From: a virus
IMG/VR virus record: IMGVR_UViG_3300034158_000007
Span: 32,001 to 96,000 of that record
Length of the DNA: 64,000 nucleotides
Reading direction: 5' to 3' (one strand)
The number at the start of each line of letters is the position of its first letter. Within the stretch, counting starts at the first letter, position 1. The translations under genes and the position numbers were made by a program. Shown piece by piece: positions 1-64,000 of the stretch. Below the pieces are notes generated by a model, which saw nothing but the letters and a program-made list of their open reading frames with translations, was not told the DNA's origin and did no database searches.

Positions 1-662
1 CGACCTTTACCCCAGATAATTTTAACCACCCCATCGCCACCTTTGCCACAAGTTCGAGGACCCGACTCACGTGACTGAGCGCCACCGCCACCGCCGTGCA
101 ATCCGCCATTGGGACTAAGGCCGTTGGCAGCCAGACCCATAGTGGTAATACCACGACCAGCTGGTGTACCACCCCCGTTACTATTAAAGGTAGCTGGAGC
201 GTTACCACCTAAGAACACCTGACCTTCAGAGTTACCAGACGCACCACCTGTACCATTGCCGCCACCCATGTCAGTTCCTATTGGAGTTGACTCAGCGGCA
301 TTAATACCGACGTTAATACCAAATGCTGACGAAGGATAATCCAATTGATGTGAACTGGCTGTGCCATAAGGTACGGTCTTCTGAACACCACCGTTACCAA
401 CTACGATTCTATAAGTTTCGCCTGGAACAACAGCGATCTTATTCTTCCATCTTACCCCACCCGAAGCACCTGCGTTGGCTGCTGCTACTGTCTGTACCCG
501 ACCTTGTTGTCCTGCTGAGATAATCAAGACGCTAACCTCGGTGACCTTATCAGGAACAACCCAGTCGTAAGTACCTGGAGTGGGATATGAAATTTGACCA
601 CCCTTAGTCATTGGATCATTAGGGTCGCCCCAAAACCCTGAAAACATTAATAGCTCTCTCAT
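1..662 (-). CDS. Glycine-rich virion accessory/tail-associated protein (3' end runs off window; not in ORF track)
   Basis: Manual translation from ATG at 662: MRELLMFSGFWGDPNDPMTKGGQISYPTPGTYDWVVPDKVTEVSVLIISAG...VVPGETYRIVVGNGG...GGGGAQSRESGPRTCGKGGDGVVKIIWGKGR. No stop to position 1. The motifs are typical of phage Gly-rich domains, and the N-terminus matches the Kelch protein at 44365. Confidence 0.8.
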   Translation of the reverse strand, partial: MRELLMFSGFWGDPNDPMTKGGQISYPTPGTYDWVVPDKVTEVSVLIISAGQQGRVQTVAAANAGASGGVRWKNKIAVVPGETYRIVVGNGGVQKTVPYGTASSHQLDYPSSAFGINVGINAAESTPIGTDMGGGNGTGGASGNSEGQVFLGGNAPATFNSNGGGTPAGRGITTMGLAANGLSPNGGLHGGGGGAQSRESGPRTCGKGGDGVVKIIWGKG

Positions 663-700
663 GGGATCGTCCATCGATTTATTAATAACATACGATATAA

Positions 701-722
701 GTCCCTACCCGAAGGTAGGGAC
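701..722. terminator. GC-rich hairpin (member of repeated terminator family)
   Basis: GTCCCTACC-CGAA-GGTAGGGAC, flanked by ATAA and AATATG, just past the stop of 729..1148. Confidence 0.75.
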
Positions 723-728
723 AATATG

Positions 729-1148
729 TCATTTTTCTTTTGTCAGTTCTTCCATTGCTAAGATCTCTTTATACCACTCAGCTCGTTCTTCGACGAACTT
801 TAGTTCAGAGCTGGTCAACCAGAGGTGGGAGTTATTAAACGCCATCAATGCATAGTGACACATCTTAGCAATAGACGCGTCTACGTCAAGCATATTGGAT
901 TCAGTCATCTCTAATCGGATGGGGAGCAGTTCGAACTTACAAAGTTCACCACCATCAAACTCAGAACATTTCTCTAGTACGCTGGCTCGAGCATAAAGGT
1001 CGATGAACTCAGCCCGAATGTAATCAATGTTTCGCATCCCGCGATGATCACTGTACAAGCCTTGTTGCTGCCCCTTCAATACTTCCTTTGCAAACTCAAC
1101 CGCCTCCTCTGCAACTTTGCTAAGGAGGTATTGCGCAAACGTCATCAT
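729..1148 (-). CDS. MazG-like nucleotide pyrophosphohydrolase
   Basis: KVAEEAVEFAKEVLK...IRAEFIDL matches the EExxE...ExxD all-alpha NTP-PPase pattern. Confidence 0.6.
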   Translation of the reverse strand: MMTFAQYLLSKVAEEAVEFAKEVLKGQQQGLYSDHRGMRNIDYIRAEFIDLYARASVLEKCSEFDGGELCKFELLPIRLEMTESNMLDVDASIAKMCHYALMAFNNSHLWLTSSELKFVEERAEWYKEILAMEELTKEK

Positions 1149-1149
1149 G

Positions 1150-1517
1150 TTAATAGCCCTCGTTTAATAGTTCACTCAAAGCACGAGCCTGAGATACAGC
1201 AGTATTAGCAAAGACATCACTCAAGTAATAGTCTTTGTCCACAGCTAGCGTAGCGAGTTCTCGCATGAGTTCGGGGTTAGCCTTAGCCCATGTTGCCCAG
1301 AAACCTTTATACTGCTCATACGTCGGATTGAAGCCTTCCAGGGGTGGTTTACCCTTAGCGTCTTTCCAGTTGTTCGTATACTGTCTGTAACCCTTAGCAT
1401 CTAACTGCCAAGCTTCTTCGATAGTGCGCCCATCCGGTAGCCGTGCAAACAAAGCACTGAATCGTTTGTCGCCAACGGAGGAACATTCGTATCCTCCGCG
1501 ACGCTTCCACCGGTATG
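1150..1517 (-). CDS. Conserved phage protein (YECSSxGDKRFSA family); no canonical in-frame start upstream of its conserved N-terminus
   Basis: The frame is open from about 1532 down to 1150 and reads RKPKVTYRWKRRGGYECSSVGDKRFSALFARLPDGRTIEEAWQLDAKGY. The track start (TTG 1452) lies inside this block. Confidence 0.65.
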
Positions 1518-3647
1518 TTACTTTGGGTTTTCTTTACTCAGCAAATAAGCTGCCAATACGTCATCGAGCTTAGGACCCTTGAGAACCTTCTGAGCGATCT
1601 CAATCACGTTAGTGCGGCAACCGGTTAGGTTTACGCCCAACTCACGCTTATGGTAGTCAGAGACCCCTTGTACGGCACTTGTCTCCATCACCGTGGTCTC
1701 ACGGGAGATGTTTAGGATCTGACTCACGTTCGGGTAAGTAGAAACGATGTCCAAGTCAGCTACGTGTGTCCAAATCAACGACTTGTAGTTCGGTAGATCC
1801 TTAACGCACTTAATCCCGTTAGGACCCGCCATGTAAGTTGGCAGTGTTACGATCCAACCATCATGACCTACTACGTATTGATCGAGATCATGAACCATCT
1901 GATCCGAGCTAGTTCCGATCACTGCTGGATCAGGACGAGACAGATACCAGAAGTGCATGTCATCACACAAACGTTTCGGGTTCGAGCTAAAGTTCTTGTA
2001 GTCCGAAGACTTAGAGAACAAGCTGATCGATGTACCCAAGTCGTTAATACGCTCATCGAGTTGTTCCAGTCGAATGCTGTCGATGATGTTGTAAAGACCG
2101 TAACGTACTTTGTGATGCTTCTGCATCTCAATGTGCCATTCGATACCATTCAGGTGGTCGGTTTCTTTGAACTTCAACTTACCAAAGTTAAGCTTCATGT
2201 TAACCAGATAACCCGGATGCACGTTAACGCCCCAGACGAGTTCCTCAGTAGGGACCCAAACTGGCTCACGTACTTCTAGGGAACGCATCACTGTGTTCTC
2301 TTCAAAGTCGTAAATGAAACTAACGGTATCATCGTCATCGAAGTCTTGAGGGGTATCGTTCTCTTCGTCTTCTTCCAGCTCCTCTTCTTCCTCTTCCTCA
2401 GCTTCTAAGGATTCTTCAACCGAGGTAGTGGTTACAACGTCATCAGCAGGGTTACTAAAGCTCCAGTAAGGATAACTACCCGAACGGTCTGCGATCGCCT
2501 TGTTACAGGTCTTCATGAACGCATTGAAGTCAGCTTCTGTTTTAATCTCAGCTTCTTCATCAACCGAGAGTTCTTTACGCAGGATTGCATCCAACGCATA
2601 GCTTGGTTCTTTACCTTTAGCCAGACGGGTAACACGGTAAGTCGACATGGAGTCAATGCACTGGAACGAGGCTGGTGCTGTAACCCAGTGCCATTGGTCT
2701 TCTGGACCCTTAGACTTAGTTACGCCCGAAGCCGTTACCGACATAGCTTGGTCTTGACGATAGTGGAACTTACGGTACTGACGAGGAATGCTAGGATCAC
2801 TGAATACATCAGCTGGATTAATGCCGTAGTGTTCCAAGCATGCGAGGATTTTGGACATGTCGAAGTCCATGTTCCAGAAAGCAAAGAAGTCAGGCTTCCA
2901 CTCGTGCAGTTTACGCAAGCATTGAATAACGATATCCGCTGGAGTGTTAACAACCTCAACTTGAATGTTCAGGTTACGTGCTTTCTTCAAAGCTACCAGC
3001 TCAGGGATACGTTCCAGTTCATCCAGAGTCTCTTGTACCGGATCAGCTATATCACTCACCCAGTGTTTCAGATAAGCGAGGTATACGTGTTCTTTGTACG
3101 TAACGGACATACAGATAATCTGCCCGTCGTTCTCGGACTCATACACGTTTGTTTCGATGTCACCGCCTGCTACCGTGTTACGGCTAATCAGGTTTGGGTA
3201 AGCTTCACGATAGTCGTTCTTTAAGCAGCATACCGACGATACGTCAGCACCATACAGGTAAGGACTTCGAGCGAGTTGTTTAAGCCTTGGGTTTGGCCCT
3301 TGGCTATAATCGTTCAGTGCTCGTGCAATGGCTCGAGTCAACTTAGCTTGTGTGGTCTTGAACTGCTTAAGCTTGGACTTAAGCATGTAGTCTTTCTTTT
3401 CTTTGTACGGTCGTAGGTGTTCTGCTTTCTGTACAGCTGGATCAATCCAGAATGGACGAAGGTAGTTCTCTTCAAGCTTGATGACTGGGATACGTCGTTT
3501 GTCCTTTAAGTGGACAACCTCCTTAACGACGTGAATGTCATTGCTCCCACCAATCTCTGTTACGTGTGTAATGTGTTTGGCTTCAATGCCTACTACATCG
3601 TCCTTCGTGAAGTTATGCTCTTTAGCAAGTTTGATCAAATGATCCAT
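1518..3647 (-). CDS. Split family-B DNA polymerase, exonuclease + motif A subunit (phiKZ gp82-like)
   Basis: ExoI GDIET, ExoII FWNMDFD, ExoIII YNIID and PolB motif A ADLDIVSTYPN are present. It lacks motifs B and C, consistent with the split phiKZ polymerase. Confidence 0.85.
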   Translation of the reverse strand: MDHLIKLAKEHNFTKDDVVGIEAKHITHVTEIGGSNDIHVVKEVVHLKDKRRIPVIKLEENYLRPFWIDPAVQKAEHLRPYKEKKDYMLKSKLKQFKTTQAKLTRAIARALNDYSQGPNPRLKQLARSPYLYGADVSSVCCLKNDYREAYPNLISRNTVAGGDIETNVYESENDGQIICMSVTYKEHVYLAYLKHWVSDIADPVQETLDELERIPELVALKKARNLNIQVEVVNTPADIVIQCLRKLHEWKPDFFAFWNMDFDMSKILACLEHYGINPADVFSDPSIPRQYRKFHYRQDQAMSVTASGVTKSKGPEDQWHWVTAPASFQCIDSMSTYRVTRLAKGKEPSYALDAILRKELSVDEEAEIKTEADFNAFMKTCNKAIADRSGSYPYWSFSNPADDVVTTTSVEESLEAEEEEEEELEEDEENDTPQDFDDDDTVSFIYDFEENTVMRSLEVREPVWVPTEELVWGVNVHPGYLVNMKLNFGKLKFKETDHLNGIEWHIEMQKHHKVRYGLYNIIDSIRLEQLDERINDLGTSISLFSKSSDYKNFSSNPKRLCDDMHFWYLSRPDPAVIGTSSDQMVHDLDQYVVGHDGWIVTLPTYMAGPNGIKCVKDLPNYKSLIWTHVADLDIVSTYPNVSQILNISRETTVMETSAVQGVSDYHKRELGVNLTGCRTNVIEIAQKVLKGPKLDDVLAAYLLSKENPK

Positions 3648-3752
3648 TGCAGTGCCCCAATGAAGTTATAGAACTGTATACAGTAGGTCTGGTGAGTTTA
3701 TTCATACGGGGTATGAAGATAAGAGCAGAAGGCTATTAAGCTAATCGCTTAA

Positions 3753-3812
3753 TATATTTTAAAAATAAAAGCCCCCCTCCTTTGATCTTAGTGTAGTGAT
3801 ACATTAGATAAG
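3753..3812 (+). promoter_or_regulatory. Conserved non-coding element, copy A
   Basis: TATATT..AAATAAAAGCCCC..TCCTTTGATCTTAGT..ATTAGATAAG, shared block by block with 42676..42734 (minus). Confidence 0.6.
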
Positions 3813-3866
3813 GCATGGAAAGTATTCTTTAACACAATCTTTATGATTACTCTTAAGGAAAGCATC

Positions 3867-5129
3867 ATGTCCAACCTAACTATTTCCAATGAACTCTTAA
3901 TGGTAGGAGCTAAGTCTGAACTTGGACCTATTACTAAGAAGTGGATTGAAGACTACATAAAGGTCAGCGTAGATAACGCTGATCCTAATCACCCTAAGTT
4001 CAAAGAGCTATGCGCTCAATACATCAAGGACGTTAAACGCGTACTAGGTGTGAACATTGCAATAGAGATCTATGACATCCCTGATCTCATCATGGGTGTA
4101 CGTAGTCAGGTGACTTGGTTTGGACATCAAGGCACCAGGTGGTACAGAGACAAGAATTTAAAGATTGTATCAGAAGATTCAGTTTCCCTAAAGAAACTGA
4201 TTCAAGTAGACCTTAAGACCGGTAAGGTTACAGGTAGCTTGGCTAACGATCTCACGTACACCATGATCTTATCCCACCAGATGCTTAATGGATTCGGAGG
4301 ATTTACTGTTAAAGAAAATACAGCTAGTCTTCTCCATGAGTATGGCCACATCATCAATGGCTTCATGTACCTCGGTGACTATGTTTGGCTTAACTACTAT
4401 CTAACGGAAGGCATTGAAGTAATGCTGGGTCGTAAGAAAGACCGTGTGGAACTAGAACTCTACAATGACCGATGGTTACGTGAGAACGTACCTGCGGATG
4501 AGTACGAGAACTTCCAGGCTAACAAGACAGAAGAAAACGCTAAGCGTGTTATCTTGAGTGTGGCTAAGAAGCTACCTCGTCATCACCTGACGGAGAACGA
4601 GATCACAGCTAAACGACGTGAAGAACAAACAGCTGACATGTTCGCTACCCGTCTGGGTTACGGTCGTGATCTAGCTACAGCTTTGCACAAGCTGAATAAG
4701 TACCATGAAGAACCTTCCCTAGTGGGATCGTTCTGGTTTGGCGAGATGGCTAAGGTGTTCGTAACACTATTGTTCCTCCCATTCGCAGTTATTGGTTTGA
4801 TGGTATACGATCCAGCCGGTGGGGACGCCTACACTCAGGATGGTCGGTACGATGATCCAATGGATCGACTCGTTAAGATTCGACGTGACCTAGTTGCGCA
4901 ATTGAAACGACCTGGACCACTTAACAAACAAGGTTTAGTTGATGACATCGACGCTATTGACTCGATGATCAAAGAGTACTCAACCAACAGTTCCACGTTC
5001 GACGGTATCATCAACTTCTTCCGACCTGGTGTCCGCAAGATGCGGCAGAATACTAAGGTAGAAGATGATTTAGAATCACTCATGAATAACGACCTGTTCC
5101 TACAGGCTCATAAACTCAGCAAACTGTAA
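3867..5129 (+). CDS. Virion structural protein with M48-like zinc metallopeptidase motifs
   Basis: HEYGH (HExxH) plus downstream EEQTADMFATRLGYGRDLATALHKL (ExxAD...GYG...L.KL). Start placed at 3867 after AAGGA. First gene of the structural cluster. Confidence 0.65.
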   Translation: MSNLTISNELLMVGAKSELGPITKKWIEDYIKVSVDNADPNHPKFKELCAQYIKDVKRVLGVNIAIEIYDIPDLIMGVRSQVTWFGHQGTRWYRDKNLKIVSEDSVSLKKLIQVDLKTGKVTGSLANDLTYTMILSHQMLNGFGGFTVKENTASLLHEYGHIINGFMYLGDYVWLNYYLTEGIEVMLGRKKDRVELELYNDRWLRENVPADEYENFQANKTEENAKRVILSVAKKLPRHHLTENEITAKRREEQTADMFATRLGYGRDLATALHKLNKYHEEPSLVGSFWFGEMAKVFVTLLFLPFAVIGLMVYDPAGGDAYTQDGRYDDPMDRLVKIRRDLVAQLKRPGPLNKQGLVDDIDAIDSMIKEYSTNSSTFDGIINFFRPGVRKMRQNTKVEDDLESLMNNDLFLQAHKLSKL

Positions 5130-5140
5130 AGGTAAACCCA

Positions 5141-5581
5141 ATGCGCATTGGTTATGAAATCACGCAATATCTGAAAGAAATTAAAACCAACGATGGCAAC
5201 GAGCGCACACTGCGCGCCATGATGGTGGCTAACGCCCTAGGTTATCACTTCCCTATCGACCCGACTAAGGGTGCTATCGATAATGCTGAAGACCATATGG
5301 CAGATGCACGTAAGGTAGTTGGTCAAATCAATGAGAACATCTCGTTGGATTCCCGACTGACCCTCGAACTCTTTAAGCAGGTAATGGCTATTCGTTACGA
5401 ACTGTTGACTGGTTGTGTATGCCCTTCGATTATCGAAGCCGCTATGCGTAGCCATACCGCAGACGTACATCAGACCACAGCCGAACACGCCACCGCACTG
5501 TCGCTCGTATCGAACCTTGAGTTCATGAAAGCACAGAACGGTATCCAGAGCGTACTGCGTTCTTTGAACACAGCTGAGTAA
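5141..5581 (+). CDS. Hypothetical protein (virion cluster)
   Basis: 146-aa ORF with AAGGT RBS, phage-like codon usage and tight operon spacing. Confidence 0.75.
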   Translation: MRIGYEITQYLKEIKTNDGNERTLRAMMVANALGYHFPIDPTKGAIDNAEDHMADARKVVGQINENISLDSRLTLELFKQVMAIRYELLTGCVCPSIIEAAMRSHTADVHQTTAEHATALSLVSNLEFMKAQNGIQSVLRSLNTAE

Positions 5582-5592
5582 AGGTAAAGGCT

Positions 5593-5898
5593 ATGGAAAA
5601 CGGTGATGAACCCATTCGACATCCCCGCATCACAAAAGCCTTCGCCAAAGCTTTGATCGTGAAAGAGAAGATAATCATCGACACTGAAATGCAGGTGGTT
5701 ATTTGTATCGTCAAACTAAAGAACGGGCACAGGTTAATAGACCATGCTATCGTAGCTAATCGCGGTACGTTTGATCCAGCCCGTGGGACTGTGATTGCTA
5801 AGGCTAAGGTCATCGAACAGATTATGTCTGCCGAGATGTACCAATTACGTACCAAGCTACATGAACAAAAACTTAAGGAGGTCGGCGATGCTGACTGA
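5593..5898 (+). CDS. Phage Gp49/Sf6 gp66-family protein (candidate nucleotide-sponge, Acb4-like)
   Basis: VVICIVKLKNGH...FDPARGTVIAKAKVIEQIMSAEMYQLRTKL fits the recalled family pattern C.l.L.NG...FD...G..iA...i...e.Y.L. Confidence 0.55.
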   Translation: MENGDEPIRHPRITKAFAKALIVKEKIIIDTEMQVVICIVKLKNGHRLIDHAIVANRGTFDPARGTVIAKAKVIEQIMSAEMYQLRTKLHEQKLKEVGDAD

Positions 5899-7135
5899 AA
5901 CAGAAATTCTGGACACACAGGTTCAGACCCTAGATGAAGCGATGGACAAGCTGGCAGCTCATGATGAGAACCCAGTAACCGAGAACGTCGTCAGTGATCA
6001 GGGTGTTGCTCAGGCTGTACAGATCACCATGGAATGCCTCCGGGCTACCGTTGATCTTTATCACACGATCTCTCAGGAAGGCGTCTCAGCTGATGACGTC
6101 CGTGCGTTGCGTCATATCCGCGAACGTATGGCTCCGTTCATGACCTTGCAACATGCACCTGCTCTGGAAAACTACGAAGGTATGTTTACTCCGGGTCGGT
6201 CCATGATCAACCAAGTTGTTTCTCAGGAAGCTACTCTGGCTGAAGTAGGTATCACGTTGAAGGAATGGTTCTTTAAGTTCATCGACTTCGTCATCCGTTT
6301 GGTTGACTGGTGTCGTGGTGCTTGGAACTCTGAGACCGCTATTAACCTACGCCTGCGTCAGATCGACCATAACCTGCAATCGATGTTTAACGCATTCGAT
6401 ATCGTTTATAAGCGTGCAGCTTCGGTTAGCCGTGACTTCAATGGTGAGTTGGAGGCTATCTGGTCTCAAGCTCTTAAAGATCCTAAGCTTACCCGTAGCC
6501 CTGCTATGCTCTATGCTTTTGGTCAGACTGAGAATGCTGGTGTTTATAAAGACGCTAGTAATGAAGCATCAGATGCCTACCGTTGGATCATCATGGATAT
6601 CGCCGGACTCAAGCAACGTCTTGAGAAAGATGAACCTATGAACCTGGGTCATGACTACGCCGAACAAGTAAACGATGCAGCCTACCAACTGGAAGCTTTG
6701 AACGTAGCTGACGCTAAAGTCGACTACCTTGAGAAGCACCTGGGTAAAGACTACTGGCGTAGACCTAAGACACTGTTGGCGCGTAAACCCATTCTGCCTT
6801 CTGAGCAGATTGCACAGGTTCAAGATATCGCTAAGCGTCTTCGTGACATCCGCCGTAACGCTAACTTCGCTGACCTGAAAGATACCGATGCCCTGACTCG
6901 TGCTGTTGATAACATCACTGGTACTATGCAAGGCTTGGAACGTATCATCACCATCAAGCAAACGCTGTTTACAGACTTCTACAAAGCTTCCGCTACAATG
7001 GCTAACTTCTACATCCGTGGCCATGACCTGATGCTTCAAGAGATCCTGAAACATGACAACGCTGATTCCGCTAAGATCTTCTCCGACAAGATGTCTAAGT
7101 CGTGGGAAGACATCTGTGTGAAGATGGGTATTTAA
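5888..7135 (+). CDS. Virion head protein (phiKZ gp86-like)
   Basis: AAGGAG RBS then ATG 5888 (MLTETEILDTQ). Contains ALE/SQE-type maturation motifs, and its position matches. Confidence 0.7.
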   Translation: MLTETEILDTQVQTLDEAMDKLAAHDENPVTENVVSDQGVAQAVQITMECLRATVDLYHTISQEGVSADDVRALRHIRERMAPFMTLQHAPALENYEGMFTPGRSMINQVVSQEATLAEVGITLKEWFFKFIDFVIRLVDWCRGAWNSETAINLRLRQIDHNLQSMFNAFDIVYKRAASVSRDFNGELEAIWSQALKDPKLTRSPAMLYAFGQTENAGVYKDASNEASDAYRWIIMDIAGLKQRLEKDEPMNLGHDYAEQVNDAAYQLEALNVADAKVDYLEKHLGKDYWRRPKTLLARKPILPSEQIAQVQDIAKRLRDIRRNANFADLKDTDALTRAVDNITGTMQGLERIITIKQTLFTDFYKASATMANFYIRGHDLMLQEILKHDNADSAKIFSDKMSKSWEDICVKMGI

Positions 7136-7144
7136 CAGCATAAA

Positions 7145-7166
7145 GCCCCTACCAATCGGTAGGGGC
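7145..7166. terminator. Bidirectional hairpin at convergent junction
   Basis: CATAAA-GCCCCTACC-AATC-GGTAGGGGC-AATATG between convergent stops 7135 and 7178. Confidence 0.8.
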
Positions 7167-7177
7167 AATATGTCGTC

Positions 7178-10102
7178 TTAGATCGGTTCGAGTGTATGAC
7201 GCAACCAGTTGAAGACAATGTCATCCTCAATGGTTAGTTCTTGGTTCGGCAACACAGTAAGCTTCTTACGTACTGCCAAACGTACTGCCTCATCCTCTAC
7301 CGTGATGATAGCGAAGTTATTCGTGCCACCCAGACCAAAGGTCTCGATTGCCATTACATCACCCCCAGATGTCTCTGTGAGCTTTGTCAGGATATCGGAC
7401 ATGCTGATCGTACTGCGTTGTAGGTGGTCGTTGATAACCGACTTGGCATTAGCCAGCAGACTAGGTCGAATGGTCGGGTTGGTATAACCAGACTTATTCA
7501 GGTAGAAGCTAACAGTAAACGACTGATCCACAGGGATCGTTATTTGCTGACCCTCACGGATAGAAGCCACGGTATCACCATAGGTCGTAGTCGGGAAGAG
7601 GAACAACTCAGCCTCAGACAACAACTTGGCATCCAATGCAGCGATGTCGTTCTTAATCCAGTTAACGATTTCCATAGGGATCTCTTTGGCGTAAGCCGCT
7701 GCATCCCGTTCGTTAGCGTAATAGAACAAACCATCAACCATGAACAACGTAGTCTCATACATCAACTTACGGGGTGAGAGCAGAATAGGTTTACCATCTG
7801 CATCCAACATTGGATCACCTATGCGGTGAGCCATCACGGGATTACCCTGTTCGTCCAATACCGGATCACCAGCTCGATGCAATACTTGGTAATCCAAAGT
7901 ACCATCAGGCTTAACCACGATAATGATGTCGCCATTCGCATCGGTCGCATAGACGGTCTGCAAGTAATAGGCGGGGATGTTATGGTCGTACTTCTTATAG
8001 CTCTCAGAACTCAACACAGGACGGCTACGGCGCCACAGACGAGTCAGGTCGTAACCCAAGGTCGTAACCAAACGATCACGGTTAACGGTCATGAACAAAG
8101 CAGGTAGCAGATGGACCTGTACTTGCTCATCCAGCTCGTTAGGTTGGTAACCCGGTGTGATGGAGTTAACCACACAGATCGTTACGTCGAAGTTAGCTTG
8201 CAACGGAACGTAGTAGTTGTTCTGTGCATTACTGAACATCGTCATGTTGGTTGTACGCAGTTCATTATTGGCGGCGATGTCGTAGTTCGTCTCGATCTTA
8301 AACTGATACGTACGTTCACGCTCGGTCTTAGTAAACAGCGTGCCGTTCACAGAGGCCCAACGTTTCTCACCAGTTGGCTGATAACCGATTTGCAGAACGA
8401 TCTGACTGTCTTCCAGTTTACGGAAAGCTTCTGATTGTTCCAACGTCACAGTAATCACGTAACCCTTTTCGTCACGAGTGATGTTGTAATCACCGACAGC
8501 AACCTGCAAGTTAGCGGTATCGTTCTCACCCACAAAGATCTTCTGGGTAATGCTTGGGTTATCCAAGTAGTACGGGCGCATATCGAAGTTGTTATTGGTG
8601 GCATCCAACACGTTGTGAAATGGCGAGTAAACATAACGACTACCATTCATCTCACGAGCACGTTGTTCAGCACCCATTTCGTCAAGGCGCGCGATAGCGG
8701 CATCAGTCAAGGTGTTGACTTTACCATTACCGAAGCTATAAAGCATCGACGGCATGAGAGTCATGCGACTACCGTTGTCAGATACGTGCGCAGAGCCCGA
8801 GAGACTGTCCATGTTGAACGTAATCTCTGACATGGCCACACCTGCACCACTTACGACGTCTAGTGCCTTAGGACGGCTTAGGCGACGTGTAGCGAGGTAC
8901 TCAAGGTTCGTGATGTTATCAACGTTAGTTACGAGTCCATAACCACGACGGTCAAGTTGAGCTTGCAACTGAACGTTAGTGATTGGTACCTGCATTGGAC
9001 CCAAGGTGTTGTTGATCACTTGGTCACGCAATGTCTCAAATGGCATCTTATCTGCACCACCGGTGATCCGTTCACGCGCCAGCACTTGGCAAGTCGTTAG
9101 GGTATCGAGCGGAGCGGTGAAAGTACGGTCATCATCGATCGAGTTGAACTTAACGCTAAACTCAGTATCTTTAACGGTACCCAGATCCATATCCAAAATA
9201 CCTTGGGTGGTATAGATATCGATCCGAACGCTACCGGTAGCCAACCCGGTTGTAACGTAGATGGTTGGGATACTTACCTTGAGTCGATTACCCACCACCT
9301 TAAACACAACCGTTAGATCAGCCGGGTTATACATCAAAGCTGAGTGTGTGGTCGTGACTTCTTTCCAAGTGGTTTCATCGTCTCGGGAGATAAACGCACG
9401 GGCGTAGAAGAACTGGTCGGTAAAGACGTATTCAGTCTGAAACAAAGCCTCTGGGTTCAGGATGTCAGAATAAGAGTTAACTTTAAACTGAAGCATCGGG
9501 ATAGTCATCATCATCAAACGACGACGTTGGTTATCACGCTTAGAAACCAGCATGTCCCATTTAACGATGTTAGTCGACAACTGTTGTACAGGGGATTCCT
9601 TGTCCAGTACGTATTCGAGCGTAATACCACCGTGACGCATTACGGTCAATTGAATCGGATACTGCATGGTGAACGCAAGGCTTGGAGTTTTGAACTCAGA
9701 CATGCGTGGGATAACCAAACGCTTAAGACCTTGGTCACCAAATGGGACAGCCTTAGATACGATCTCGTCGTAATCCAAAATCAGTAACCACGGGGTGGAA
9801 GCGGGCACAGCAAAACGATTCAGGTAATCGTCATCGGACATGTGCAGGTAAAGATCTTCTTGTGTCTGGGCTTGACGAGCATAAAGCTTACCCATCAGTG
9901 CTTCAACTTCAGAGATGTTAGCAGCCGTCTCCATGCTACCACATTCCATCAGATACACGAATGGCAGTGTGCCATCCGGGATGTCGTAGGTTGGGTTCCG
10001 ATCGTCGGGGTTAACTTGTGAATCCAACTCGTTCAACATCAGAGTTTGGATCAAAGCGGGGTTCCGTAGAACCTCGTAAAGATTGTCTTTAAAGCTGCTC
10101 AT
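7178..10102 (-). CDS. Large virion structural protein, probable baseplate component (phiKZ gp87-like)
   Basis: 974-aa beta-rich ORF. Size, strand and position match the phiKZ gp87/gp88 minus-strand pair. Confidence 0.7.
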   Translation of the reverse strand: MSSFKDNLYEVLRNPALIQTLMLNELDSQVNPDDRNPTYDIPDGTLPFVYLMECGSMETAANISEVEALMGKLYARQAQTQEDLYLHMSDDDYLNRFAVPASTPWLLILDYDEIVSKAVPFGDQGLKRLVIPRMSEFKTPSLAFTMQYPIQLTVMRHGGITLEYVLDKESPVQQLSTNIVKWDMLVSKRDNQRRRLMMMTIPMLQFKVNSYSDILNPEALFQTEYVFTDQFFYARAFISRDDETTWKEVTTTHSALMYNPADLTVVFKVVGNRLKVSIPTIYVTTGLATGSVRIDIYTTQGILDMDLGTVKDTEFSVKFNSIDDDRTFTAPLDTLTTCQVLARERITGGADKMPFETLRDQVINNTLGPMQVPITNVQLQAQLDRRGYGLVTNVDNITNLEYLATRRLSRPKALDVVSGAGVAMSEITFNMDSLSGSAHVSDNGSRMTLMPSMLYSFGNGKVNTLTDAAIARLDEMGAEQRAREMNGSRYVYSPFHNVLDATNNNFDMRPYYLDNPSITQKIFVGENDTANLQVAVGDYNITRDEKGYVITVTLEQSEAFRKLEDSQIVLQIGYQPTGEKRWASVNGTLFTKTERERTYQFKIETNYDIAANNELRTTNMTMFSNAQNNYYVPLQANFDVTICVVNSITPGYQPNELDEQVQVHLLPALFMTVNRDRLVTTLGYDLTRLWRRSRPVLSSESYKKYDHNIPAYYLQTVYATDANGDIIIVVKPDGTLDYQVLHRAGDPVLDEQGNPVMAHRIGDPMLDADGKPILLSPRKLMYETTLFMVDGLFYYANERDAAAYAKEIPMEIVNWIKNDIAALDAKLLSEAELFLFPTTTYGDTVASIREGQQITIPVDQSFTVSFYLNKSGYTNPTIRPSLLANAKSVINDHLQRSTISMSDILTKLTETSGGDVMAIETFGLGGTNNFAIITVEDEAVRLAVRKKLTVLPNQELTIEDDIVFNWLRHTLEPI

Positions 10103-10115
10103 TGAAGTACCTATG

Positions 10116-11159
10116 TTAATCAGTGAAACTACGGGTCAGGTTACCACCAAGCTTGGCTTCGTATTCTGAACGTAGTACGTGCCATTCGAGTTCGTTGTGT
10201 GCAGCAACGTTGATATACGGGTATGCTTCGAAGTTGAACCAGTTGATCTCATTCTTCTTCAGCTTAACGGTAGCTGTACCACGTTGGTCATCCTTCATTG
10301 CCGGATTGAATTCTTGCACGAGTTCGTTAAACTCATAAATAAGGATGTAGTCGTAAATCGTCAAACCCATGCAGCGGATACTAAAGTTCAACTGCTCACT
10401 AACAACCTGATACGGTGTCTCTGAACCATCACCGGTGAAGTTCAAACCTTGACCAGTTGGAGCGTTCATGAACAGAGCTGCACCCGGTGCGGCCATACGC
10501 TGTACGAAGGTACGTGTGGAGTCCATTACCAACCGATAGACACGGATGTTAGCATCGTATTCGTTCAATAGTAACAGGTTTGGATAGGGCATAATACGGC
10601 CTTCACGAGACAAGCCCATGTAGACTTGCATCATGTACATCATCCATGTTATAGGATCTCCGTCAATGTTCCGGCAGGTCATCTGTAGATCGTAGGTCCC
10701 AAATTGATACGGGACGTCATCTACATATGACATCGCATCACGGTATACGCCTGGAGTAGTTGTACCCAAGTTCAACGTGAAGTCTTCCCAACCGGTAAGG
10801 CTAATCAAATTGTTAGACAGCAGCGGAATGAACGGATTGAGTGGGTCCACACCTGGACACCAATCATAACCCATCGTACGGTGTAGCTCTGGATCTAGGT
10901 AAGCACGAACTCGACGCTCAATACTCTGTGAGTTTGGGTTGAGTAGCATTTGTAAGCGCCGATCGACCATGCAGTTTTGTTCGGACAAGTTAAGATACGG
11001 ACGGGTGAAGAAAGTGTAACCATGGTTCTCTGTGTTCAGAGGAACAGCGTTGTTACGCCCTGTAATATTCAGGCCACGAAAGGTTTCAGATACAGCTTGA
11101 TCTCGTGGAGACAAACCCGTGTTCTTAACGATCTGATTGATGAAATCATTTAACGCCAT
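10116..11159 (-). CDS. Virion structural protein (phiKZ gp88-like, tail/baseplate)
   Basis: 347-aa ORF with GYTFFTRPYLNLS motif, syntenic with gp88. Confidence 0.65.
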   Translation of the reverse strand: MALNDFINQIVKNTGLSPRDQAVSETFRGLNITGRNNAVPLNTENHGYTFFTRPYLNLSEQNCMVDRRLQMLLNPNSQSIERRVRAYLDPELHRTMGYDWCPGVDPLNPFIPLLSNNLISLTGWEDFTLNLGTTTPGVYRDAMSYVDDVPYQFGTYDLQMTCRNIDGDPITWMMYMMQVYMGLSREGRIMPYPNLLLLNEYDANIRVYRLVMDSTRTFVQRMAAPGAALFMNAPTGQGLNFTGDGSETPYQVVSEQLNFSIRCMGLTIYDYILIYEFNELVQEFNPAMKDDQRGTATVKLKKNEINWFNFEAYPYINVAAHNELEWHVLRSEYEAKLGGNLTRSFTD

Positions 11160-11196
11160 TTTTTTAATCTCTTAGTCAATTAAAGGAAGAGAGAGC

Positions 11197-12411
11197 ATGC
11201 CATTACCAATTGTTAACTCCGCAATCCGTGGAGATGCAGGCGCTGTAGGTCGTGACCTAATGGCCACTGTACTGACCGCTGCAAAGTCGATGAGTTCCAT
11301 TAGCTCCCTTGCTGATGTAACCAAACCTTTGCGTGTTGAGCCAATCACCATCATCGATCAGTCTATTGCTGACCAACCTTACATCCAAGACCTGCTCAAG
11401 TTGAGCGTTAGCCTTTATGCCGGTTATTACCTGCAAGCTGTTAACATGGTATTCGGTGTAGGTAAGATCGATACCCTGAAAGTATTCGATACCCTTAACC
11501 CGGAACGTAGTGGCGCATCAGCCCTCGGTTTCGAGAACTTCCGTGCTGCGGTTTATGAACCAAGTACGTACGCTAATGGCATTCCATCTCTGGAAGCATT
11601 TTCCAAGCCTATGCGTCAGGGTCTCATTGCTGAATACTCGGAAGAGAAATATGTAGCCTCTTTGGAATATCATGCTTCTTTGGAAGCTGAAGATCCTAAC
11701 GCCGATAAGCGTGATCAGAAAGGTGGTAAGGAACCAGTTCACAGTATGTCGTCCAGTGATGGCGGCAAAATCTATGAAGCTGAGAACCTGGCTATCGGTA
11801 AACTGGTTAACGTTACTGTTAAGTCGGGCGGTGAAGAAGCTAAGCTCCCAGTGACCATCAAATTGATTCCTGCGGTTGTGCCTTCTGACACAATCACTCA
11901 TATCTTTACTGCTGGTGGACGTGATACTTGGGCGCACCGTCTTTTCCTTGTTAAGTCCGGTCAGATTAAATTCTGGCGTGACTTCGTAATGGGTCAGGAT
12001 ATGATCGATGCCCACATGAAGGCTTTGATGTCGGATCGTACCGGCGTTTATAAGACCATTTTGGATCGTCGTCGTAATAACGTTGCACAAGCTATTGCCT
12101 CGGGTCGACTGAGTCTGGCTGATGCCTCTAACATCGCTATCATTTCTTCGACTACCATGAAGCAATCGGCTAACACTCTCTACGCTAAGATGGATGACAT
12201 CAACGTGCGTAAGAAGTTCTTCGATAACTCGTACCTGTTGATGATGATGACTGTTGATGAGCGTTGGGGTCGTGTGACTATTTATCACCGTGGTGTGGAC
12301 ATGGCTTCTAGCTGGCGCATCGATGACATCAAAGTTGCTGAAAAGAACAAAGGTCAGGATATCACCGAGATCTTCAAAATGTTCAGCAAGCAAATGCACA
12401 CTAACATCTAA
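11197..12411 (+). CDS. Major inner-head protein (phiKZ gp89-like)
   Basis: Repeated SLE maturation motifs (PSLE, VASLE, HASLE), LGFE, and synteny. Confidence 0.7.
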   Translation: MPLPIVNSAIRGDAGAVGRDLMATVLTAAKSMSSISSLADVTKPLRVEPITIIDQSIADQPYIQDLLKLSVSLYAGYYLQAVNMVFGVGKIDTLKVFDTLNPERSGASALGFENFRAAVYEPSTYANGIPSLEAFSKPMRQGLIAEYSEEKYVASLEYHASLEAEDPNADKRDQKGGKEPVHSMSSSDGGKIYEAENLAIGKLVNVTVKSGGEEAKLPVTIKLIPAVVPSDTITHIFTAGGRDTWAHRLFLVKSGQIKFWRDFVMGQDMIDAHMKALMSDRTGVYKTILDRRRNNVAQAIASGRLSLADASNIAIISSTTMKQSANTLYAKMDDINVRKKFFDNSYLLMMMTVDERWGRVTIYHRGVDMASSWRIDDIKVAEKNKGQDITEIFKMFSKQMHTNI

Positions 12412-12423
12412 GGACGCCCAACG

Positions 12424-13314
12424 ATGAGTATTCTCGCCTTTATCGAATCCATGCCAGCCGTCATGGAACGCCGTAGCATCCTTGCGGTACTGGAACAACT
12501 GAAGATGGAGTACGACGATACAGTCGCTCCATTCATTGACGATGTACGTTCAGCCTTTAGTGGGGTGGACTTCAAATCGAACTTGATGAAACGCATGGAC
12601 ACCGTAACCCGGCGCTATGTAAGTTTCCAAGGTAACTCGTTTAACCTGATCCTGAACAACCTGTCTAACCTGCGCAATGCTTTCCCGATCATCGAGAAAG
12701 ACGTACGTACTGCATTCAGTGTTCAGTTCACCAACACCAACATGTCCTTCGAGCGTGCTAACGTTCTGAAGTTCATCGAAGCTCTGGCCTTCTACATCCG
12801 CTACGGTCGTAAGTTCATGCTGTTCGCTATTGCTCAAGAAGCACTGGCGGTTGGTAAAGCTACTCCACCAAAGTGGTCAGCTGCTGAATCCGAATGGGTT
12901 GATGAGAACATGGACCAGTTCGCTGGTTTGTACGTTACCATGTCCCTGCCACCAGAACAGTTTAAAGCTCGTCTTCAGAAGGCATCGAATGCCGTCGTTG
13001 ACTCTGCTACCTTTGCTATCGCACAGCAGTCGCTGGGTGTGCAGAAGACTGACCCTCTGGAAATGGATGGTTTCTCCCCACGTCAGAACTTCCTGATGAT
13101 GGCGGGTAAGTTCCTGGCCGAGATGCAGGTAAGTCGCTACCACGAAGCTAAGGAAGAGTTCTATGGTCTGCAACTGCGACTGAACGAACTTCAAGAGCTG
13201 CAACGTGGCGAGCAGGCTAACCCAGTTATCCAAAAACAGATCCAAGCATACGAGAAACGAATCTCTGAATACGCGTACGAGATGCGTCGCATTGAAGAGA
13301 AGGCCGGTCTCTAA
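12424..13314 (+). CDS. Inner-head protein (phiKZ gp90-like)
   Basis: 296-aa highly expressed-type codon usage, AAGGA RBS, synteny. Confidence 0.65.
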   Translation: MSILAFIESMPAVMERRSILAVLEQLKMEYDDTVAPFIDDVRSAFSGVDFKSNLMKRMDTVTRRYVSFQGNSFNLILNNLSNLRNAFPIIEKDVRTAFSVQFTNTNMSFERANVLKFIEALAFYIRYGRKFMLFAIAQEALAVGKATPPKWSAAESEWVDENMDQFAGLYVTMSLPPEQFKARLQKASNAVVDSATFAIAQQSLGVQKTDPLEMDGFSPRQNFLMMAGKFLAEMQVSRYHEAKEEFYGLQLRLNELQELQRGEQANPVIQKQIQAYEKRISEYAYEMRRIEEKAGL

Positions 13315-13323
13315 GGGGGACAC

Positions 13324-13857
13324 ATGTCGAATATTGCTGTAAGACCGTTCCCTGAGAACCGTGACTACTCCGGTGGTCAAGCCAAAGCCAGTCGTCGGTT
13401 TGAGATGCGCATTGGTGACCCACGTGTACACAGCCTGTTCGTGGAGTTTACCAACTTCCCTAAACAAGCTATCACATGGGACTTCCAGAAACGTGTGATC
13501 GAACTAGCGCAAGATCTCTTCGCTGGTGAATATAGCTGGTTCATTCGTCAAGACGCTAACGCACTCTTGAAGGATCAGAACTACGCATTCGTACTCGACA
13601 CCATTCGATACATTGCAACTGGTCATCGTAAGTTTAGCATCCACACGTGGCCTGCTCTACTGACCTACGAAGTTCCAGTGATTACCGAATCGGTTGAAGG
13701 TCGTCGTGATATCTATTTCCTGATGCAGAAACTGACGGTGCCTACTCAGGCCGATAAGTTCATTGCACAGTGGTTGTCCCACAAAGACGGCTTTAATGAT
13801 CTCATGTACTCGCTGCACATGTTGTTTGGCAACGTGCCAGAGAAAGTGAACACTTAA
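13324..13857 (+). CDS. Virion protein (phiKZ gp91-like)
   Basis: 177-aa ORF, GGGGGA RBS, operon position. Confidence 0.6.
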   Translation: MSNIAVRPFPENRDYSGGQAKASRRFEMRIGDPRVHSLFVEFTNFPKQAITWDFQKRVIELAQDLFAGEYSWFIRQDANALLKDQNYAFVLDTIRYIATGHRKFSIHTWPALLTYEVPVITESVEGRRDIYFLMQKLTVPTQADKFIAQWLSHKDGFNDLMYSLHMLFGNVPEKVNT

Positions 13858-13866
13858 GGAGGGATA

Positions 13867-15156
13867 ATGGTTAATTCAATTAGCCAATCCCAGCCTACTA
13901 ATCTCGGCGGGGTAACACCTGCCGATTTTAACGTCTTGTCCAATGAGTATTTTCAAGAGCTAGATTCCCAGAGTGAAAACATGGGTAAACTGGTTAAGGA
14001 AATGGCATCGCTTGAGCAACTGATGACTTACCTTGAAGAGGGTGACCCACAGTTGTTTGGTCTTGCTCTCGAGCAGTTCGAACTCACACAGGTGATATCC
14101 TCAGAGGACGTCAATCGTGCGGCAATGCAGGCTTGGGATCGTGTAAAGATTAATTTGCGTCGATTCCAGAGTGACCTCTTTGGTTATGCCAAGGTGATTC
14201 AATCTGGAGCCGATCGACTGGTGGAACGTCTTGAGATGTTAATGAAGATGGCTGAGAAAGCCAACTCTAAACCTTTCAAGGAAGAGATCACTTTGAAGAA
14301 GACTGCGAAGTTTTCGGTCAATGGCGGGTTTCAACCTAAAGACATTCGTCCCGTGTTGGAAGACACTAACAATATCTACGACTTCTATGACAAGGTTCTT
14401 TTGAACTACATGAAGCAGATCGATAAGCTCTTGCAGACTGTCGAGATGGACCAAACGTGGACAGACGAATCGGTAATGCGATTTGAGTTGTTTACTGCTG
14501 GCAAGTGGATGAAGAACTTCAAACCTTTGGAAGAACCAGACGATCGGTTCCGAGCATCTGCTTACGTAGTTCGAGGGATTACTGCTCAAGGGGAAAGGGC
14601 ATTGTATTACTCAGGGCCACCTGAGACTAAGACCGAGGATATTAAAGACTGGGGTTATTTCATTAACACTATTCGGACTATCCGTTTTCGTTACATCAAG
14701 ATTCCTAACCAAACACCGGTTAACGAATCAGACGACACCGTTAAGGTAGACGGTGCTTCAACTATCCGTCAGCGTATTGGTTATCTACTGGGTATTGCTA
14801 AACGCATTGCTGCCCGTAAAGGGTACGACCAGAAGATCTCTGCTGAGTTGAGGAAGATCGAACGCAGTGCTGATAAGATCCGTAATGCCGCTCGTCAAAT
14901 GCGTACACAGTTAGACCGTCGCACAGCTGAGGAAGAAACCGATCAAGGTCGACCTTCGGTATCCGATATTGTTAAGGACCTAACCACCATTATGACCAGT
15001 ACGATGAGACTAGTGAACGAGTTCAATAACTCCATCGCTGGACAACTCCGATTGGTAGGGGCATTAGGATTCGTGTCTGACCTTGAGCTGCAAGCCTATG
15101 AGGCGCCGCTTGAGAAACCGAAAGAAGAAGTACAAGAGAAACTCGACCAGAACTAG
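13867..15156 (+). CDS. Head protein (phiKZ gp92-like)
   Basis: AGGAGG RBS; ASLE and ALE cleavage-type motifs. Confidence 0.65.
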   Translation: MVNSISQSQPTNLGGVTPADFNVLSNEYFQELDSQSENMGKLVKEMASLEQLMTYLEEGDPQLFGLALEQFELTQVISSEDVNRAAMQAWDRVKINLRRFQSDLFGYAKVIQSGADRLVERLEMLMKMAEKANSKPFKEEITLKKTAKFSVNGGFQPKDIRPVLEDTNNIYDFYDKVLLNYMKQIDKLLQTVEMDQTWTDESVMRFELFTAGKWMKNFKPLEEPDDRFRASAYVVRGITAQGERALYYSGPPETKTEDIKDWGYFINTIRTIRFRYIKIPNQTPVNESDDTVKVDGASTIRQRIGYLLGIAKRIAARKGYDQKISAELRKIERSADKIRNAARQMRTQLDRRTAEEETDQGRPSVSDIVKDLTTIMTSTMRLVNEFNNSIAGQLRLVGALGFVSDLELQAYEAPLEKPKEEVQEKLDQN

Positions 15157-15222
15157 CCCAGTGGGAACCTACGTGGTTCCCATTATGCTATGTTATTCTA
15201 ATTCCTCATAGAGAGAACAAAC

Positions 15223-17112
15223 ATGTCCCTGTTCAACCTAAGTTTGCACGCAAGCAAAGAAGACTTTGCTGATTCGCATGAGCCTGTCAATGACGGCGTA
15301 AAAGAAGTACCGAATGCTCAGACCATCGCAGCCAGTGTTAAATCTGGTTCTGCTGATACTGACACAAACAACGCTGGTGAAGCCAAGATCATCCCTGAGA
15401 AACCAGACACCGACGACGCTACCGAGAAACAACATGACACGGTTGCAGAGTCTGCTGAGAAAGGCGCCACTAAACCGGCAGCTGCATCTACTGAGGAACC
15501 GGCTCAAAAGCCAACCACCGATACCATCGACAAGAAAGCTCCTCCTTTCGTAAAGAAAGATGAAGCTGCTGATGAGACCGCTGAAGCTGATAAGCCTAAG
15601 CCTGTGGATGCACCGCTTGAGCACGAAACTAAAGAAGCCGCTGAAGACGAGAAGAAGAAGACCGAGAAAGTAACGGAGTCTTTGGAAGGTTACCTGACTC
15701 ACGCTAGTCGTTTCGATATCGTAGGCTACCCTAAGGCCGATCGTGAGAAACTGCAACAGCGTATGAACTGGGTTGCTCGTCGTACCGGCAACGCCACTAA
15801 CGTAACCATCTCTGCTGAGTCTATCGGTGTATTGGTTGAAGCTGGTAAGGCTCGTGTTACCGCGCTCGATAAAGAAGTGCGTCAGCATGATAAACGTAAA
15901 GCGGGTCTGGAAGAGTTCACCGACTTGGTCGTTCAATCGGCTAACGAACCCGTAGCTGAGACTTCGATTGATAACCTCAATCCTGAAGCTGCCGCAGGTT
16001 TGACTGAACAACAGATCGATCCATTGGATGTGGGTATCACCAGCATTAACCAAGTTCAAGAAGCTATTCAGACTTTGCAAGAAGGTCAGGTGGCCATCGA
16101 ACAGTACGTTCAACTGGTCCGTAATTCTGGTCGTATTTCTAAACAAGCTGCCGCTGTATTGCATGCTGGGTTGGAACACATCGATCGTAAGTGTGGGTTG
16201 AAAGTTCGTGCTACCGGTATGGAGGGTTACGACACTACCCCACGTGCGGCTATGGAAGATGCTGAGGTTAATGAGAAAACTCTTCTGTCTCGTGCCGGTG
16301 AGATTGGTGCTAAGATTCTTCAGTTCCTGCGTCAGTTATATGACAAAGCTACCAACGTGTGGCACAAGTTCAATAACAACCTGTCTACGCTTCAAAACAA
16401 TATTGAAGCTACACTTGAAAAGGTTAAGGGCTTGGACGAGAGTCGTCGTGATGGCGGACCCATTACAGTGAAGGCTAGTCCTGAACTGTTTATCGGGACT
16501 GATTTCATCGGCCTTGAAATGACCCGTGAAGAGTGGGATGGTTTGAGTCTGCTGCAATCCACACAGACCAAGGCATTTAAGGAACTGGTTAAACCGGCTC
16601 TGGCCCTGATTAAAAGTCAAGGTATCAGTGAAGACACCGAACAAGCTATCATTCAGATGTCCGATGACTACACGCGCAACAACCATAAAGAATTACCTTT
16701 GCCTGGTAACTGGACCCTGACTCAAGCTGGCGCAGCTGTAGACTATGCTTACGGTACCGGTGCTAATCACAGTGATACCGTTGAAGTCGATATCCCTACA
16801 AAGGGTGAGCTGACTAAACTGCTCGGCGACCTCACTAAGTACGTGACTGCACTCAGCGATGAATCGGTAATGAATACCCTGAAACAGCTGGAACGTGAAG
16901 TAACCACGACTCTGGCTGGTGCACGTAAGGGTGAGTACGATGAGATCACTTTCCAGAAGCTTCAGAACGCTGTAATTTCTGATCTGGTTAAACCACTGAG
17001 CCTCGACAAGTATTTCACCGTGATTCGTCACCTGGCTGGTACAGCTGGTAAGAAGGTGGTGTTGATCGAACAGCTTACCAAGAACTTCTATGGTGGCCGT
17101 CAAGCCGAGTAA
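15223..17112 (+). CDS. Internal head/ejection protein paralog with charged N-terminal propeptide (phiKZ gp93-97 family)
   Basis: About 150-aa E/K/A/P-rich N-terminus ending in ESLE, followed by AGLE/TGME motifs. Confidence 0.7.
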   Translation: MSLFNLSLHASKEDFADSHEPVNDGVKEVPNAQTIAASVKSGSADTDTNNAGEAKIIPEKPDTDDATEKQHDTVAESAEKGATKPAAASTEEPAQKPTTDTIDKKAPPFVKKDEAADETAEADKPKPVDAPLEHETKEAAEDEKKKTEKVTESLEGYLTHASRFDIVGYPKADREKLQQRMNWVARRTGNATNVTISAESIGVLVEAGKARVTALDKEVRQHDKRKAGLEEFTDLVVQSANEPVAETSIDNLNPEAAAGLTEQQIDPLDVGITSINQVQEAIQTLQEGQVAIEQYVQLVRNSGRISKQAAAVLHAGLEHIDRKCGLKVRATGMEGYDTTPRAAMEDAEVNEKTLLSRAGEIGAKILQFLRQLYDKATNVWHKFNNNLSTLQNNIEATLEKVKGLDESRRDGGPITVKASPELFIGTDFIGLEMTREEWDGLSLLQSTQTKAFKELVKPALALIKSQGISEDTEQAIIQMSDDYTRNNHKELPLPGNWTLTQAGAAVDYAYGTGANHSDTVEVDIPTKGELTKLLGDLTKYVTALSDESVMNTLKQLEREVTTTLAGARKGEYDEITFQKLQNAVISDLVKPLSLDKYFTVIRHLAGTAGKKVVLIEQLTKNFYGGRQAE

Positions 17113-17161
17113 CCGTAAATTGGGGAGTTAGCTCCCCATTCCATTTCGTAAAGGGTAAGTT

Positions 17162-18322
17162 ATGACTGACCAAACACGCGAACACCACGGCAATCCAGAT
17201 GCCGAGCCTGGTGATGTCAAAGATACACACGCCTATGACGAGAACATTGTTCAAGATACCGTCATGGAGGTGCACGAATTAATGGGGTTGCGTACAGCGA
17301 TTGAAAACTATCGTGATCAAGTAGTTGCCGCTGGTCGTGATGGCCTTGACCCATTGGCTAAATCCATTATGCAGGTTAACCTGCGTCAGATCGGATTGGG
17401 TAGTAATCGGTATGGCCTTGAGGCTTTCGGTGAGGATGGTATCCCATCGGTAGAAGACTTCAAAGAAACACTGGACGGAATCGGTGCTAAGATCATGGCT
17501 TTCATCGAAAAGCTGATCGCCCACGCTAAAGTCGTAGGTGCTAAGATCATGTCTGGTATTAGTAGTGTTACTACTAAAGCTGAAGAACTGATCGACAAAG
17601 CACGGACTCGGGGCACTCGGGCGTCCACTGAACTTCACGGTGATGAACAAGAAGTCACCATTAACTCACCTGGCCTGCTATTTGCAGACGGCGAGTTCTG
17701 TATCGATGACTGTCGTTCTGAGCAAGAAGTAATCAAGTTCTTTATCAACACTTGGCCTAAGTATGCTGTCCAGCAAATCGAACGTGCCAAGAAGATGATT
17801 ACCGAATACGATGTTGAGTCGGGTAATTCTGAGAACTTCACGGCTAACTCTGAATTCATCGGTAACCACCAATCGTTGGCTGACACACTGGCTGGGCGTA
17901 TCCTACCGGGTAATAAAGAGATCACATTTAAATATGTAGCTCTCGGACCCGAATTGGTTAACGCTGAGAATGCTCAGGCTGCACCAGATGCCTACACCTA
18001 CACCGTACGTACTAATGCCGAGATCCAGGGTACTCTTCGTAAGAACATTGCCTCCATGAATGCATTGGGTAAGATGTTCAGCGAAGAAGCTGATATCTAT
18101 CGTCACATGGGTACACTGTCTAAGGCCGTTGGTGATCTGGAAGGTCGTCGTGGGGAAACCGTTTGGAAATCTGCACGTGAAGACCTTGATGCCATCTCAA
18201 CTATGATGATGGATCTGATCGTTCGACTCAAGCCTAACTATGAACCAATCGTTTCGTATTTGGGTAAAGTAGGTGCCGCGCGTAACGCTGCGTGTCAACA
18301 AGAACTTAATGCGTCACGCTAA
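17162..18322 (+). CDS. Internal head protein paralog (phiKZ gp93-97 family)
   Basis: YGLEAF motif followed by the helical KIMAFIEKLI segment shared with neighbouring paralogs. Confidence 0.7.
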   Translation: MTDQTREHHGNPDAEPGDVKDTHAYDENIVQDTVMEVHELMGLRTAIENYRDQVVAAGRDGLDPLAKSIMQVNLRQIGLGSNRYGLEAFGEDGIPSVEDFKETLDGIGAKIMAFIEKLIAHAKVVGAKIMSGISSVTTKAEELIDKARTRGTRASTELHGDEQEVTINSPGLLFADGEFCIDDCRSEQEVIKFFINTWPKYAVQQIERAKKMITEYDVESGNSENFTANSEFIGNHQSLADTLAGRILPGNKEITFKYVALGPELVNAENAQAAPDAYTYTVRTNAEIQGTLRKNIASMNALGKMFSEEADIYRHMGTLSKAVGDLEGRRGETVWKSAREDLDAISTMMMDLIVRLKPNYEPIVSYLGKVGAARNAACQQELNASR

Positions 18323-18351
18323 TCCTATAGCTCTCTATAAAGGAAACGAAT

Positions 18352-19677
18352 ATGAGTATCTTACAAGCTGCACTCGCCGACTCCGGCGTTAGCGTTGAAG
18401 ACTTCCAAGCCATCCCGGTTGAAGCCTCCATCGAAGAACCTCTTTTGCCGATCGATGCTGTTGCAGTTGATCAACCTTCTGTCAGTATCCCACTCACTGA
18501 ATCCGTTGTTGTTGAAGAACCGGGTGATGTTGTTGAAGGCGTGCCGATCATGAAACTCGGTGACACCACCGAACCAGCTATTGACAATGTCAATGCTGAA
18601 CATGATGCCATTCAAGATAAAGCCGATCAGCTGATTGCATTGCAAACCGCAATGGAGCGCTACGAAGGTCTTATCCGTCGCGCAGGCTTTAATGGTATCA
18701 GCAATCAAACTGCTGAAGCCATCCAAGTTCACATCCAGTTGAGTCAGGCTGTCCTTGGGGTCTCTACTAAGATCGGTTCTATGGAATCGTTTACAGCTAA
18801 GGGTCCTGAGCAACAACACGAACTCGCCACTGTAACACTTGAGTCTGTACGTGAGATGGCTCAAAGCGCCGCTAATTCTTTTATCGCCGCTATCGAGAAG
18901 ATCCTTGAGTTCATCAAGCGTCTGGGTATGAACCTATTCGATGGTATCATTCAGACTGAACGAGCAATCGATCAATTGGATCGTGAACTCAAAGCGTCTA
19001 AGGTACTGGGTGTTGAATCCGATACGTATACCGTTCAAGGTTCTGCTGGTATCTTGGTGGGTGAAGACGGTCAACTGGTTAAAGGCGTACCACCTAATGT
19101 GGCCATGCTGGTTCAGTTTACAGTCGTGGACTACCCACAACGTGTTAGCCGCTTCTTCGATGAGGCTGCTAAGATCTTGGCGACTGCTAATAAAGAGTCT
19201 GATGATCTTACCGAGATTCTGGAACGTCTGGACAATGCCACTAAGCCACTCGCTGACATGATCGAGCACAAGTCGGATACCGATGATCTTCCAGGTCATT
19301 ACAGTCTGGATGTATCTGAAGGTGGTCTGTCCTTTGGTCTTAAGCACAATGATTCTAATACCACTTACGCCAAGACTGCTCGTATCGGTACGACCAAAGA
19401 ACTTCGTGACCAAGTGCGTCAGATGAAGTCTGTGGTTGAAGTACTCAAGAAGATCCGCCCAGAAGCTGAGAAGATCTCCACGTCCGGTAAGAAACTTCTG
19501 GCCGCTGCTAAAACCAACGGTAATGAGGAGTTGCTGAATAAAGCTGCTGTCTACATCCATCAAGCTAACCCACGGGTTGGTGAGGTGATTGACTACGTGG
19601 TTAAGTTCCTCAAAGCGCAGTGTGTTGAAATCAAAGCACAGATGACATCCGTTTCTAAACCAGCTGCCAAAGAATAA
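18352..19677 (+). CDS. Internal head protein paralog (phiKZ gp93-97 family)
   Basis: AME, GSMESF and VTLES motifs; IEKILEFIKRL segment like its paralogs. Confidence 0.7.
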   Translation: MSILQAALADSGVSVEDFQAIPVEASIEEPLLPIDAVAVDQPSVSIPLTESVVVEEPGDVVEGVPIMKLGDTTEPAIDNVNAEHDAIQDKADQLIALQTAMERYEGLIRRAGFNGISNQTAEAIQVHIQLSQAVLGVSTKIGSMESFTAKGPEQQHELATVTLESVREMAQSAANSFIAAIEKILEFIKRLGMNLFDGIIQTERAIDQLDRELKASKVLGVESDTYTVQGSAGILVGEDGQLVKGVPPNVAMLVQFTVVDYPQRVSRFFDEAAKILATANKESDDLTEILERLDNATKPLADMIEHKSDTDDLPGHYSLDVSEGGLSFGLKHNDSNTTYAKTARIGTTKELRDQVRQMKSVVEVLKKIRPEAEKISTSGKKLLAAAKTNGNEELLNKAAVYIHQANPRVGEVIDYVVKFLKAQCVEIKAQMTSVSKPAAKE

Positions 19678-19685
19678 CTACTAAC

Positions 19686-19714
19686 GGGGCACTTCGGTGC
19701 TCCGTTTTATTTAG
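19686..19714 (+). terminator. Intrinsic terminator-like hairpin
   Basis: ACGGGGCAC-TTCG-GTGCTCCGT followed by TTTATTT. Confidence 0.7.
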
Positions 19715-19722
19715 GAGGCGTC

Positions 19723-20766
19723 ATGATCGATACACTCGAACAAGACGAAACGATTTACCATAAGCTCACTCAGTTAATAGCCGGGTTGGAGTATTACGAT
19801 AATCCAAAGCATGTTAGTCCTCGTGGATTGTCTCTAAGCCTTGAAGCGGATGATTCAGGTTTTCTCGCTCGACTGATTGATGGGTTGATTAAGTTCTTGA
19901 TTCGAATGATCGAAGACTTGACTGAAGGTTCCACGGCTATCAGCCTTAACCTCAATCGTATCGTCACCCGCGCAGAGAACATTAACACCGCATCCCGTGC
20001 GACTCGACGTGTTAACAAGGATGGGAAGTTTAAGATTGAAACCCGTATTCCTAACCTCTGTGTTAACTTCAAAGTCATCAATGACCCACAACGTATTCTG
20101 ATGTACCTGAAGTCTGTAGACGTAATTGTCCGCAAGTACTTCCGTTATCAAGAAGACGACCTCATGCGGGTAATCCCGATTATCACACGGTTGAATCCGG
20201 GTGGTGTGGGTGACCTTGATCAGTTGATTGCAGTCCTTAATAATGTCAGTCCTTTTGCATTTGCAACCGGTGCAGGCTTTAGTGATGATGGTCCACGTAT
20301 GACCGGTCCTCACCTATTGGGTAATCAACAACTGATCGTAATCAGTAAGACCCCCAATGGTGATCCAGTAGAACGCTTAATAGGTCAGGAGTTTGTACTG
20401 CAACCATCTGACACTGAACCAAAAGCTCCGCCAGAGTTCATCGAGTTTGATGTGTTCGCTCGAACCATAGAACAAAGCATCTTGAGGCAGGTCATCACCA
20501 CCGCCAGTGAGCTGGCTACACGTATCGGTATGCTGGCCCGTATGCGCCGTCATAACCGCGTGAAAGAGATCGTGAGCTTTCTGGAAGTAATCCGTAATGA
20601 CATCATCGCAGGTAAGTACGAGGGTGAGTCGTTACAGAACGCCACAGCGTTTATTCAACTACTTGAAGCTTTCGATAACTGGTTGGTTAATCCCTATTTG
20701 AACCTACTCGCACTGAGCTGCCGCAATATGTCGGCTATCTTGAACGTGTGTGAAGCGAACAACTAA
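19723..20766 (+). CDS. Internal head protein (phiKZ gp96-like)
   Basis: AGGAGG RBS; AGLE and LSLE motifs; LIDGLIKFLIRMI helix. Confidence 0.65.
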   Translation: MIDTLEQDETIYHKLTQLIAGLEYYDNPKHVSPRGLSLSLEADDSGFLARLIDGLIKFLIRMIEDLTEGSTAISLNLNRIVTRAENINTASRATRRVNKDGKFKIETRIPNLCVNFKVINDPQRILMYLKSVDVIVRKYFRYQEDDLMRVIPIITRLNPGGVGDLDQLIAVLNNVSPFAFATGAGFSDDGPRMTGPHLLGNQQLIVISKTPNGDPVERLIGQEFVLQPSDTEPKAPPEFIEFDVFARTIEQSILRQVITTASELATRIGMLARMRRHNRVKEIVSFLEVIRNDIIAGKYEGESLQNATAFIQLLEAFDNWLVNPYLNLLALSCRNMSAILNVCEANN

Positions 20767-20801
20767 CTCGGACTATGCTGACTTATTATCTGATAGTATC
20801 A

Positions 20802-20841
20802 TTCGTCCCGTGGTTAGGTGGAGGACGAACCGTCTAACCAC
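20802..20841 (+). promoter_or_regulatory. Predicted H-type RNA pseudoknot in 5' leader
   Basis: TTCGTCC(20802-08)/GGACGAA(20823-29) and GTGGTTAG(20810-17)/CTAACCAC(20834-41) are perfect interleaved stems. Confidence 0.55.
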
Positions 20842-20869
20842 AAACAGCAATACTAAAAAGGTAAACAAC

Positions 20870-23728
20870 ATGTTGAAATCGAAGAACCTATTCTCTATCG
20901 GTAATGAGGATCATGACGATTCGGCCATCAAAGAACTTGATGAGCAAGGGTCTGTGTCGCACGCAGATTCCGCAGAAGTCGTTGCAGAAGTTACCGTTGG
21001 GGATGACACCGTTGAAGCCGGTGACAATATTGGTCAAGCGACTCCGGTAGCTGAAATTACTCCAGACTCCCATTCCGATATTACCCAAACCCCTACTGAA
21101 GGCGGTGAAGCCTCAGCCGAGATGTCCGAACTGTTGAGTGAAGGCAAACAAGCCCAAGCTACAAAGGACGAGATCGTTGAACAGGCTACTGCTGAATTCA
21201 GTGGTGCAGAAACTGAAGTACCCGACGCCACTCTCGATGAGAACGGCAATGCCCTGACTGAAGAACAAGCCGTGGCTAACGCCGAGGAAGATCAAGTTGA
21301 GGATGATGTAGAAGAAGAGGTTGAGGAAGAAGCCGAAGCTAAGGATATCCATCAAGAAGCTGCTGAAGCAGATGAGAACTCCGACGAAGCTTTGAGCGAC
21401 GCCATTAACGAACCCGAGACCGATGGTGATCTGGGTGAAGATGCTGGCGAGTCTGCTGAGACTTCTCAAGACGGTGACTTTGCCGGTGGCGGGGATGCAA
21501 GTGAGGGTGAAGATGACCAAGGCGACATGGGTATCGACGCTGACCTTAATGATGACACCCCACTAGAGGGTGCCGAAGATGCAGGTGGTAGTGATGGGAC
21601 CGACGATGGCATTGATGATAGTGCTGCTGGGGCTGATACTAGTGGCGAGACTTCTGGTGAAGACGTTAGTGCTGTTGCTGACGAATCCGCAGAAACTACT
21701 ACTGAAGATGAAGCAGGTGGGGAACAAGTTGATAGTACTGATGACGTAGACACCGCTATCACCGATCAGAACGCTGCTGCTGAAGTAACCGATGAAGCTA
21801 CTGGTTCTGCCGACGCTGAGGCTGATGCCGAACTCGCTGGTGATGGTAGTAACATCGAAGGCGAAGAGACCATGCCAGAAGAAACTCCGGTTGAAGAAAC
21901 CGAAGTAATCGATGGCCCTAAGGTAGACAAGTACGGTGATGTTGAAACCACCGAAGAACAAGTTGCCGAAGCTGGTCCTGAAGCTGTAGTTGCCGACGAC
22001 GTAGAAGTGGACGAAGCAGAAGTAGCTGAGTTGGAAGACGATACTCCTCTGGAGGGTGCTACTGCCCCACTGGATGTAGAAGTTGAACCTGCCTTGCTGC
22101 CAACTGAACGTGATCTTCCGGGTGAGAACCCAAGTGGCGCAACCGTAGAAGAATCCATTACCGATCAAACTGCCGAAGACCTGCAAGATGGGGTTGATGC
22201 TGTAGCCGATGCTACCACTGATGTAATGGAAGATTCTGGCGAAGCTGATGATGCCGCTCCGCTCGAAGAACCATTGGCCGAGGGCGTTGATGATGCTGGT
22301 CAAGGTCAACCTGATGCAATCGTATCGGAGCCTGATCAAGAAAACGTTGATGACACCGCTAACGTCGAAGCTGCTATTGATCCAGAACCATCTACTAGCA
22401 TTGACGGCTCTCAACCAGAGGGTCCTGATGTTGAAGCTGGTGAGGTCGTAGTTGAAGACGATACTGAAGCTAACTTTGAAGAAGGTGAAGTGGATGTAAA
22501 AGACGTTGACATGGATACTACCGATGAAGAAGTCGAAGAAGCCATGAACGACGCAGCGGTAATTGGTGAGTGGGGCGATAAGGAAGAGAAAGAAGCCGAG
22601 CTTGCTGACAAAACGATTGAAGAACTCCAGAAGGAAAAGGAATCCCTTGAGAAGTTCCGCGTACTGTTGGAAGACGGTATCGCAAACGAATCGTACAACG
22701 CTGGTCTGTTGGCGTACATGAATGCCGAGATGGAACCACTGCGTAAGAAACTGGCTAAGTTAGATAGCGCGTTCGGTATCACCACTCCAGATAAAGTTTC
22801 GGTTGAATCGTTTGGTCGTGATACTGACCTGGCATACGTGGCCACTTTGGAATCGTTCCGTGGGATGATCTCCCGTGTGACTACCATGTCTACCGGTATC
22901 GCTCACCGCATCGAGAAATGGTGGTCCCGTAGCTTGGTTGATAAAGTGACATCCCGTGCTGACGCTCTGGATAAACAAATCGACCTCCGTCTGGTAGAAC
23001 TCAGTAAGTCTGGTTATACCACCAGTGAAGTGAAAGGCGTACGTGGCTATCTGGCAACCAGTGATACCAATCTGGTTAAAGCTGTAGCTTCTGACCTCAA
23101 CGTCACTACCGACATCGCCATCAAAGGCGTCAAGGCGTCTGAACAACTTCAGGCTACCGTGATCAAAGCCGTGAACGATATCATCTCCGCTGGTAACCCA
23201 GATGAGATTGGTAAAGCTCTCGACGGTTTGGCTGCTCTGAAGAACACCAAGACTAGCTTCCCTAACGCTGCCTTTGATAAAGGTTTGCTGGGTGGTTGGA
23301 AACTGGAGATCCGTGAGGGCTCGGGTAGTGATCGCGCTGAGAAGATTGAAGCTCTGGGTCATACCGGTATTCCAGTCGGTGTTAAGGCTAAGGTGGCAGA
23401 TGAAAGCTCGTCATTCAATCTGTCCAAAGGTGATATCGCTAACCTGTTGAAGATGGCTAAGACTTACGTAGGGGTTGCACGTAAGCTGGCTAACACTACA
23501 GGCGATCGTGCTATTGGCCTGACTACCAAAGTGCGTACCACTCGTACTCGTGCCCTGCCAATTACTGCTGACACTCGTGTCCGTGGCGATGAACACGGTG
23601 TTGATGCTGCTGCTACCGCAATGAAACTGCTTGCTCAGTCCCATTTGGATCTGTACAAGTTTATCACTAAGCACTGCGTTGAAGTTGCTGACGCATTGTG
23701 TGGTGTTGCGGCAAAAGCCATTAAGTAA
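20870..23728 (+). CDS. Internal head protein with very long acidic propeptide (phiKZ gp97-like)
   Basis: ATG 20870 after AAGGT. About 600 aa are D/E/A/G-rich, followed by ESLE, VSVESF and ATLESF and a globular C-terminal domain. Confidence 0.7.
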   Translation: MLKSKNLFSIGNEDHDDSAIKELDEQGSVSHADSAEVVAEVTVGDDTVEAGDNIGQATPVAEITPDSHSDITQTPTEGGEASAEMSELLSEGKQAQATKDEIVEQATAEFSGAETEVPDATLDENGNALTEEQAVANAEEDQVEDDVEEEVEEEAEAKDIHQEAAEADENSDEALSDAINEPETDGDLGEDAGESAETSQDGDFAGGGDASEGEDDQGDMGIDADLNDDTPLEGAEDAGGSDGTDDGIDDSAAGADTSGETSGEDVSAVADESAETTTEDEAGGEQVDSTDDVDTAITDQNAAAEVTDEATGSADAEADAELAGDGSNIEGEETMPEETPVEETEVIDGPKVDKYGDVETTEEQVAEAGPEAVVADDVEVDEAEVAELEDDTPLEGATAPLDVEVEPALLPTERDLPGENPSGATVEESITDQTAEDLQDGVDAVADATTDVMEDSGEADDAAPLEEPLAEGVDDAGQGQPDAIVSEPDQENVDDTANVEAAIDPEPSTSIDGSQPEGPDVEAGEVVVEDDTEANFEEGEVDVKDVDMDTTDEEVEEAMNDAAVIGEWGDKEEKEAELADKTIEELQKEKESLEKFRVLLEDGIANESYNAGLLAYMNAEMEPLRKKLAKLDSAFGITTPDKVSVESFGRDTDLAYVATLESFRGMISRVTTMSTGIAHRIEKWWSRSLVDKVTSRADALDKQIDLRLVELSKSGYTTSEVKGVRGYLATSDTNLVKAVASDLNVTTDIAIKGVKASEQLQATVIKAVNDIISAGNPDEIGKALDGLAALKNTKTSFPNAAFDKGLLGGWKLEIREGSGSDRAEKIEALGHTGIPVGVKAKVADESSSFNLSKGDIANLLKMAKTYVGVARKLANTTGDRAIGLTTKVRTTRTRALPITADTRVRGDEHGVDAAATAMKLLAQSHLDLYKFITKHCVEVADALCGVAAKAIK

Positions 23729-23735
23729 ACATACT

Positions 23736-23755
23736 GCTCCTCCGCAAGGAGGGGC
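23736..23755. terminator. Hairpin of repeated family
   Basis: CATACT-GCTCCTCC-GCAA-GGAGGGGC-TTTATG. Confidence 0.75.
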
Positions 23756-23793
23756 TTTATGCCGGATCTTATGATCTTTTAATGAGGTGTAAA

Positions 23794-24660
23794 ATGATAG
23801 ACTTACTATTAGTTTCATTAGCTAAGGTGGTTATTTCTCCAGTAGAGACTTTACCAGTGCCGTTAAATCCAGCAGATTGGGGTAGTTCCGTTGGCATTGT
23901 TACTGACGATCTAGGTGAAAATATTTATTTCGCCGGGGGTAACACGGTTGCTGCCAGTGCTAATCGTCGCGTAATGAGTTACAATATCGCAAGTAAGCTA
24001 TACACCGAATATCCACCATTACCGGGTACAGTTACCCCGACAAACTATTTCCAAATATGGTGTAAGTCCGGCACTATCTACATTAACCGTAGCGGAGCAA
24101 TGTATCGACTTAACTCGGGTGAGTCGGCCTGGACAAAATTGGCGAACCCAAGTAATCCGAATAACATGCCATCCTACGGGGGAGCCACGCTGGTTTATAA
24201 TGGTCGACTTTTATGTTACGGGTTGCTTAACGCACCAGACTATTTAAACGCCATATGTGAATACATTCCAGAAAGCAATAGTTTTGTTAGAGTGGGGATA
24301 AACCCTTTAAAACCTATCATGACTTATACTGGTCTTGGTAGGTTGGGTACGAAATTCTACATGATTAACAACACCAACCATCTCGATGTTTACGATATTG
24401 TAACTAATACCTGGTCGGTAACAGCTAATATACCTGTAACGTATTACACCCGCGCGCTTGTCGCGTATGATGATAGAGTTGTACTATTCGGCGGGAACAC
24501 ATCCACCTTTGAGCTTACTTATTCTTATATTCCAACCACTGGTCAATTTAAACCTTTACCACCTTTAAGGTTAAGTGACTCAAACAGTCTGTTTGTCAGT
24601 GCCGGTGAATATGCTTATTCGCTTCAGCCAGGCGGTAAACTAATAAGTTATAAACTCTAA
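23794..24660 (+). CDS. Kelch-repeat beta-propeller protein, probable virion accessory
   Basis: Repeats IYFAGG, LLCYG, VVLFGG with Y...W spacing. Start MIDLLL after GAGGT. Visibly AT-richer than its neighbours. Confidence 0.7.
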   Translation: MIDLLLVSLAKVVISPVETLPVPLNPADWGSSVGIVTDDLGENIYFAGGNTVAASANRRVMSYNIASKLYTEYPPLPGTVTPTNYFQIWCKSGTIYINRSGAMYRLNSGESAWTKLANPSNPNNMPSYGGATLVYNGRLLCYGLLNAPDYLNAICEYIPESNSFVRVGINPLKPIMTYTGLGRLGTKFYMINNTNHLDVYDIVTNTWSVTANIPVTYYTRALVAYDDRVVLFGGNTSTFELTYSYIPTTGQFKPLPPLRLSDSNSLFVSAGEYAYSLQPGGKLISYKL

Positions 24661-24674
24661 TAGAGGACACTACA

Positions 24675-26342
24675 ATGCCTTCTTCAGTTATCCCACTACC
24701 AGACGTCTACGAAACTATCGTCCGTGCTGTTAGTGTTAGTGCTGTAAGTCAATTGGTTCAGTTCATGGGATTACCCGGAACCACAACCGCTTATTTCCCC
24801 GGTCGGTCTGAAACCGTACCAATGAATGATGGTATCTTTGGTAACTGTTGTGAGTCAGCTGATGCTGTTCACTTTGACCCAGAAGAACGCATCGAGGTTA
24901 CCTACGACGAAATAGCTGAAGAGAACTTCACTCTATCAACGTCGGTTAAGAACAATGAGAACTCCCCAATCTTCGTAGACGATGTCCGTGGTATTGTCGT
25001 TCGTCCAGTACGTCGTTTCGTGGACTTCCGTATCGATATTCGTTATCAGGCCCCTAACGTTGTTATTGCACAGCGGTGGTTGGATAGCATGCGTATCCGT
25101 TACTGTGAAGGCGTGGGGGATATCACACTGGCATTGGACTACCACTACAACATCCCAACTGCATTGATGGCGCTGTTTCGTGGATTGTACGATACCCAGC
25201 AGAAAACACCGTGGCCTAGTGATAAAGACTTTGATGGTTGGCTCAAAGAACGTTTCGTTCAACCGACCACCGAGATGGTTACCTACAACGGTACACACCC
25301 GATCCTGACGGTGTACGAACGCCAAGTGGATGTGGTGGGTCACTTTGACTTTATCAACACCCCAGAGACACCACAGCCGGTTTCAGATAAGGCTGGTGCC
25401 TATGAGGTAACCTTCAGTTATATCTGTCGGTATGATCGACCTACCCACGTTTACGTACAGTACCCGATGCTGGTTCATCAATGCCCTATCCCTAAGATCT
25501 TCCGTCCTGAGTATGTACTCTGGCAGAACTATCAACAAGTAGATCGTAAGACTACTGGTTTGCGGGGATCATTGGAACATGCGTTTATTCTGGCACAGCG
25601 ACGAGGTGTACCTTACGTCCAGTATCCAGATACGGATGACTTCGTGGCTAATGAGGAATTCCCAGATCAACTAACGTTCTTCACCGGGTTGCTTTCATTG
25701 GACTGCGATGACTTACGTTACATCATGGACTTCAAGTCCTTAGGTAAGTTTACCTTCAACCCATACTTCCTAGAGTTCTTTGAAACTGTAGGTACCGAAG
25801 CTTTCGACTTCAATGGTTTCTTCGATGTTCGACTTTACCGTAACGGTGAACGTATAACTGTACCGATGACCATGGAACCGGGAACGCTTAAGTTAATGGC
25901 TACCCATGAACTAGACCCGCACTACGTTTATCACATTCAGATAGCTGTGCGCGGTAACTGGTTGGCAATCCCTGGCCCTAAGTGGCAAGGTATCCGTCGT
26001 TACCCTCATGTGGTCTGGATGCTGTGTGCATTGTTCGGTGTGTGTAAAGGTCGTGAAGCTTTCGATAAGATGGATCTGATCGGTAAGGGTCGCCCTCGAG
26101 CAGAGGACCCTAAGTGGCCGGGTGAAGGTACTACTAAATGGACTAGTGATCTTGAGGATGTGTGTAAGACAGGTTATGTACGTATGTCTGACATCAACTG
26201 TGCTAAGGTTCAAAGGGGTGAGACTATCCCAGATGAAACCAGTCCAGGTGGCGGCGGCGGGGGTATGACCGGTCGTGATCTTTATGGTCCAACCAACGTA
26301 TTAATGATGGGCCTTATTTCTGATAAGCGTCCAACCAAGTAA
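24675..26342 (+). CDS. Virion structural protein (phiKZ gp98-like)
   Basis: 555-aa ORF, GAGGA RBS, synteny. Confidence 0.6.
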   Translation: MPSSVIPLPDVYETIVRAVSVSAVSQLVQFMGLPGTTTAYFPGRSETVPMNDGIFGNCCESADAVHFDPEERIEVTYDEIAEENFTLSTSVKNNENSPIFVDDVRGIVVRPVRRFVDFRIDIRYQAPNVVIAQRWLDSMRIRYCEGVGDITLALDYHYNIPTALMALFRGLYDTQQKTPWPSDKDFDGWLKERFVQPTTEMVTYNGTHPILTVYERQVDVVGHFDFINTPETPQPVSDKAGAYEVTFSYICRYDRPTHVYVQYPMLVHQCPIPKIFRPEYVLWQNYQQVDRKTTGLRGSLEHAFILAQRRGVPYVQYPDTDDFVANEEFPDQLTFFTGLLSLDCDDLRYIMDFKSLGKFTFNPYFLEFFETVGTEAFDFNGFFDVRLYRNGERITVPMTMEPGTLKLMATHELDPHYVYHIQIAVRGNWLAIPGPKWQGIRRYPHVVWMLCALFGVCKGREAFDKMDLIGKGRPRAEDPKWPGEGTTKWTSDLEDVCKTGYVRMSDINCAKVQRGETIPDETSPGGGGGGMTGRDLYGPTNVLMMGLISDKRPTK

Positions 26343-26354
26343 GAGGAAAGCGTC

Positions 26355-27767
26355 ATGCCTTTGTATGAAGACGAAGAAGACATCCCGGTAAGTCCCGAGG
26401 TTAACCCCGTCAATGTTAAAGCTTATCCTGCGGCTTATCGGGGTATTGCTATTGATACACGGTACGCCCCTAAGTCCAGCATGCTGGCATGGATCAATGG
26501 TTCTAACTGGCGAGTAACCTATTTCTCCCAGATCCTTGAGCCTACACAAGAGCCAACGCCATTGGCATTGGATCGCACACCACCTTATCAACAGTACCAA
26601 CGTATTAACGGTATTGACATTAAGGTTAACCAACCACTAGATATTTCCCAAGACGAACGTATCCGTACGTTCAGTGTTACGGGGGCAGGCCACACTTACC
26701 CAGCACTGACGCCTAACCAAGGCGACATGATGATCGGTGACATTGGTGATGGTCGGGCAGGTCTGTTTACAATTACCAGTGCCCGTCGTGAAACGTATAT
26801 GCGTGACTCGACCTACGCTGTTGAATGGAAGATGGTTGGGTTCCTGTCTGCGCAACAAATGGCGGACTTGGAACAGAAGACACAGATCACTTACTTCTGG
26901 GATGCCAACAAACTGGCTAGCGGTTGTAACCCATATGTGACCGAAGTAGAGCAAGCGGCTAATAAAGAGTTTGCTATTACTAAGGAAGAGATCATCCGTC
27001 GTTACATCAGTGACTTCTATTCCCGTCAGTACTACACCTTCATGGTTCCTGACCAACTGGAATATACGTACGACCATTTCGTAGCTAAGTTGCTGCTCGA
27101 TATTCTTGATACTTCACGTAGCTGGGATTTGAGACGCTCTAAGATTCTGAACGTGATGTCCGAACCGGTGATGTCCCAACCCACAATGTGGAATATGTTG
27201 GTTAACCAGAATCCAAGTATTGGATGTGGTGCCACTGAACGGGCACACCTGGTAATGACCATGATCTCACGGTGGAAACCAGAACTCCAAGCGATCGGCT
27301 ACTCCGGTATCCCGCGTATGGTGTTCCCTATTGATGCTCCGACTAACATCGACGCTCAGTATAAAGGTTACAACCGTGCGATGCCTGAAGGTATCCCCTT
27401 CCGTCCAGGACAACCACGTCGTCCAGCTCCTGGCCCTTATAAGAGTCAGGAAGAACGTAATGAGCCTTGGTTCCGTCGTGTAGCTCCAGAAGACCAACAT
27501 GACCTCCAGCAAGCTTGGAAGTATCCGCCTGACATTAAACCTGTTGTTTGCGATGATTACTACGTGTTCTCAGAAGCTTTCTATTACGAAGACGCTAAGC
27601 TCCAGTCTAAGTTGGAAATGCTTGCATGGCAGATGATCAAAGGCGAACCCCTCAACAAAGAACAACTGTTGGCCGTTATTAAGTGTTGCCTTTCGTGGGA
27701 TAACCTCGAACGGTTCTACTACCACCCCGTGCTGATCATGATGCTGGGGTATGCCATAAGGAACTGA
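26355..27767 (+). CDS. Virion structural protein (phiKZ gp99-like)
   Basis: 470-aa ORF, GAGGA RBS; GDMMIGDIGDGRAGLFTI beta motif; synteny. Confidence 0.6.
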   Translation: MPLYEDEEDIPVSPEVNPVNVKAYPAAYRGIAIDTRYAPKSSMLAWINGSNWRVTYFSQILEPTQEPTPLALDRTPPYQQYQRINGIDIKVNQPLDISQDERIRTFSVTGAGHTYPALTPNQGDMMIGDIGDGRAGLFTITSARRETYMRDSTYAVEWKMVGFLSAQQMADLEQKTQITYFWDANKLASGCNPYVTEVEQAANKEFAITKEEIIRRYISDFYSRQYYTFMVPDQLEYTYDHFVAKLLLDILDTSRSWDLRRSKILNVMSEPVMSQPTMWNMLVNQNPSIGCGATERAHLVMTMISRWKPELQAIGYSGIPRMVFPIDAPTNIDAQYKGYNRAMPEGIPFRPGQPRRPAPGPYKSQEERNEPWFRRVAPEDQHDLQQAWKYPPDIKPVVCDDYYVFSEAFYYEDAKLQSKLEMLAWQMIKGEPLNKEQLLAVIKCCLSWDNLERFYYHPVLIMMLGYAIRN

Positions 27768-27768
27768 T

Positions 27769-28359
27769 ATGTCTGCACCAATCGTACTGTGTAAACGCTA
27801 CACGCCCGCATGGCGGTTATTCCATCTGCAATACAAAGTAATGGCCACCAACTTGGTTGAGGTAATGACCGAGTATCTTGCTACCGGCAAAGCTGTAATG
27901 AACGTAACCGGTAACAAGACCGTTGATACTTTGGCGGGTGGCCGTATGGAATACAAGAACATGACGGCTGCCGCCATGGCTATGAACATGGCCGAGGGTC
28001 ACCCCATCGCTATCACGCAATTGAAAGACTGCGTGCAGATGTATGCGGATATCCAAGACCATCTACATGATCACTTCCAAGCAGCTAAGGTAGCGTTGCA
28101 CATTGATGAAGTGCCACCTATCGAAGACCTGCGTTCTTTTGAAGCCTTGGCTTTGGAAGTCTATCGGACCGCCAAGAAACTAGAGCCTCGACCAGAGGTT
28201 CAGAGTAGCATCTTTGATAATCTGGTCGAGATGTCTAGACGCCGTAACCTCATGGCTACTAACCGTAGTCTACGGGCTATGGATGAACGTGACGGAAACC
28301 TTAAACCATACGTGTCGATCGTTGATGACATCGAGCGTCATATAGCGGAGCTTTATTAA
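27769..28359 (+). CDS. Hypothetical conserved protein (phiKZ gp100-like)
   Basis: 196-aa ORF coupled to both neighbours. Confidence 0.6.
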   Translation: MSAPIVLCKRYTPAWRLFHLQYKVMATNLVEVMTEYLATGKAVMNVTGNKTVDTLAGGRMEYKNMTAAAMAMNMAEGHPIAITQLKDCVQMYADIQDHLHDHFQAAKVALHIDEVPPIEDLRSFEALALEVYRTAKKLEPRPEVQSSIFDNLVEMSRRRNLMATNRSLRAMDERDGNLKPYVSIVDDIERHIAELY

Positions 28360-29738
28360 TGTCTTATGATGCAACGCTACTTTACAAAGCAGCTGAACGA
28401 GTAATCACCGACGGCGAGGGTTACTACAACGTTCGTACTAACATTAACATCAGGGCTAATAAGAAGTGGATGAAGCCTGTGCGGTTTGATTACCTGCATT
28501 TGGCTCGTGACTACAGCACCGGTGCATTAGGAGACATTCGACAGATTGAATGCCTGATATTGTTGGGTGATTACACCTACGACCTCCTACCCTACCGTGA
28601 CGACATGCTGATTGACATCACAGAGATCCCTCTGGTCGAAGGCATGAGTGCTCGTAACTGGGGACGGCGTGCAGGGACGAAACGGTATAAAGCAATTCTT
28701 GACCTTAAGGGTGGGGATAACACAACCCTCACCAATAAGTCTGCTGCAATGTCTACCAAGGCTCAAATGAATCAGATGGGTATGAAGTCTGTAGTATTCA
28801 CTCTGGTTGATGAACCTTGTTACAAACTGATGATGACCAGTATTGGGACCACCCTACGGCAAATGACCACCTTGGATATGATCCTGTGGTTACACAACTA
28901 TTACTTCAAGAAACTCTTTGATGGTGATAGTGTCCGTATTGAGGGTGAGAACGTTTGGCGACAAGACTTTAATCCAGACATTCAACACCAAATCGCATTC
29001 CCCGATGGGATGATGCTTAAGGACGTTCCTCGGTTCTTACAGAACGATGAGGTCGGTGTGTATCCAACTGGGTTGGGGCGCTACATCCAAAACGGTCAGC
29101 TCTTTGTGTACCCGTTGTTTGATACGACTCGGTATAAGAAGAACAACCGGGTGCTTAACATCATCAACATGCCTAACGAACGTTTCCAAGGTACGGAGAA
29201 GACCTTCCTAGTTACTGACCAGTCGGTGACGATCATCGCTACGGGTAAGAACAAGGTTGTGGACAGATCCACAGGCGCTCGAATCCAAGATGGTAACGGT
29301 GCGCGCTTTGGTAATGCCAATACGATCCTGACGCAGGGACAAGTTAAAGACAACCGGTTGCTATTAGACCGTGCTACTAACGTGTACGAAGTTGCAGGTG
29401 ATGCTTTGGCGGGTGGTGTCAACAACATGCGCTGGGCGGACGAACGCTATAGCGCTAATCCATATAAACAGTACACGTTGATGGCGCAACAACAGGGGCA
29501 ACCTCTAGATGTTCAATGGTTCCGCAGTAATGTGGATCTGTTAGACCCAGGTATGCCTGTGCGGTATCAAACACTGGATGGTGAGACAGTCAAAACTTAC
29601 TATGGGACGTTATTGGGTGTAAACGATAACCGTATTCCTGTAGACCCCGGTAACAATACGTCTAAGTACGATGGCATTGCAACACTGAGCCTGTTCTTAG
29701 TTCGTCACACCGAGACTGATACTCCACCAGCCACTTAA
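28359..29738 (+). CDS. Virion structural protein, probable baseplate hub/tail-tip (phiKZ gp101-like)
   Basis: 459-aa ORF overlapping the upstream stop (TAATG); synteny. Confidence 0.6.
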   Translation: MSYDATLLYKAAERVITDGEGYYNVRTNINIRANKKWMKPVRFDYLHLARDYSTGALGDIRQIECLILLGDYTYDLLPYRDDMLIDITEIPLVEGMSARNWGRRAGTKRYKAILDLKGGDNTTLTNKSAAMSTKAQMNQMGMKSVVFTLVDEPCYKLMMTSIGTTLRQMTTLDMILWLHNYYFKKLFDGDSVRIEGENVWRQDFNPDIQHQIAFPDGMMLKDVPRFLQNDEVGVYPTGLGRYIQNGQLFVYPLFDTTRYKKNNRVLNIINMPNERFQGTEKTFLVTDQSVTIIATGKNKVVDRSTGARIQDGNGARFGNANTILTQGQVKDNRLLLDRATNVYEVAGDALAGGVNNMRWADERYSANPYKQYTLMAQQQGQPLDVQWFRSNVDLLDPGMPVRYQTLDGETVKTYYGTLLGVNDNRIPVDPGNNTSKYDGIATLSLFLVRHTETDTPPAT

Positions 29739-29743
29739 CCGAG

Positions 29744-30139
29744 ATGACCATGAATGTATTTATCCCCATAGACCAGTCATGGTCATTTAAGTTCTTTGAA
29801 TTCAACAAGCCTTTGATATCACAGGTTGAAGACTTCTTTAAGTTCTCCAATGAGTTCTATGCCGGTGCAATGCTGTACGTTATAACCCAGATCAATTTCA
29901 ACTACGGAATGTCCACCGCGACTTACAATGACAAACTGACCGAGGCTTTCGAGATCTGTGCACGCTATCCAGCATTGGCGCCAAAGATCGCTGAAGCCTA
30001 TCGGAAACTATTTGCAGAGTATCGTTTGGCCTATATGGCCGTAGGGTGCATTGTGCAAGGCGCAACCCCCGCAGTAGAGCCATCGGGCATCTTACAAGGT
30101 ATCGTGCTCCACACGATACCACAGTGGCCTCCTAAGTAG
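29744..30139 (+). CDS. Hypothetical protein
   Basis: 131-aa ORF at the end of the structural operon. Confidence 0.65.
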   Translation: MTMNVFIPIDQSWSFKFFEFNKPLISQVEDFFKFSNEFYAGAMLYVITQINFNYGMSTATYNDKLTEAFEICARYPALAPKIAEAYRKLFAEYRLAYMAVGCIVQGATPAVEPSGILQGIVLHTIPQWPPK

Positions 30140-30151
30140 TATTAGAAGCTA

Positions 30152-30178
30152 TTTAAAGAGTATATTACTTTAGTGAAT
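30152..30178 (+). promoter_or_regulatory. Early promoter (virion RNAP type)
   Basis: TTTAAAGAG-TATATTAC-TTTAGTGAAT. TATATTAC with upstream TTTaA is the described phiKZ early consensus. Confidence 0.75.
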
Positions 30179-30196
30179 TCACTGGAGTAGTACTAC

Positions 30197-30328
30197 ATGT
30201 CCGAACAGATGATTCAACAACGTAAAGCCGCCCATCGTGAAGCTCAAGACTCGTGGATCTCTCCTCGGGGCTTGGGGCTTTTATTCACTATCGGCCTTAC
30301 ACTCACTGTAATCTTTAACGGGGTGTAA
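30197..30328 (+). CDS. 43-aa membrane microprotein (not in track)
   Basis: GGAG RBS; MSEQMIQQRKAAHREAQDSWISPRGLGLLFTIGLTLTVIFNGV with a C-terminal hydrophobic helix. Confidence 0.65.
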   Translation: MSEQMIQQRKAAHREAQDSWISPRGLGLLFTIGLTLTVIFNGV

Positions 30329-30334
30329 CCTATT

Positions 30335-30508
30335 ATGTTCGCTAACTTCTATGATGAAGCAAAGACACGCGAAGAAAATCAGAAAGAGTTTGAGAAAGCT
30401 CGACACAACAAAGAAGTAACCGCACACTACGTAACAGCCTTCGCTGTTGTCGCTGGTGCTGTGGGTGCAGTACTCGGTGTTAAAAAGCTTATCGACGAAT
30501 TCACTTAA
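30335..30508 (+). CDS. 57-aa membrane microprotein (not in track)
   Basis: MFANFYDEAKTREENQKEFEKARHNKEVTAHYVTAFAVVAGAVGAVLGVKKLIDEFT. Confidence 0.7.
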   Translation: MFANFYDEAKTREENQKEFEKARHNKEVTAHYVTAFAVVAGAVGAVLGVKKLIDEFT

Positions 30509-30567
30509 AGCCAACTGGGTGTTCAATTAGATGAGTCTAAACACATTCTTTTAATTGGAGACCTCCC

Positions 30568-31062
30568 ATGGTTGAATTCGTAATTGGAACAGATATATTT
30601 CGTCAAGAAGGCGACCTGTATCTGATCACCGTCAACTGCGTTGGCGTTATGGGTAAAGGTCTGGCTAAGAGCTTTAAAGAGCTACATCCCGACCTCTACG
30701 AACGTTATCGTCACGACTGCAAGATGAAGATCATCACGATCGGTAATCCCGCAATCTATCAGGCGGACAATGGTAAACGCTACATGATGTTCCCTACCAA
30801 AGATCGTTGGCAAGATCCTTCGCTCCCTGACTACATCTCCGCTGGTTTACAGTGGATGGTCGATTCAGTGATAACGGAAGATGACGATGAAGGGGATATC
30901 GACCCTAGTTGGCGGATAGTCATTCCCCCTCTAGGTTGTGCCAATGGTGGCCTTAGCTTCGCGACCGTAAAAGAAACGATCAAGCTATTCGCCTCTCACA
31001 TGCCAAACCCAATCGTGGTGGTCTATCCACCATGGATGGAACAAGACGATAAATGGGATTGA
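30568..31062 (+). CDS. Macrodomain (DarG-like ADP-ribosyl hydrolase fold)
   Basis: VNCVGVMGKGLA...FPTK..W...PPLGCANGGL are hallmark macrodomain motifs. Confidence 0.85.
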   Translation: MVEFVIGTDIFRQEGDLYLITVNCVGVMGKGLAKSFKELHPDLYERYRHDCKMKIITIGNPAIYQADNGKRYMMFPTKDRWQDPSLPDYISAGLQWMVDSVITEDDDEGDIDPSWRIVIPPLGCANGGLSFATVKETIKLFASHMPNPIVVVYPPWMEQDDKWD

Positions 31063-31070
31063 CCCCAAAC

Positions 31071-31098
31071 AAAGCCCCTACCAGACGGTGGGGGCTTT
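31071..31098 (+). terminator. Hairpin of repeated family
   Basis: AAAGCCCCTACC-AGAC-GGTGGGGGCTTT followed by ATG. Confidence 0.75.
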
Positions 31099-31121
31099 AT
31101 GCCGCTTTATAGGAGATATGA

Positions 31122-31475
31122 ATGTTGTATGCAAATCCGGTTACTAACATCCCAGCAATGATCAACGCCATCGGTCAAGTAGATCCAATCCGCCCAATCG
31201 AAATGATTGCCCCGGTTGAGAAAGTACTCTGGTCTGTAAAGAAGAAGCGTCAGCCCGGTGGCTACGTCGCTGTGGAGTACGGTGGTACCGTTTGCGTTGA
31301 GCGGGTAGGCGTTGGTCAGGCTATCCGTCAGGAACGCTTAGGCGCGCCCATAGACCGCTTTGAAGAACTCTTTCTGGCTGAGTCAGAAGATCATCTGGAT
31401 GGCGCCATCGAATATCTCGGTGGGGCATTCGGTATGTCATTCAACGATGTTGTGAATCAGGTCAATGTAGATTAG
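31122..31475 (+). CDS. Hypothetical protein
   Basis: 117-aa ORF, AGGAG RBS. Confidence 0.7.
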   Translation: MLYANPVTNIPAMINAIGQVDPIRPIEMIAPVEKVLWSVKKKRQPGGYVAVEYGGTVCVERVGVGQAIRQERLGAPIDRFEELFLAESEDHLDGAIEYLGGAFGMSFNDVVNQVNVD

Positions 31476-31490
31476 AACCTATCACAGCGC

Positions 31491-31508
31491 TATATTACTT
31501 TAGCGAAT
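31491..31508 (+). promoter_or_regulatory. Early promoter
   Basis: TATATTACTTTAGCGAAT, a 17/18 match to the copy at 30161. Confidence 0.75.
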
Positions 31509-31530
31509 AAACTAACTAGAGGTTAGCGTC

Positions 31531-31614
31531 ATGCGTAATGTATTTGGTTTGGTCCTGCTGGTAGTTGTAGCAGCAATCGTCATCGACATTTTGGATGAGG
31601 GGATCAATGCTTAA
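31531..31614 (+). CDS. 27-aa membrane microprotein (not in track)
   Basis: GAGG RBS; MRNVFGLVLLVVVAAIVIDILDEGINA; overlaps the next start. Confidence 0.55.
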   Translation: MRNVFGLVLLVVVAAIVIDILDEGINA

Positions 31615-31951
31615 ACAGATAGCATCAGTGGGTACGGCACTGCTAGTATCGGCTGTCGTAGTGACAACCGCTGTTGCAGTTTCGGCGGCTTACATTGTCG
31701 TAGATCTGGACAAAGACTTTAATCGTATTCGTGACGCTGTTCGTAAACCGATCTTCATGTTGATCTTCGGTCTCGAGCGCGATGACGTCTATGCCCGTAT
31801 GAATCCAGATGACAAGTTGGCTGTAGTAATGCCCTTCGTCGAACACGCTTTAAAAACAACTCTCACTCGCTTCGGTGAAACCCTTCGACCAATGCTGGAA
31901 GAAGACATCCGTAGCAGTGTCATTAACTACATCAAAGGTAACTACAAATGA
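31607..31951 (+). CDS. N-terminally membrane-anchored hypothetical protein
   Basis: MLKQIASVGTALLVSAVVVTTAVAVSAAYIVV hydrophobic anchor; GAGGGG RBS. Confidence 0.7.
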   Translation: MLKQIASVGTALLVSAVVVTTAVAVSAAYIVVDLDKDFNRIRDAVRKPIFMLIFGLERDDVYARMNPDDKLAVVMPFVEHALKTTLTRFGETLRPMLEEDIRSSVINYIKGNYK

Positions 31952-32088
31952 AATACGTAATCGGTGCAGCAGGCGTGGCAGCAGTTCTCGGTGGTGCAGC
32001 TTGGTACTACCTGACCCAGATGGATGCAGCTCCGGCTGAGTCCGTTGAAGAACCTGCTCCAGAAGCAACCCCAGAAACCAACATTTAA
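31948..32088 (+). CDS. 46-aa membrane microprotein (not in track)
   Basis: ATGA overlap; MKYVIGAAGVAAVLGGAAWYYLTQMDAAPAESVEEPAPEATPETNI. Confidence 0.7.
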   Translation: MKYVIGAAGVAAVLGGAAWYYLTQMDAAPAESVEEPAPEATPETNI

Positions 32089-32098
32089 CGGGTGATCT

Positions 32099-32239
32099 AT
32101 GCTCTGGCAGTTTACCCGTTACAACGGTGAAGTCTGGGAAGCCAAAAGCCAGATGGACTTACTTGAAGCGTACGACTGTTTCATTAAAGAAACTGGTTGT
32201 ACGGCGTGGGACATCAAGTCCATCATCAACCTCCATTAA
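32099..32239 (+). CDS. 46-aa hypothetical protein (not in track)
   Basis: GGGTG RBS; MLWQFTRYNGEVWEAKSQMDLLEAYDCFIKETGCTAWDIKSIINLH. Confidence 0.6.
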   Translation: MLWQFTRYNGEVWEAKSQMDLLEAYDCFIKETGCTAWDIKSIINLH

Positions 32240-32254
32240 TACAAAGGTATCTAT

Positions 32255-32530
32255 ATGCTCGGCACTATCGTTAAGTACTCTCTCGCAGCTGCTGTTGGCG
32301 CCATCGCTTTCGCAATCGCCATGCATCACACTGATGACTGCGCGTACGAAGACATCAAGGCCAAGATCGCTGCACACGAGGCACTGTTGCGTAAAACCAT
32401 CGGTGCGGAAGAAGACATCAAACCTTTGATGGCTGACTTCATCCGTGCCAACCGTGTGATCTGGGATAACACCTACATCACCAAAGACACTATGGTTCGT
32501 GTAAACGAATTGTACGCTGTCTGGCTCTAA
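32255..32530 (+). CDS. N-terminally membrane-anchored hypothetical protein
   Basis: YSLAAAVGAIAFAIAM anchor; AAGGT RBS. Confidence 0.7.
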   Translation: MLGTIVKYSLAAAVGAIAFAIAMHHTDDCAYEDIKAKIAAHEALLRKTIGAEEDIKPLMADFIRANRVIWDNTYITKDTMVRVNELYAVWL

Positions 32531-32535
32531 GCTTT

Positions 32536-32565
32536 ACGGGGTACTTCGGTACCCCTTTTATTTTC
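32536..32565 (+). terminator. Intrinsic terminator
   Basis: GGGGTAC-TTCG-GTACCCC followed by TTTTATTTT. Confidence 0.75.
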
Positions 32566-32625
32566 TGTTACCGATCCATTGGATCATTTGTTTTAAACAC
32601 TCAAACTTATCTAAAGGGTACTACC

Positions 32626-32784
32626 ATGTCTAAAGTAATCGGTTTCATCGTTTGCGCAATCCTTGGCGGTCTGTTCATGAACGCTAAGTACGACACCCCA
32701 ACTGGCCTGGTTGCTAAGGCTGATGTTATCTACGGTCATCGGACTGGTCCTGATGGTCAAACCATGCTGCTCACTTCTAAGTAA
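32626..32784 (+). CDS. 52-aa membrane/secreted microprotein (not in track)
   Basis: AAGGG RBS; MSKVIGFIVCAILGGLFMNAKYDTPTGLVAKADVIYGHRTGPDGQTMLLTSK. Confidence 0.65.
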   Translation: MSKVIGFIVCAILGGLFMNAKYDTPTGLVAKADVIYGHRTGPDGQTMLLTSK

Positions 32785-32795
32785 AGGAATTCACT

Positions 32796-33140
32796 ATGTG
32801 CCGTCGTCTTGGTAAGAAACACGTTGAATACGTTAACCGTCTGGACAACGCTTATGCGGTGGGTGAGGATGGTGTTAAGCGCATGCGTCGTATGCACAAC
32901 GGTGCTCGGGTTGTAGACCATCACGGGGCGAACGTCCTCAATGCTTACACCGATCTGCGTGATAAGTACTGGAGCTGGTTCCCTGACCAAACCTTCAAAA
33001 CGCAGTGCGCCACTAAGGCTAAAGCTAAAAAGCTGGCACGCCTGCAACAACTCACCAACCATGGCTGCCTTCGCCACGGTAAAGCCCGTCGTGCTCACCT
33101 TGCACGTAACCATGTCCGTGTTAACCCTCGGGTGAACTAA
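32796..33140 (+). CDS. Basic His/Arg-rich hypothetical protein
   Basis: 114-aa ORF, AAGGA RBS, typical codon usage. Confidence 0.7.
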   Translation: MCRRLGKKHVEYVNRLDNAYAVGEDGVKRMRRMHNGARVVDHHGANVLNAYTDLRDKYWSWFPDQTFKTQCATKAKAKKLARLQQLTNHGCLRHGKARRAHLARNHVRVNPRVN

Positions 33141-33412
33141 TGGACTATGTGTTACTGGTGTTACCATTCTTTACCGCGTTCGCTGTTACGTTTTCAGAAG
33201 CATTCATTAAGTGTTTCCAATCCCGTAATATCGCTCAGGGTAAAGAATGGACTGCGGCTGCTACGTCGGTCCTAGTGACGTGTAGCATGTTCGCAACCTT
33301 CGGCCTGTTCGTGTATCAGGGTTACGCCATCCTCGTCCCCTGCGCTATTGGGGGAGCTGTAGGAACTATGCTCTCCATCCGTTTCCACAAACGTCTTTTT
33401 AAGGGTCATTGA
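33140..33412 (+). CDS. Small polytopic membrane protein (DUF5698/DUF2179-like)
   Basis: Three hydrophobic segments with GGAVGT motif; TAATG overlap. Confidence 0.6.
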   Translation: MDYVLLVLPFFTAFAVTFSEAFIKCFQSRNIAQGKEWTAAATSVLVTCSMFATFGLFVYQGYAILVPCAIGGAVGTMLSIRFHKRLFKGH

Positions 33413-33413
33413 A

Positions 33414-34337
33414 ATGTTTAACGTAAAAGCACTGGGTGCCTTCGATCAACTGATCATCGATGGTACCGTGAAACTCATGCGTGACGCTGGTCTGCTCCCG
33501 CGTGCCAATGACACAAGTCGGCAAGCTATCGATTACGTGCCATGCGTGCAGAACACCAAACGGTTCCACAAGATCCGTTCTAACTGCCATCAACTGACCA
33601 TGGGTCGTCCGACCCCAGTAGCGGCATCTGTAGTGGCTGCTTATCTGGGGCTTTCCGGTACACCAGATAACCCCAATGATGTTAGCCTTGGTCAGTTCAT
33701 CGAGCAGATCGATACCGAGATCCTGGACGAACCTCTGTTCAAATCAGTTGGTACCCAAGAAGCCTGGCCTCCACTGCTCCTCGATAACATGCCGCAACTC
33801 AAGCTGGGGAAAGAAACCGAAGAGGATAAACTGACGCGGGTCGTTGGCTACCTCAGAGATTTCTTCATGACTCGTCACTATGACGTCAACCCACTTAAAC
33901 TCCTGCGGATCGCCCAGGCATACTTGGTTAACGGTATCACTACCTTTGATCAGGTTGATGCTCAACTCACGAAAGACCTGCGGGTTGATACCACCCTCAG
34001 ACATAGTCTGGGTATGGGTGTAGAGAAAAAGGTTGTCGCCAAAGGTGAGGATGAAGTCGTCACCACGTCAGCATTGTGCATCACCGCTGAGGAAATGGCC
34101 GCTTTGGACAAACCTAAACCAAAGGCGGTTGAGCTGCGTACCCACAACAAGCTGATCGGTTTCAGCTATGAAGTGGTGGACGATCTGTTCATGATCAACC
34201 GTGAGTATGGTATCTCTGAAGCGGGTAATCCGTATCAGGGTGCCTGGGTCTGCCGTAACTTCCACACAGGCGAATACATCGATCATGACCGTCATCGTCA
34301 CGATCTCTTTGAACGTCTCAATGTAAAGGTAGCGTAA
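33414..34337 (+). CDS. Hypothetical protein
   Basis: 307-aa ORF in operon; C-terminal GAWVCR...IDHDRHRHDL module. Confidence 0.75.
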   Translation: MFNVKALGAFDQLIIDGTVKLMRDAGLLPRANDTSRQAIDYVPCVQNTKRFHKIRSNCHQLTMGRPTPVAASVVAAYLGLSGTPDNPNDVSLGQFIEQIDTEILDEPLFKSVGTQEAWPPLLLDNMPQLKLGKETEEDKLTRVVGYLRDFFMTRHYDVNPLKLLRIAQAYLVNGITTFDQVDAQLTKDLRVDTTLRHSLGMGVEKKVVAKGEDEVVTTSALCITAEEMAALDKPKPKAVELRTHNKLIGFSYEVVDDLFMINREYGISEAGNPYQGAWVCRNFHTGEYIDHDRHRHDLFERLNVKVA

Positions 34338-34338
34338 C

Positions 34339-34656
34339 ATGAAACTTACTAACCCTGAAGCTGTTGAAACTGGTCGTCAACTCAAGTTCTACAACGGTAA
34401 AGGTAAAGAGTACTACGCCGTGTACCTGGGTTATCGGGAAGATGCTTTCCTGAACTACGTCAGTGATCTGGTTAACGCTCTGATGCCACAACTGAAAGGG
34501 GGTCACTGGGTATCGATGCCAGGTGTGATCTTCAAGATGTTCGACATCAACGAAAAGGTATTCAGCCGTATCGGCGATACCATGTTCATCCACAAACGCC
34601 GGTTCCGTAAATACCTGCGCCGCTGTGTTACGCATGCGCGTGTAACCCGTTCGTAA
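34339..34656 (+). CDS. Hypothetical protein
   Basis: 105-aa ORF coupled to the upstream stop. Confidence 0.7.
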   Translation: MKLTNPEAVETGRQLKFYNGKGKEYYAVYLGYREDAFLNYVSDLVNALMPQLKGGHWVSMPGVIFKMFDINEKVFSRIGDTMFIHKRRFRKYLRRCVTHARVTRS

Positions 34657-34665
34657 TAGAAGTCG

Positions 34666-34682
34666 TTTAAAGGCTATATTAC
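34666..34682 (+). promoter_or_regulatory. Early promoter
   Basis: TTTAAAGGC-TATATTAC. Confidence 0.7.
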
Positions 34683-34737
34683 AAAGGTGATATTCATAAA
34701 GGGTATCACCTTCCAAACTTATCTCAAGGGATTCATC

Positions 34738-35073
34738 GTGCTCGACTTCTCCGACAAAATCGTTATTGGTGGTATCGCTGTGGCAGCCGTAGTAGTTGCT
34801 GGTAGCATCGCTGCATGGAAATGGCATCGTCGTGTGTCCTGGTCTCAAGAAGCTGCTGACGCGGCTTACGAAGACATGCTGGACGCGTACAACACCGCTA
34901 TCGCCGATTTCCCGGCCGATGTTAATCAAGCCACTCTGGCATACAAGACCGCTGTGATGATCATCCGTGATCTGTTCAAAGAAGTGTATGGCGAGTTCCC
35001 TGAGTTTGCTGAATGGGCTAAGCGTTTCGACGCTACCCATGAAAATCAAATCGTGGGTCTCCGCACCGTATAA
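34738..35073 (+). CDS. N-terminally membrane-anchored hypothetical protein
   Basis: GTG start after AAGGGA; IVIGGIAVAAVVVAGSIAAWKW anchor. Confidence 0.7.
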   Translation: MLDFSDKIVIGGIAVAAVVVAGSIAAWKWHRRVSWSQEAADAAYEDMLDAYNTAIADFPADVNQATLAYKTAVMIIRDLFKEVYGEFPEFAEWAKRFDATHENQIVGLRTV

Positions 35074-35080
35074 CAGAAAG

Positions 35081-35121
35081 CCCACTTCCATGAACGGGGG
35101 TGGGTTATACCTTTTTTATTT
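35081..35121 (+). terminator. Intrinsic terminator-like hairpin
   Basis: GCCCACTTCC-ATGAAC-GGGGGTGGGT followed by a T-rich tract. Confidence 0.6.
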
Positions 35122-35134
35122 TAGGAGTTTTATC

Positions 35135-35563
35135 ATGTCGAAAGAAAACGCACTGTACTTCCAACAAACCACCGAAGCCCTGTTGCTGGACATCGGTAAG
35201 TGCTCTGATGCGCTGGAGTCTCTGCTTCGTAATCCCGATCTTGCTACACTGGTCGATGATTCGAATGCGCTGGGTGGCCGTGTTACCGTAATGGAGCCGA
35301 TGGTACTCCAAGTTGAACTCAAACGTCTGTTGAATAAGATCAAAGACATTGAGTTGATCTCCGAAGTACAACAACACGACCCTAAACGTGAACTGACCGG
35401 TGACTCTGGTCAGAACTGGTACGCCATGGTCAAAGGTCAGCGGCCCTCAGTCGCAGCAATCAAAGAACTCCGCAGCGCCGTCCGCAATAAAAATGGCCAT
35501 GCCGTTTTTGATGTGGCTGATGCAAAGCGTATCCTCGAACTCGTAGAAGAAGGATTCATCTAA
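35135..35563 (+). CDS. Hypothetical protein
   Basis: AGGAG RBS then MSKENALYF. Confidence 0.7.
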   Translation: MSKENALYFQQTTEALLLDIGKCSDALESLLRNPDLATLVDDSNALGGRVTVMEPMVLQVELKRLLNKIKDIELISEVQQHDPKRELTGDSGQNWYAMVKGQRPSVAAIKELRSAVRNKNGHAVFDVADAKRILELVEEGFI

Positions 35564-36147
35564 TGGACCGTACCCCTTTCAACCCAGTGATGGGCGCTAA
35601 TGGCCGTAAACTGATCTACTGTACACGCAATGCCAAGTTGGTACCAGTGGCTTTGCTGTATCCAAATAAGCTGGATGACACCAGCTTCATGTTGGATCTG
35701 GTTATGAAGGCTGAGAACTACGTTCATGATGGTTGGTTCGAAGGAACCACCTCGTTGGTATTTAATACCGAAGTTAATGTCGATGGCTCATTCGATGTTG
35801 AAACCCGTAACTCCATTTACAAAGTTGTAGATGACTCACTCAAGGCCGCTGATGTGATCCACGCCCGTATTGAAGCATTGTTCGAAGCTACCTACATCAA
35901 AGGTAGTCATGTTCACATGCCAGCTCACAGCGCGCTTGTAGAGTTGTTTGAAGCCCACGCTACTTACGACTATTTCAAGACCGATGAACCGCTGGTAACT
36001 ATGTTGCGCGACATCAAAGAAGAAAGTGATCTGACCAGTGACTGGCAAATCCGTCTTCTGTATCGTCAACCATTGCGCCGCTTCCTGACGCTGTGTGTCG
36101 AGAACGGTGTTGAAACCCAATGCAACTTGTCCTTCGAGCGTACCTAA
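35563..36147 (+). CDS. Hypothetical protein
   Basis: 194-aa ORF with TAATG coupling. Confidence 0.7.
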   Translation: MDRTPFNPVMGANGRKLIYCTRNAKLVPVALLYPNKLDDTSFMLDLVMKAENYVHDGWFEGTTSLVFNTEVNVDGSFDVETRNSIYKVVDDSLKAADVIHARIEALFEATYIKGSHVHMPAHSALVELFEAHATYDYFKTDEPLVTMLRDIKEESDLTSDWQIRLLYRQPLRRFLTLCVENGVETQCNLSFERT

Positions 36148-36392
36148 TGTCTCAGTATGTCGTAGCTGTAACTGCGCAACACGATGCAGTCGATTACGCC
36201 CACTTTGTTAAGTTGGCTAAAGACTGTAACTACCAGTTGTTCATGTCACGTGACATTGAACTCAAGCGTCGCAACATGACGTTCAGTCCACGTAGCTACA
36301 CCAGCAATCTGGACCACCACGACCTGATCAAGAATCTGGAGTCTAACTCCCCGTTGTTGGTCACCTACGAAATTCAAACCGAGGTTGCTTAA
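36147..36392 (+). CDS. Hypothetical protein
   Basis: TAATG coupling; MSQYVVAVTAQHD. Confidence 0.65.
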   Translation: MSQYVVAVTAQHDAVDYAHFVKLAKDCNYQLFMSRDIELKRRNMTFSPRSYTSNLDHHDLIKNLESNSPLLVTYEIQTEVA

Positions 36393-36393
36393 C

Positions 36394-37011
36394 ATGCATT
36401 CCATCGCACGCCCGTTATCGGCTATTACGTTCCCTGAGTTTACCGGGGCGCAGTACTACATGGTTCGAGTTGAGGATGGCATCATCCCTGACGAGGTCTC
36501 CCCGGAGTATAAAGCTCTGGTAACCCAGATGCTGGCTGATGCCGGTATCGCTAAACCACAACCGTTCTTCATTACCGTGGATGAACGTGAAGTGGCTGAA
36601 GGTGAATCCCATCGTCGTGGTGGTGTTCACATCGATGGTAACTATCTGTTCTCCTGGAGTGGTGGCGGGGGTAACGGTTGGTTGAATGGTGTACCTGGCC
36701 GTGAACTGACCGAAGAAGAGCACACCAAGCAATACCGTTCCAGGCTGGGTGGTACGTTGATCGCTTCCAACTTCCCAGGCTGTGATGTCTGGACTGGTCG
36801 CTTCTTCAATACCCCAGGTCAAGGTGGTAGTTGTGAGCACATGCTCGGTGAACTACTGGGTATGAATCATTTCACCATGGAACCTAACCGGACCTACGTG
36901 ATGAACTCCACCTGCATCCACAAGTCCATGCCTTTGATGCAACGTGTTAAGCGTCAACTGATCCGGCTCACCCTGGGTCATGAAACTGACGTACTGCACG
37001 TCGGCGTTTAA
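36394..37011 (+). CDS. 2-oxoglutarate/Fe(II)-dependent oxygenase-like protein
   Basis: HxD (GVHIDG), distal His (CIHKS) and C-terminal RQLIRL fit the double-stranded beta-helix facial triad and 2OG-binding Arg. Confidence 0.6.
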   Translation: MHSIARPLSAITFPEFTGAQYYMVRVEDGIIPDEVSPEYKALVTQMLADAGIAKPQPFFITVDEREVAEGESHRRGGVHIDGNYLFSWSGGGGNGWLNGVPGRELTEEEHTKQYRSRLGGTLIASNFPGCDVWTGRFFNTPGQGGSCEHMLGELLGMNHFTMEPNRTYVMNSTCIHKSMPLMQRVKRQLIRLTLGHETDVLHVGV

Positions 37012-37020
37012 CGCCATAAG

Positions 37021-37040
37021 CCCTCCCGTAACAGGGAGGG
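37021..37040 (+). terminator. Hairpin of repeated family
   Basis: CATAAG-CCCTCCC-GTAACA-GGGAGGG-TATTTATTTT. Confidence 0.75.
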
Positions 37041-37096
37041 TATTTATTTTCTTTACCGTTGTTCTTTTTATTTAATCGTACTACAGGAGTAATGCA

Positions 37097-37654
37097 ATGA
37101 AAGGTAATCTCAGTGAGCTGTTTAACCACGTGGTGATCTCCCGACGCCCGCAGGTCGAGATCGGTATCTGGGGTGATCGATGCTACTGGTGTGGCGGGGA
37201 TAACTGGAGTACTGATCCAATGAGTACCGATGTTATCGTCATGGGTGCCGGTGTCGTTCAGCAGTCGATTGACTATCTGGAAGAACTAGTGGGTTACGGT
37301 GATCTGGATATAACCCCGGTTAAAACGGTTATCAACTTGATCGAGTGGCCATGTGGCCAGTGGGTTGTTGCTAACCCGCAGAACCGTAAGTTACACCGCG
37401 TGAACTATGTCGGTACACACGACACTGGTCACTACTTCAAAGACGAAGGTACGACCGAGCGTGAGCTGGTTATCCAACGTAATCCTGAATGCTGGACTCA
37501 CGTGATTATTCGTGGTCAGCGTCTCATTAAAGCGACTAACCATCTGCTGGACGGTCAGGTCTTCCCATCAGGTACGCTGGTGATTCCTCACAGCACCAGC
37601 CTTCAATATCAATTCGAGTATGAACTCGAAGAATTCACAGAGTATTCGAAATGA
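37097..37654 (+). CDS. Hypothetical protein
   Basis: 185-aa ORF, AGGAG RBS. Confidence 0.7.
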   Translation: MKGNLSELFNHVVISRRPQVEIGIWGDRCYWCGGDNWSTDPMSTDVIVMGAGVVQQSIDYLEELVGYGDLDITPVKTVINLIEWPCGQWVVANPQNRKLHRVNYVGTHDTGHYFKDEGTTERELVIQRNPECWTHVIIRGQRLIKATNHLLDGQVFPSGTLVIPHSTSLQYQFEYELEEFTEYSK

Positions 37655-38154
37655 CCACCACTAACTTCCTTGTTAAGTTCAACTCAGAAATCACGGGTCT
37701 CACCAAAGACCCATTCCACATCAACCACTATCTGTCGCGTGAGGCTATTAACCAACAGGCCCGTGTGATCGAAGCTTGCACAGCGAAAGGTGAAGACTCT
37801 TCTCGGATCTTCCTTTTCATGGGCGGTGAGAACCTGCGCTACGAGTGGTCGACTGATCTGGACGTGGGTGTTCAGACCCTGACGGTATACCGCATCGGTT
37901 ATACCGTACCCGTCATCGTGCTGACCCAGTCCTTCCCATGGGTCAACCAACCCCAGCATGAGCAAATGAAACAATCGGTTGCATATTGCTTCAGCAAGGC
38001 CAATGCGAACCTTGATCTTCAAGCAGCTGTATGTGTCGTGAACATGTTGAACAACATGATCATCAAGTGGATGACTCACGACCTGAATAACATCCGCGAG
38101 TCTTACAACCCCGATACCTTCACTAACTTCGATATGGAGATTTACCGTGGCTGA
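37651..38154 (+). CDS. Hypothetical protein
   Basis: 167-aa ORF, ATGA overlap. Confidence 0.7.
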   Translation: MTTTNFLVKFNSEITGLTKDPFHINHYLSREAINQQARVIEACTAKGEDSSRIFLFMGGENLRYEWSTDLDVGVQTLTVYRIGYTVPVIVLTQSFPWVNQPQHEQMKQSVAYCFSKANANLDLQAAVCVVNMLNNMIIKWMTHDLNNIRESYNPDTFTNFDMEIYRG

Positions 38155-38437
38155 TAGTCCGAGCTATCCAGAAAACGACAAAGATACCCTGTGGCTATGT
38201 AACGCATTGGATCGGCGTTCGTTCGGTGAACTGTTCTATGCCATCAAGGAGCACTTCGGTAGTGCCATTGGTCTGGCTGAAGTAGACATCGAGTACGAGC
38301 GCTGGACGTACGAATATAGCTGTAGCTGCTGTCGTGAGGACAATGGTCGTTATGGCGACTACTACAAAATCACACGCCGTGCGCAACCTGACCCAGATAC
38401 CGTCAACCACCTCATCGCTGATCTTCAACGGGACTAA
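38147..38437 (+). CDS. Hypothetical protein
   Basis: GGAG RBS, GTG start; CSCC motif. Confidence 0.65.
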   Translation: MADSPSYPENDKDTLWLCNALDRRSFGELFYAIKEHFGSAIGLAEVDIEYERWTYEYSCSCCREDNGRYGDYYKITRRAQPDPDTVNHLIADLQRD

Positions 38438-38438
38438 C

Positions 38439-38669
38439 ATGACTATCTCTCTAACTCTACCTGCAATCCTCGGGATGGCATTGGGTTTCTTTTTGTTCAT
38501 GGCATGCATGATGATCGTGTCATGTGCTTACATTCAACATGAGATCGAGAAGGTCAAAGACAATAAGGTCTTCAAGATCTACTGGTCGCTAAACGTTGCA
38601 CTACAGATTGTCTTTGTATGTGTGGCATTGTTGGCGACTGTCTCACTTCATCTGTACCTCAAACCATGA
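38439..38669 (+). CDS. Two-helix membrane protein
   Basis: MTISLTLPAILGMALGFFLFM... and ...LQIVFVCVALLATV hydrophobic segments. Confidence 0.65.
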   Translation: MTISLTLPAILGMALGFFLFMACMMIVSCAYIQHEIEKVKDNKVFKIYWSLNVALQIVFVCVALLATVSLHLYLKP

Positions 38670-38758
38670 CACCCGCTGACCAGGTTCTCTATTGGGGATT
38701 AGTCATCGGCCTGGTCGGTGGTTTCATCTATAAATTTATAGCAGGAGCTTTAGTATGA
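38666..38758 (+). CDS. 30-aa membrane microprotein (not in track)
   Basis: ATGA overlaps on both ends; MTPADQVLYWGLVIGLVGGFIYKFIAGALV. Confidence 0.65.
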   Translation: MTPADQVLYWGLVIGLVGGFIYKFIAGALV

Positions 38759-39111
38759 CCGAAGTATCTAAAACCGATTGCCAGTATGTCGCTAAGCGTT
38801 ACTTGGAAGCTATGCGTGAAGTAGGTGATGCTGCGATTGCCTTGATCGAAGCAGAGCTAGAACGTGAGTGCTACCTCGAGTTCGGTGGGTGGGGTGGCAT
38901 CGACGGTGATGGTCGAGTTGAACTGCGCTTTGACCTCACCCGCATGCTGAATCCTGAGGCGGCTGAAGAAACGCCTTACCGTCACATGCACAAACTGATC
39001 TACCAGTATGTGGAGGACCATTTCCACCAGAAGGGTTTTGGTACCTATTACACCGAGAACCTCGGTCTGTTCTATCTCACCTTCGGCAAAATCACTAAGG
39101 AACTCGTATGA
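38755..39111 (+). CDS. Hypothetical protein
   Basis: 118-aa ORF, AGGAG RBS. Confidence 0.7.
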   Translation: MTEVSKTDCQYVAKRYLEAMREVGDAAIALIEAELERECYLEFGGWGGIDGDGRVELRFDLTRMLNPEAAEETPYRHMHKLIYQYVEDHFHQKGFGTYYTENLGLFYLTFGKITKELV

Positions 39112-39524
39112 ATCGTTGGTTGACATTTCTCAAGCGTCGTTGGCTGATCAACATCATCCACCATGCGATGCATTCACCTGAGTACGATCGTGCACAGTAT
39201 CTGTGTATCGCGATAAAGGCTACCCACAGTAAGTTTACTTACCGTTGGGCATGCAAGCACATCAAAAAGATCATTGGTGGTCAGGGCACACTCTGGGGTC
39301 ATTTCATTCAGGTGATTGAAGATGACTGGACGAACGAGCAACCCGATGCGGTGATCATAAAACTGGCTTACGCGTTCGGTGGTTGGAAAACCCGTAAAGA
39401 GTTCCACATGAAATACTGGCTTAAAGTCCAGGAGGAACTGGAGGCGGGTTCGTGGGATAAGGTTATCAAACCTGACCTCACTGAGATTCATGAACGTGCG
39501 CTTAGACTAGGGATCACAAAATGA
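39108..39524 (+). CDS. Hypothetical protein
   Basis: 138-aa ORF, ATGA overlap. Confidence 0.7.
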   Translation: MNRWLTFLKRRWLINIIHHAMHSPEYDRAQYLCIAIKATHSKFTYRWACKHIKKIIGGQGTLWGHFIQVIEDDWTNEQPDAVIIKLAYAFGGWKTRKEFHMKYWLKVQEELEAGSWDKVIKPDLTEIHERALRLGITK

Positions 39525-39736
39525 AAACCTTTGACGGTCCATTCGGTAGTTATAAAGCTGGTTCCATGGGCGCGGTGTTAAACGCCATGTGTGAACAAGA
39601 AGGTCGTTCCTGTGGTATCGTGGGTAATTACACCCTCGGTAACGGAAAGGTCTTCAAAAACTCCAGCTGTAAAGAAGTAGTGTGCACCTACGTGTGGGAC
39701 GGTGATGAAATCGTTTTCACATGGAATGCGGCATAA
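39521..39736 (+). CDS. Hypothetical protein
   Basis: 71-aa ORF, ATGA overlap. Confidence 0.65.
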   Translation: MKTFDGPFGSYKAGSMGAVLNAMCEQEGRSCGIVGNYTLGNGKVFKNSSCKEVVCTYVWDGDEIVFTWNAA

Positions 39737-39742
39737 AGAAAA

Positions 39743-39893
39743 GGGTGACTCACCGGGGCACTACTCCCAGTGAGTCGACCATGGTTAGAGGTTAGTCGCC
39801 TCTTTCCATGGGTTGTTGTATTGAGTCTTGATTCCACCTAATCCCCTCGTGGGACTAAGTGTTCACTTAACTCTTTACAACGGTACGATACAA
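39743..39893 (+). ncRNA. Candidate structured intergenic RNA
   Basis: Consecutive stems GACTCAC/GTGAGTC, CCATGG..AGAGG/CCTCT..CCATGG and a multibranch closed by TTGTAT/ATACAA. Confidence 0.4.
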
Positions 39894-39938
39894 ATCAACA
39901 TTCATTTCACATAACATTACAACCGGAGTATTCTTTTC

Positions 39939-40193
39939 TTGGACAATATGCAAACCCTTTTGGACAAACTAAACGTACGGATGCGAGCATCCTACACAAA
40001 AGCATTGGAGACCATCGAGGGCGCCATGCTTGAAGGTTCCAGTGAGTGCATTTTCAACAGAACGAATAGCCCGCACGTCGTATCGGACGACACCATCCAC
40101 TCGATCGTTGCGAACATGTTGATTGACAGTAACTTCACTGTTACATCAACGCTGGCGACCTATACAGTCAGTGGCTGGAACAAAGCGCTGTAA
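39939..40193 (+). CDS. Hypothetical protein
   Basis: 84-aa ORF, GGAG RBS, TTG (or ATG 39948) start. Confidence 0.55.
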   Translation: MDNMQTLLDKLNVRMRASYTKALETIEGAMLEGSSECIFNRTNSPHVVSDDTIHSIVANMLIDSNFTVTSTLATYTVSGWNKAL

Positions 40194-40202
40194 CCGCATA
40201 AA

Positions 40203-40224
40203 GCCCCTACCTTACGGTAGGGGC
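40203..40224. terminator. Bidirectional hairpin at convergent junction
   Basis: CATAAA-GCCCCTACC-TTAC-GGTAGGGGC. Confidence 0.8.
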
Positions 40225-40239
40225 AGTGTGCTTTATTTT

Positions 40240-41445
40240 TTAGCGGTTACGACGGTTGTCTTCGCGTTCTTGTTTGTCAGCACTGTTTTCAGCTTGGTCA
40301 AACAACTTCATCGCGCCGTAAGTAACTTCAGTTACGTGGCTGATGGTTTTAGCGGCCAGTTCCAGTACCGGGCTAGCTGCACGCTTCAGATCACCTTGAC
40401 GGTCAGCTTGAGCTTGGTTGCAAGCTGCTACGATTTCTTTGGCATCTTTCTCGATACCTTGAACGATCGGAGCCAGACGCTTCATTTCGCCAATCACTTG
40501 GTGGATGGCTTTCAGCGATTGTTCTTTCTTGGCTTGGTCAGTACCCGAACCACCTTTGATGATACGGTAGATCAAACCAGCCCAGCTGAACACGAGGACC
40601 CAGAACCAGTCGCCAGCGGTCCATTTACCTTCGTTGTTCTTAGGTGGTGGAACGTCTTCAGTAACCCACTTACCACGACCGTCTTTAACAGTCACATCAG
40701 TGTTGTTCATCAGTTGAACGAAGGTCTTACCTTCGATCGCGGTGCCAGCACTGTCTTCGCCTTTCGACCATTTCTGGATATTGTCTTTACCTTGCGATAC
40801 CAGGGCAGCCAGTTTCTTAACGCCATCTACTTCAAGACCAAAGTCTTTAGCGCTCATCAACTCGTCGTTCATGTGGAACAGTTTCCAGAACGCTTTGTAG
40901 TTAATGGTGATTTCACTTTCAGCAGCAAAGTCATCTTCACGAACTTGGTTGAGTTTACCCAACGCTTGTTTGTAGTTAGACATCGAGGTACCGATAGATT
41001 CTTCAACGCCTGTACCGAACTCTTCCAGAGCGATCGTTACACAACCACGGATCAGTTCAGCGTGACCACGTACGGACTTAGCGAACTTACGTACACCGCC
41101 TTTGGTAGCTGGGAAGTTTTCCAGGCTAGCAACAGGGTGACCAGAGAACTCAGTCAGTTGTTGGAAGATACGCTTGTACGATTCCATAGCGATAGCGGTA
41201 GTAACACCGTCGATATCACCTGCCAGTTCATCGAGGCTATCGGCAGCAGCTACCGAGTCAACGATTGGGTCCAGACTGGTTTCTGGAGTTTCAATTACTT
41301 CTGTGATGCTGTTGTTAGCAAAAAGTGCTGGATCACCTTCGCGGACTACTTCAGGCGGGATCGCATTGATGAAGTCTTCGATTGCTACCTGCTCTGCGGT
41401 GAGCTGAGGTTTAGCGTGTTTCATTACTGGGCTTACTTTGGCCAT
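40240..41445 (-). CDS. Internal head/ejection protein paralog with hydrophobic segment
   Basis: AME, SLE and ALE maturation motifs; WFWVLVFSWAGLIY segment; start MAKVSP after AAGGT. Confidence 0.7.
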   Translation of the reverse strand: MAKVSPVMKHAKPQLTAEQVAIEDFINAIPPEVVREGDPALFANNSITEVIETPETSLDPIVDSVAAADSLDELAGDIDGVTTAIAMESYKRIFQQLTEFSGHPVASLENFPATKGGVRKFAKSVRGHAELIRGCVTIALEEFGTGVEESIGTSMSNYKQALGKLNQVREDDFAAESEITINYKAFWKLFHMNDELMSAKDFGLEVDGVKKLAALVSQGKDNIQKWSKGEDSAGTAIEGKTFVQLMNNTDVTVKDGRGKWVTEDVPPPKNNEGKWTAGDWFWVLVFSWAGLIYRIIKGGSGTDQAKKEQSLKAIHQVIGEMKRLAPIVQGIEKDAKEIVAACNQAQADRQGDLKRAASPVLELAAKTISHVTEVTYGAMKLFDQAENSADKQEREDNRRNR

Positions 41446-41457
41446 TTTCAAGGTACC

Positions 41458-42615
41458 TTATTTGCTGTGTTTTCGTACGAGTCGGGTGAAAAGAGTATCG
41501 GTGCCTTTAGTGATATCGATAATCTGTTTCATGATAAAGTTTGCCAGTTCGATGATCGGAACGCTCCGGCGATTTAATGCTGATTCTTGATCCTCGGTGA
41601 CCTTCTTGAAAAGCTCGATCAGGTCTTGTACATGACCGGCGAGGTCGTCAACAATCTCATCCATTCCTTCGACATGTCGGATGAACTTATGGATATCAGT
41701 CAAACTATTGGTGACTTTTGCTTCTGAATCCTTTTTGTTGCTGTTAATAGACTTGGATAGCTCATAGCCCAACCGACCAAACATGATTGCACCAAAGGCA
41801 ATCCAGAAGTGTTGACCCCACGAATGAGTCTTCTTAGGTGCACGAGTTTTACGCGCATCGTTGTCGAATTGTCCATCGTTAACCTTCGCCTTACGGTTGA
41901 ACATCAGTTGCAATTGCGTGGCCGTATCAGGTAGGTCACGTGCAGTACGTTCAAGCTTGTCTTCATCGGTAAGACTGTGCACGTCTTTAGCCAGACGTTC
42001 AACACCTTTACCCACGATAGCTACAAGACGCTCAAGGTGTTGAGACTCCTGTCGGATACACGTGATAGGTTCCTTACCCTTGAAAACATCCTTAACCATG
42101 AACATGTCAAAGATACGTGTATGGTTAACATCGATCTTCTTGGAGTTTGTTTCTTCGATATCAGCGTCAGTAGCTTTAAGCTTACGGTGAGCTGCATCGT
42201 AGGTCTTACACACCATCAAGAAGTCTTCCTTGATGTCACGACCATAGTTCTCAATCGATACTGAAAGCTTTGTTGCTAGACGATCTGCTTCAGCACGTAT
42301 AGCTTTGGCCAATCCAGTTTTCTTAGTGAGCGTACCAGCACCAAAGGATTCCAATGCCACGGTCTTATGTTCGATAACACCACTGTTTCCTGTAAGGGCT
42401 TGGTAGCCCCAATGGTAGGCTTCTAGTGAAGGTTGGTCTCGTACAGTGTCTACGCGCTTTGCTAGCTCTAGTAGAGCACTGTGAGCACGCTCAGTGGCAT
42501 AGATCTCTAATGCGGCTTCATCATCAGGTAGACTCGTCCAATCGGACTCAGTATCTTCCATCGTTACTTGTGGAGTGTTCTTCACATCCATATCTGTTAA
42601 GCGGGTAGTGCTCAT
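41458..42615 (-). CDS. Internal head/ejection protein paralog with hydrophobic segment
   Basis: ALE, SLE and VALESF motifs; HFWIAFGAIMFGRLGY segment; same architecture as its neighbour. Confidence 0.7.
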   Translation of the reverse strand: MSTTRLTDMDVKNTPQVTMEDTESDWTSLPDDEAALEIYATERAHSALLELAKRVDTVRDQPSLEAYHWGYQALTGNSGVIEHKTVALESFGAGTLTKKTGLAKAIRAEADRLATKLSVSIENYGRDIKEDFLMVCKTYDAAHRKLKATDADIEETNSKKIDVNHTRIFDMFMVKDVFKGKEPITCIRQESQHLERLVAIVGKGVERLAKDVHSLTDEDKLERTARDLPDTATQLQLMFNRKAKVNDGQFDNDARKTRAPKKTHSWGQHFWIAFGAIMFGRLGYELSKSINSNKKDSEAKVTNSLTDIHKFIRHVEGMDEIVDDLAGHVQDLIELFKKVTEDQESALNRRSVPIIELANFIMKQIIDITKGTDTLFTRLVRKHSK

Positions 42616-42675
42616 GGTTTATACCTGATCAGGGTTTATATTTTAACATACGATTGGATTATTTACTGTGGGTGC

Positions 42676-42734
42676 TTATCTAATACAGTACTAAGATCAA
42701 AGGACTCCCCGTAGGGGCTTTTATTTCTTAATAT
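42676..42734 (-). promoter_or_regulatory. Conserved non-coding element, copy B
   Basis: Reverse strand TATATT..AAATAAAAGCCCC..TCCTTTGATCTTAGT..ATTAGATAAG matches 3753..3812. Confidence 0.6.
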
Positions 42735-42814
42735 ACAGCGTTACGATAGTAACCATCAATGCTGTTATAGACTCCTTAGTGCTCTACTAGCGTAGCACAG
42801 TAACACGGACATAA

Positions 42815-42837
42815 GCCATCCCCACAAGAGGGATGGC
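42815..42837. terminator. Hairpin of repeated family
   Basis: CATAA-GCCATCCC-CACAAGA-GGGATGGC-ATTTATG. Confidence 0.7.
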
Positions 42838-42871
42838 ATTTATGACGTTAGAGGACTATTCTAAAACAAGC

Positions 42872-44365
42872 TTACCAAGGGAAAGTCGCAGATAGAATCT
42901 TGATCATTGGACGAACACCGCCACGACCAGAGGTCTTATTGAGTGTGGTACCTTGGTTACCCGGCGCTGTACCACCACGTGCCCACTGATCGTACGCACC
43001 GTTTTCCTGAGTGGTCCATTCGGCGTTATATAGTGCACTTGCCCCAAAGCCAACCGCATTGTCTGACCACTGCGCCAACATTGTAGCTGTATTGTTAACG
43101 TAGCTCTTAGCAATACGGTTGTACATGTCGTACCAAACAGTGCCGACACCATCGTTGTTATTCCGAGGGCCGTACCACATCATTGGAACTCCAGCTACAG
43201 TCTTGGCCGCACCGTTCGGGTTATACACGTAAGAAGAACTCAAAGGTGCGTTTACCATTAGAGGTTTCAATGGCATCAGCCAGATCTGACCACTGAATCG
43301 CATTACCGCCCAACTCAAACCTTCAAACTTCACAGTACCGCCACTAATCGATGTCAAGGTGCAGAACTCAGTACCCGAGTAGTACTCTTGGAAAGGAATA
43401 ACCGAGATAGGTGGAGGACCAGTCTTGACGTACGGGTTATAAACCCACAGCTCAGTGCCAGTAGTCGAACCAAGACAGTAGAACTTATTCTTAGCTTTAA
43501 ATCCACGGGACTCAGAGCTATTCATTAGGTCAGGTACCACACCAACATCATCGGTGTAGATATTGGTACGAGGTACGTAACGGGACATGTTCTTATTAGC
43601 ACCACGTCCACCGTAATAGAAGATCTCGTCGCCCATTAACATAACCTTAGCACCACTACGTGTACCAAAGTTGGTAACCACATCCGCCATCTTAACTGTC
43701 CATGTGTTTAGCACCTGGTCATAAGCTGAGATAGGTAAGTTTGCTGTCGTACCGTTGTTATATACACCGAATGCGGTAAAGATCAGATCGTCTTGAACAA
43801 TAGCCGAACCGTTAACTACTGGGTTAGCCATGGCAGCACATTTAGTCCAGACGTTAGTTACCATGTTGTAACGCATTACGTTGGCAGTGCCATTAACTGG
43901 AGCGTCACCATTAGCGCCACCCAAGATAAAGATATCTGAGCCCACGTTGGTCATCATGGCCTGTGCCGAACCTGGACGGTCTGCAACGGTCGCTGGGAGC
44001 GTACCAGAAGCCCAGGTGTTGTTGGAGATGGTGTAGATATAGAAACGCGTCGTGTACCCCAGAGCAGTGCTATAGCCGCCCCAGACATAAAGTTTCCCGA
44101 TACCCATCACACATCGATGCTCACGCATCGCAGTAGGCATGTCAGCTAACTTAGTGAAGGTCTGGGACGTTTGGTTGTACTTGTAAAAAGCCGCTGTCTC
44201 AGTGGCTGCAATGTTGTCGAATCCTCCAACGAAATAAAGATCATCCTTATAGACGGATACAGCTTGACCGCTGATACCCACCGGACCGCCCGCTACATCT
44301 AGCTTGGTCCAAACTGTAGCAGGCTTGGCACCTGCCCCTGCAAAACTCAGTAATAATTCACGCAT
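42872..44365 (-). CDS. Kelch-repeat virion protein with C-terminal jumbo-phage structural domain
   Basis: Kelch blades (LYFVGG, LYVWGG, IFILGG, IFYYGG) plus C-terminal ...WAVMRFSGQIWLMPLKPL...RGG...GVRPMI module; N-terminus MRELLL. Confidence 0.75.
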   Translation of the reverse strand: MRELLLSFAGAGAKPATVWTKLDVAGGPVGISGQAVSVYKDDLYFVGGFDNIAATETAAFYKYNQTSQTFTKLADMPTAMREHRCVMGIGKLYVWGGYSTALGYTTRFYIYTISNNTWASGTLPATVADRPGSAQAMMTNVGSDIFILGGANGDAPVNGTANVMRYNMVTNVWTKCAAMANPVVNGSAIVQDDLIFTAFGVYNNGTTANLPISAYDQVLNTWTVKMADVVTNFGTRSGAKVMLMGDEIFYYGGRGANKNMSRYVPRTNIYTDDVGVVPDLMNSSESRGFKAKNKFYCLGSTTGTELWVYNPYVKTGPPPISVIPFQEYYSGTEFCTLTSISGGTVKFEGLSWAVMRFSGQIWLMPLKPLMVNAPLSSSYVYNPNGAAKTVAGVPMMWYGPRNNNDGVGTVWYDMYNRIAKSYVNNTATMLAQWSDNAVGFGASALYNAEWTTQENGAYDQWARGGTAPGNQGTTLNKTSGRGGVRPMIKILSATFPW

Positions 44366-44438
44366 CTTTAAAGACCTAGGTTAGATGATGTATATTATTA
44401 GTGCGTCATAAAGCCCCACCCGCAGGCAGGACTATGGT

Positions 44439-44873
44439 TTATGAACTTACGTCGTTGTAGTAATCCCGTTTGATCACATCGAAGTAAGGATCGGTAGCAT
44501 TGAGTTCCAAGTCGTAGTAGAACTTGTTGAACCCAGAGATATCTGGATCGGTAAAGGCGTAGTCAGGCGAGGACATTTCTTTCTGATCCTGACGAATGAA
44601 GATGTTGTATTTCAGGAACAACGTGGAGCACGCAACTTCAAAGCTACTGTAGCTATTTGGGTCTACGTGTTCCCACTTTTCCAGTTGTGCAACAAACTCG
44701 ATAATCTTCCCACGTACAATCGATACGTTCTGTTCAGCGAGTCGTAACAGGATAGCGGTGGTCTGGAAATGTTTGATACAGTGTGCAATATGAGCAACCA
44801 CCGAATCACCCAGTGCACGTGGTGCGCTGTATTGCGCCAAGCGGGCTTCACGAATGGCATTTAGATCTGTCAT
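44439..44873 (-). CDS. Hypothetical protein
   Basis: 144-aa ORF in the helicase operon. Confidence 0.7.
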   Translation of the reverse strand: MTDLNAIREARLAQYSAPRALGDSVVAHIAHCIKHFQTTAILLRLAEQNVSIVRGKIIEFVAQLEKWEHVDPNSYSSFEVACSTLFLKYNIFIRQDQKEMSSPDYAFTDPDISGFNKFYYDLELNATDPYFDVIKRDYYNDVSS

Positions 44874-44876
44874 TGA

Positions 44877-45206
44877 TTAGTTCTCGTAGTCAAAGATGAT
44901 GGCGGTCAATCCGCCGACTGTTAAAGTTAGGAAATTTCGGTCATTAAAAGGTTCAGGCTTTTGCCAGACATCGATCTTGATCTGATAATGCTTCCACACG
45001 GCATCCACAAGCTCTTTACGCGACGTTACCTTCAAAGACAGATATACGCCAGCCTGTCTACATAACTCGTCTATAACGGGGTCTAGGTTCTTCCGCGCAA
45101 CATACACACCGATGTAGTGTTTATTGTCTTTCAATTGGTTAGCCAGCTTGATCTGACTGATAACGCTGTCAACCAGTTTAGTGATGTGTGACATGCTTAA
45201 CCCCAT
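44877..45206 (-). CDS. Hypothetical protein
   Basis: About 105-109-aa ORF (start 45206 or 45194). Confidence 0.65.
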   Translation of the reverse strand: MGLSMSHITKLVDSVISQIKLANQLKDNKHYIGVYVARKNLDPVIDELCRQAGVYLSLKVTSRKELVDAVWKHYQIKIDVWQKPEPFNDRNFLTLTVGGLTAIIFDYEN

Positions 45207-45219
45207 TAGTAAATAAGTC

Positions 45220-45237
45220 GCCTCCCGGATGGGAGGC
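45220..45237. terminator. Hairpin of repeated family
   Basis: GCCTCCC-GGAT-GGGAGGC-TTTATG. Confidence 0.7.
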
Positions 45238-45254
45238 TTTATGTTGTTTCTTTT

Positions 45255-46787
45255 TTAATCCCAAGCGTCACCGTCTTCGCCATTACCAATCACGGAACCC
45301 GGTACTACCTTCATGGAGTAGTCTTCTTCCTTATCGATGTCCCACAGCATCGTACCAATTTGCGACATAGGCAATAGAACGTATTGATCTTCAACTGCGG
45401 TAACGGTGTTACGGTGTTTACCACGTTGCAGAGCCAGATACGCACGACCCTTACGTCGGATGATGTGGTGGAAGATCTCAAGGTCAGGTTCTTGACCCAA
45501 TCGACGGCAACCATCGTAGTAACCTTTGTTGGCTACGGTCTGTACGAAGTCCTCTGTGTTCTCACGCTGGAGTTGCAGTGCATCAGATGACATCTGGTGA
45601 GGGGACAGGAATGTAATACCTCGTGGCGCAGTGTAGTTACGCATACGACGGAACAACAGTCGAATGTCATCACCCGCAATCTTAGCATCGAGTCCAGTCT
45701 TAGGTAACATGTTGAGATAGTCAACAGTCAGGTATTGAAGTTCAAAGCCTTGACCTTGGAGAGAATCAAGATACGTCACAAAACCAGCAACCGTAAATTC
45801 GGTTGGGTCAAAGCGAATCATCTTAACTTTAAAACCATTTTCCTCTAGACGACCACAGACATACTGAGCAGCTTCACGCGGATCAATATCACGGACTACA
45901 ATCTCTTCACCCGTTTCGTTCTCACGGATGTATTTGTACATGGTCAACAAGTTGTCGTTGATTTCGTTCTCGAGTGTTACGAAAAGAATCAAAGGTTTCT
46001 TAGTACGGTCACGTAGAAACGGTTTGTTGAACAGACATACGTGGCAGAACAAGAACATCGCTAGGAAGGATTTAAAGTTGTGTTGCAGTGCAGACGTAAT
46101 AATGAACTCTCCTCGACGGAAAGCACCTAGACTACCCAGCATTTTGTTGAAGCCTTTCCAACCTAACTTAAATGCACCGTCAGCAGACAGTGTATCTTTT
46201 GCAGCTTCGAAGAAACCAGCTACATCATCCGGGTTATCGAAATCGATAGCTCCCATCTCAGCAGGGTGCTTAGACTCAGCCCGAGCTTTGATGTATGGTT
46301 CCAGTTTGGTACCCATCTCGTTTACCATAGACGCGATGTCTAGGTTACCACGGTCGAACAAAGCCTTCTGAGAATACTCTTTCAGGATGGTCTTAATAGT
46401 GGTGTCATTGAGATAATAGTTTAGGGCTGCACGTCGACTATTAATAGCCTTCATGATTGCCATGCCATCTGGGAAGTTCTCAAGTACGCCTTGTTCTACT
46501 GAATCGTATAGGAAAGATTCCTCACGGCAACTTACACGAACCAACTGTAATACTTCTTGCGACCCCGGAAAAGCATTAGCCGGTTTCTGATTAAGTTCAT
46601 TAACCAGATTGCGCAGTTCCAGAAACGTCTGACGACCATGGTCATGATCGACTGTGGTTTCCTTAAGGTCCAGTGATGCTACAACCCTTTCGATCAATTC
46701 TGTAGACGGCGAAGCGGGTGAATCTTCACGGTGTTCCAGACATAACAGAGTGGCACACTGAACGAGTAATTGTTTGGGAGAAGCCAT
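45255..46787 (-). CDS. dnaB: DnaB-like replicative helicase (phiKZ gp118-like)
   Basis: GAFRRGEFIITSALQHNFKS (variant Walker A), FVTLE, TVDYLNML (Walker B) and SPHQMS motifs; synteny. Confidence 0.85.
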   Translation of the reverse strand: MASPKQLLVQCATLLCLEHREDSPASPSTELIERVVASLDLKETTVDHDHGRQTFLELRNLVNELNQKPANAFPGSQEVLQLVRVSCREESFLYDSVEQGVLENFPDGMAIMKAINSRRAALNYYLNDTTIKTILKEYSQKALFDRGNLDIASMVNEMGTKLEPYIKARAESKHPAEMGAIDFDNPDDVAGFFEAAKDTLSADGAFKLGWKGFNKMLGSLGAFRRGEFIITSALQHNFKSFLAMFLFCHVCLFNKPFLRDRTKKPLILFVTLENEINDNLLTMYKYIRENETGEEIVVRDIDPREAAQYVCGRLEENGFKVKMIRFDPTEFTVAGFVTYLDSLQGQGFELQYLTVDYLNMLPKTGLDAKIAGDDIRLLFRRMRNYTAPRGITFLSPHQMSSDALQLQRENTEDFVQTVANKGYYDGCRRLGQEPDLEIFHHIIRRKGRAYLALQRGKHRNTVTAVEDQYVLLPMSQIGTMLWDIDKEEDYSMKVVPGSVIGNGEDGDAWD

Positions 46788-46919
46788 TATGTTTCCTTAA
46801 AGTAAAAAGTAGTGGATGGTATCGTGTATCATTCTGTGTGTAGGTATTTAATTGTCATGTGAGTTTATCACAATGTTTATGTAGATATAACAACATGCCC
46901 AGACCAAAAGGTTAACTGT

Positions 46920-47456
46920 ATGCCCCAGCTCTTAGTTGTTCCTGAAGCTGTTTACGATCAGTTTAAAACTGACGGTGTTCTATTCAATCGCTTGTTGGAC
47001 ACCAACTATATAGCTAGTGTCAGTTCGGTTAACGACCTGGCGCAAATCGATATAGCTATGAACAAATTCCCCTTCACGTTCGATCCGAGTAGCGGTGTAA
47101 GCCTCGCTCCAAGTCCACGTGCAGGTATTGCTATCGCTGCGTCTACTGAGAACCTTGAACGGTTTAAGATGCAAGATATGCATAATGCTTTAGAGGAGCG
47201 CATTGAGACCATTGCACTCCGTCACGCTAGTCAACTTCAAGTTGTTAGTGAATATTCGCTTTATCCTGTAGACGAAAATCTTTGGGTTGCGGTGCAGAAG
47301 AGTCTGCCTATCACCAATAGCGATCCTGAACGGTATGCTTTAGTTAGTAACCGTACGTTCTTCGATAGTATGATTAATGAGTTGCTGCGCACCTGCAAAT
47401 TGAGTCAGGTAGCCCCAACGAACCTCTTCAGCTATTATCTTATGTCCAAGGTCTAG
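46920..47456 (+). CDS. Virion head-associated protein (phiKZ gp119-like)
   Basis: 178-aa ORF directly upstream of the major capsid gene. Confidence 0.6.
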   Translation: MPQLLVVPEAVYDQFKTDGVLFNRLLDTNYIASVSSVNDLAQIDIAMNKFPFTFDPSSGVSLAPSPRAGIAIAASTENLERFKMQDMHNALEERIETIALRHASQLQVVSEYSLYPVDENLWVAVQKSLPITNSDPERYALVSNRTFFDSMINELLRTCKLSQVAPTNLFSYYLMSKV

Positions 47457-47530
47457 TTCCGGTGAAAAATAGCCTGGACAAAAAGATACTCGTTTAAAAC
47501 CAAAACCCCATCCTGCGTAGGAAAACTTAG

Positions 47531-49753
47531 ATGAAAAACTTGAAATCTGTATTGAAAGCTTCTGCTACCGATAAACCAGTCTTCTCCATGGAAGGCTTCG
47601 TTGCATCCCTGAAGCTGGAAAATGATCTGGCCGATGGCCTGTTCTCTGTAGCAACTGCCGGTCTGGCAAAGACCATTGGTCTGGAATCCTTCGGTGAAGG
47701 TGAAGACAAACACGCTGCTTCGTCTGTGTACAAGCAACTGACTGCCCTGGCTACCAAGCTTGGCTTCGAACACTACATCTCCGAGAACCCACGCATCGCT
47801 GAGAACCAGCTGACTGCCGCATTCCTCGGTACCGTAGCTGCTGCTAACCCAGACCAGTACATCAAAGCACTTCGCGGTGTTTCGAAACTGATGCCTTCGA
47901 CTGAAAGCATTAAGTCCGTAGAACACAGCTTCAGTGGTCCAGCCGGTTCCGTACAGGTATTTGACGCTGAAGGCGCCAAGTCCATGGGTCTGGAAAACTA
48001 CAACGAGAAATCGCAACGTGACTTCCGTGTTGTAACCGTTGGTTATAACCTGGCTGCTTCCCGTCAGGACGAATTCTCCGAGCGGATCTACCCTACTACC
48101 GTTATCAACCCTATCGAGGGTGGTGTGGTACAGGTTCTGCCTTACATCGCCGTAATGAAAGACGTGCATCACGCTGTTAACGGTGCTCGCTGGAAGAACG
48201 ACGAAGTGAACATGGTAGAAGCATACCGTGATCCGTCGATTCTCGACGACAACGCAACTGATCTGATTCCTGCAATCAGCCCAGACGGCGTTAACCTGCA
48301 CTTCTTCGCTGACCCGGCTCTGATCCCTGCTGAGACCATCGTCAACGAACAAAACCTGTCGATTGAAACTGCGCCTCTGAAGCCTGGTATCAAGATCGAC
48401 CTGATGGGTAACTCCAACGCTAACATGCTGATCTCGGCTGGTATGCTTGAAGTTTCCGACTCGATCGACCCTGCTGGTCGTTTGAAGGCTCTGTACGTTA
48501 AGTTCCAAGGTAAAGTTATCAAGTTCAAAGTTGACCGCATGCCACGTGCTGTGTTCCAACCTGACCTGATCGGCGACACCCGTGGCGCTCGTATCGACTT
48601 CTTCACCGATGACCTGAGCGTAAGCTCGATCTCCCGTACTATCGATGGTGTTCAAACTGCTGCGATGCAAGAGCTGGAATCCCGTGAGTGGGTAATGCGT
48701 GTAAGCGTTGACTTCTCCGGTAACATCTCGCTGTCCCGTGGTGACTCCCGCTTCAATCCAGGCTCTGCCGAAATTGCTGCGATCCTGAACTCCGACCGTC
48801 GTCCTGTTGACATCACCACTGGTGCCGGTAAGACTCTGGTAGATAGCATCACCGATCTGGAAATCGTTGGTTTCGAACTGCATACTCGTTTCACCAACAC
48901 TAACCGTCGTCAGCGCGGTCACCTGTTGCAAACACGTGCTCTGCAATTCCGTCACCCTATCCCAATGCACGCGCCAGTAACCCTGCCGCTGAGCACCATG
49001 GATGAAGAAGGTCCAGGCGAAGTTGTTAAAGCTCTGACTGTTAACACCAACATCCGTAACAGCAACAACGCTGTTAAGACCCTGCTGAACTATCTGGCAC
49101 AGCTGAAGGAATTGACTGGTAACGGCTTCAACCGTCCTACCATCAACGTATACGAGGGTGCTCTGGCCGCAGTAATGCGTCCTACCTACTACTACGATAC
49201 CATGCACCTGCCAGACATGATCGATACCCTGAAGTCGAAAGACCGTTGGGACGACGTGTGCAGCGCGATCCTGAACAAAGTTAAAGGTCGTCTGTTCCCT
49301 GCGTACCGTGACTCGAACATCGAGGCAACATTCCGTGTAATCTCGGGCAACCAAGATGAGCGTCCAATGTTCCTGTTCTGCTCGGACAAAGAGATCGCTA
49401 ACTACCTGATGACTAAAGGCGACGACCGTACCCTGGGTGCATACCTGGAATACGACATCGTTTCCACTAACAACGAACTGTTCGACGGTAAGTTGGTAGT
49501 AGTTCCGACCCGTAAGACTCCAGCCGAAAACGACATCCTGTCCTTCGGTCAGTTCTTCTACGTGTCGACCATCATCGCCGACCTGCCGATCTCCCGTGGT
49601 GGTCATCAGATCTCCCGTGAAATCGCAGCCATCCCATTCAACCTGCACATCAACAACATTCCATTCGCACTGGAATTCGATGTAACAGGCTTCGAAGAAG
49701 TGATGGGTCACTCGATGTGGAACAAGCCAGTTGTTGACGGTCTGAATGCCTGA
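47531..49753 (+). CDS. Major capsid protein (phiKZ gp120-like)
   Basis: 740 aa with very strong high-expression codon bias; SME, IGLE and MGLE propeptide cleavage motifs; YNLAASRQDEFSERIYPT segment; synteny. Confidence 0.9.
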   Translation: MKNLKSVLKASATDKPVFSMEGFVASLKLENDLADGLFSVATAGLAKTIGLESFGEGEDKHAASSVYKQLTALATKLGFEHYISENPRIAENQLTAAFLGTVAAANPDQYIKALRGVSKLMPSTESIKSVEHSFSGPAGSVQVFDAEGAKSMGLENYNEKSQRDFRVVTVGYNLAASRQDEFSERIYPTTVINPIEGGVVQVLPYIAVMKDVHHAVNGARWKNDEVNMVEAYRDPSILDDNATDLIPAISPDGVNLHFFADPALIPAETIVNEQNLSIETAPLKPGIKIDLMGNSNANMLISAGMLEVSDSIDPAGRLKALYVKFQGKVIKFKVDRMPRAVFQPDLIGDTRGARIDFFTDDLSVSSISRTIDGVQTAAMQELESREWVMRVSVDFSGNISLSRGDSRFNPGSAEIAAILNSDRRPVDITTGAGKTLVDSITDLEIVGFELHTRFTNTNRRQRGHLLQTRALQFRHPIPMHAPVTLPLSTMDEEGPGEVVKALTVNTNIRNSNNAVKTLLNYLAQLKELTGNGFNRPTINVYEGALAAVMRPTYYYDTMHLPDMIDTLKSKDRWDDVCSAILNKVKGRLFPAYRDSNIEATFRVISGNQDERPMFLFCSDKEIANYLMTKGDDRTLGAYLEYDIVSTNNELFDGKLVVVPTRKTPAENDILSFGQFFYVSTIIADLPISRGGHQISREIAAIPFNLHINNIPFALEFDVTGFEEVMGHSMWNKPVVDGLNA

Positions 49754-49854
49754 GACACTAAGGGCGGACTCCGTTACTACGAAGACGGCACAACCGTCAG
49801 GCTAGAAGAAAGCGGGCTCCCCCGCCGACTAGAGCGGTGACACTAGGTCATATT

Positions 49855-49874
49855 GCCAGCACTTAGGTGCTGGC
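49855..49874. terminator. Hairpin of repeated family (capsid terminator)
   Basis: CATATT-GCCAGCAC-TTAG-GTGCTGGC-TTTATG. Confidence 0.75.
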
Positions 49875-49910
49875 TTTATGTCGTCTTGGTCCAATAGAAA
49901 TAATCTCAAG

Positions 49911-49930
49911 TTTATATCATGCTAGTGTAT
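49911..49930 (+). promoter_or_regulatory. Possible variant early promoter
   Basis: TATATCAT-GCTAGTGTAT resembles TATATTAC-TTTAGTGAAT. Confidence 0.4.
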
Positions 49931-49961
49931 CTACAATCAATGTTGACTAGAGGAAACTACA

Positions 49962-50405
49962 ATGAGCTTCTTTAAACGCTATGACGCTGCTGTAAAGCAG
50001 AAGCAAAACGACACCGGTATGACACACGGTGATTTCTATGTAACCCCAGAAGAGGTTATGCAAGATATTACTCCAGTTACTAATAGTGTACCAACCGTTG
50101 AATTGGTTGATATAGTCGAAGTAACCCAAACTCCAATGCATCCCATCGTGGATGACATTATGCCCTCTAACCTCCCCGAGCTTGAAGCTAAGTTCGAGAA
50201 AGCACATCGGAGGGCAGCTAGGCCAACACACCGTGAAAGCCAAGCGAGTGAAACCAAAGCTGGACGAGTTCGAAACCGTGATCATGCGCCGTCGAAACGA
50301 TCTCGGAGAATGGACGAAGGTGAAGGTCCGTCGTCGAAAAACTCAAAGCGTGCCTCCAAATATACGGTACGCCAACAGCGATGTGAAAAACGTGTTCTAG
50401 ATTAA
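49962..50405 (+). CDS. Hypothetical protein; C-terminal part probably encoded in the +1 frame (stop 50400)
   Basis: GAGGA RBS. Typical codons to about 50200, then atypical Arg/Ser codons, while the overlapping +1 frame shows typical codons. Confidence 0.55.
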   Translation: MSFFKRYDAAVKQKQNDTGMTHGDFYVTPEEVMQDITPVTNSVPTVELVDIVEVTQTPMHPIVDDIMPSNLPELEAKFEKAHRRAARPTHRESQASETKAGRVRNRDHAPSKRSRRMDEGEGPSSKNSKRASKYTVRQQRCEKRVLD

Positions 50406-50429
50406 TCATCCCCAAGGAAACCAACCCAT

Positions 50430-51503
50430 ATGGAAAAAACCTTTTACGGGACTAAGCTGGAACCAGCGTATCACCTTGCAGAAAACCCTCTACCTCGAAC
50501 GCTGGCGTCCTTCCGTGATTTCAACGGAGTTCATCGTGGAGGGTTGACTACATCAACTGAGTTTGAAAACCAGTCCGGTAAGAACCTAACCATCCTAACT
50601 CCATTAGGGATGACGGTAACTTTACCGGCTAATACCCAATCCACTCGGAATACGTTGGTTATAACACACACGTTCTTAATAGGTCCCGAAGCTAAGTTTG
50701 ATTGGTCAACCATTATTACTAATGCACGGCCAGAAGACAAAGCTGTTCTTATTGAATTGTCGGAGAAGTTTAAAAGCCAAGAACCCTGTACAACGAGTCG
50801 TGAAGTAAAGCTATACAACATCGTAGAACTAACAGGTGTGGAGGGTTATAAGAACGGCATACTGATCGGCGAGTCTGGCTATCAAGTGGTGGCTACCGAA
50901 CATGCAGCTCTGGCTCAACCATTTGTGAAAGGCGTGATCGTTCCACAGCAGATCCTGTGCAGTACCTTAAATGAGCGATGTCATTCATCAATCACCACGG
51001 TGTACGAATATGTGGTCAACTATGCTGAGCGCGCAACACCTGTTTATATAGCTGGCCATAAGGGTACCTTCAATCAGCTTAAGCCTTGTGTTGATCCTCT
51101 ACGCGATGAGGGGATGTACATAACCACCTTTGACGACCAATCGGTTTCCTTAGGGCTCACTGCAACTGGTGAGTTGTTACAAGCACATCGTAACCGTGTG
51201 CACTATGTACCGCTTAAAGATTTCGTTGAATACGGTTTCTTAAAAAGCCCATCTGACATCCTTGAAGCATTCGGAGGTAAGACGCATGATAAGAAACGAA
51301 CTGACAAACTGTTAAAAGACTTCGAGGAATTTCTACGTTCTAAAACAGAGATACCTAATGACCGACGAAGACCATTCGCCGATCAAGTGTTTGATGCAGA
51401 TCTACATGGTTTTAACTTGAAAGACGTGGGGGAACTAGCTGTTAAGTTTGGTAAGTTGCTCAAAGATGTAAAAAGTGTGTTTAACGAAACGCGGAGCTTC
51501 TAA
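50430..51503 (+). CDS. Conserved hypothetical protein (phiKZ gp122-like)
   Basis: 357-aa ORF coupled (TAATG) to the RNAP subunit. Confidence 0.65.
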   Translation: MEKTFYGTKLEPAYHLAENPLPRTLASFRDFNGVHRGGLTTSTEFENQSGKNLTILTPLGMTVTLPANTQSTRNTLVITHTFLIGPEAKFDWSTIITNARPEDKAVLIELSEKFKSQEPCTTSREVKLYNIVELTGVEGYKNGILIGESGYQVVATEHAALAQPFVKGVIVPQQILCSTLNERCHSSITTVYEYVVNYAERATPVYIAGHKGTFNQLKPCVDPLRDEGMYITTFDDQSVSLGLTATGELLQAHRNRVHYVPLKDFVEYGFLKSPSDILEAFGGKTHDKKRTDKLLKDFEEFLRSKTEIPNDRRRPFADQVFDADLHGFNLKDVGELAVKFGKLLKDVKSVFNETRSF

Positions 51504-53125
51504 TGGATAAATTTCTAATCAGCAAGATGTTGGATCATGTTAAACCATTTAACAAAACGCTTGCTGATGGTATTGCACTTGAACACCTGATGGGAGTTAA
51601 CTCGGCTGGCGTATGTAACCGTCGAGCGTATATCGATAAGCTGTGGGCAATCAACGCCTCTATGTTCCCTAAAGGGTTCAAGTATGAGGGTAGTGTTGTG
51701 ATGCGTCCAGAACGCATGTTCGATGAGATTACACGTGAGTATGGTTCGAAGCGCAATGCTAACATCGCCAAGACTAACTCTCGCATGATCGCACTGAAGT
51801 CAAGCCTTCACGGTGTACCACTGTTTGATCGCTATATCCTGATCCCGTTTGCAAGTCAGGGTGGTACCTGCCCTATTAACGGTGCAACGTATCAGATCTC
51901 TCCAGTTATGACCGACGTGGGTTACTCGGTACTCAACAACAGTATCTTTATTCCGTTCCAACGTGCCAAGCTTACATTCAAGCAGATCGATCATCACTAC
52001 GTGTGTAATGGTCAGCGTGAGATTAAGTATGTCATCTGGTCTCAGATTCACAACGAGATGGGTAAACGTACTAAGCGCGATCTCAACAACCGACCTTTCA
52101 TTGAATCATGCCTCGCGCATTACTTCTTCTGTGAATACGGTGTAAAGGAAACCTTTAAGCGTTGGGCTAATACCGACGTTGAGATTGGTTACCTCAAAGA
52201 CCTCGATCCAGTTAAGTTCCCTCGCGATGAATGGAACGTGTTCCAGTCGGCTACTCTGACTGGTAATCACCCAACTGGCGAAATGGCAATTGCTGTTCCT
52301 AAGTCTGCGAACTCCGAGTTTGTGAATCGTTTGATCGCAGGCTTCTGGTATGTGGTTGATGCTTTCCCTGCTCGCTTCGTAGAACCGCACTACATGGATT
52401 CTAAGGATCTGTGGCGCATCATCCTAGGTCTCATGATCTTCGGTGACTATGAGCACCAAGGTAAGCTGGCTGAGAACATCGATGCTCACCTGACCTCCTT
52501 CAATAACTATCTCGATGAGATGACCATTAAGGGTTTGGGTAGCGTGGGCATTAAAGTCAACACGATCTGGGAGCTACTGTACCTGATCATGACTGACATG
52601 GCACATCACCTCTACGATACAGACATCGATGAAACCAGTCTATGGTCTAAATCACTGAGCGTGCTTAAGTATGTATTCGATGACCTGAACTATGCTATCA
52701 CCATGTTCGGCTATTCGTTCCAGTCTCGACTGAACAAAGACTGGACGGCTCAAGAGATCAATGACGCTATGAAGCGTTCATTCAAACTGAACACGTGTAT
52801 GCGTAAGCTTACTAGTGAGCACGGCGAATTTGATACCGTGAGTTATCCAGGTGACAACAAAGCAATCAAGCTTACATCGATTGTAGTACCACAAGACAGA
52901 GCACGCACCAAGGGCGGACACAACAAGTCCTTGATCGGTGACTCCAGTCGATTGATTCACGTATCCCTTGCAGACGTGGGTCAGTTTAAGAACCAACCGA
53001 AGAACAACCCGGATGGCCGTGGTCGGATTAACCTGTATACGCCAATTGGTCATGATGGCCTGATTCACAGACGTGAAGAAGATCGTGAACAACTCGATGC
53101 AGTGCAAGCGCGTTTCAATCGATAA
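51503..53125 (+). CDS. Non-virion RNA polymerase beta subunit, N-terminal part (phiKZ gp123-like)
   Basis: 540 aa with INGATYQISPV, IFIPF.R.KLTF and SRLIHVS segments; size and position match gp123. Confidence 0.8.
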   Translation: MDKFLISKMLDHVKPFNKTLADGIALEHLMGVNSAGVCNRRAYIDKLWAINASMFPKGFKYEGSVVMRPERMFDEITREYGSKRNANIAKTNSRMIALKSSLHGVPLFDRYILIPFASQGGTCPINGATYQISPVMTDVGYSVLNNSIFIPFQRAKLTFKQIDHHYVCNGQREIKYVIWSQIHNEMGKRTKRDLNNRPFIESCLAHYFFCEYGVKETFKRWANTDVEIGYLKDLDPVKFPRDEWNVFQSATLTGNHPTGEMAIAVPKSANSEFVNRLIAGFWYVVDAFPARFVEPHYMDSKDLWRIILGLMIFGDYEHQGKLAENIDAHLTSFNNYLDEMTIKGLGSVGIKVNTIWELLYLIMTDMAHHLYDTDIDETSLWSKSLSVLKYVFDDLNYAITMFGYSFQSRLNKDWTAQEINDAMKRSFKLNTCMRKLTSEHGEFDTVSYPGDNKAIKLTSIVVPQDRARTKGGHNKSLIGDSSRLIHVSLADVGQFKNQPKNNPDGRGRINLYTPIGHDGLIHRREEDREQLDAVQARFNR

Positions 53126-53151
53126 TCAATTCAATCATTAAAGGGTCGCAT

Positions 53152-55269
53152 ATGTTCCAGAACAACTTCAACCAGCAAGTTCGTCTCCCAGTACCGTTCA
53201 ACGGTGTGGATCAGTCGACTCTCTCTAACAATCTGCCACAGGGTAACGATCGTCTCCCTAACGTACAGCTTTCTCCTTGGATGAATGCGAACCAGCAGAT
53301 TGGTTTGCTGGCTTTGGGGACACTTCGTCAACACGCGCAGAACTCGATCCAAAAGTCGGGTACTCACTGTGCAGCTTATAACCTGTTGGCGCAGGGCGGT
53401 TTCACCGGTAGCCAAATCTATGCCGAATATGGTCAGATGGTAATTGACTTCGTAGAGTTCCTCTGCGTGGTCAAACGCTATCAGCCACAAGAAGCAGTGA
53501 AGATGGCTGCTCAACGTGTGTATGAAGCTCTGCTGGCCGTTGTATTCGGTACCTACGCCGGTGAGTTGCAGAACGAACAAGTAACCCCTAGCGGTTACTG
53601 GGCTGGCTTGCAAACAGCAGCGCAGATCTTCCAGTCGGTTACTAATGACATCCGTCAGTATAAGTCGGGTGCCTATAACCAACAGCAACCACAGTTCCAA
53701 CAACCTACTGGTTTCCCAGGCGGTACTCAACTGCCTCCGATCGGTCACTACCAGCAAAACAATGGTGGGTATCACGTACCACCTGTGAACAATGGGATTA
53801 GCCAATTCCAGACTTCGGGCTATAAGCCTAATGGTGGTAATGGTGGCGGGTATCACATTCCTCAGGATGGTGGTACCGATGGTGTAGCTAGTTCGTTCTA
53901 TGACGAACCAGCTCCAACCAAGCCACTGATGCCGGTTGAAGAGATCAGCAGCGACAATGGTTACTATGCTCAATCCACCCATCAGGAAGCTCCTAAAATG
54001 CAAACCTTCAACCAAGTAGCACCTAACCAGTTCGTAGAACCGGAAGAAACCAACCTGCCTGTACCGATGAACGTCGATCAGGTTGTTGTAGATCCTACCT
54101 ACTACGCTCCACAAGGCGTTAAGCTGGATCTTAAGCGTCCATACGACACTGTGTATGCCCCAGGCGGTATCGTCGCACGTCCGGCTCACCAAGTGGACTG
54201 GGAAGTAACCTTCGGTGATGACATGCCGTGGCTGCAACTGGTTGACCCGTCTCGCTTCTGTGTCTTCCTCGTGAAGTTCCCGGATGGCGTGGTTAAAGAG
54301 AAATTCGTAGAATGGAACCCAAGCATGCAATACCTCCGTCATGAACTCGATGCGGACATGATCCGTAAAGCCTATCGTCCTAATGGCGAAGTGGTAGCTA
54401 ACGATGTACCAATGTCCACCATCGGTGGCGATGCTGCACCTGAAGCTGATGTAGCCATGCTGGTTAAAGATGGTCACCTGAAGCGTAGCATGGTTCCACC
54501 AGTGATCCTGGAACGTACCTTCACCGGTACTACCGATCTGGATATCGAAGCTCAAGTCTCTGAAGAACTCCAGAACCTGTTGGAAGTCAACTTCACCAAA
54601 GAGATCCCACAGCCTGCTGCGGAATATCGTTCGTCATACCTGCACCCACTGAACATCAGTGACGAAGCTTATGACCAACTGACCATGTTGGCTAAGCAAG
54701 AAGTTCTGGGTCAAGTTGCACTGGGTCTGCGTGAACTGGTTGCTCAAGGTATCCTGCCACTGCGTCACTATAACTTCCTCAACGCCCGTTACACTGCGGC
54801 TGTGAACGAAGTACTGCGTGACTCGCTGGCACTGACCATCGACATCAGTGACTTCTGTGAAGACTACGTACAACTGGAAGAATACCTCCAGGCTAAACGT
54901 GGTGAGCCAATGGTAGCAGTTCTGCGCTCGGCAGGCATCGCCATCAACAACAAAGCAATGTGCCTGATGGATCTGGTTGACGATGAGTCTTCCAACTACT
55001 GGGTTGCTGATAACTACCTGAACTTCCAACTGGGTTGGAGCCTGGCTGATCTGGCAGCTACCAACGTCCGTAAAGGTAAGGCTGTACTGATCTCTGCATC
55101 GGCACACCCAACCGTACTGGAAGTCCTGAAAGGGATGATCGGTCGTGCTAACAAGAGCGAAGAGTTCATTGTTGGTACTATGCGTTTGATCACCAGTGAT
55201 GGTCACTACCTCGAAGTGATTCGTGGTCGTCTGGTAGCGAAGGCAGTTCTGTTGAAGCTGGTTAGCTAA
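53152..55269 (+). CDS. Conserved jumbo-phage protein with Q/N/G/P-rich low-complexity region
   Basis: 705 aa, strong codon bias, follows the nvRNAP subunit. Confidence 0.75.
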   Translation: MFQNNFNQQVRLPVPFNGVDQSTLSNNLPQGNDRLPNVQLSPWMNANQQIGLLALGTLRQHAQNSIQKSGTHCAAYNLLAQGGFTGSQIYAEYGQMVIDFVEFLCVVKRYQPQEAVKMAAQRVYEALLAVVFGTYAGELQNEQVTPSGYWAGLQTAAQIFQSVTNDIRQYKSGAYNQQQPQFQQPTGFPGGTQLPPIGHYQQNNGGYHVPPVNNGISQFQTSGYKPNGGNGGGYHIPQDGGTDGVASSFYDEPAPTKPLMPVEEISSDNGYYAQSTHQEAPKMQTFNQVAPNQFVEPEETNLPVPMNVDQVVVDPTYYAPQGVKLDLKRPYDTVYAPGGIVARPAHQVDWEVTFGDDMPWLQLVDPSRFCVFLVKFPDGVVKEKFVEWNPSMQYLRHELDADMIRKAYRPNGEVVANDVPMSTIGGDAAPEADVAMLVKDGHLKRSMVPPVILERTFTGTTDLDIEAQVSEELQNLLEVNFTKEIPQPAAEYRSSYLHPLNISDEAYDQLTMLAKQEVLGQVALGLRELVAQGILPLRHYNFLNARYTAAVNEVLRDSLALTIDISDFCEDYVQLEEYLQAKRGEPMVAVLRSAGIAINNKAMCLMDLVDDESSNYWVADNYLNFQLGWSLADLAATNVRKGKAVLISASAHPTVLEVLKGMIGRANKSEEFIVGTMRLITSDGHYLEVIRGRLVAKAVLLKLVS

Positions 55270-55278
55270 CGTCATAAT

Positions 55279-55300
55279 GGCCCTACCTTCGGGTAGGGTC
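55279..55300 (+). terminator. Hairpin of repeated family
   Basis: CATAAT-GGCCCTACC-TTCG-GGTAGGGTC-TATTT. Confidence 0.75.
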
Positions 55301-55324
55301 TATTTCGTCTTAAGGGGTATAACA

Positions 55325-55591
55325 ATGAGTGCACGTCAAGCTAAGAAGTTCAATGACCATCAACACCGGCTGTACATGTACCAGTTCATTCTGAACATTA
55401 CCGCTGATGCTTTGCAAACAAGCATTGCTAAGAAAGACTGGCCACGTGTGGCGAGCGTTATCGAACGCACTAAGAGTGTCCTGAAAGGGATACGCACGAA
55501 CAAAGGGTTACGTAGTGGGATCTTTCCAATGACCCGCTTCACCCAATTCATTCACAATGCACTTGATCATGAGGTTGTTAAAAATGGCTAA
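55325..55591 (+). CDS. Hypothetical basic protein
   Basis: AAGGGG RBS then MSARQAKK. Confidence 0.65.
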   Translation: MSARQAKKFNDHQHRLYMYQFILNITADALQTSIAKKDWPRVASVIERTKSVLKGIRTNKGLRSGIFPMTRFTQFIHNALDHEVVKNG

Positions 55592-55844
55592 GATTATTCA
55601 GGTAACAAACTATCCGATCCTGTCTGCTAATAGCGTACAGTTTCTGAAAGAGCTGGTAAAAGACACCGAAGGTGAATGGAAACTCATTACCGCTACTGAC
55701 CCATGTGATGCTAAGTTCTATGGCGATGAAGCCGAACTGTTGCTGACAGCACTCCAATACAAAACAATCTATCATGAAGATGCTATCTTCAGTGATGGGA
55801 CAACTCCGCTACGTCCGTCGTTGTCGATCATCGACTACGTCTAA
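55584..55844 (+). CDS. Hypothetical protein
   Basis: GAGG RBS then MAKIIQV; overlaps the upstream stop. Confidence 0.65.
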   Translation: MAKIIQVTNYPILSANSVQFLKELVKDTEGEWKLITATDPCDAKFYGDEAELLLTALQYKTIYHEDAIFSDGTTPLRPSLSIIDYV

Positions 55845-55857
55845 TAGTAGAAACCAT

Positions 55858-55873
55858 TTAAAGGGTATATTAC
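55858..55873 (+). promoter_or_regulatory. Early promoter-like motif abutting a start codon
   Basis: TTTAAAGGG-TATATTAC immediately followed by ATG 55874. Confidence 0.6.
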
Positions 55874-56308
55874 ATGCGTGTACCAATCATGAGAACCGCC
55901 GACGGTAAGTTCATTATTCAATTGAATTTTGATCAAACCCCAGATGGCTTCGAAGATGTTTTTGAGGACAGTATATTCTACCTACGGTATCAGCAGTCCC
56001 GTGCCCATGGTGAATATGGTTCTCCTGATGTAACCGCATTAACCGGTAATCCAACCGCACAGATCGTCCGTGAACGCAACATCGAAGAAAGACGGACGTG
56101 CCTCACCCTGATTCACCAGAACCAAATCGGACCGTATATTCAAATGGAAGTTCGTCCATATGGACCATACGGTAACCAGATGCGTGATTACATTGCGTTA
56201 ACTCATACCAACCCAGCCTATCTAACATTCCGCACTTATAGTGAACTGGACGAAGATGGCAAGATGGTCGTAACCCAAATCAATGGTGCCGACTTTACAA
56301 CCAATTAA
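55874..56308 (+). CDS. Prohead-protease-like (S80/T4 gp21 fold) paralog, apparently catalytically inactive
   Basis: HGEYGSP...RERNIEERR...VRPYGPYG...LTFRT resembles the recalled GEYGHP...R.I.E...V.P.GP.G...FS.R pattern with His and Ser replaced. Confidence 0.45.
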   Translation: MRVPIMRTADGKFIIQLNFDQTPDGFEDVFEDSIFYLRYQQSRAHGEYGSPDVTALTGNPTAQIVRERNIEERRTCLTLIHQNQIGPYIQMEVRPYGPYGNQMRDYIALTHTNPAYLTFRTYSELDEDGKMVVTQINGADFTTN

Positions 56309-56319
56309 AGGAATTTACG

Positions 56320-57003
56320 ATGTTCGATATCAACCGCGTTAAAGCTTCTGTTGCTGAACTGATCCAATCTCTGAATGCCCGTCGTTTCCGACTGGAGGTA
56401 CAGGATGAGTTACCAACCGATACTGTATACGTTGCAACCACCGATAACCTTCCACTGGATGGTGAAGCGGATATCACCTACCACGTGGTAGCTGATGGTT
56501 CGGTATGGCGTTGGACCGATGGAGCGTATCATGAAGTCAATCCATATGTTTACGGCGTCGATCAGCAGTACCGTGACCACGCCCGAGTCATTCGTCCTAA
56601 GTCAACGATTGTTGACCCTACCGCAACGATGGCTTCACTGTCTCTGGAACAGGTCCGTGGTGGTAGTTCTGAAGTACTGGCCACACTCTACAACTTATAC
56701 GCTCTGCGCGCAGACCTTGGTATGTTTGAGCGCATCGTTGTAAACGGTCACAAGATGACTGTGATGGATCTGTTGGGTAAAGGGCGTCACCTCAAAGCAA
56801 TTGACAACGTCACCGAGTGGTTCCAACGTGAACACAAAGCGATGTGGACTCTGCTGAACTCGTGTATCCAACATCGTGATGGCCGTATCTGGGCACACAA
56901 CCCAGTGATCGATGCACTGTACAAACAGAAAGCTCTGTTGGTATGGGACGATGTAAAGAAACGTGCAATGCTGCGCCTTGAGAACTTCGAGGTCTATCTG
57001 TAA
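56320..57003 (+). CDS. Hypothetical protein
   Basis: 227 aa, AAGGA RBS. Confidence 0.75.
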   Translation: MFDINRVKASVAELIQSLNARRFRLEVQDELPTDTVYVATTDNLPLDGEADITYHVVADGSVWRWTDGAYHEVNPYVYGVDQQYRDHARVIRPKSTIVDPTATMASLSLEQVRGGSSEVLATLYNLYALRADLGMFERIVVNGHKMTVMDLLGKGRHLKAIDNVTEWFQREHKAMWTLLNSCIQHRDGRIWAHNPVIDALYKQKALLVWDDVKKRAMLRLENFEVYL

Positions 57004-57012
57004 CGTCATAAA

Positions 57013-57033
57013 GCCCCTCCCTAGTGGAGGGGC
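57013..57033. terminator. Bidirectional hairpin at convergent junction
   Basis: CATAAA-GCCCCTCC-CTAGT-GGAGGGGC-AATATG. Confidence 0.8.
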
Positions 57034-57053
57034 AATATGCCTTATTTTTTTTG

Positions 57054-57482
57054 TTATTCTTCGAACTCTAGCGTGACACTAGAACCCGGTAGGTAAGCCA
57101 TGCTGATGGTGGTGACATCCAACGTGAACACACTACCACTGAATGGACGATCCAGATACTCTTCGTTCTGTACCGGGATACCCAATTGCTCACGCATTAC
57201 GGTTAGGATCTGATAGGTACGGGTGTAGTCTGTGGCCTTACCTGGAATCTTAACGTGTTGGAGATCTTCGTTCACCTTACGGCGATTAAAGAACAACGTC
57301 TCTTGTCCACTGAACTCATTGGAATTGACCGAAGCTTTAATAGTCACCCGAGAGTTACACTGACCTTGCAGCCAGATCTCAGGAGACAACCAATCGATAT
57401 CTTCCATCATAACAGCCGGGACGATGTTGTTAGCCAAGTTAAACTGATTCAACAGACTCCGCTTTACATTAGTTACAATCAT
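57054..57482 (-). CDS. Virion structural protein (phiKZ gp126-like)
   Basis: Start MIVTNVK after GAGG; Y.R motif (LFFNRR) and S.AYLPGS ending shared with its neighbour. Confidence 0.6.
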   Translation of the reverse strand: MIVTNVKRSLLNQFNLANNIVPAVMMEDIDWLSPEIWLQGQCNSRVTIKASVNSNEFSGQETLFFNRRKVNEDLQHVKIPGKATDYTRTYQILTVMREQLGIPVQNEEYLDRPFSGSVFTLDVTTISMAYLPGSSVTLEFEE

Positions 57483-57489
57483 GTTGACC

Positions 57490-58365
57490 TCAGTTATAGT
57501 GAAGGAGCAGATAACCTGCCACGTTGTTAGATACGATACCCAATTCCAATACCACAACATTCAAGATGTCCGTGCGTGGAGAATAACGGGGTAACACTCG
57601 GCCATTGTAAACCACCCGGATACGACCCTCGCCTTTATCGGCATCGAACGCAAGGTTCCAATCGACTAGGTCCTTACTGCACACCCATGGTGTACCAGTT
57701 ATGTCTTGCACGATAGCTGCCAGCTTACGACCTGTAGGCCACACTGAGGCACGCGTTAATACTTTTAGGTACTCACGCTCACTGGTGAAGTCATAACCTG
57801 CTGTAACGTACTGTGCGGAGATCTTAGCCCCATCTGGGTTACCAAGTGGCCAGGTATTAGCCAAAGGGAACTCAAACTGACTAGATACCTCGGACAATGC
57901 ACGGCGGGTAGTGTTGATCAAACGGAAATCAATTTTCCCTACGAATCGCAACGACTTGGGATTAGCAGTCAGCGTAAAGGTTTCGTTGTAGGTATTGTAT
58001 TCAACATGAACGAAGTCATTCAGGGTAAATACGATCTCATTAAACTCACCGATAGCAGCCAGTACCTCAGCAGTATTAGTTGGAAGTGTAAAGCCTGGAA
58101 GATCCTTAACTCCAAACGAACGGAAGAAAGTCTGTAGATCCAAACGGTCGTAGACATACTCCTTACGTTCGATCGGTGGGGCTGTGTTAAACTCATTCTC
58201 AACCTGATTAGGGATAATCACCACTTGCGTGCTGGTCGTCCCTAGTGGTACAAACGATTCGAGTTTAGTGGAGTACGGCTGTAGCTCAGTACCGTACTGT
58301 TCATTGATACGTGCGATAATCGCGTCCCAAGGGTCAGCCTTTAAATAGTCGCGGGTTAGAAACAT
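57490..58365 (-). CDS. Virion structural protein (phiKZ gp127-like)
   Basis: 291 aa, YDRLDL and PKSLRFVG motifs, C-terminal G.LLLHYN; synteny. Confidence 0.65.
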   Translation of the reverse strand: MFLTRDYLKADPWDAIIARINEQYGTELQPYSTKLESFVPLGTTSTQVVIIPNQVENEFNTAPPIERKEYVYDRLDLQTFFRSFGVKDLPGFTLPTNTAEVLAAIGEFNEIVFTLNDFVHVEYNTYNETFTLTANPKSLRFVGKIDFRLINTTRRALSEVSSQFEFPLANTWPLGNPDGAKISAQYVTAGYDFTSEREYLKVLTRASVWPTGRKLAAIVQDITGTPWVCSKDLVDWNLAFDADKGEGRIRVVYNGRVLPRYSPRTDILNVVVLELGIVSNNVAGYLLLHYN

Positions 58366-58367
58366 GA

Positions 58368-60539
58368 TTACCTCTCAAATTTAGGCCATTGTGGATCAGA
58401 TGATTCTTCGTAGAATTCGAGATCACCATCTGGATCGGTAGTGCGACTCTCAACAATACTCACTGCACCTACACCGATGTTACACACAGGCATTGGATAC
58501 GCATGTTCCTTGAAGCTAGTCTCGACGATGTTAACGCATGGGTCAATCCACCAAGTACCACTTTGTTTGTACGACCAACTAATGTTAGGTTCAATCAAAG
58601 CGTCAGGTAACCTGATCAAAGACATACCGCGCGCACCGATGTCACGCACATTGATGTTAACGATGGGTACAACTTGGGTTTCACCAGAATGGGCAGACAT
58701 GTCACCAAGACGTGGCATGACGATACCCAATACGTGGAACTTAGTGAACTCAACGTTACGTAGGTACTGTGCGATGTAGCTGGACATCCTCGACATCAGA
58801 CGAAGCAGTTCACGTTGTACTTCACCCAAGGTAATGATCTTAACCAAGTTAGCCCCAGTAGCGATGTTGATCGCATCCAAACACAGCTGCTCCATTTCTG
58901 GGTTAGACATGTCGGTGATCTTGAAACCTTGTTGACGGAAGTAGTCATCCCATGTGGTGTTATCTGGTACCAGTTGACATACCCGATTCATGTAGTGCAT
59001 TCGAACGACTTGCTCACAGTAAGCACGTGACACCATGTGCTCTTGGAAACTATAGAGTTCCCACTGCTTCAGGTAACGTGAGTGAACACCCACACAGTCC
59101 AGATAGAACTGCTCGGTCGAGATGTACTGACCCATCGGAGGGGTCAAGTCTTGAATAGCCGTGATCACTTCATTAGTAATCAAACGTGTAGGAGCAATCT
59201 TGCGAAGTTCCATAAACGTGGGCGACTTATTCAACAGTACATCGTAAGCAATAAACCTTGGGATCACATCTGTTAACACGCCACGGGATTTCATCCAGCA
59301 GTACATAGTTACCAGATAGGCATCCTTCACGGACATCGTCATGTTCTCGCCCGTCTTAGGGTTAGGGATCTGAACGAAAGCCCTGTAGCGATCACTGGAG
59401 GCAAGTTGCAACCATTCATTGAGTAGTACGTGCTCAAGGCTACGAACGTTGGATACAGAGCGGTCAATAACCTCGGAGTCGTATACCCGTGTAGGTAAGA
59501 TACTCGACTTACTGTAACCCATGTCCTGCATGATCTCCCGTTCGGTATCAAACTGAACCAATGGGTTATCACGTGCCAGCAGTTGTTCACGTTCCAGAAT
59601 GGTACTAACTGGAACTTGCGCCAACCCATCTTGAACCACATTGAAGTTAACGTCGTGTTTGACCATCTCAACATGAGCAAGGTTATCACGAAGCATATTC
59701 GTCGAGTTCTGATTCAAGGTGTACTTCAACAGAGGAATACCACGGTGAGTCAGAATGTTCTGAACCAATCGTTGGAAGGTATCCTTACTACCAGCGTGAC
59801 GTTGCAGGAAATTGATGTTCCGATACAACCACAGCATCTGGAAGGTGTCCAGATAGGGGATGAAGTCGTCTAGGTGCTCGTGTGAGGCCAAGTACTCACG
59901 AATGTGATACGAGTGGGCGTTGTTGGTCTTAGCCTTCGCCAGACGCATTGCAAGGATCGCAGGGACCATACGCGAATAAAGGTTACCGAGATAAGCTGCG
60001 TGAAAAAGATCATCCACGATGTTAAATTGATCGTTATACCACCGAATATAGAAAGCATTCACCCAATCCTGTAGATCGTAAATGAACGTATCTTCTTGCG
60101 CCTCAACGTATTTCGGATCGTGATAAAGAATCTTACCGTCCTCAGCATCGATAGCTGTTTGAATATCGATCGGATAAAGGATGCCTGTAATTAGGTCAGC
60201 CTGTGTCGGATACTGTCGCACCAAGCTCTTATAAAGGATGCTACCCGGATAGTACTCACGTGCTGTTGCCCGATGGATGGCTAAGTTAGCTTTGGTGAAT
60301 TCGATCATCTCGAGTGTATCGGCGGACTTAACGTACATCATGACATCAGTCGAGTGATACTCACCCGCCAAGTGCATGTAGTACTTCCATGTTGTTGGCT
60401 CGTTCTGGTCAACCTCGAGTCCATCAAATTGTAATAGACGGGCATTTATCTGGTCAGCGGTTTCGCTGTACTTAATAATAACTGACCGTACCAATTTGAT
60501 GATATCATCGCGATAAACGTCGAAATACACGTTGTTCAT
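58368..60539 (-). CDS. Virion structural protein, probable baseplate wedge (phiKZ gp128-like)
   Basis: Start MNNVYF; WKYYMHLAGEYH motif; divergent from the portal as in phiKZ. Confidence 0.7.
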   Translation of the reverse strand: MNNVYFDVYRDDIIKLVRSVIIKYSETADQINARLLQFDGLEVDQNEPTTWKYYMHLAGEYHSTDVMMYVKSADTLEMIEFTKANLAIHRATAREYYPGSILYKSLVRQYPTQADLITGILYPIDIQTAIDAEDGKILYHDPKYVEAQEDTFIYDLQDWVNAFYIRWYNDQFNIVDDLFHAAYLGNLYSRMVPAILAMRLAKAKTNNAHSYHIREYLASHEHLDDFIPYLDTFQMLWLYRNINFLQRHAGSKDTFQRLVQNILTHRGIPLLKYTLNQNSTNMLRDNLAHVEMVKHDVNFNVVQDGLAQVPVSTILEREQLLARDNPLVQFDTEREIMQDMGYSKSSILPTRVYDSEVIDRSVSNVRSLEHVLLNEWLQLASSDRYRAFVQIPNPKTGENMTMSVKDAYLVTMYCWMKSRGVLTDVIPRFIAYDVLLNKSPTFMELRKIAPTRLITNEVITAIQDLTPPMGQYISTEQFYLDCVGVHSRYLKQWELYSFQEHMVSRAYCEQVVRMHYMNRVCQLVPDNTTWDDYFRQQGFKITDMSNPEMEQLCLDAINIATGANLVKIITLGEVQRELLRLMSRMSSYIAQYLRNVEFTKFHVLGIVMPRLGDMSAHSGETQVVPIVNINVRDIGARGMSLIRLPDALIEPNISWSYKQSGTWWIDPCVNIVETSFKEHAYPMPVCNIGVGAVSIVESRTTDPDGDLEFYEESSDPQWPKFER

Positions 60540-60574
60540 TGTAAGATACTCACTTGTTAATTTGGGAGTTTCAA

Positions 60575-63349
60575 ATGCCTCAAAAGATACCCGCTGTCCC
60601 TTACCCGAAGTTAGCGGCTGTACGACTAGGTCACGCTGCAACGCCAACCAACGCGCTGCTTAACCTTCTACGTCGTGATATCCATGCTCCTACGGGAGAC
60701 TCGGCTAAGCCGACAGTGGATATCAACCGCTTTACTATGGATAAGGTATCCAGACAAACTACGCAAGATATCACGGACTCTAATGCCGTGATGCAATTGC
60801 TACCAGAACTTCAGTTGGTGAAGACGGTAGCGATCGGTACAACGCTAGATCCGAAGTCCATGTCGGAGGCGAATCTAACGTTTCAAATTGACCCCGCTGT
60901 ATTTGACAGCGAAATCAGTAAACTCTTGCTGGAGCCAATTGAGAATTTCTTTAAGAAAGACTATAAGATTGACGACCGGCTGGATTTGATCCTTGAAGAC
61001 TGTCTGTTTAACAAGGGTTCTTCGGTCCTCTGCGTCCTCCCTGAGAACGTTCTGGACAATCTGGTTAACGGTAATCGTGGCGTGTCTATGGAAGCCTTCG
61101 GGACTATCCGTGATCGTATTGCGAACACCACCAGTGATAACATGGGTTTCCTTGGTTCGGCTAAACAGTACAAGGACGGTGTAAAGATCTCCTTGGAAGG
61201 ACATAGTCAAAGCGCCACTGATAACGCTGCACAAGGCGAGTACCTAGGTAACCAATATCAGCTGGAACACATTAAGGTATCTGACAACTTCAACGTGTTG
61301 AAAGTACCGGGTATGTCACGGCGCGTTCGTGAACTGGGTATTGCGGCTAAGCTCCGTAAGAACAGTGTCTCGATGGAATCGGAAGTTCACCAGTTTAACA
61401 ACTCTGAGATCGAACGACTCTACGATAATTCCCGTCAAGGTTCTGAACAAACTCAGGTGATCAGCTCGCCTAAGTACATGGCCCGTCCTTCTGTTGGCCA
61501 CCCATTGATTCTACCTCTACCATCGGAAGCTGTTATTCCGGTATTCGTAGCAGGTCGACCATATGAACACATTGGTTACTTCTTGCTGGTAGACCATCAC
61601 GGTTATCCGGTATCGAAAGACTCCACACGTGACTTCTACGGCGAACTCCAATCGGGTTGGAAGTCTGGTGACGGCGGTGGTATGGGCGGTAGCGGTAACT
61701 CCGAGATCCTTCGGTTGACCCGTGAAGCGATGGGCGACAACGATAAGTCCGCTTATGAAGTAGACCATATCCAAACAGCCTTTAACGCTATCCTGACCAG
61801 TGACTTGAACAACCGTCTGCGTAACGGTCTGTATGACCAAGACGTAGAGCTGGGTGTTACTCAAGAGATCCAACGGATTATGCTGTACCGTAGTTGGAAA
61901 GCTAAAACTACCCAACTGATCTTTGTCCCTGAAGAACTGATGACTTACATCGCCTTCGACTACAACAAGAACGGTATCGGTGAAACCCTCATCGCCCGTA
62001 CTAAGATGTTGTCGACTATGCGTACCACTCTGTTGTTCGCTGAAACAATCGGCGGCATGCGTAACGCAATGGGTCGTAAGAAAGTTCTCGTTGATATTGA
62101 CCCGGACGATCCAGATCCAGAATCCACCATTCAGAACATCCAATCGGTCATCGTTGAACAAGGTCACCGGAGTTTCCCTCTGGCTGCACCTGATCCAGCT
62201 CAGACTATGGATGCCTTGATCCGCTCTGGTTATGACTTCCAGATTAACGCCAACGATTCTGCCTACGCTCAAACTAAAGTTGAGTTCGACGACTACAACA
62301 CTAACGTCAACGCTGGTAACCCAGAACTGCAAGACCGCCTGCGTCGTTATCACATCAGCTCCTTCGGTATCCCACCTGAGAAAGTTGACCCGATGTCCTC
62401 GCCTGACTTTGCAACCTCGATCGTGCATAACGACTTGGTAACATCACGTGTGGTTAAGGAACGTCAGAAAGCATTGTGCGCACACTTGTCTAAGTTCGTT
62501 CGTTGCTTCTCGATGCACAGTTCTATCATTCGAGCTGAGTTGTATAAGGCTATTGAAGCTAACGTACAAATGTTGGTATCGCCTGAACTTAAGTCGATGT
62601 CGGTAGCAGAAGTAGCTGATGAGTTTATCCTGGCTTTGAGTGTTAGTCTCCCAGCTCCTGATAACACCCAACACGAACGCCAACTGGAAACCATCGAAGC
62701 TTACGAGCGTCTGTTGGATAAAGGTTTGGAAGCCTATATCACACCTGACCTGTTCCCAGATGACGTAACTGAAATCTCTGGTTTGGCTGATGACGTACTG
62801 CTTAACATCAAAGCGTTGTTCATTCGTCAGTACATGGCGTCTAACAACATCTTGCCTGAGTTGAACATCCTAACTGAGATGGATGGTAACCGTCCTGCAT
62901 TCAGCTTGCTTGACCACATCAATATCTCCCGTGCTACACAAGTACAGGCGTTCATTGAATACGCGGCTGGTAAGAAGAAGTTCAGTGACCGCATCAAAGA
63001 GATCTACAAAGAAGTTATCGAGAACATTAACAACGGTGAAGACTCTGGTGGTTTCGGCGGTGCTGGTGATAGTGGTGACGGTGGTTTCGATGATGACGGT
63101 GGTGGGTTTGATGACGACAGTTTCGGTGACGACTCTGGAGGCGATGGTGGTGAACCATCATTGGACGACAGTAGTCAGCAAGAACTAGACCAAGAATTCA
63201 GTATGGATTCATCGGGTGATGATACCGGTGATGGCAATGCCGAAGAAGATGAATCTAGTTTCGAAACTGAAGGCTTAGATGACACAATGGGTAGCGCCGA
63301 GAAAGATGAACTCGGTGAGGAAGAAGAAGAGGAAGAAGATAAACCGTAA
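60575..63349 (+). CDS. Portal protein (phiKZ gp129-like) with acidic C-terminal tail
   Basis: GGGAG RBS then MPQKIP. About 920 aa, PLPSEAVIPVF and GYFLLVD..G.PV segments; synteny. Confidence 0.75.
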   Translation: MPQKIPAVPYPKLAAVRLGHAATPTNALLNLLRRDIHAPTGDSAKPTVDINRFTMDKVSRQTTQDITDSNAVMQLLPELQLVKTVAIGTTLDPKSMSEANLTFQIDPAVFDSEISKLLLEPIENFFKKDYKIDDRLDLILEDCLFNKGSSVLCVLPENVLDNLVNGNRGVSMEAFGTIRDRIANTTSDNMGFLGSAKQYKDGVKISLEGHSQSATDNAAQGEYLGNQYQLEHIKVSDNFNVLKVPGMSRRVRELGIAAKLRKNSVSMESEVHQFNNSEIERLYDNSRQGSEQTQVISSPKYMARPSVGHPLILPLPSEAVIPVFVAGRPYEHIGYFLLVDHHGYPVSKDSTRDFYGELQSGWKSGDGGGMGGSGNSEILRLTREAMGDNDKSAYEVDHIQTAFNAILTSDLNNRLRNGLYDQDVELGVTQEIQRIMLYRSWKAKTTQLIFVPEELMTYIAFDYNKNGIGETLIARTKMLSTMRTTLLFAETIGGMRNAMGRKKVLVDIDPDDPDPESTIQNIQSVIVEQGHRSFPLAAPDPAQTMDALIRSGYDFQINANDSAYAQTKVEFDDYNTNVNAGNPELQDRLRRYHISSFGIPPEKVDPMSSPDFATSIVHNDLVTSRVVKERQKALCAHLSKFVRCFSMHSSIIRAELYKAIEANVQMLVSPELKSMSVAEVADEFILALSVSLPAPDNTQHERQLETIEAYERLLDKGLEAYITPDLFPDDVTEISGLADDVLLNIKALFIRQYMASNNILPELNILTEMDGNRPAFSLLDHINISRATQVQAFIEYAAGKKKFSDRIKEIYKEVIENINNGEDSGGFGGAGDSGDGGFDDDGGGFDDDSFGDDSGGDGGEPSLDDSSQQELDQEFSMDSSGDDTGDGNAEEDESSFETEGLDDTMGSAEKDELGEEEEEEEDKP

Positions 63350-63360
63350 GACAACATATT

Positions 63361-63380
63361 GCCCCTCCTCACGGAGGGGC
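63361..63380. terminator. Bidirectional hairpin at convergent junction
   Basis: CATATT-GCCCCTCC-TCAC-GGAGGGGC-TTTATG. Confidence 0.8.
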
Positions 63381-63389
63381 TTTATGCCG

Positions 63390-64000
63390 TTAACCTTCGA
63401 CACCGATGATTCGGTAGTAGGCGGTCTCATGCACAAACGGTCGTGCTGGATAAGCACCATCGTTCACAGCAGTCTGACGTGGCCAAGGGCGGTGGTGTGC
63501 ATCGTAGTCGTAGCGTTTGTTCTCTGTTGCACAGTACACATACAGAACCTCAGGCTCAGGTACGATCGTACGGTGTATGTTAGGCTCATCGATGACGTGG
63601 TAATCAAGCATCCGACCATAAGCACCAACCAGTGGATACTGCTTACCTTCGGCGTTTACAAAACGACCCGGAAGTTGCAGATACTGAACAGGTTCAAATG
63701 TCTGGAACAGACTAGGTGAATCAACGATAACAAAGAAGCTCTGGCTCAACTGTAGATACGCATTAATGACACGATCACATTTAAGTTCCTGTACGTTAAA
63801 CAGGGATGGATCTTTTGGTGAGGTGCTCAGACCAAGACTCGATAGATCCATGTCTTTTACCGACTGCAAGTATCGGTTAAGGAACATCATCTTACCAAAG
63901 CTCAAACGCCATGTACGATCACCAGTACGCGTGTACACATCTGACAACACGTTAAGATAACCACCCGTTACCAACAGAACGGTTTTATCCTTAAGGTCAA
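63390..64000 (-). CDS. Virion structural protein (phiKZ gp130-like), 5' end outside window
   Basis: The frame stays open past TTG 63974 to the window edge (..DLKDKTVLLVTGGYL); LPGRF...YPLVGAYGRMLDY motif. Confidence 0.65.
   Translation of the reverse strand, partial: DLKDKTVLLVTGGYLNVLSDVYTRTGDRTWRLSFGKMMFLNRYLQSVKDMDLSSLGLSTSPKDPSLFNVQELKCDRVINAYLQLSQSFFVIVDSPSLFQTFEPVQYLQLPGRFVNAEGKQYPLVGAYGRMLDYHVIDEPNIHRTIVPEPEVLYVYCATENKRYDYDAHHRPWPRQTAVNDGAYPARPFVHETAYYRIIGVEG

What the first reader, a model, noticed from the sequence alone, without database searches (positions are those of the whole stretch)
1468..1527. Candidate programmed -1 frameshift fusing the DNA-polymerase exonuclease subunit to a start-less downstream ORF
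Seen: the minus-strand polymerase subunit ends AAC CCA AAG TAA, so the heptamer C_CCA_AAG (forward 1521-1527) has the canonical X_XXY_YYZ form directly before the stop. A -1 slip gives CCC AAA GTA ACA TAC..., exactly the frame of the next ORF (PKVTYRWKRRGGYECSSVGDKRFSALFARLPDGRTIEEAWQ...). That ORF has no ATG/GTG/TTG between its upstream in-frame stop (about 1535) and TTG 1452, which lies inside its conserved-looking block. About 18 nt downstream is a strong hairpin (GTCGC..GGAGGA-9nt-TCCTCC..GCGAC, forward 1468-1502) that also buries an out-of-frame GGAGGA+ATG. Established: A_AAG-ending slippery sites are efficient in bacteria. Inference: a fraction of polymerase subunits carries a ~120-aa C-terminal extension, as with dnaX tau/gamma.
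Basis: partly seen in the sequence, partly recalled or inferred. Interest (0 to 1): 0.72.

Follow-up and report, generated by a model that had tools for sequence, protein, structure and literature searches.

The report
Polymerase–NADAR fusion by ribosomal frameshift
In phiKZ-like giant phages, ribosomes most likely slip back one base at the last codons of a DNA-polymerase gene, which attaches a small, mostly unannotated domain to a share of the polymerase molecules; the domain has the fold of enzymes that strip ADP-ribose from DNA.

Summary
The minus-strand polymerase ORF ends with the in-phase heptamer C_CCA_AAG and then TAA. The next ORF lies in the -1 frame and has no ATG/GTG/TTG before an internal TTG.

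Comparison of 22 pol-adjacent lineages supports a conserved -1 programmed frameshift.
- All 15 lineages with the domain in the -1 frame carry an in-phase C_CCA_AAG, G_GGA_AAG or A_AAA_AAG with an open -1 path. These are the three best bacterial -1 heptamers.
- Ten of the 15, including phiKZ, have no canonical start.
- All 7 lineages with the domain in the +1 frame lack a heptamer and have their own start.
- No other such heptamer occurs in 10,305 pol codons, or in the whole 64-kb window.
- The start-less ORF is under strong purifying selection (dN/dS 0.03-0.04).
- A distant phiKZ-like phage encodes polymerase and domain as one continuous ORF.

The extension folds with confidence (pLDDT 97) into a compact NADAR-like fold. 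Homologs elsewhere are fused to a macrodomain, SLOG domains, helicases and DNA_pol_A.

It lies 18 nt downstream and is not universal, so a stimulator role is doubtful. No frameshift product has been shown experimentally.

The parts
1518..3647 (-). ORF of the N-terminal subunit of the phiKZ-type family-B-like DNA polymerase (709 aa: exonuclease part and motif A, DLDIVSTYPN). This is the 0-frame product.
   Evidence: ORF list. phrog_3011 'DNA polymerase', E 1.5e-227. 55-87% identical to the annotated DNA polymerases of phiKZ gp082, 201phi2-1 gp144 and PhiPA3 gp085.
1521..1527 (-). Slippery heptamer C_CCA_AAG, in phase with the polymerase frame. Proposed -1 shift site, with tRNA-Pro moving CCA to CCC and tRNA-Lys moving AAG to AAA.
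   Evidence: Sequence. It is the only in-phase V_VVA_AAG in the window. It is conserved or replaced by G_GGA_AAG / A_AAA_AAG in all 15 lineages with the -1 arrangement. These three are the most efficient -1 heptamers in E. coli (PMC4066793).
1518..1520 (-). 0-frame stop TAA directly 3' of the heptamer. It ends the unshifted 709-aa product.
   Evidence: A stop directly follows the heptamer in 10 of the 11 lineages with C_CCA_AAG or G_GGA_AAG.
1150..1527 (-). -1 frame reading from the heptamer: 125 sense codons (PKVTYRW...NEGY) plus a stop. It encodes a NADAR-fold domain of about 121 aa (phrog_9995). The predicted frameshift product is 832 aa.
   Evidence: Translation. phrog_9995, E 2e-51, with profile position 2 at the Y of YRW. 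AF2 pLDDT 97. NADAR structures are the top three PDB matches, Z 8.9/7.4/7.0 against 3.5 for the next. dN/dS 0.04 against L039.
1468..1502 (-). Hairpin (5-bp plus 6-bp stems, 9-nt loop) starting 18 nt 3' of the heptamer. RNA-level conservation in a subset of lineages; role unresolved.
   Evidence: Fold. Identical sequence in the window, L039, L013, PhiPA3 and PA1C, and L012 differs only in the loop. In the first 17 codons after the slip site, 12-15 of 15-16 same-residue degenerate codons are identical, against about 25-50% in the next 17. Degraded in phiKZ and absent in Phabio, L015 and 201phi2-1.
1484..1497 (-). SD-like GGAGGA plus an out-of-frame ATG inside the hairpin. Most likely incidental, as the GGAGGA is the Gly-Gly codons of the domain.
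   Evidence: The motif is absent where the residues are YD-G or YD-A (201phi2-1, Phabio, L015).
1450..1452 (-). First canonical start codon (TTG) in the domain frame. It lies inside the conserved domain, so it is an annotation artefact rather than the true N-terminus.
   Evidence: The invariant residues R5-A21 (YECS..GD.RFSA) lie upstream of it.

Best explanation
A conserved -1 programmed ribosomal frameshift. Most ribosomes translating the polymerase mRNA stop at TAA (1520-1518) and release the 709-aa polymerase N-terminal subunit. A fraction slips at C_CCA_AAG (1527-1521): with tRNA-Pro on CCA in the P site and tRNA-Lys on AAG in the A site, both tRNAs move back one base to CCC and AAA. Those ribosomes read on in the -1 frame for 123 more codons and make an 832-aa polymerase carrying a C-terminal NADAR-fold domain. 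In this window the domain ORF has no start codon of its own, so the frameshift is its only plausible route to expression. Shown here: the sequence anatomy, its conservation pattern, purifying selection on the ORF, the fold, and an in-frame fusion in a relative. Inferred: that slipping occurs, and its efficiency, which is unknown (E. coli data for these heptamers give about 0.3-4% without stimulators and up to 54% with a pseudoknot). Also inferred: the domain acts on nucleic-acid ADP-ribose adducts at or near the replisome.
For: (1) Anatomy confirmed.
(2) In 22 non-redundant pol-adjacent lineages, 15 of 15 with the domain in the -1 frame carry an in-phase V_VVA_AAG heptamer with an open -1 path to the domain. 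Ten of these have C_CCA_AAG, one G_GGA_AAG and four A_AAA_AAG. Ten of the 15 have no ATG/GTG/TTG in between: window, L012, L013, phiKZ, Phabio, L015, Noxifer, L026, L028, L029. All 7 with the domain in the +1 frame lack a heptamer and have a canonical start within 81 nt. No other in-phase V_VVA_AAG occurs in 10,305 pol codons.
(3) The codon before CCA encodes N, V, P, S, L or A but always ends in C. Where the next codon is GGA it ends in G. So the X_XX match is kept at a synonymous site while the residue varies.
(4) The three heptamers seen are the three most efficient -1 motifs in E. coli (PMC4066793; PMC5009743).
(5) The start codon is labile on the tree (ATG, GTG, ATA, ACA, ACT, GTA, GTT at or next to the same position) while the heptamer persists.
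(6) dN/dS is 0.04 for window vs L039 and 0.03 for phiKZ vs PhiPA3, so the start-less ORFs are translated. The invariant N-terminal motif lies upstream of every internal start.
(7) P0020, from a distant phage with a phiKZ-type capsid gene next door, encodes the polymerase N-subunit and the domain as one continuous ORF.
(8) Stand-alone homologs outside the polymerase context have an AGGAG-type SD plus ATG (L016, L040). The junction here has none.
Against: There is no experimental product (junction peptide, band or ribosome-profiling signal), and no paper on it was found in the searchable library. No conserved stimulatory element was found. RNAalifold gives no shared structure, most lineages fold no better than shuffles, and the window's hairpin starts 18 nt after the heptamer instead of the usual 5-9. 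Without a stimulator, expected efficiency is low. The window's nearest relative (L039, 97% identical domain) and PhiPA3 have an ATG overlapping the stop (TAATG), and 201phi2-1, Viktualia and PA1C have a GTG. The domain can therefore also be made free-standing. In those lineages, and in the 7 lineages with the +1 arrangement, fusion is evidently not obligatory. Part of the conservation of C_CCA_AAG within the main clade could be common descent.
Confidence: 0.78

Rival explanations
1. There is no frameshift. The domain is made as a free protein by termination-reinitiation (translational coupling) at a non-canonical codon next to the polymerase stop: ACA in the window, ATA in phiKZ, GTA in Phabio.
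For: Relatives with TAATG (L039, PhiPA3) or a nearby GTG (201phi2-1, Viktualia, PA1C) look like classic coupled genes. The lineages with the +1 arrangement clearly use their own starts. ATA is a known weak initiator (general knowledge).
Against: ACA, ACT, GTA and GTT are not functional initiators. The Noxifer, L026, L028 and L029 lineages have no near-cognate codon anywhere near the domain but do have A_AAA_AAG. In L028 and L029 the polymerase stop lies inside the domain, so reinitiation could not deliver the conserved N-terminus. This reading does not explain the wobble-base covariation or the heptamer/frame correlation.
Confidence: 0.1
2. The gene really starts at the internal TTG 1452 (100 aa), as annotators did for PA1C, Psa21, Phabio and Noxifer. 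The upstream in-frame stretch is untranslated.
For: It is the first canonical start. Several GenBank records annotate the equivalent internal start.
Against: The stretch upstream of TTG carries the most conserved residues of the family (R5, Y9, E10, C11, S12, G15, D16, R18, S20, A21) and the first beta-strands of the confident model. Differences between phiKZ and the window there are almost all synonymous. No SD precedes the TTG.
Confidence: 0.03
3. The window's copy is an artefact or is decaying. Either the metagenomic contig has an assembly or sequencing error, or the start was recently lost (ATG to ACA relative to L039) on the way to a pseudogene.
For: The window comes from a 134.6-kb IMG/VR contig. 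Its closest relative has ATG at this codon.
Against: ACA differs from ATG at two bases. L013, with a domain 68% identical, has the same ACA, and L012 has ACT. The ORF is intact, with 27 synonymous against 5 non-synonymous differences from L039. Many independently sequenced phiKZ-type isolates (the domain matched 69 Pseudomonas phage records in all) show the same start-less arrangement.
Confidence: 0.04
4. The frame change happens at the RNA level: transcriptional slippage by the phage RNA polymerase on the A or C runs, not on the ribosome.
For: The A_AAA_AAG lineages have a run of six A. These phages use unusual RNA polymerases whose slippage behaviour is unknown (general knowledge).
Against: [quoted passage not shown] Known transcriptional slippage needs longer homopolymers (PMC5009743). 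The requirement met in every lineage is the in-phase X_XXA_AAG pattern, which is a property of tRNA re-pairing, not of run length.
Confidence: 0.03

Closest known systems
Phage lambda G/GT tail-assembly chaperone frameshift (and its many phage counterparts)
   Same: A -1 shift on a V_VVA_AAG-type heptamer (G_GGA_AAG in lambda) a few codons before the end of the upstream ORF. It gives a minority C-terminally extended fusion at a fixed ratio (about 30:1) without a well-defined stimulator. The frameshift is conserved across phages while its details vary (PMC5009743).
   Different: The genes and biology differ: here a replicative polymerase subunit is extended by an enzyme-like domain, not a chaperone pair. 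Some lineages here have replaced the frameshift by an own start or by an in-frame fusion.
Bacterial dnaX tau/gamma frameshift
   Same: A replication protein is recoded by -1 slippage on A_AAA_AAG, the very heptamer used by the Noxifer, L026, L028 and L029 lineages. tRNA-Lys slippage on AAG is central to both.
   Different: In dnaX the shift leads to an immediate stop and a shorter product, and it depends on an upstream SD-like element and a hairpin 6 nt downstream. Here the shift lengthens the protein by a whole domain and no such stimulators are conserved.
IS3/IS911 OrfAB transposase frameshift
   Same: A -1 shift in the overlap of two ORFs fuses them. The second ORF often lacks an efficient start. 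The same heptamer class is used (PMC4066793).
   Different: IS elements usually have a pseudoknot or hairpin plus an SD stimulator, and the fusion is the active enzyme. Here the unshifted product is presumably the main functional polymerase subunit.
Phage NADAR anti-DarT factor AdfN (T4 30.3) and DarG1 antitoxins
   Same: A small phage-encoded NADAR-fold protein. Those proteins remove ADP-ribose from guanine in DNA and so protect phage replication (PMC11543638, PMC11825919). The model matches the same three PDB NADAR structures that were used to identify AdfN.
   Different: There is no Pfam NADAR hit and no significant profile-profile match. The domain is much more compact (121 aa against 160-220). 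Activity is untested. It is expressed as a polymerase extension rather than as a free protein.
Chimallivirus AdfM (phiKZ gp104 macrodomain)
   Same: A phiKZ-family ADP-ribose eraser that works inside the phage nucleus against DarTG2 (PMC13309987). This shows that DNA ADP-ribosylation is a real threat to these phages.
   Different: AdfM is a different fold (macrodomain), a separate gene, and is imported on its own. The domain studied here is not mentioned in that paper.

Membership tests
-1 programmed ribosomal frameshift site (heptamer type) | In-phase X_XXY_YYZ heptamer allowing both tRNAs to re-pair in the -1 frame | tested here: met
   C_CCA_AAG at 1527-1521, in phase with the 709-aa ORF. 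It is one of the three most efficient bacterial motifs.
-1 programmed ribosomal frameshift site (heptamer type) | Downstream coding sequence in the -1 frame, open from the heptamer, under purifying selection and without its own initiation signal | tested here: met
   125 open codons. No ATG/GTG/TTG/ATA/ATT/ATC/CTG before the conserved domain. dN/dS 0.04. No SD.
-1 programmed ribosomal frameshift site (heptamer type) | Shift site conserved among relatives beyond what the protein sequence requires | tested here: met
   15 of 15 lineages with the -1 arrangement keep a V_VVA_AAG. The wobble base of the preceding codon co-varies with it (C before CCA across six different residues, G before GGA). 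None of the 7 lineages with the +1 arrangement has one.
-1 programmed ribosomal frameshift site (heptamer type) | Stimulatory element: structure 5-9 nt downstream and/or SD-like sequence upstream | tested here: inconclusive
   The hairpin begins 18 nt downstream. It is conserved at synonymous sites in six lineages, but there is no consensus structure across the family and most folds match shuffles. SD-like upstream runs are seen in only some lineages (read by eye). A 0-frame stop directly follows the heptamer in 10 of the 11 lineages with C_CCA_AAG or G_GGA_AAG.
-1 programmed ribosomal frameshift site (heptamer type) | Observed trans-frame protein product | not testable with these tools
   This needs mass spectrometry, immunoblot or a reporter assay. 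No report was found in the literature.
NADAR superfamily (Pfam PF08719) | Match to the family's sequence profile | tested here: not met
   No Pfam hit for the window protein or for any of 23 homologs at E up to 10. hhalign against a YbiA-subfamily profile gave probability 0.07. No PDB sequence match.
NADAR superfamily (Pfam PF08719) | NADAR fold | tested here: met
   AF2 model with pLDDT 97. VIA-align top three: 8bat Z 8.9 (114 aa, 3.0 A), 2b3w Z 7.4, 8bau Z 7.0; the next unrelated chain scores Z 3.5. Foldseek also ranks 8bat first (probability 0.92, TM 0.62), but its E-value of 0.22 misses the tool's 0.001 cut-off, and 2b3w at rank 2 has probability only 0.18.
NADAR superfamily (Pfam PF08719) | Catalytic Glu and Lys of the E...Q..K helix (E88/K95 in E. 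coli C7 NADAR) and a third acidic residue (D171/E125) | tested here: inconclusive
   E33, Q37, K41 and D100 are invariant in the family. The motifs FSA / DG.T / E...Q...K line up by eye, and in the non-significant hhalign, with YbiA FSN / DG.T / E48..Q52..K55. The Glu-Lys spacing differs by one residue. No residue-level structural superposition was available.
NADAR superfamily (Pfam PF08719) | ADP-ribosyl (glyco)hydrolase activity on nucleic-acid bases | not testable with these tools
   Context only: homologs are fused to a macrodomain, SLOG domains, an AlkB-like domain, RNase H, PIF1 helicase and DNA_pol_A.
dnaX tau/gamma-type frameshift | The shift leads to premature termination, giving a shorter product, and is driven by an upstream SD and a hairpin 6 nt downstream | tested here: not met
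   Here the shift bypasses the stop and adds 123 residues. No conserved SD or closely spaced hairpin.

The most novel reading that the evidence does not exclude
The frameshift is a delivery device. By being translated as a tail of the polymerase, a NADAR-type eraser of DNA ADP-ribosylation (guanine adducts of the DarT1 type, or a related base adduct) is carried into the phage nucleus and held at the replication fork. There it clears the lesions that would block that polymerase. It would be a replisome-tethered counterpart to the free nuclear macrodomain AdfM, dosed at a fixed ratio to the polymerase. Lineages that gained an own start, an in-frame fusion or a homing-endonuclease fusion would be alternative solutions to the same delivery problem.
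Probability: 0.3. Interest if true: 0.85.

Novelty: new variant of a known kind. Interest (0 to 1): 0.74.

Why it matters
phiKZ and its relatives are the model nucleus-forming phages, and their replication machinery is poorly understood. If the reading is right, three things follow.
- Their polymerase gene hides a conserved recoding event.
- A roughly 375-nt conserved ORF that most phiKZ-type GenBank records leave unannotated is in fact a polymerase extension.
- The replisome carries an enzyme-like domain from a superfamily now known to undo DNA ADP-ribosylation by DarT toxins.

This would add a replication-gene case to phage frameshifting, which is known mainly from tail and capsid genes. It would link recoding to counter-defence. 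It would also offer a simple explanation of how a small enzyme reaches DNA that is sealed inside the phage nucleus. It has a practical consequence for annotation: gene callers truncate or skip this ORF in dozens of genomes.

Tried and rejected
- Sequence-level assignment of the domain failed. Pfam gave nothing for 23 homologs. A profile search of PDB sequences gave nothing credible. hhalign against YbiA alone and against a YbiA profile was not significant. The ESM-Atlas features search gave only weak leads at 0.76 (DUF4326, DUF488, DUF6939).
- A conserved RNA stimulator was sought and not found: RNAalifold on nine junctions and single folds of nine lineages. Only Phabio folds better than shuffles (z -4.0), with different hairpins.
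- The idea that the out-of-frame GGAGGA-ATG starts a real small ORF was dropped, because the motif is not conserved.
- P0011, P0013 and P0275, long proteins that contain the domain, were tested as possible polymerase fusions and are not. Only P0020 is.
- A -2 slip on the conserved GAAAAG of the Psa21-type lineages was considered. It was set aside because every one of them has a canonical start nearby.
- Literature searches for a described frameshift in phiKZ-type polymerases found nothing. One search on gp82 names was wasted on unrelated papers.
- The polymerase ORF has no direct PDB sequence match.
- Earlier-findings look-up: nothing on this genome.
Full report
**1. The observation**

The window's minus strand carries a 709-aa ORF (3647..1518) that ends AAC CCA AAG TAA. 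The heptamer C_CCA_AAG occupies 1527-1521 in phase, and the stop occupies 1520-1518. The -1 frame is open from a TAA at 1536-1534 to a stop at 1152-1150 and reads PKVTYRWKRRGGYECSS.... It contains no ATG, GTG or TTG, and no ATA/ATT/ATC/CTG, before TTG 1452. The hairpin at 1502-1468 is real, with centroid energy -16.5 kcal/mol. It begins 18 nt after the heptamer, and the surrounding 70-88 nt fold no better than shuffles.

**2. What the two ORFs are**

The upstream ORF matches phrog_3011 'DNA polymerase' (E 1.5e-227). It is 55-87% identical to the polymerase N-terminal subunits of phiKZ (gp082), 201phi2-1 (gp144), PhiPA3 and relatives. The window itself is part of a 134.6-kb IMG/VR viral contig.

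The downstream frame is phrog_9995, a family of unknown function about 124 aa long. Profile position 2 aligns with the Y of YRW, so the family's normal N-terminus lies right after the polymerase stop, far upstream of TTG 1452. The same family occurs as a free-standing gene in N4-like Achromobacter and Delftia phages, Sphingomonas phage PAU, Bacillus SP-15 and others.

**3. The junction in relatives**

I collected junctions from GenBank phages and from IMG/VR and tabulated them by script. Homology of the upstream ORF to the polymerase was checked by tblastn. There are 22 non-redundant lineages in which the domain follows the polymerase.

In 15 of them the domain lies in the -1 frame. All 15 have an in-phase heptamer of the class V_VVA_AAG (V = C, G or A) with an open -1 path to the domain.
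- Ten have C_CCA_AAG: window, L039, L012, L013, phiKZ, PhiPA3, 201phi2-1, Viktualia, PA1C, Phabio.
- One has G_GGA_AAG: L015.
- Four have A_AAA_AAG: Noxifer, L026, L028, L029.

Ten of the 15 have no ATG/GTG/TTG between heptamer and domain. The codon at the usual start position is ACA (window, L013), ACT (L012), ATA (phiKZ), GTA (Phabio) or GTT (L015). The four A_AAA_AAG lineages have nothing start-like at all. In L028 and L029 the polymerase frame even runs 69-96 nt past the heptamer, into the domain.

In the other 7 lineages (Psa21 type) the domain lies in the +1 frame. None has a heptamer, and every one has a canonical start within 81 nt. Heptamer presence therefore tracks reading frame without exception.

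No other in-phase V_VVA_AAG occurs in 10,305 polymerase codons scanned. The one at 1527 is the only one among 23,280 ORF codons in the 64-kb window.

**4. Conservation beyond the protein**

The residue before the Pro varies (N, V, P, S, L, A), yet its codon always ends in C. In L015, where Pro-Lys has become Gly-Lys, the preceding codon ends in G. The X_XX identity that tRNA re-pairing needs is thus kept at a synonymous position and co-varies with the next codon. Polymerases of the Psa21 and Noxifer types end quite differently, so a C-terminal Pro-Lys is not needed by the enzyme.

According to Sharma et al. 2014 (PMC4066793) and Atkins et al. 2016 (PMC5009743), C_CCA_AAG, G_GGA_AAG and A_AAA_AAG are the three most shift-prone -1 heptamers in E. 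coli. They reach up to 54% with a pseudoknot and about 0.3% bare, rising to a few per cent with a favourable 3' context.

**5. The ORF is translated where it has no start**

- Window vs L039: 27 synonymous and 5 non-synonymous differences, dN/dS 0.04.
- phiKZ (ATA) vs PhiPA3 (ATG): dN/dS 0.03.

The most conserved residues of the family lie upstream of every internal start. GenBank records of phiKZ-type phages either leave the region empty or annotate a C-terminal fragment such as PHIKZ082.1. PA1C, Psa21, Phabio and Noxifer are annotated from internal starts.

**6. History**

A tree of the polymerase C-part plus the domain places the lineages as follows.
- The four A_AAA_AAG lineages sit on one side of the midpoint root.
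- The G_GGA_AAG lineage branches next.
- The C_CCA_AAG lineages form the remainder, with the Psa21-type group nested as sister to Phabio.
- ATG at the stop overlap appears only in PhiPA3 and L039, within one sub-clade whose other members have ATA (phiKZ), ACA (window) or a GTG after a 15-nt insertion (201phi2-1, Viktualia).

So the start is gained and lost while the heptamer persists. The window's nearest relative (L039, 97% identical domain) does have TAATG.

**7. Independent support for a fusion protein**

A search for longer homologs found P0020 (698 aa). Its first 540 residues or so are homologous to the polymerase N-subunit (E 2e-34, covering residues 44-697 of the window protein), and its last 140 or so are the domain. 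It is one continuous ORF on a 45.5-kb contig, next to a phiKZ-type major capsid gene.

In another close relative (L058) a homing-endonuclease ORF sits exactly at the junction. There the polymerase ends without the heptamer, and the still start-less domain is fused in frame to the endonuclease ORF. The domain is habitually translated as the tail of whatever lies upstream.

**8. What the extension is**

With a 23-sequence alignment, AlphaFold2 gives a confident model (pLDDT 97, pTM 0.89). An exhaustive structural comparison puts three NADAR structures on top:
- Geobacter DarG1-type NADAR 8bat: Z 8.9, 114 residues, 3.0 A.
- E. coli YbiA 2b3w: Z 7.4.
- Phytophthora NADAR with ADP-ribose 8bau: Z 7.0.
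- The next, unrelated chain: Z 3.5.

Foldseek also ranks 8bat first (probability 0.92), although its E-value of 0.22 does not reach that tool's 0.001 cut-off.

Sequence profiles do not see the relationship. The motifs do line up by eye with YbiA: FSA / DG.T / E...Q...K in the domain against FSN / DG.T / E..Q..K. E33, Q37, K41 and D100 are invariant in the family. They are candidates for the Glu, Lys and Asp shown to be catalytic in DarG1-type NADARs (PMC11543638). This mapping is inferred, not shown.

The family is large: 882 representative clusters. The domain often sits inside very long multidomain proteins. Its fusion partners are a macrodomain, DUF4326, DUF488-N3a, SLOG domains, an AlkB-like domain, RNase H, a PIF1-type helicase and DNA_pol_A. 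All are nucleic-acid or ADP-ribose themed.

Phage NADARs (AdfN) neutralise DarT1 by removing ADP-ribose from guanine in phage DNA (PMC11825919). Chimalliviruses are known to need a nuclear macrodomain, AdfM, against DarT2 (PMC13309987). That paper does not mention the present domain.

**9. Mechanism proposed**

The proposal is tandem -1 slippage of tRNA-Pro and tRNA-Lys on C_CCA_AAG, with the 0-frame stop next in line. It yields mostly the 709-aa subunit and a minority 832-aa polymerase-NADAR-like fusion.

The arrangement resembles lambda G/GT more than dnaX: the heptamer lies at the very end of the upstream ORF, no strong stimulator is evident, and the two products are made at a fixed ratio.

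The functional reading is inference. It holds that tethering places a DNA de-ADP-ribosylating (or related) activity at the replisome, and that import of the polymerase carries the domain into the phage nucleus. The Psa21-type lineages and those with their own starts show that a covalent link is not indispensable.

**10. The hairpin**

Its sequence is identical in the window, L039, L013, PhiPA3 and PA1C, and L012 differs only in the loop. In these lineages 12-15 of 15-16 same-residue degenerate codons are identical in the first 17 codons after the slip site, against roughly a quarter to a half in the next 17. Some RNA-level constraint therefore exists.

However, the hairpin is degraded in phiKZ and absent in Phabio, L015 and 201phi2-1. 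RNAalifold finds no shared structure. The 18-nt spacer puts it outside the ribosome's entry channel when the heptamer is being decoded. Its role could be as a stimulator acting in an unusual way, as a mask for the internal GGAGGA-ATG, or in mRNA stability. That role is left open.

**11. Limits**

All evidence for slipping is comparative, and the efficiency is unknown. Common descent explains part of the persistence of C_CCA_AAG. The independent signals are the changes to two other heptamers, the wobble covariation and the link between heptamer and frame. The NADAR assignment rests on fold and motifs only.

Noticed in passing
L004:1743-2048 (PhiPA3, NC_028999.1): The PhiPA3 polymerase gene is interrupted by a group I intron (Rfam RF00028, 71.7 bits, full length). 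The annotated 'DNA polymerase' CDS stops inside it at ADLD, and the last exon (IVSTYPN... to the heptamer) is unannotated.
   Followed up: partly
L058:1374-4002 (Logan SRR30872317 contig): In this close relative an HNH_3 gene lies inside the polymerase region. A second HNH/AP2-like endonuclease ORF sits exactly at the polymerase/domain junction. The polymerase ends ...SKE TAA without the heptamer, a terminator-like hairpin follows, and the start-less domain is fused in frame to the endonuclease ORF (P0003, 333 aa).
   Followed up: partly
L001:1984-2351 (phiKZ NC_004629.1 79877-80244) and L054, L055: phiKZ-type records leave the roughly 375-nt conserved ORF between gp082 and gp083 unannotated, or annotate only a 38-aa C-terminal piece (PHIKZ082.1). 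This is a systematic annotation gap across dozens of genomes.
   Followed up: yes
L006, L018, L020, L021, L023, L024, L027 (Psa21-type junctions): In the seven lineages with the domain in the +1 frame, the polymerase end overlaps the domain start by about 20 nt and GAA AAG AAG is conserved. The codon at the usual start position varies (TTG, GTG, CGG, ACG, CTG), with other starts 39-81 nt upstream. A -2 slip of tRNA-Lys on GAAAAG would also reach the domain frame. Not pursued.
   Followed up: partly
L037:1501-2268 (IMGVR_UViG_2522572179_000012): Here the domain is fused to a C-terminal part that looked SLOG/DUF2493-like by eye in a 256-aa ORF; no domain search was run on it. P0005 fuses the domain to a macrodomain (PF01661), P0012 to a DNA_pol_A fragment (PF00476), and P0021 to AlkB-like (PF13532) plus cpYpsA.
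   Followed up: partly
window 2300-2450 (-), residues about 400-464 of the polymerase: This strongly acidic insertion (a run of E/D) in the polymerase is absent or different in relatives. The tblastn alignments break there in most lineages.
   Followed up: no
L025:1508-1577 (Phabio junction): Phabio alone shows a markedly stable fold just after its heptamer (-29.5 kcal/mol, z -4.0). It has one hairpin starting about 10 nt downstream and a 13-bp hairpin further on, unrelated in sequence to the window's hairpin.
   Followed up: no
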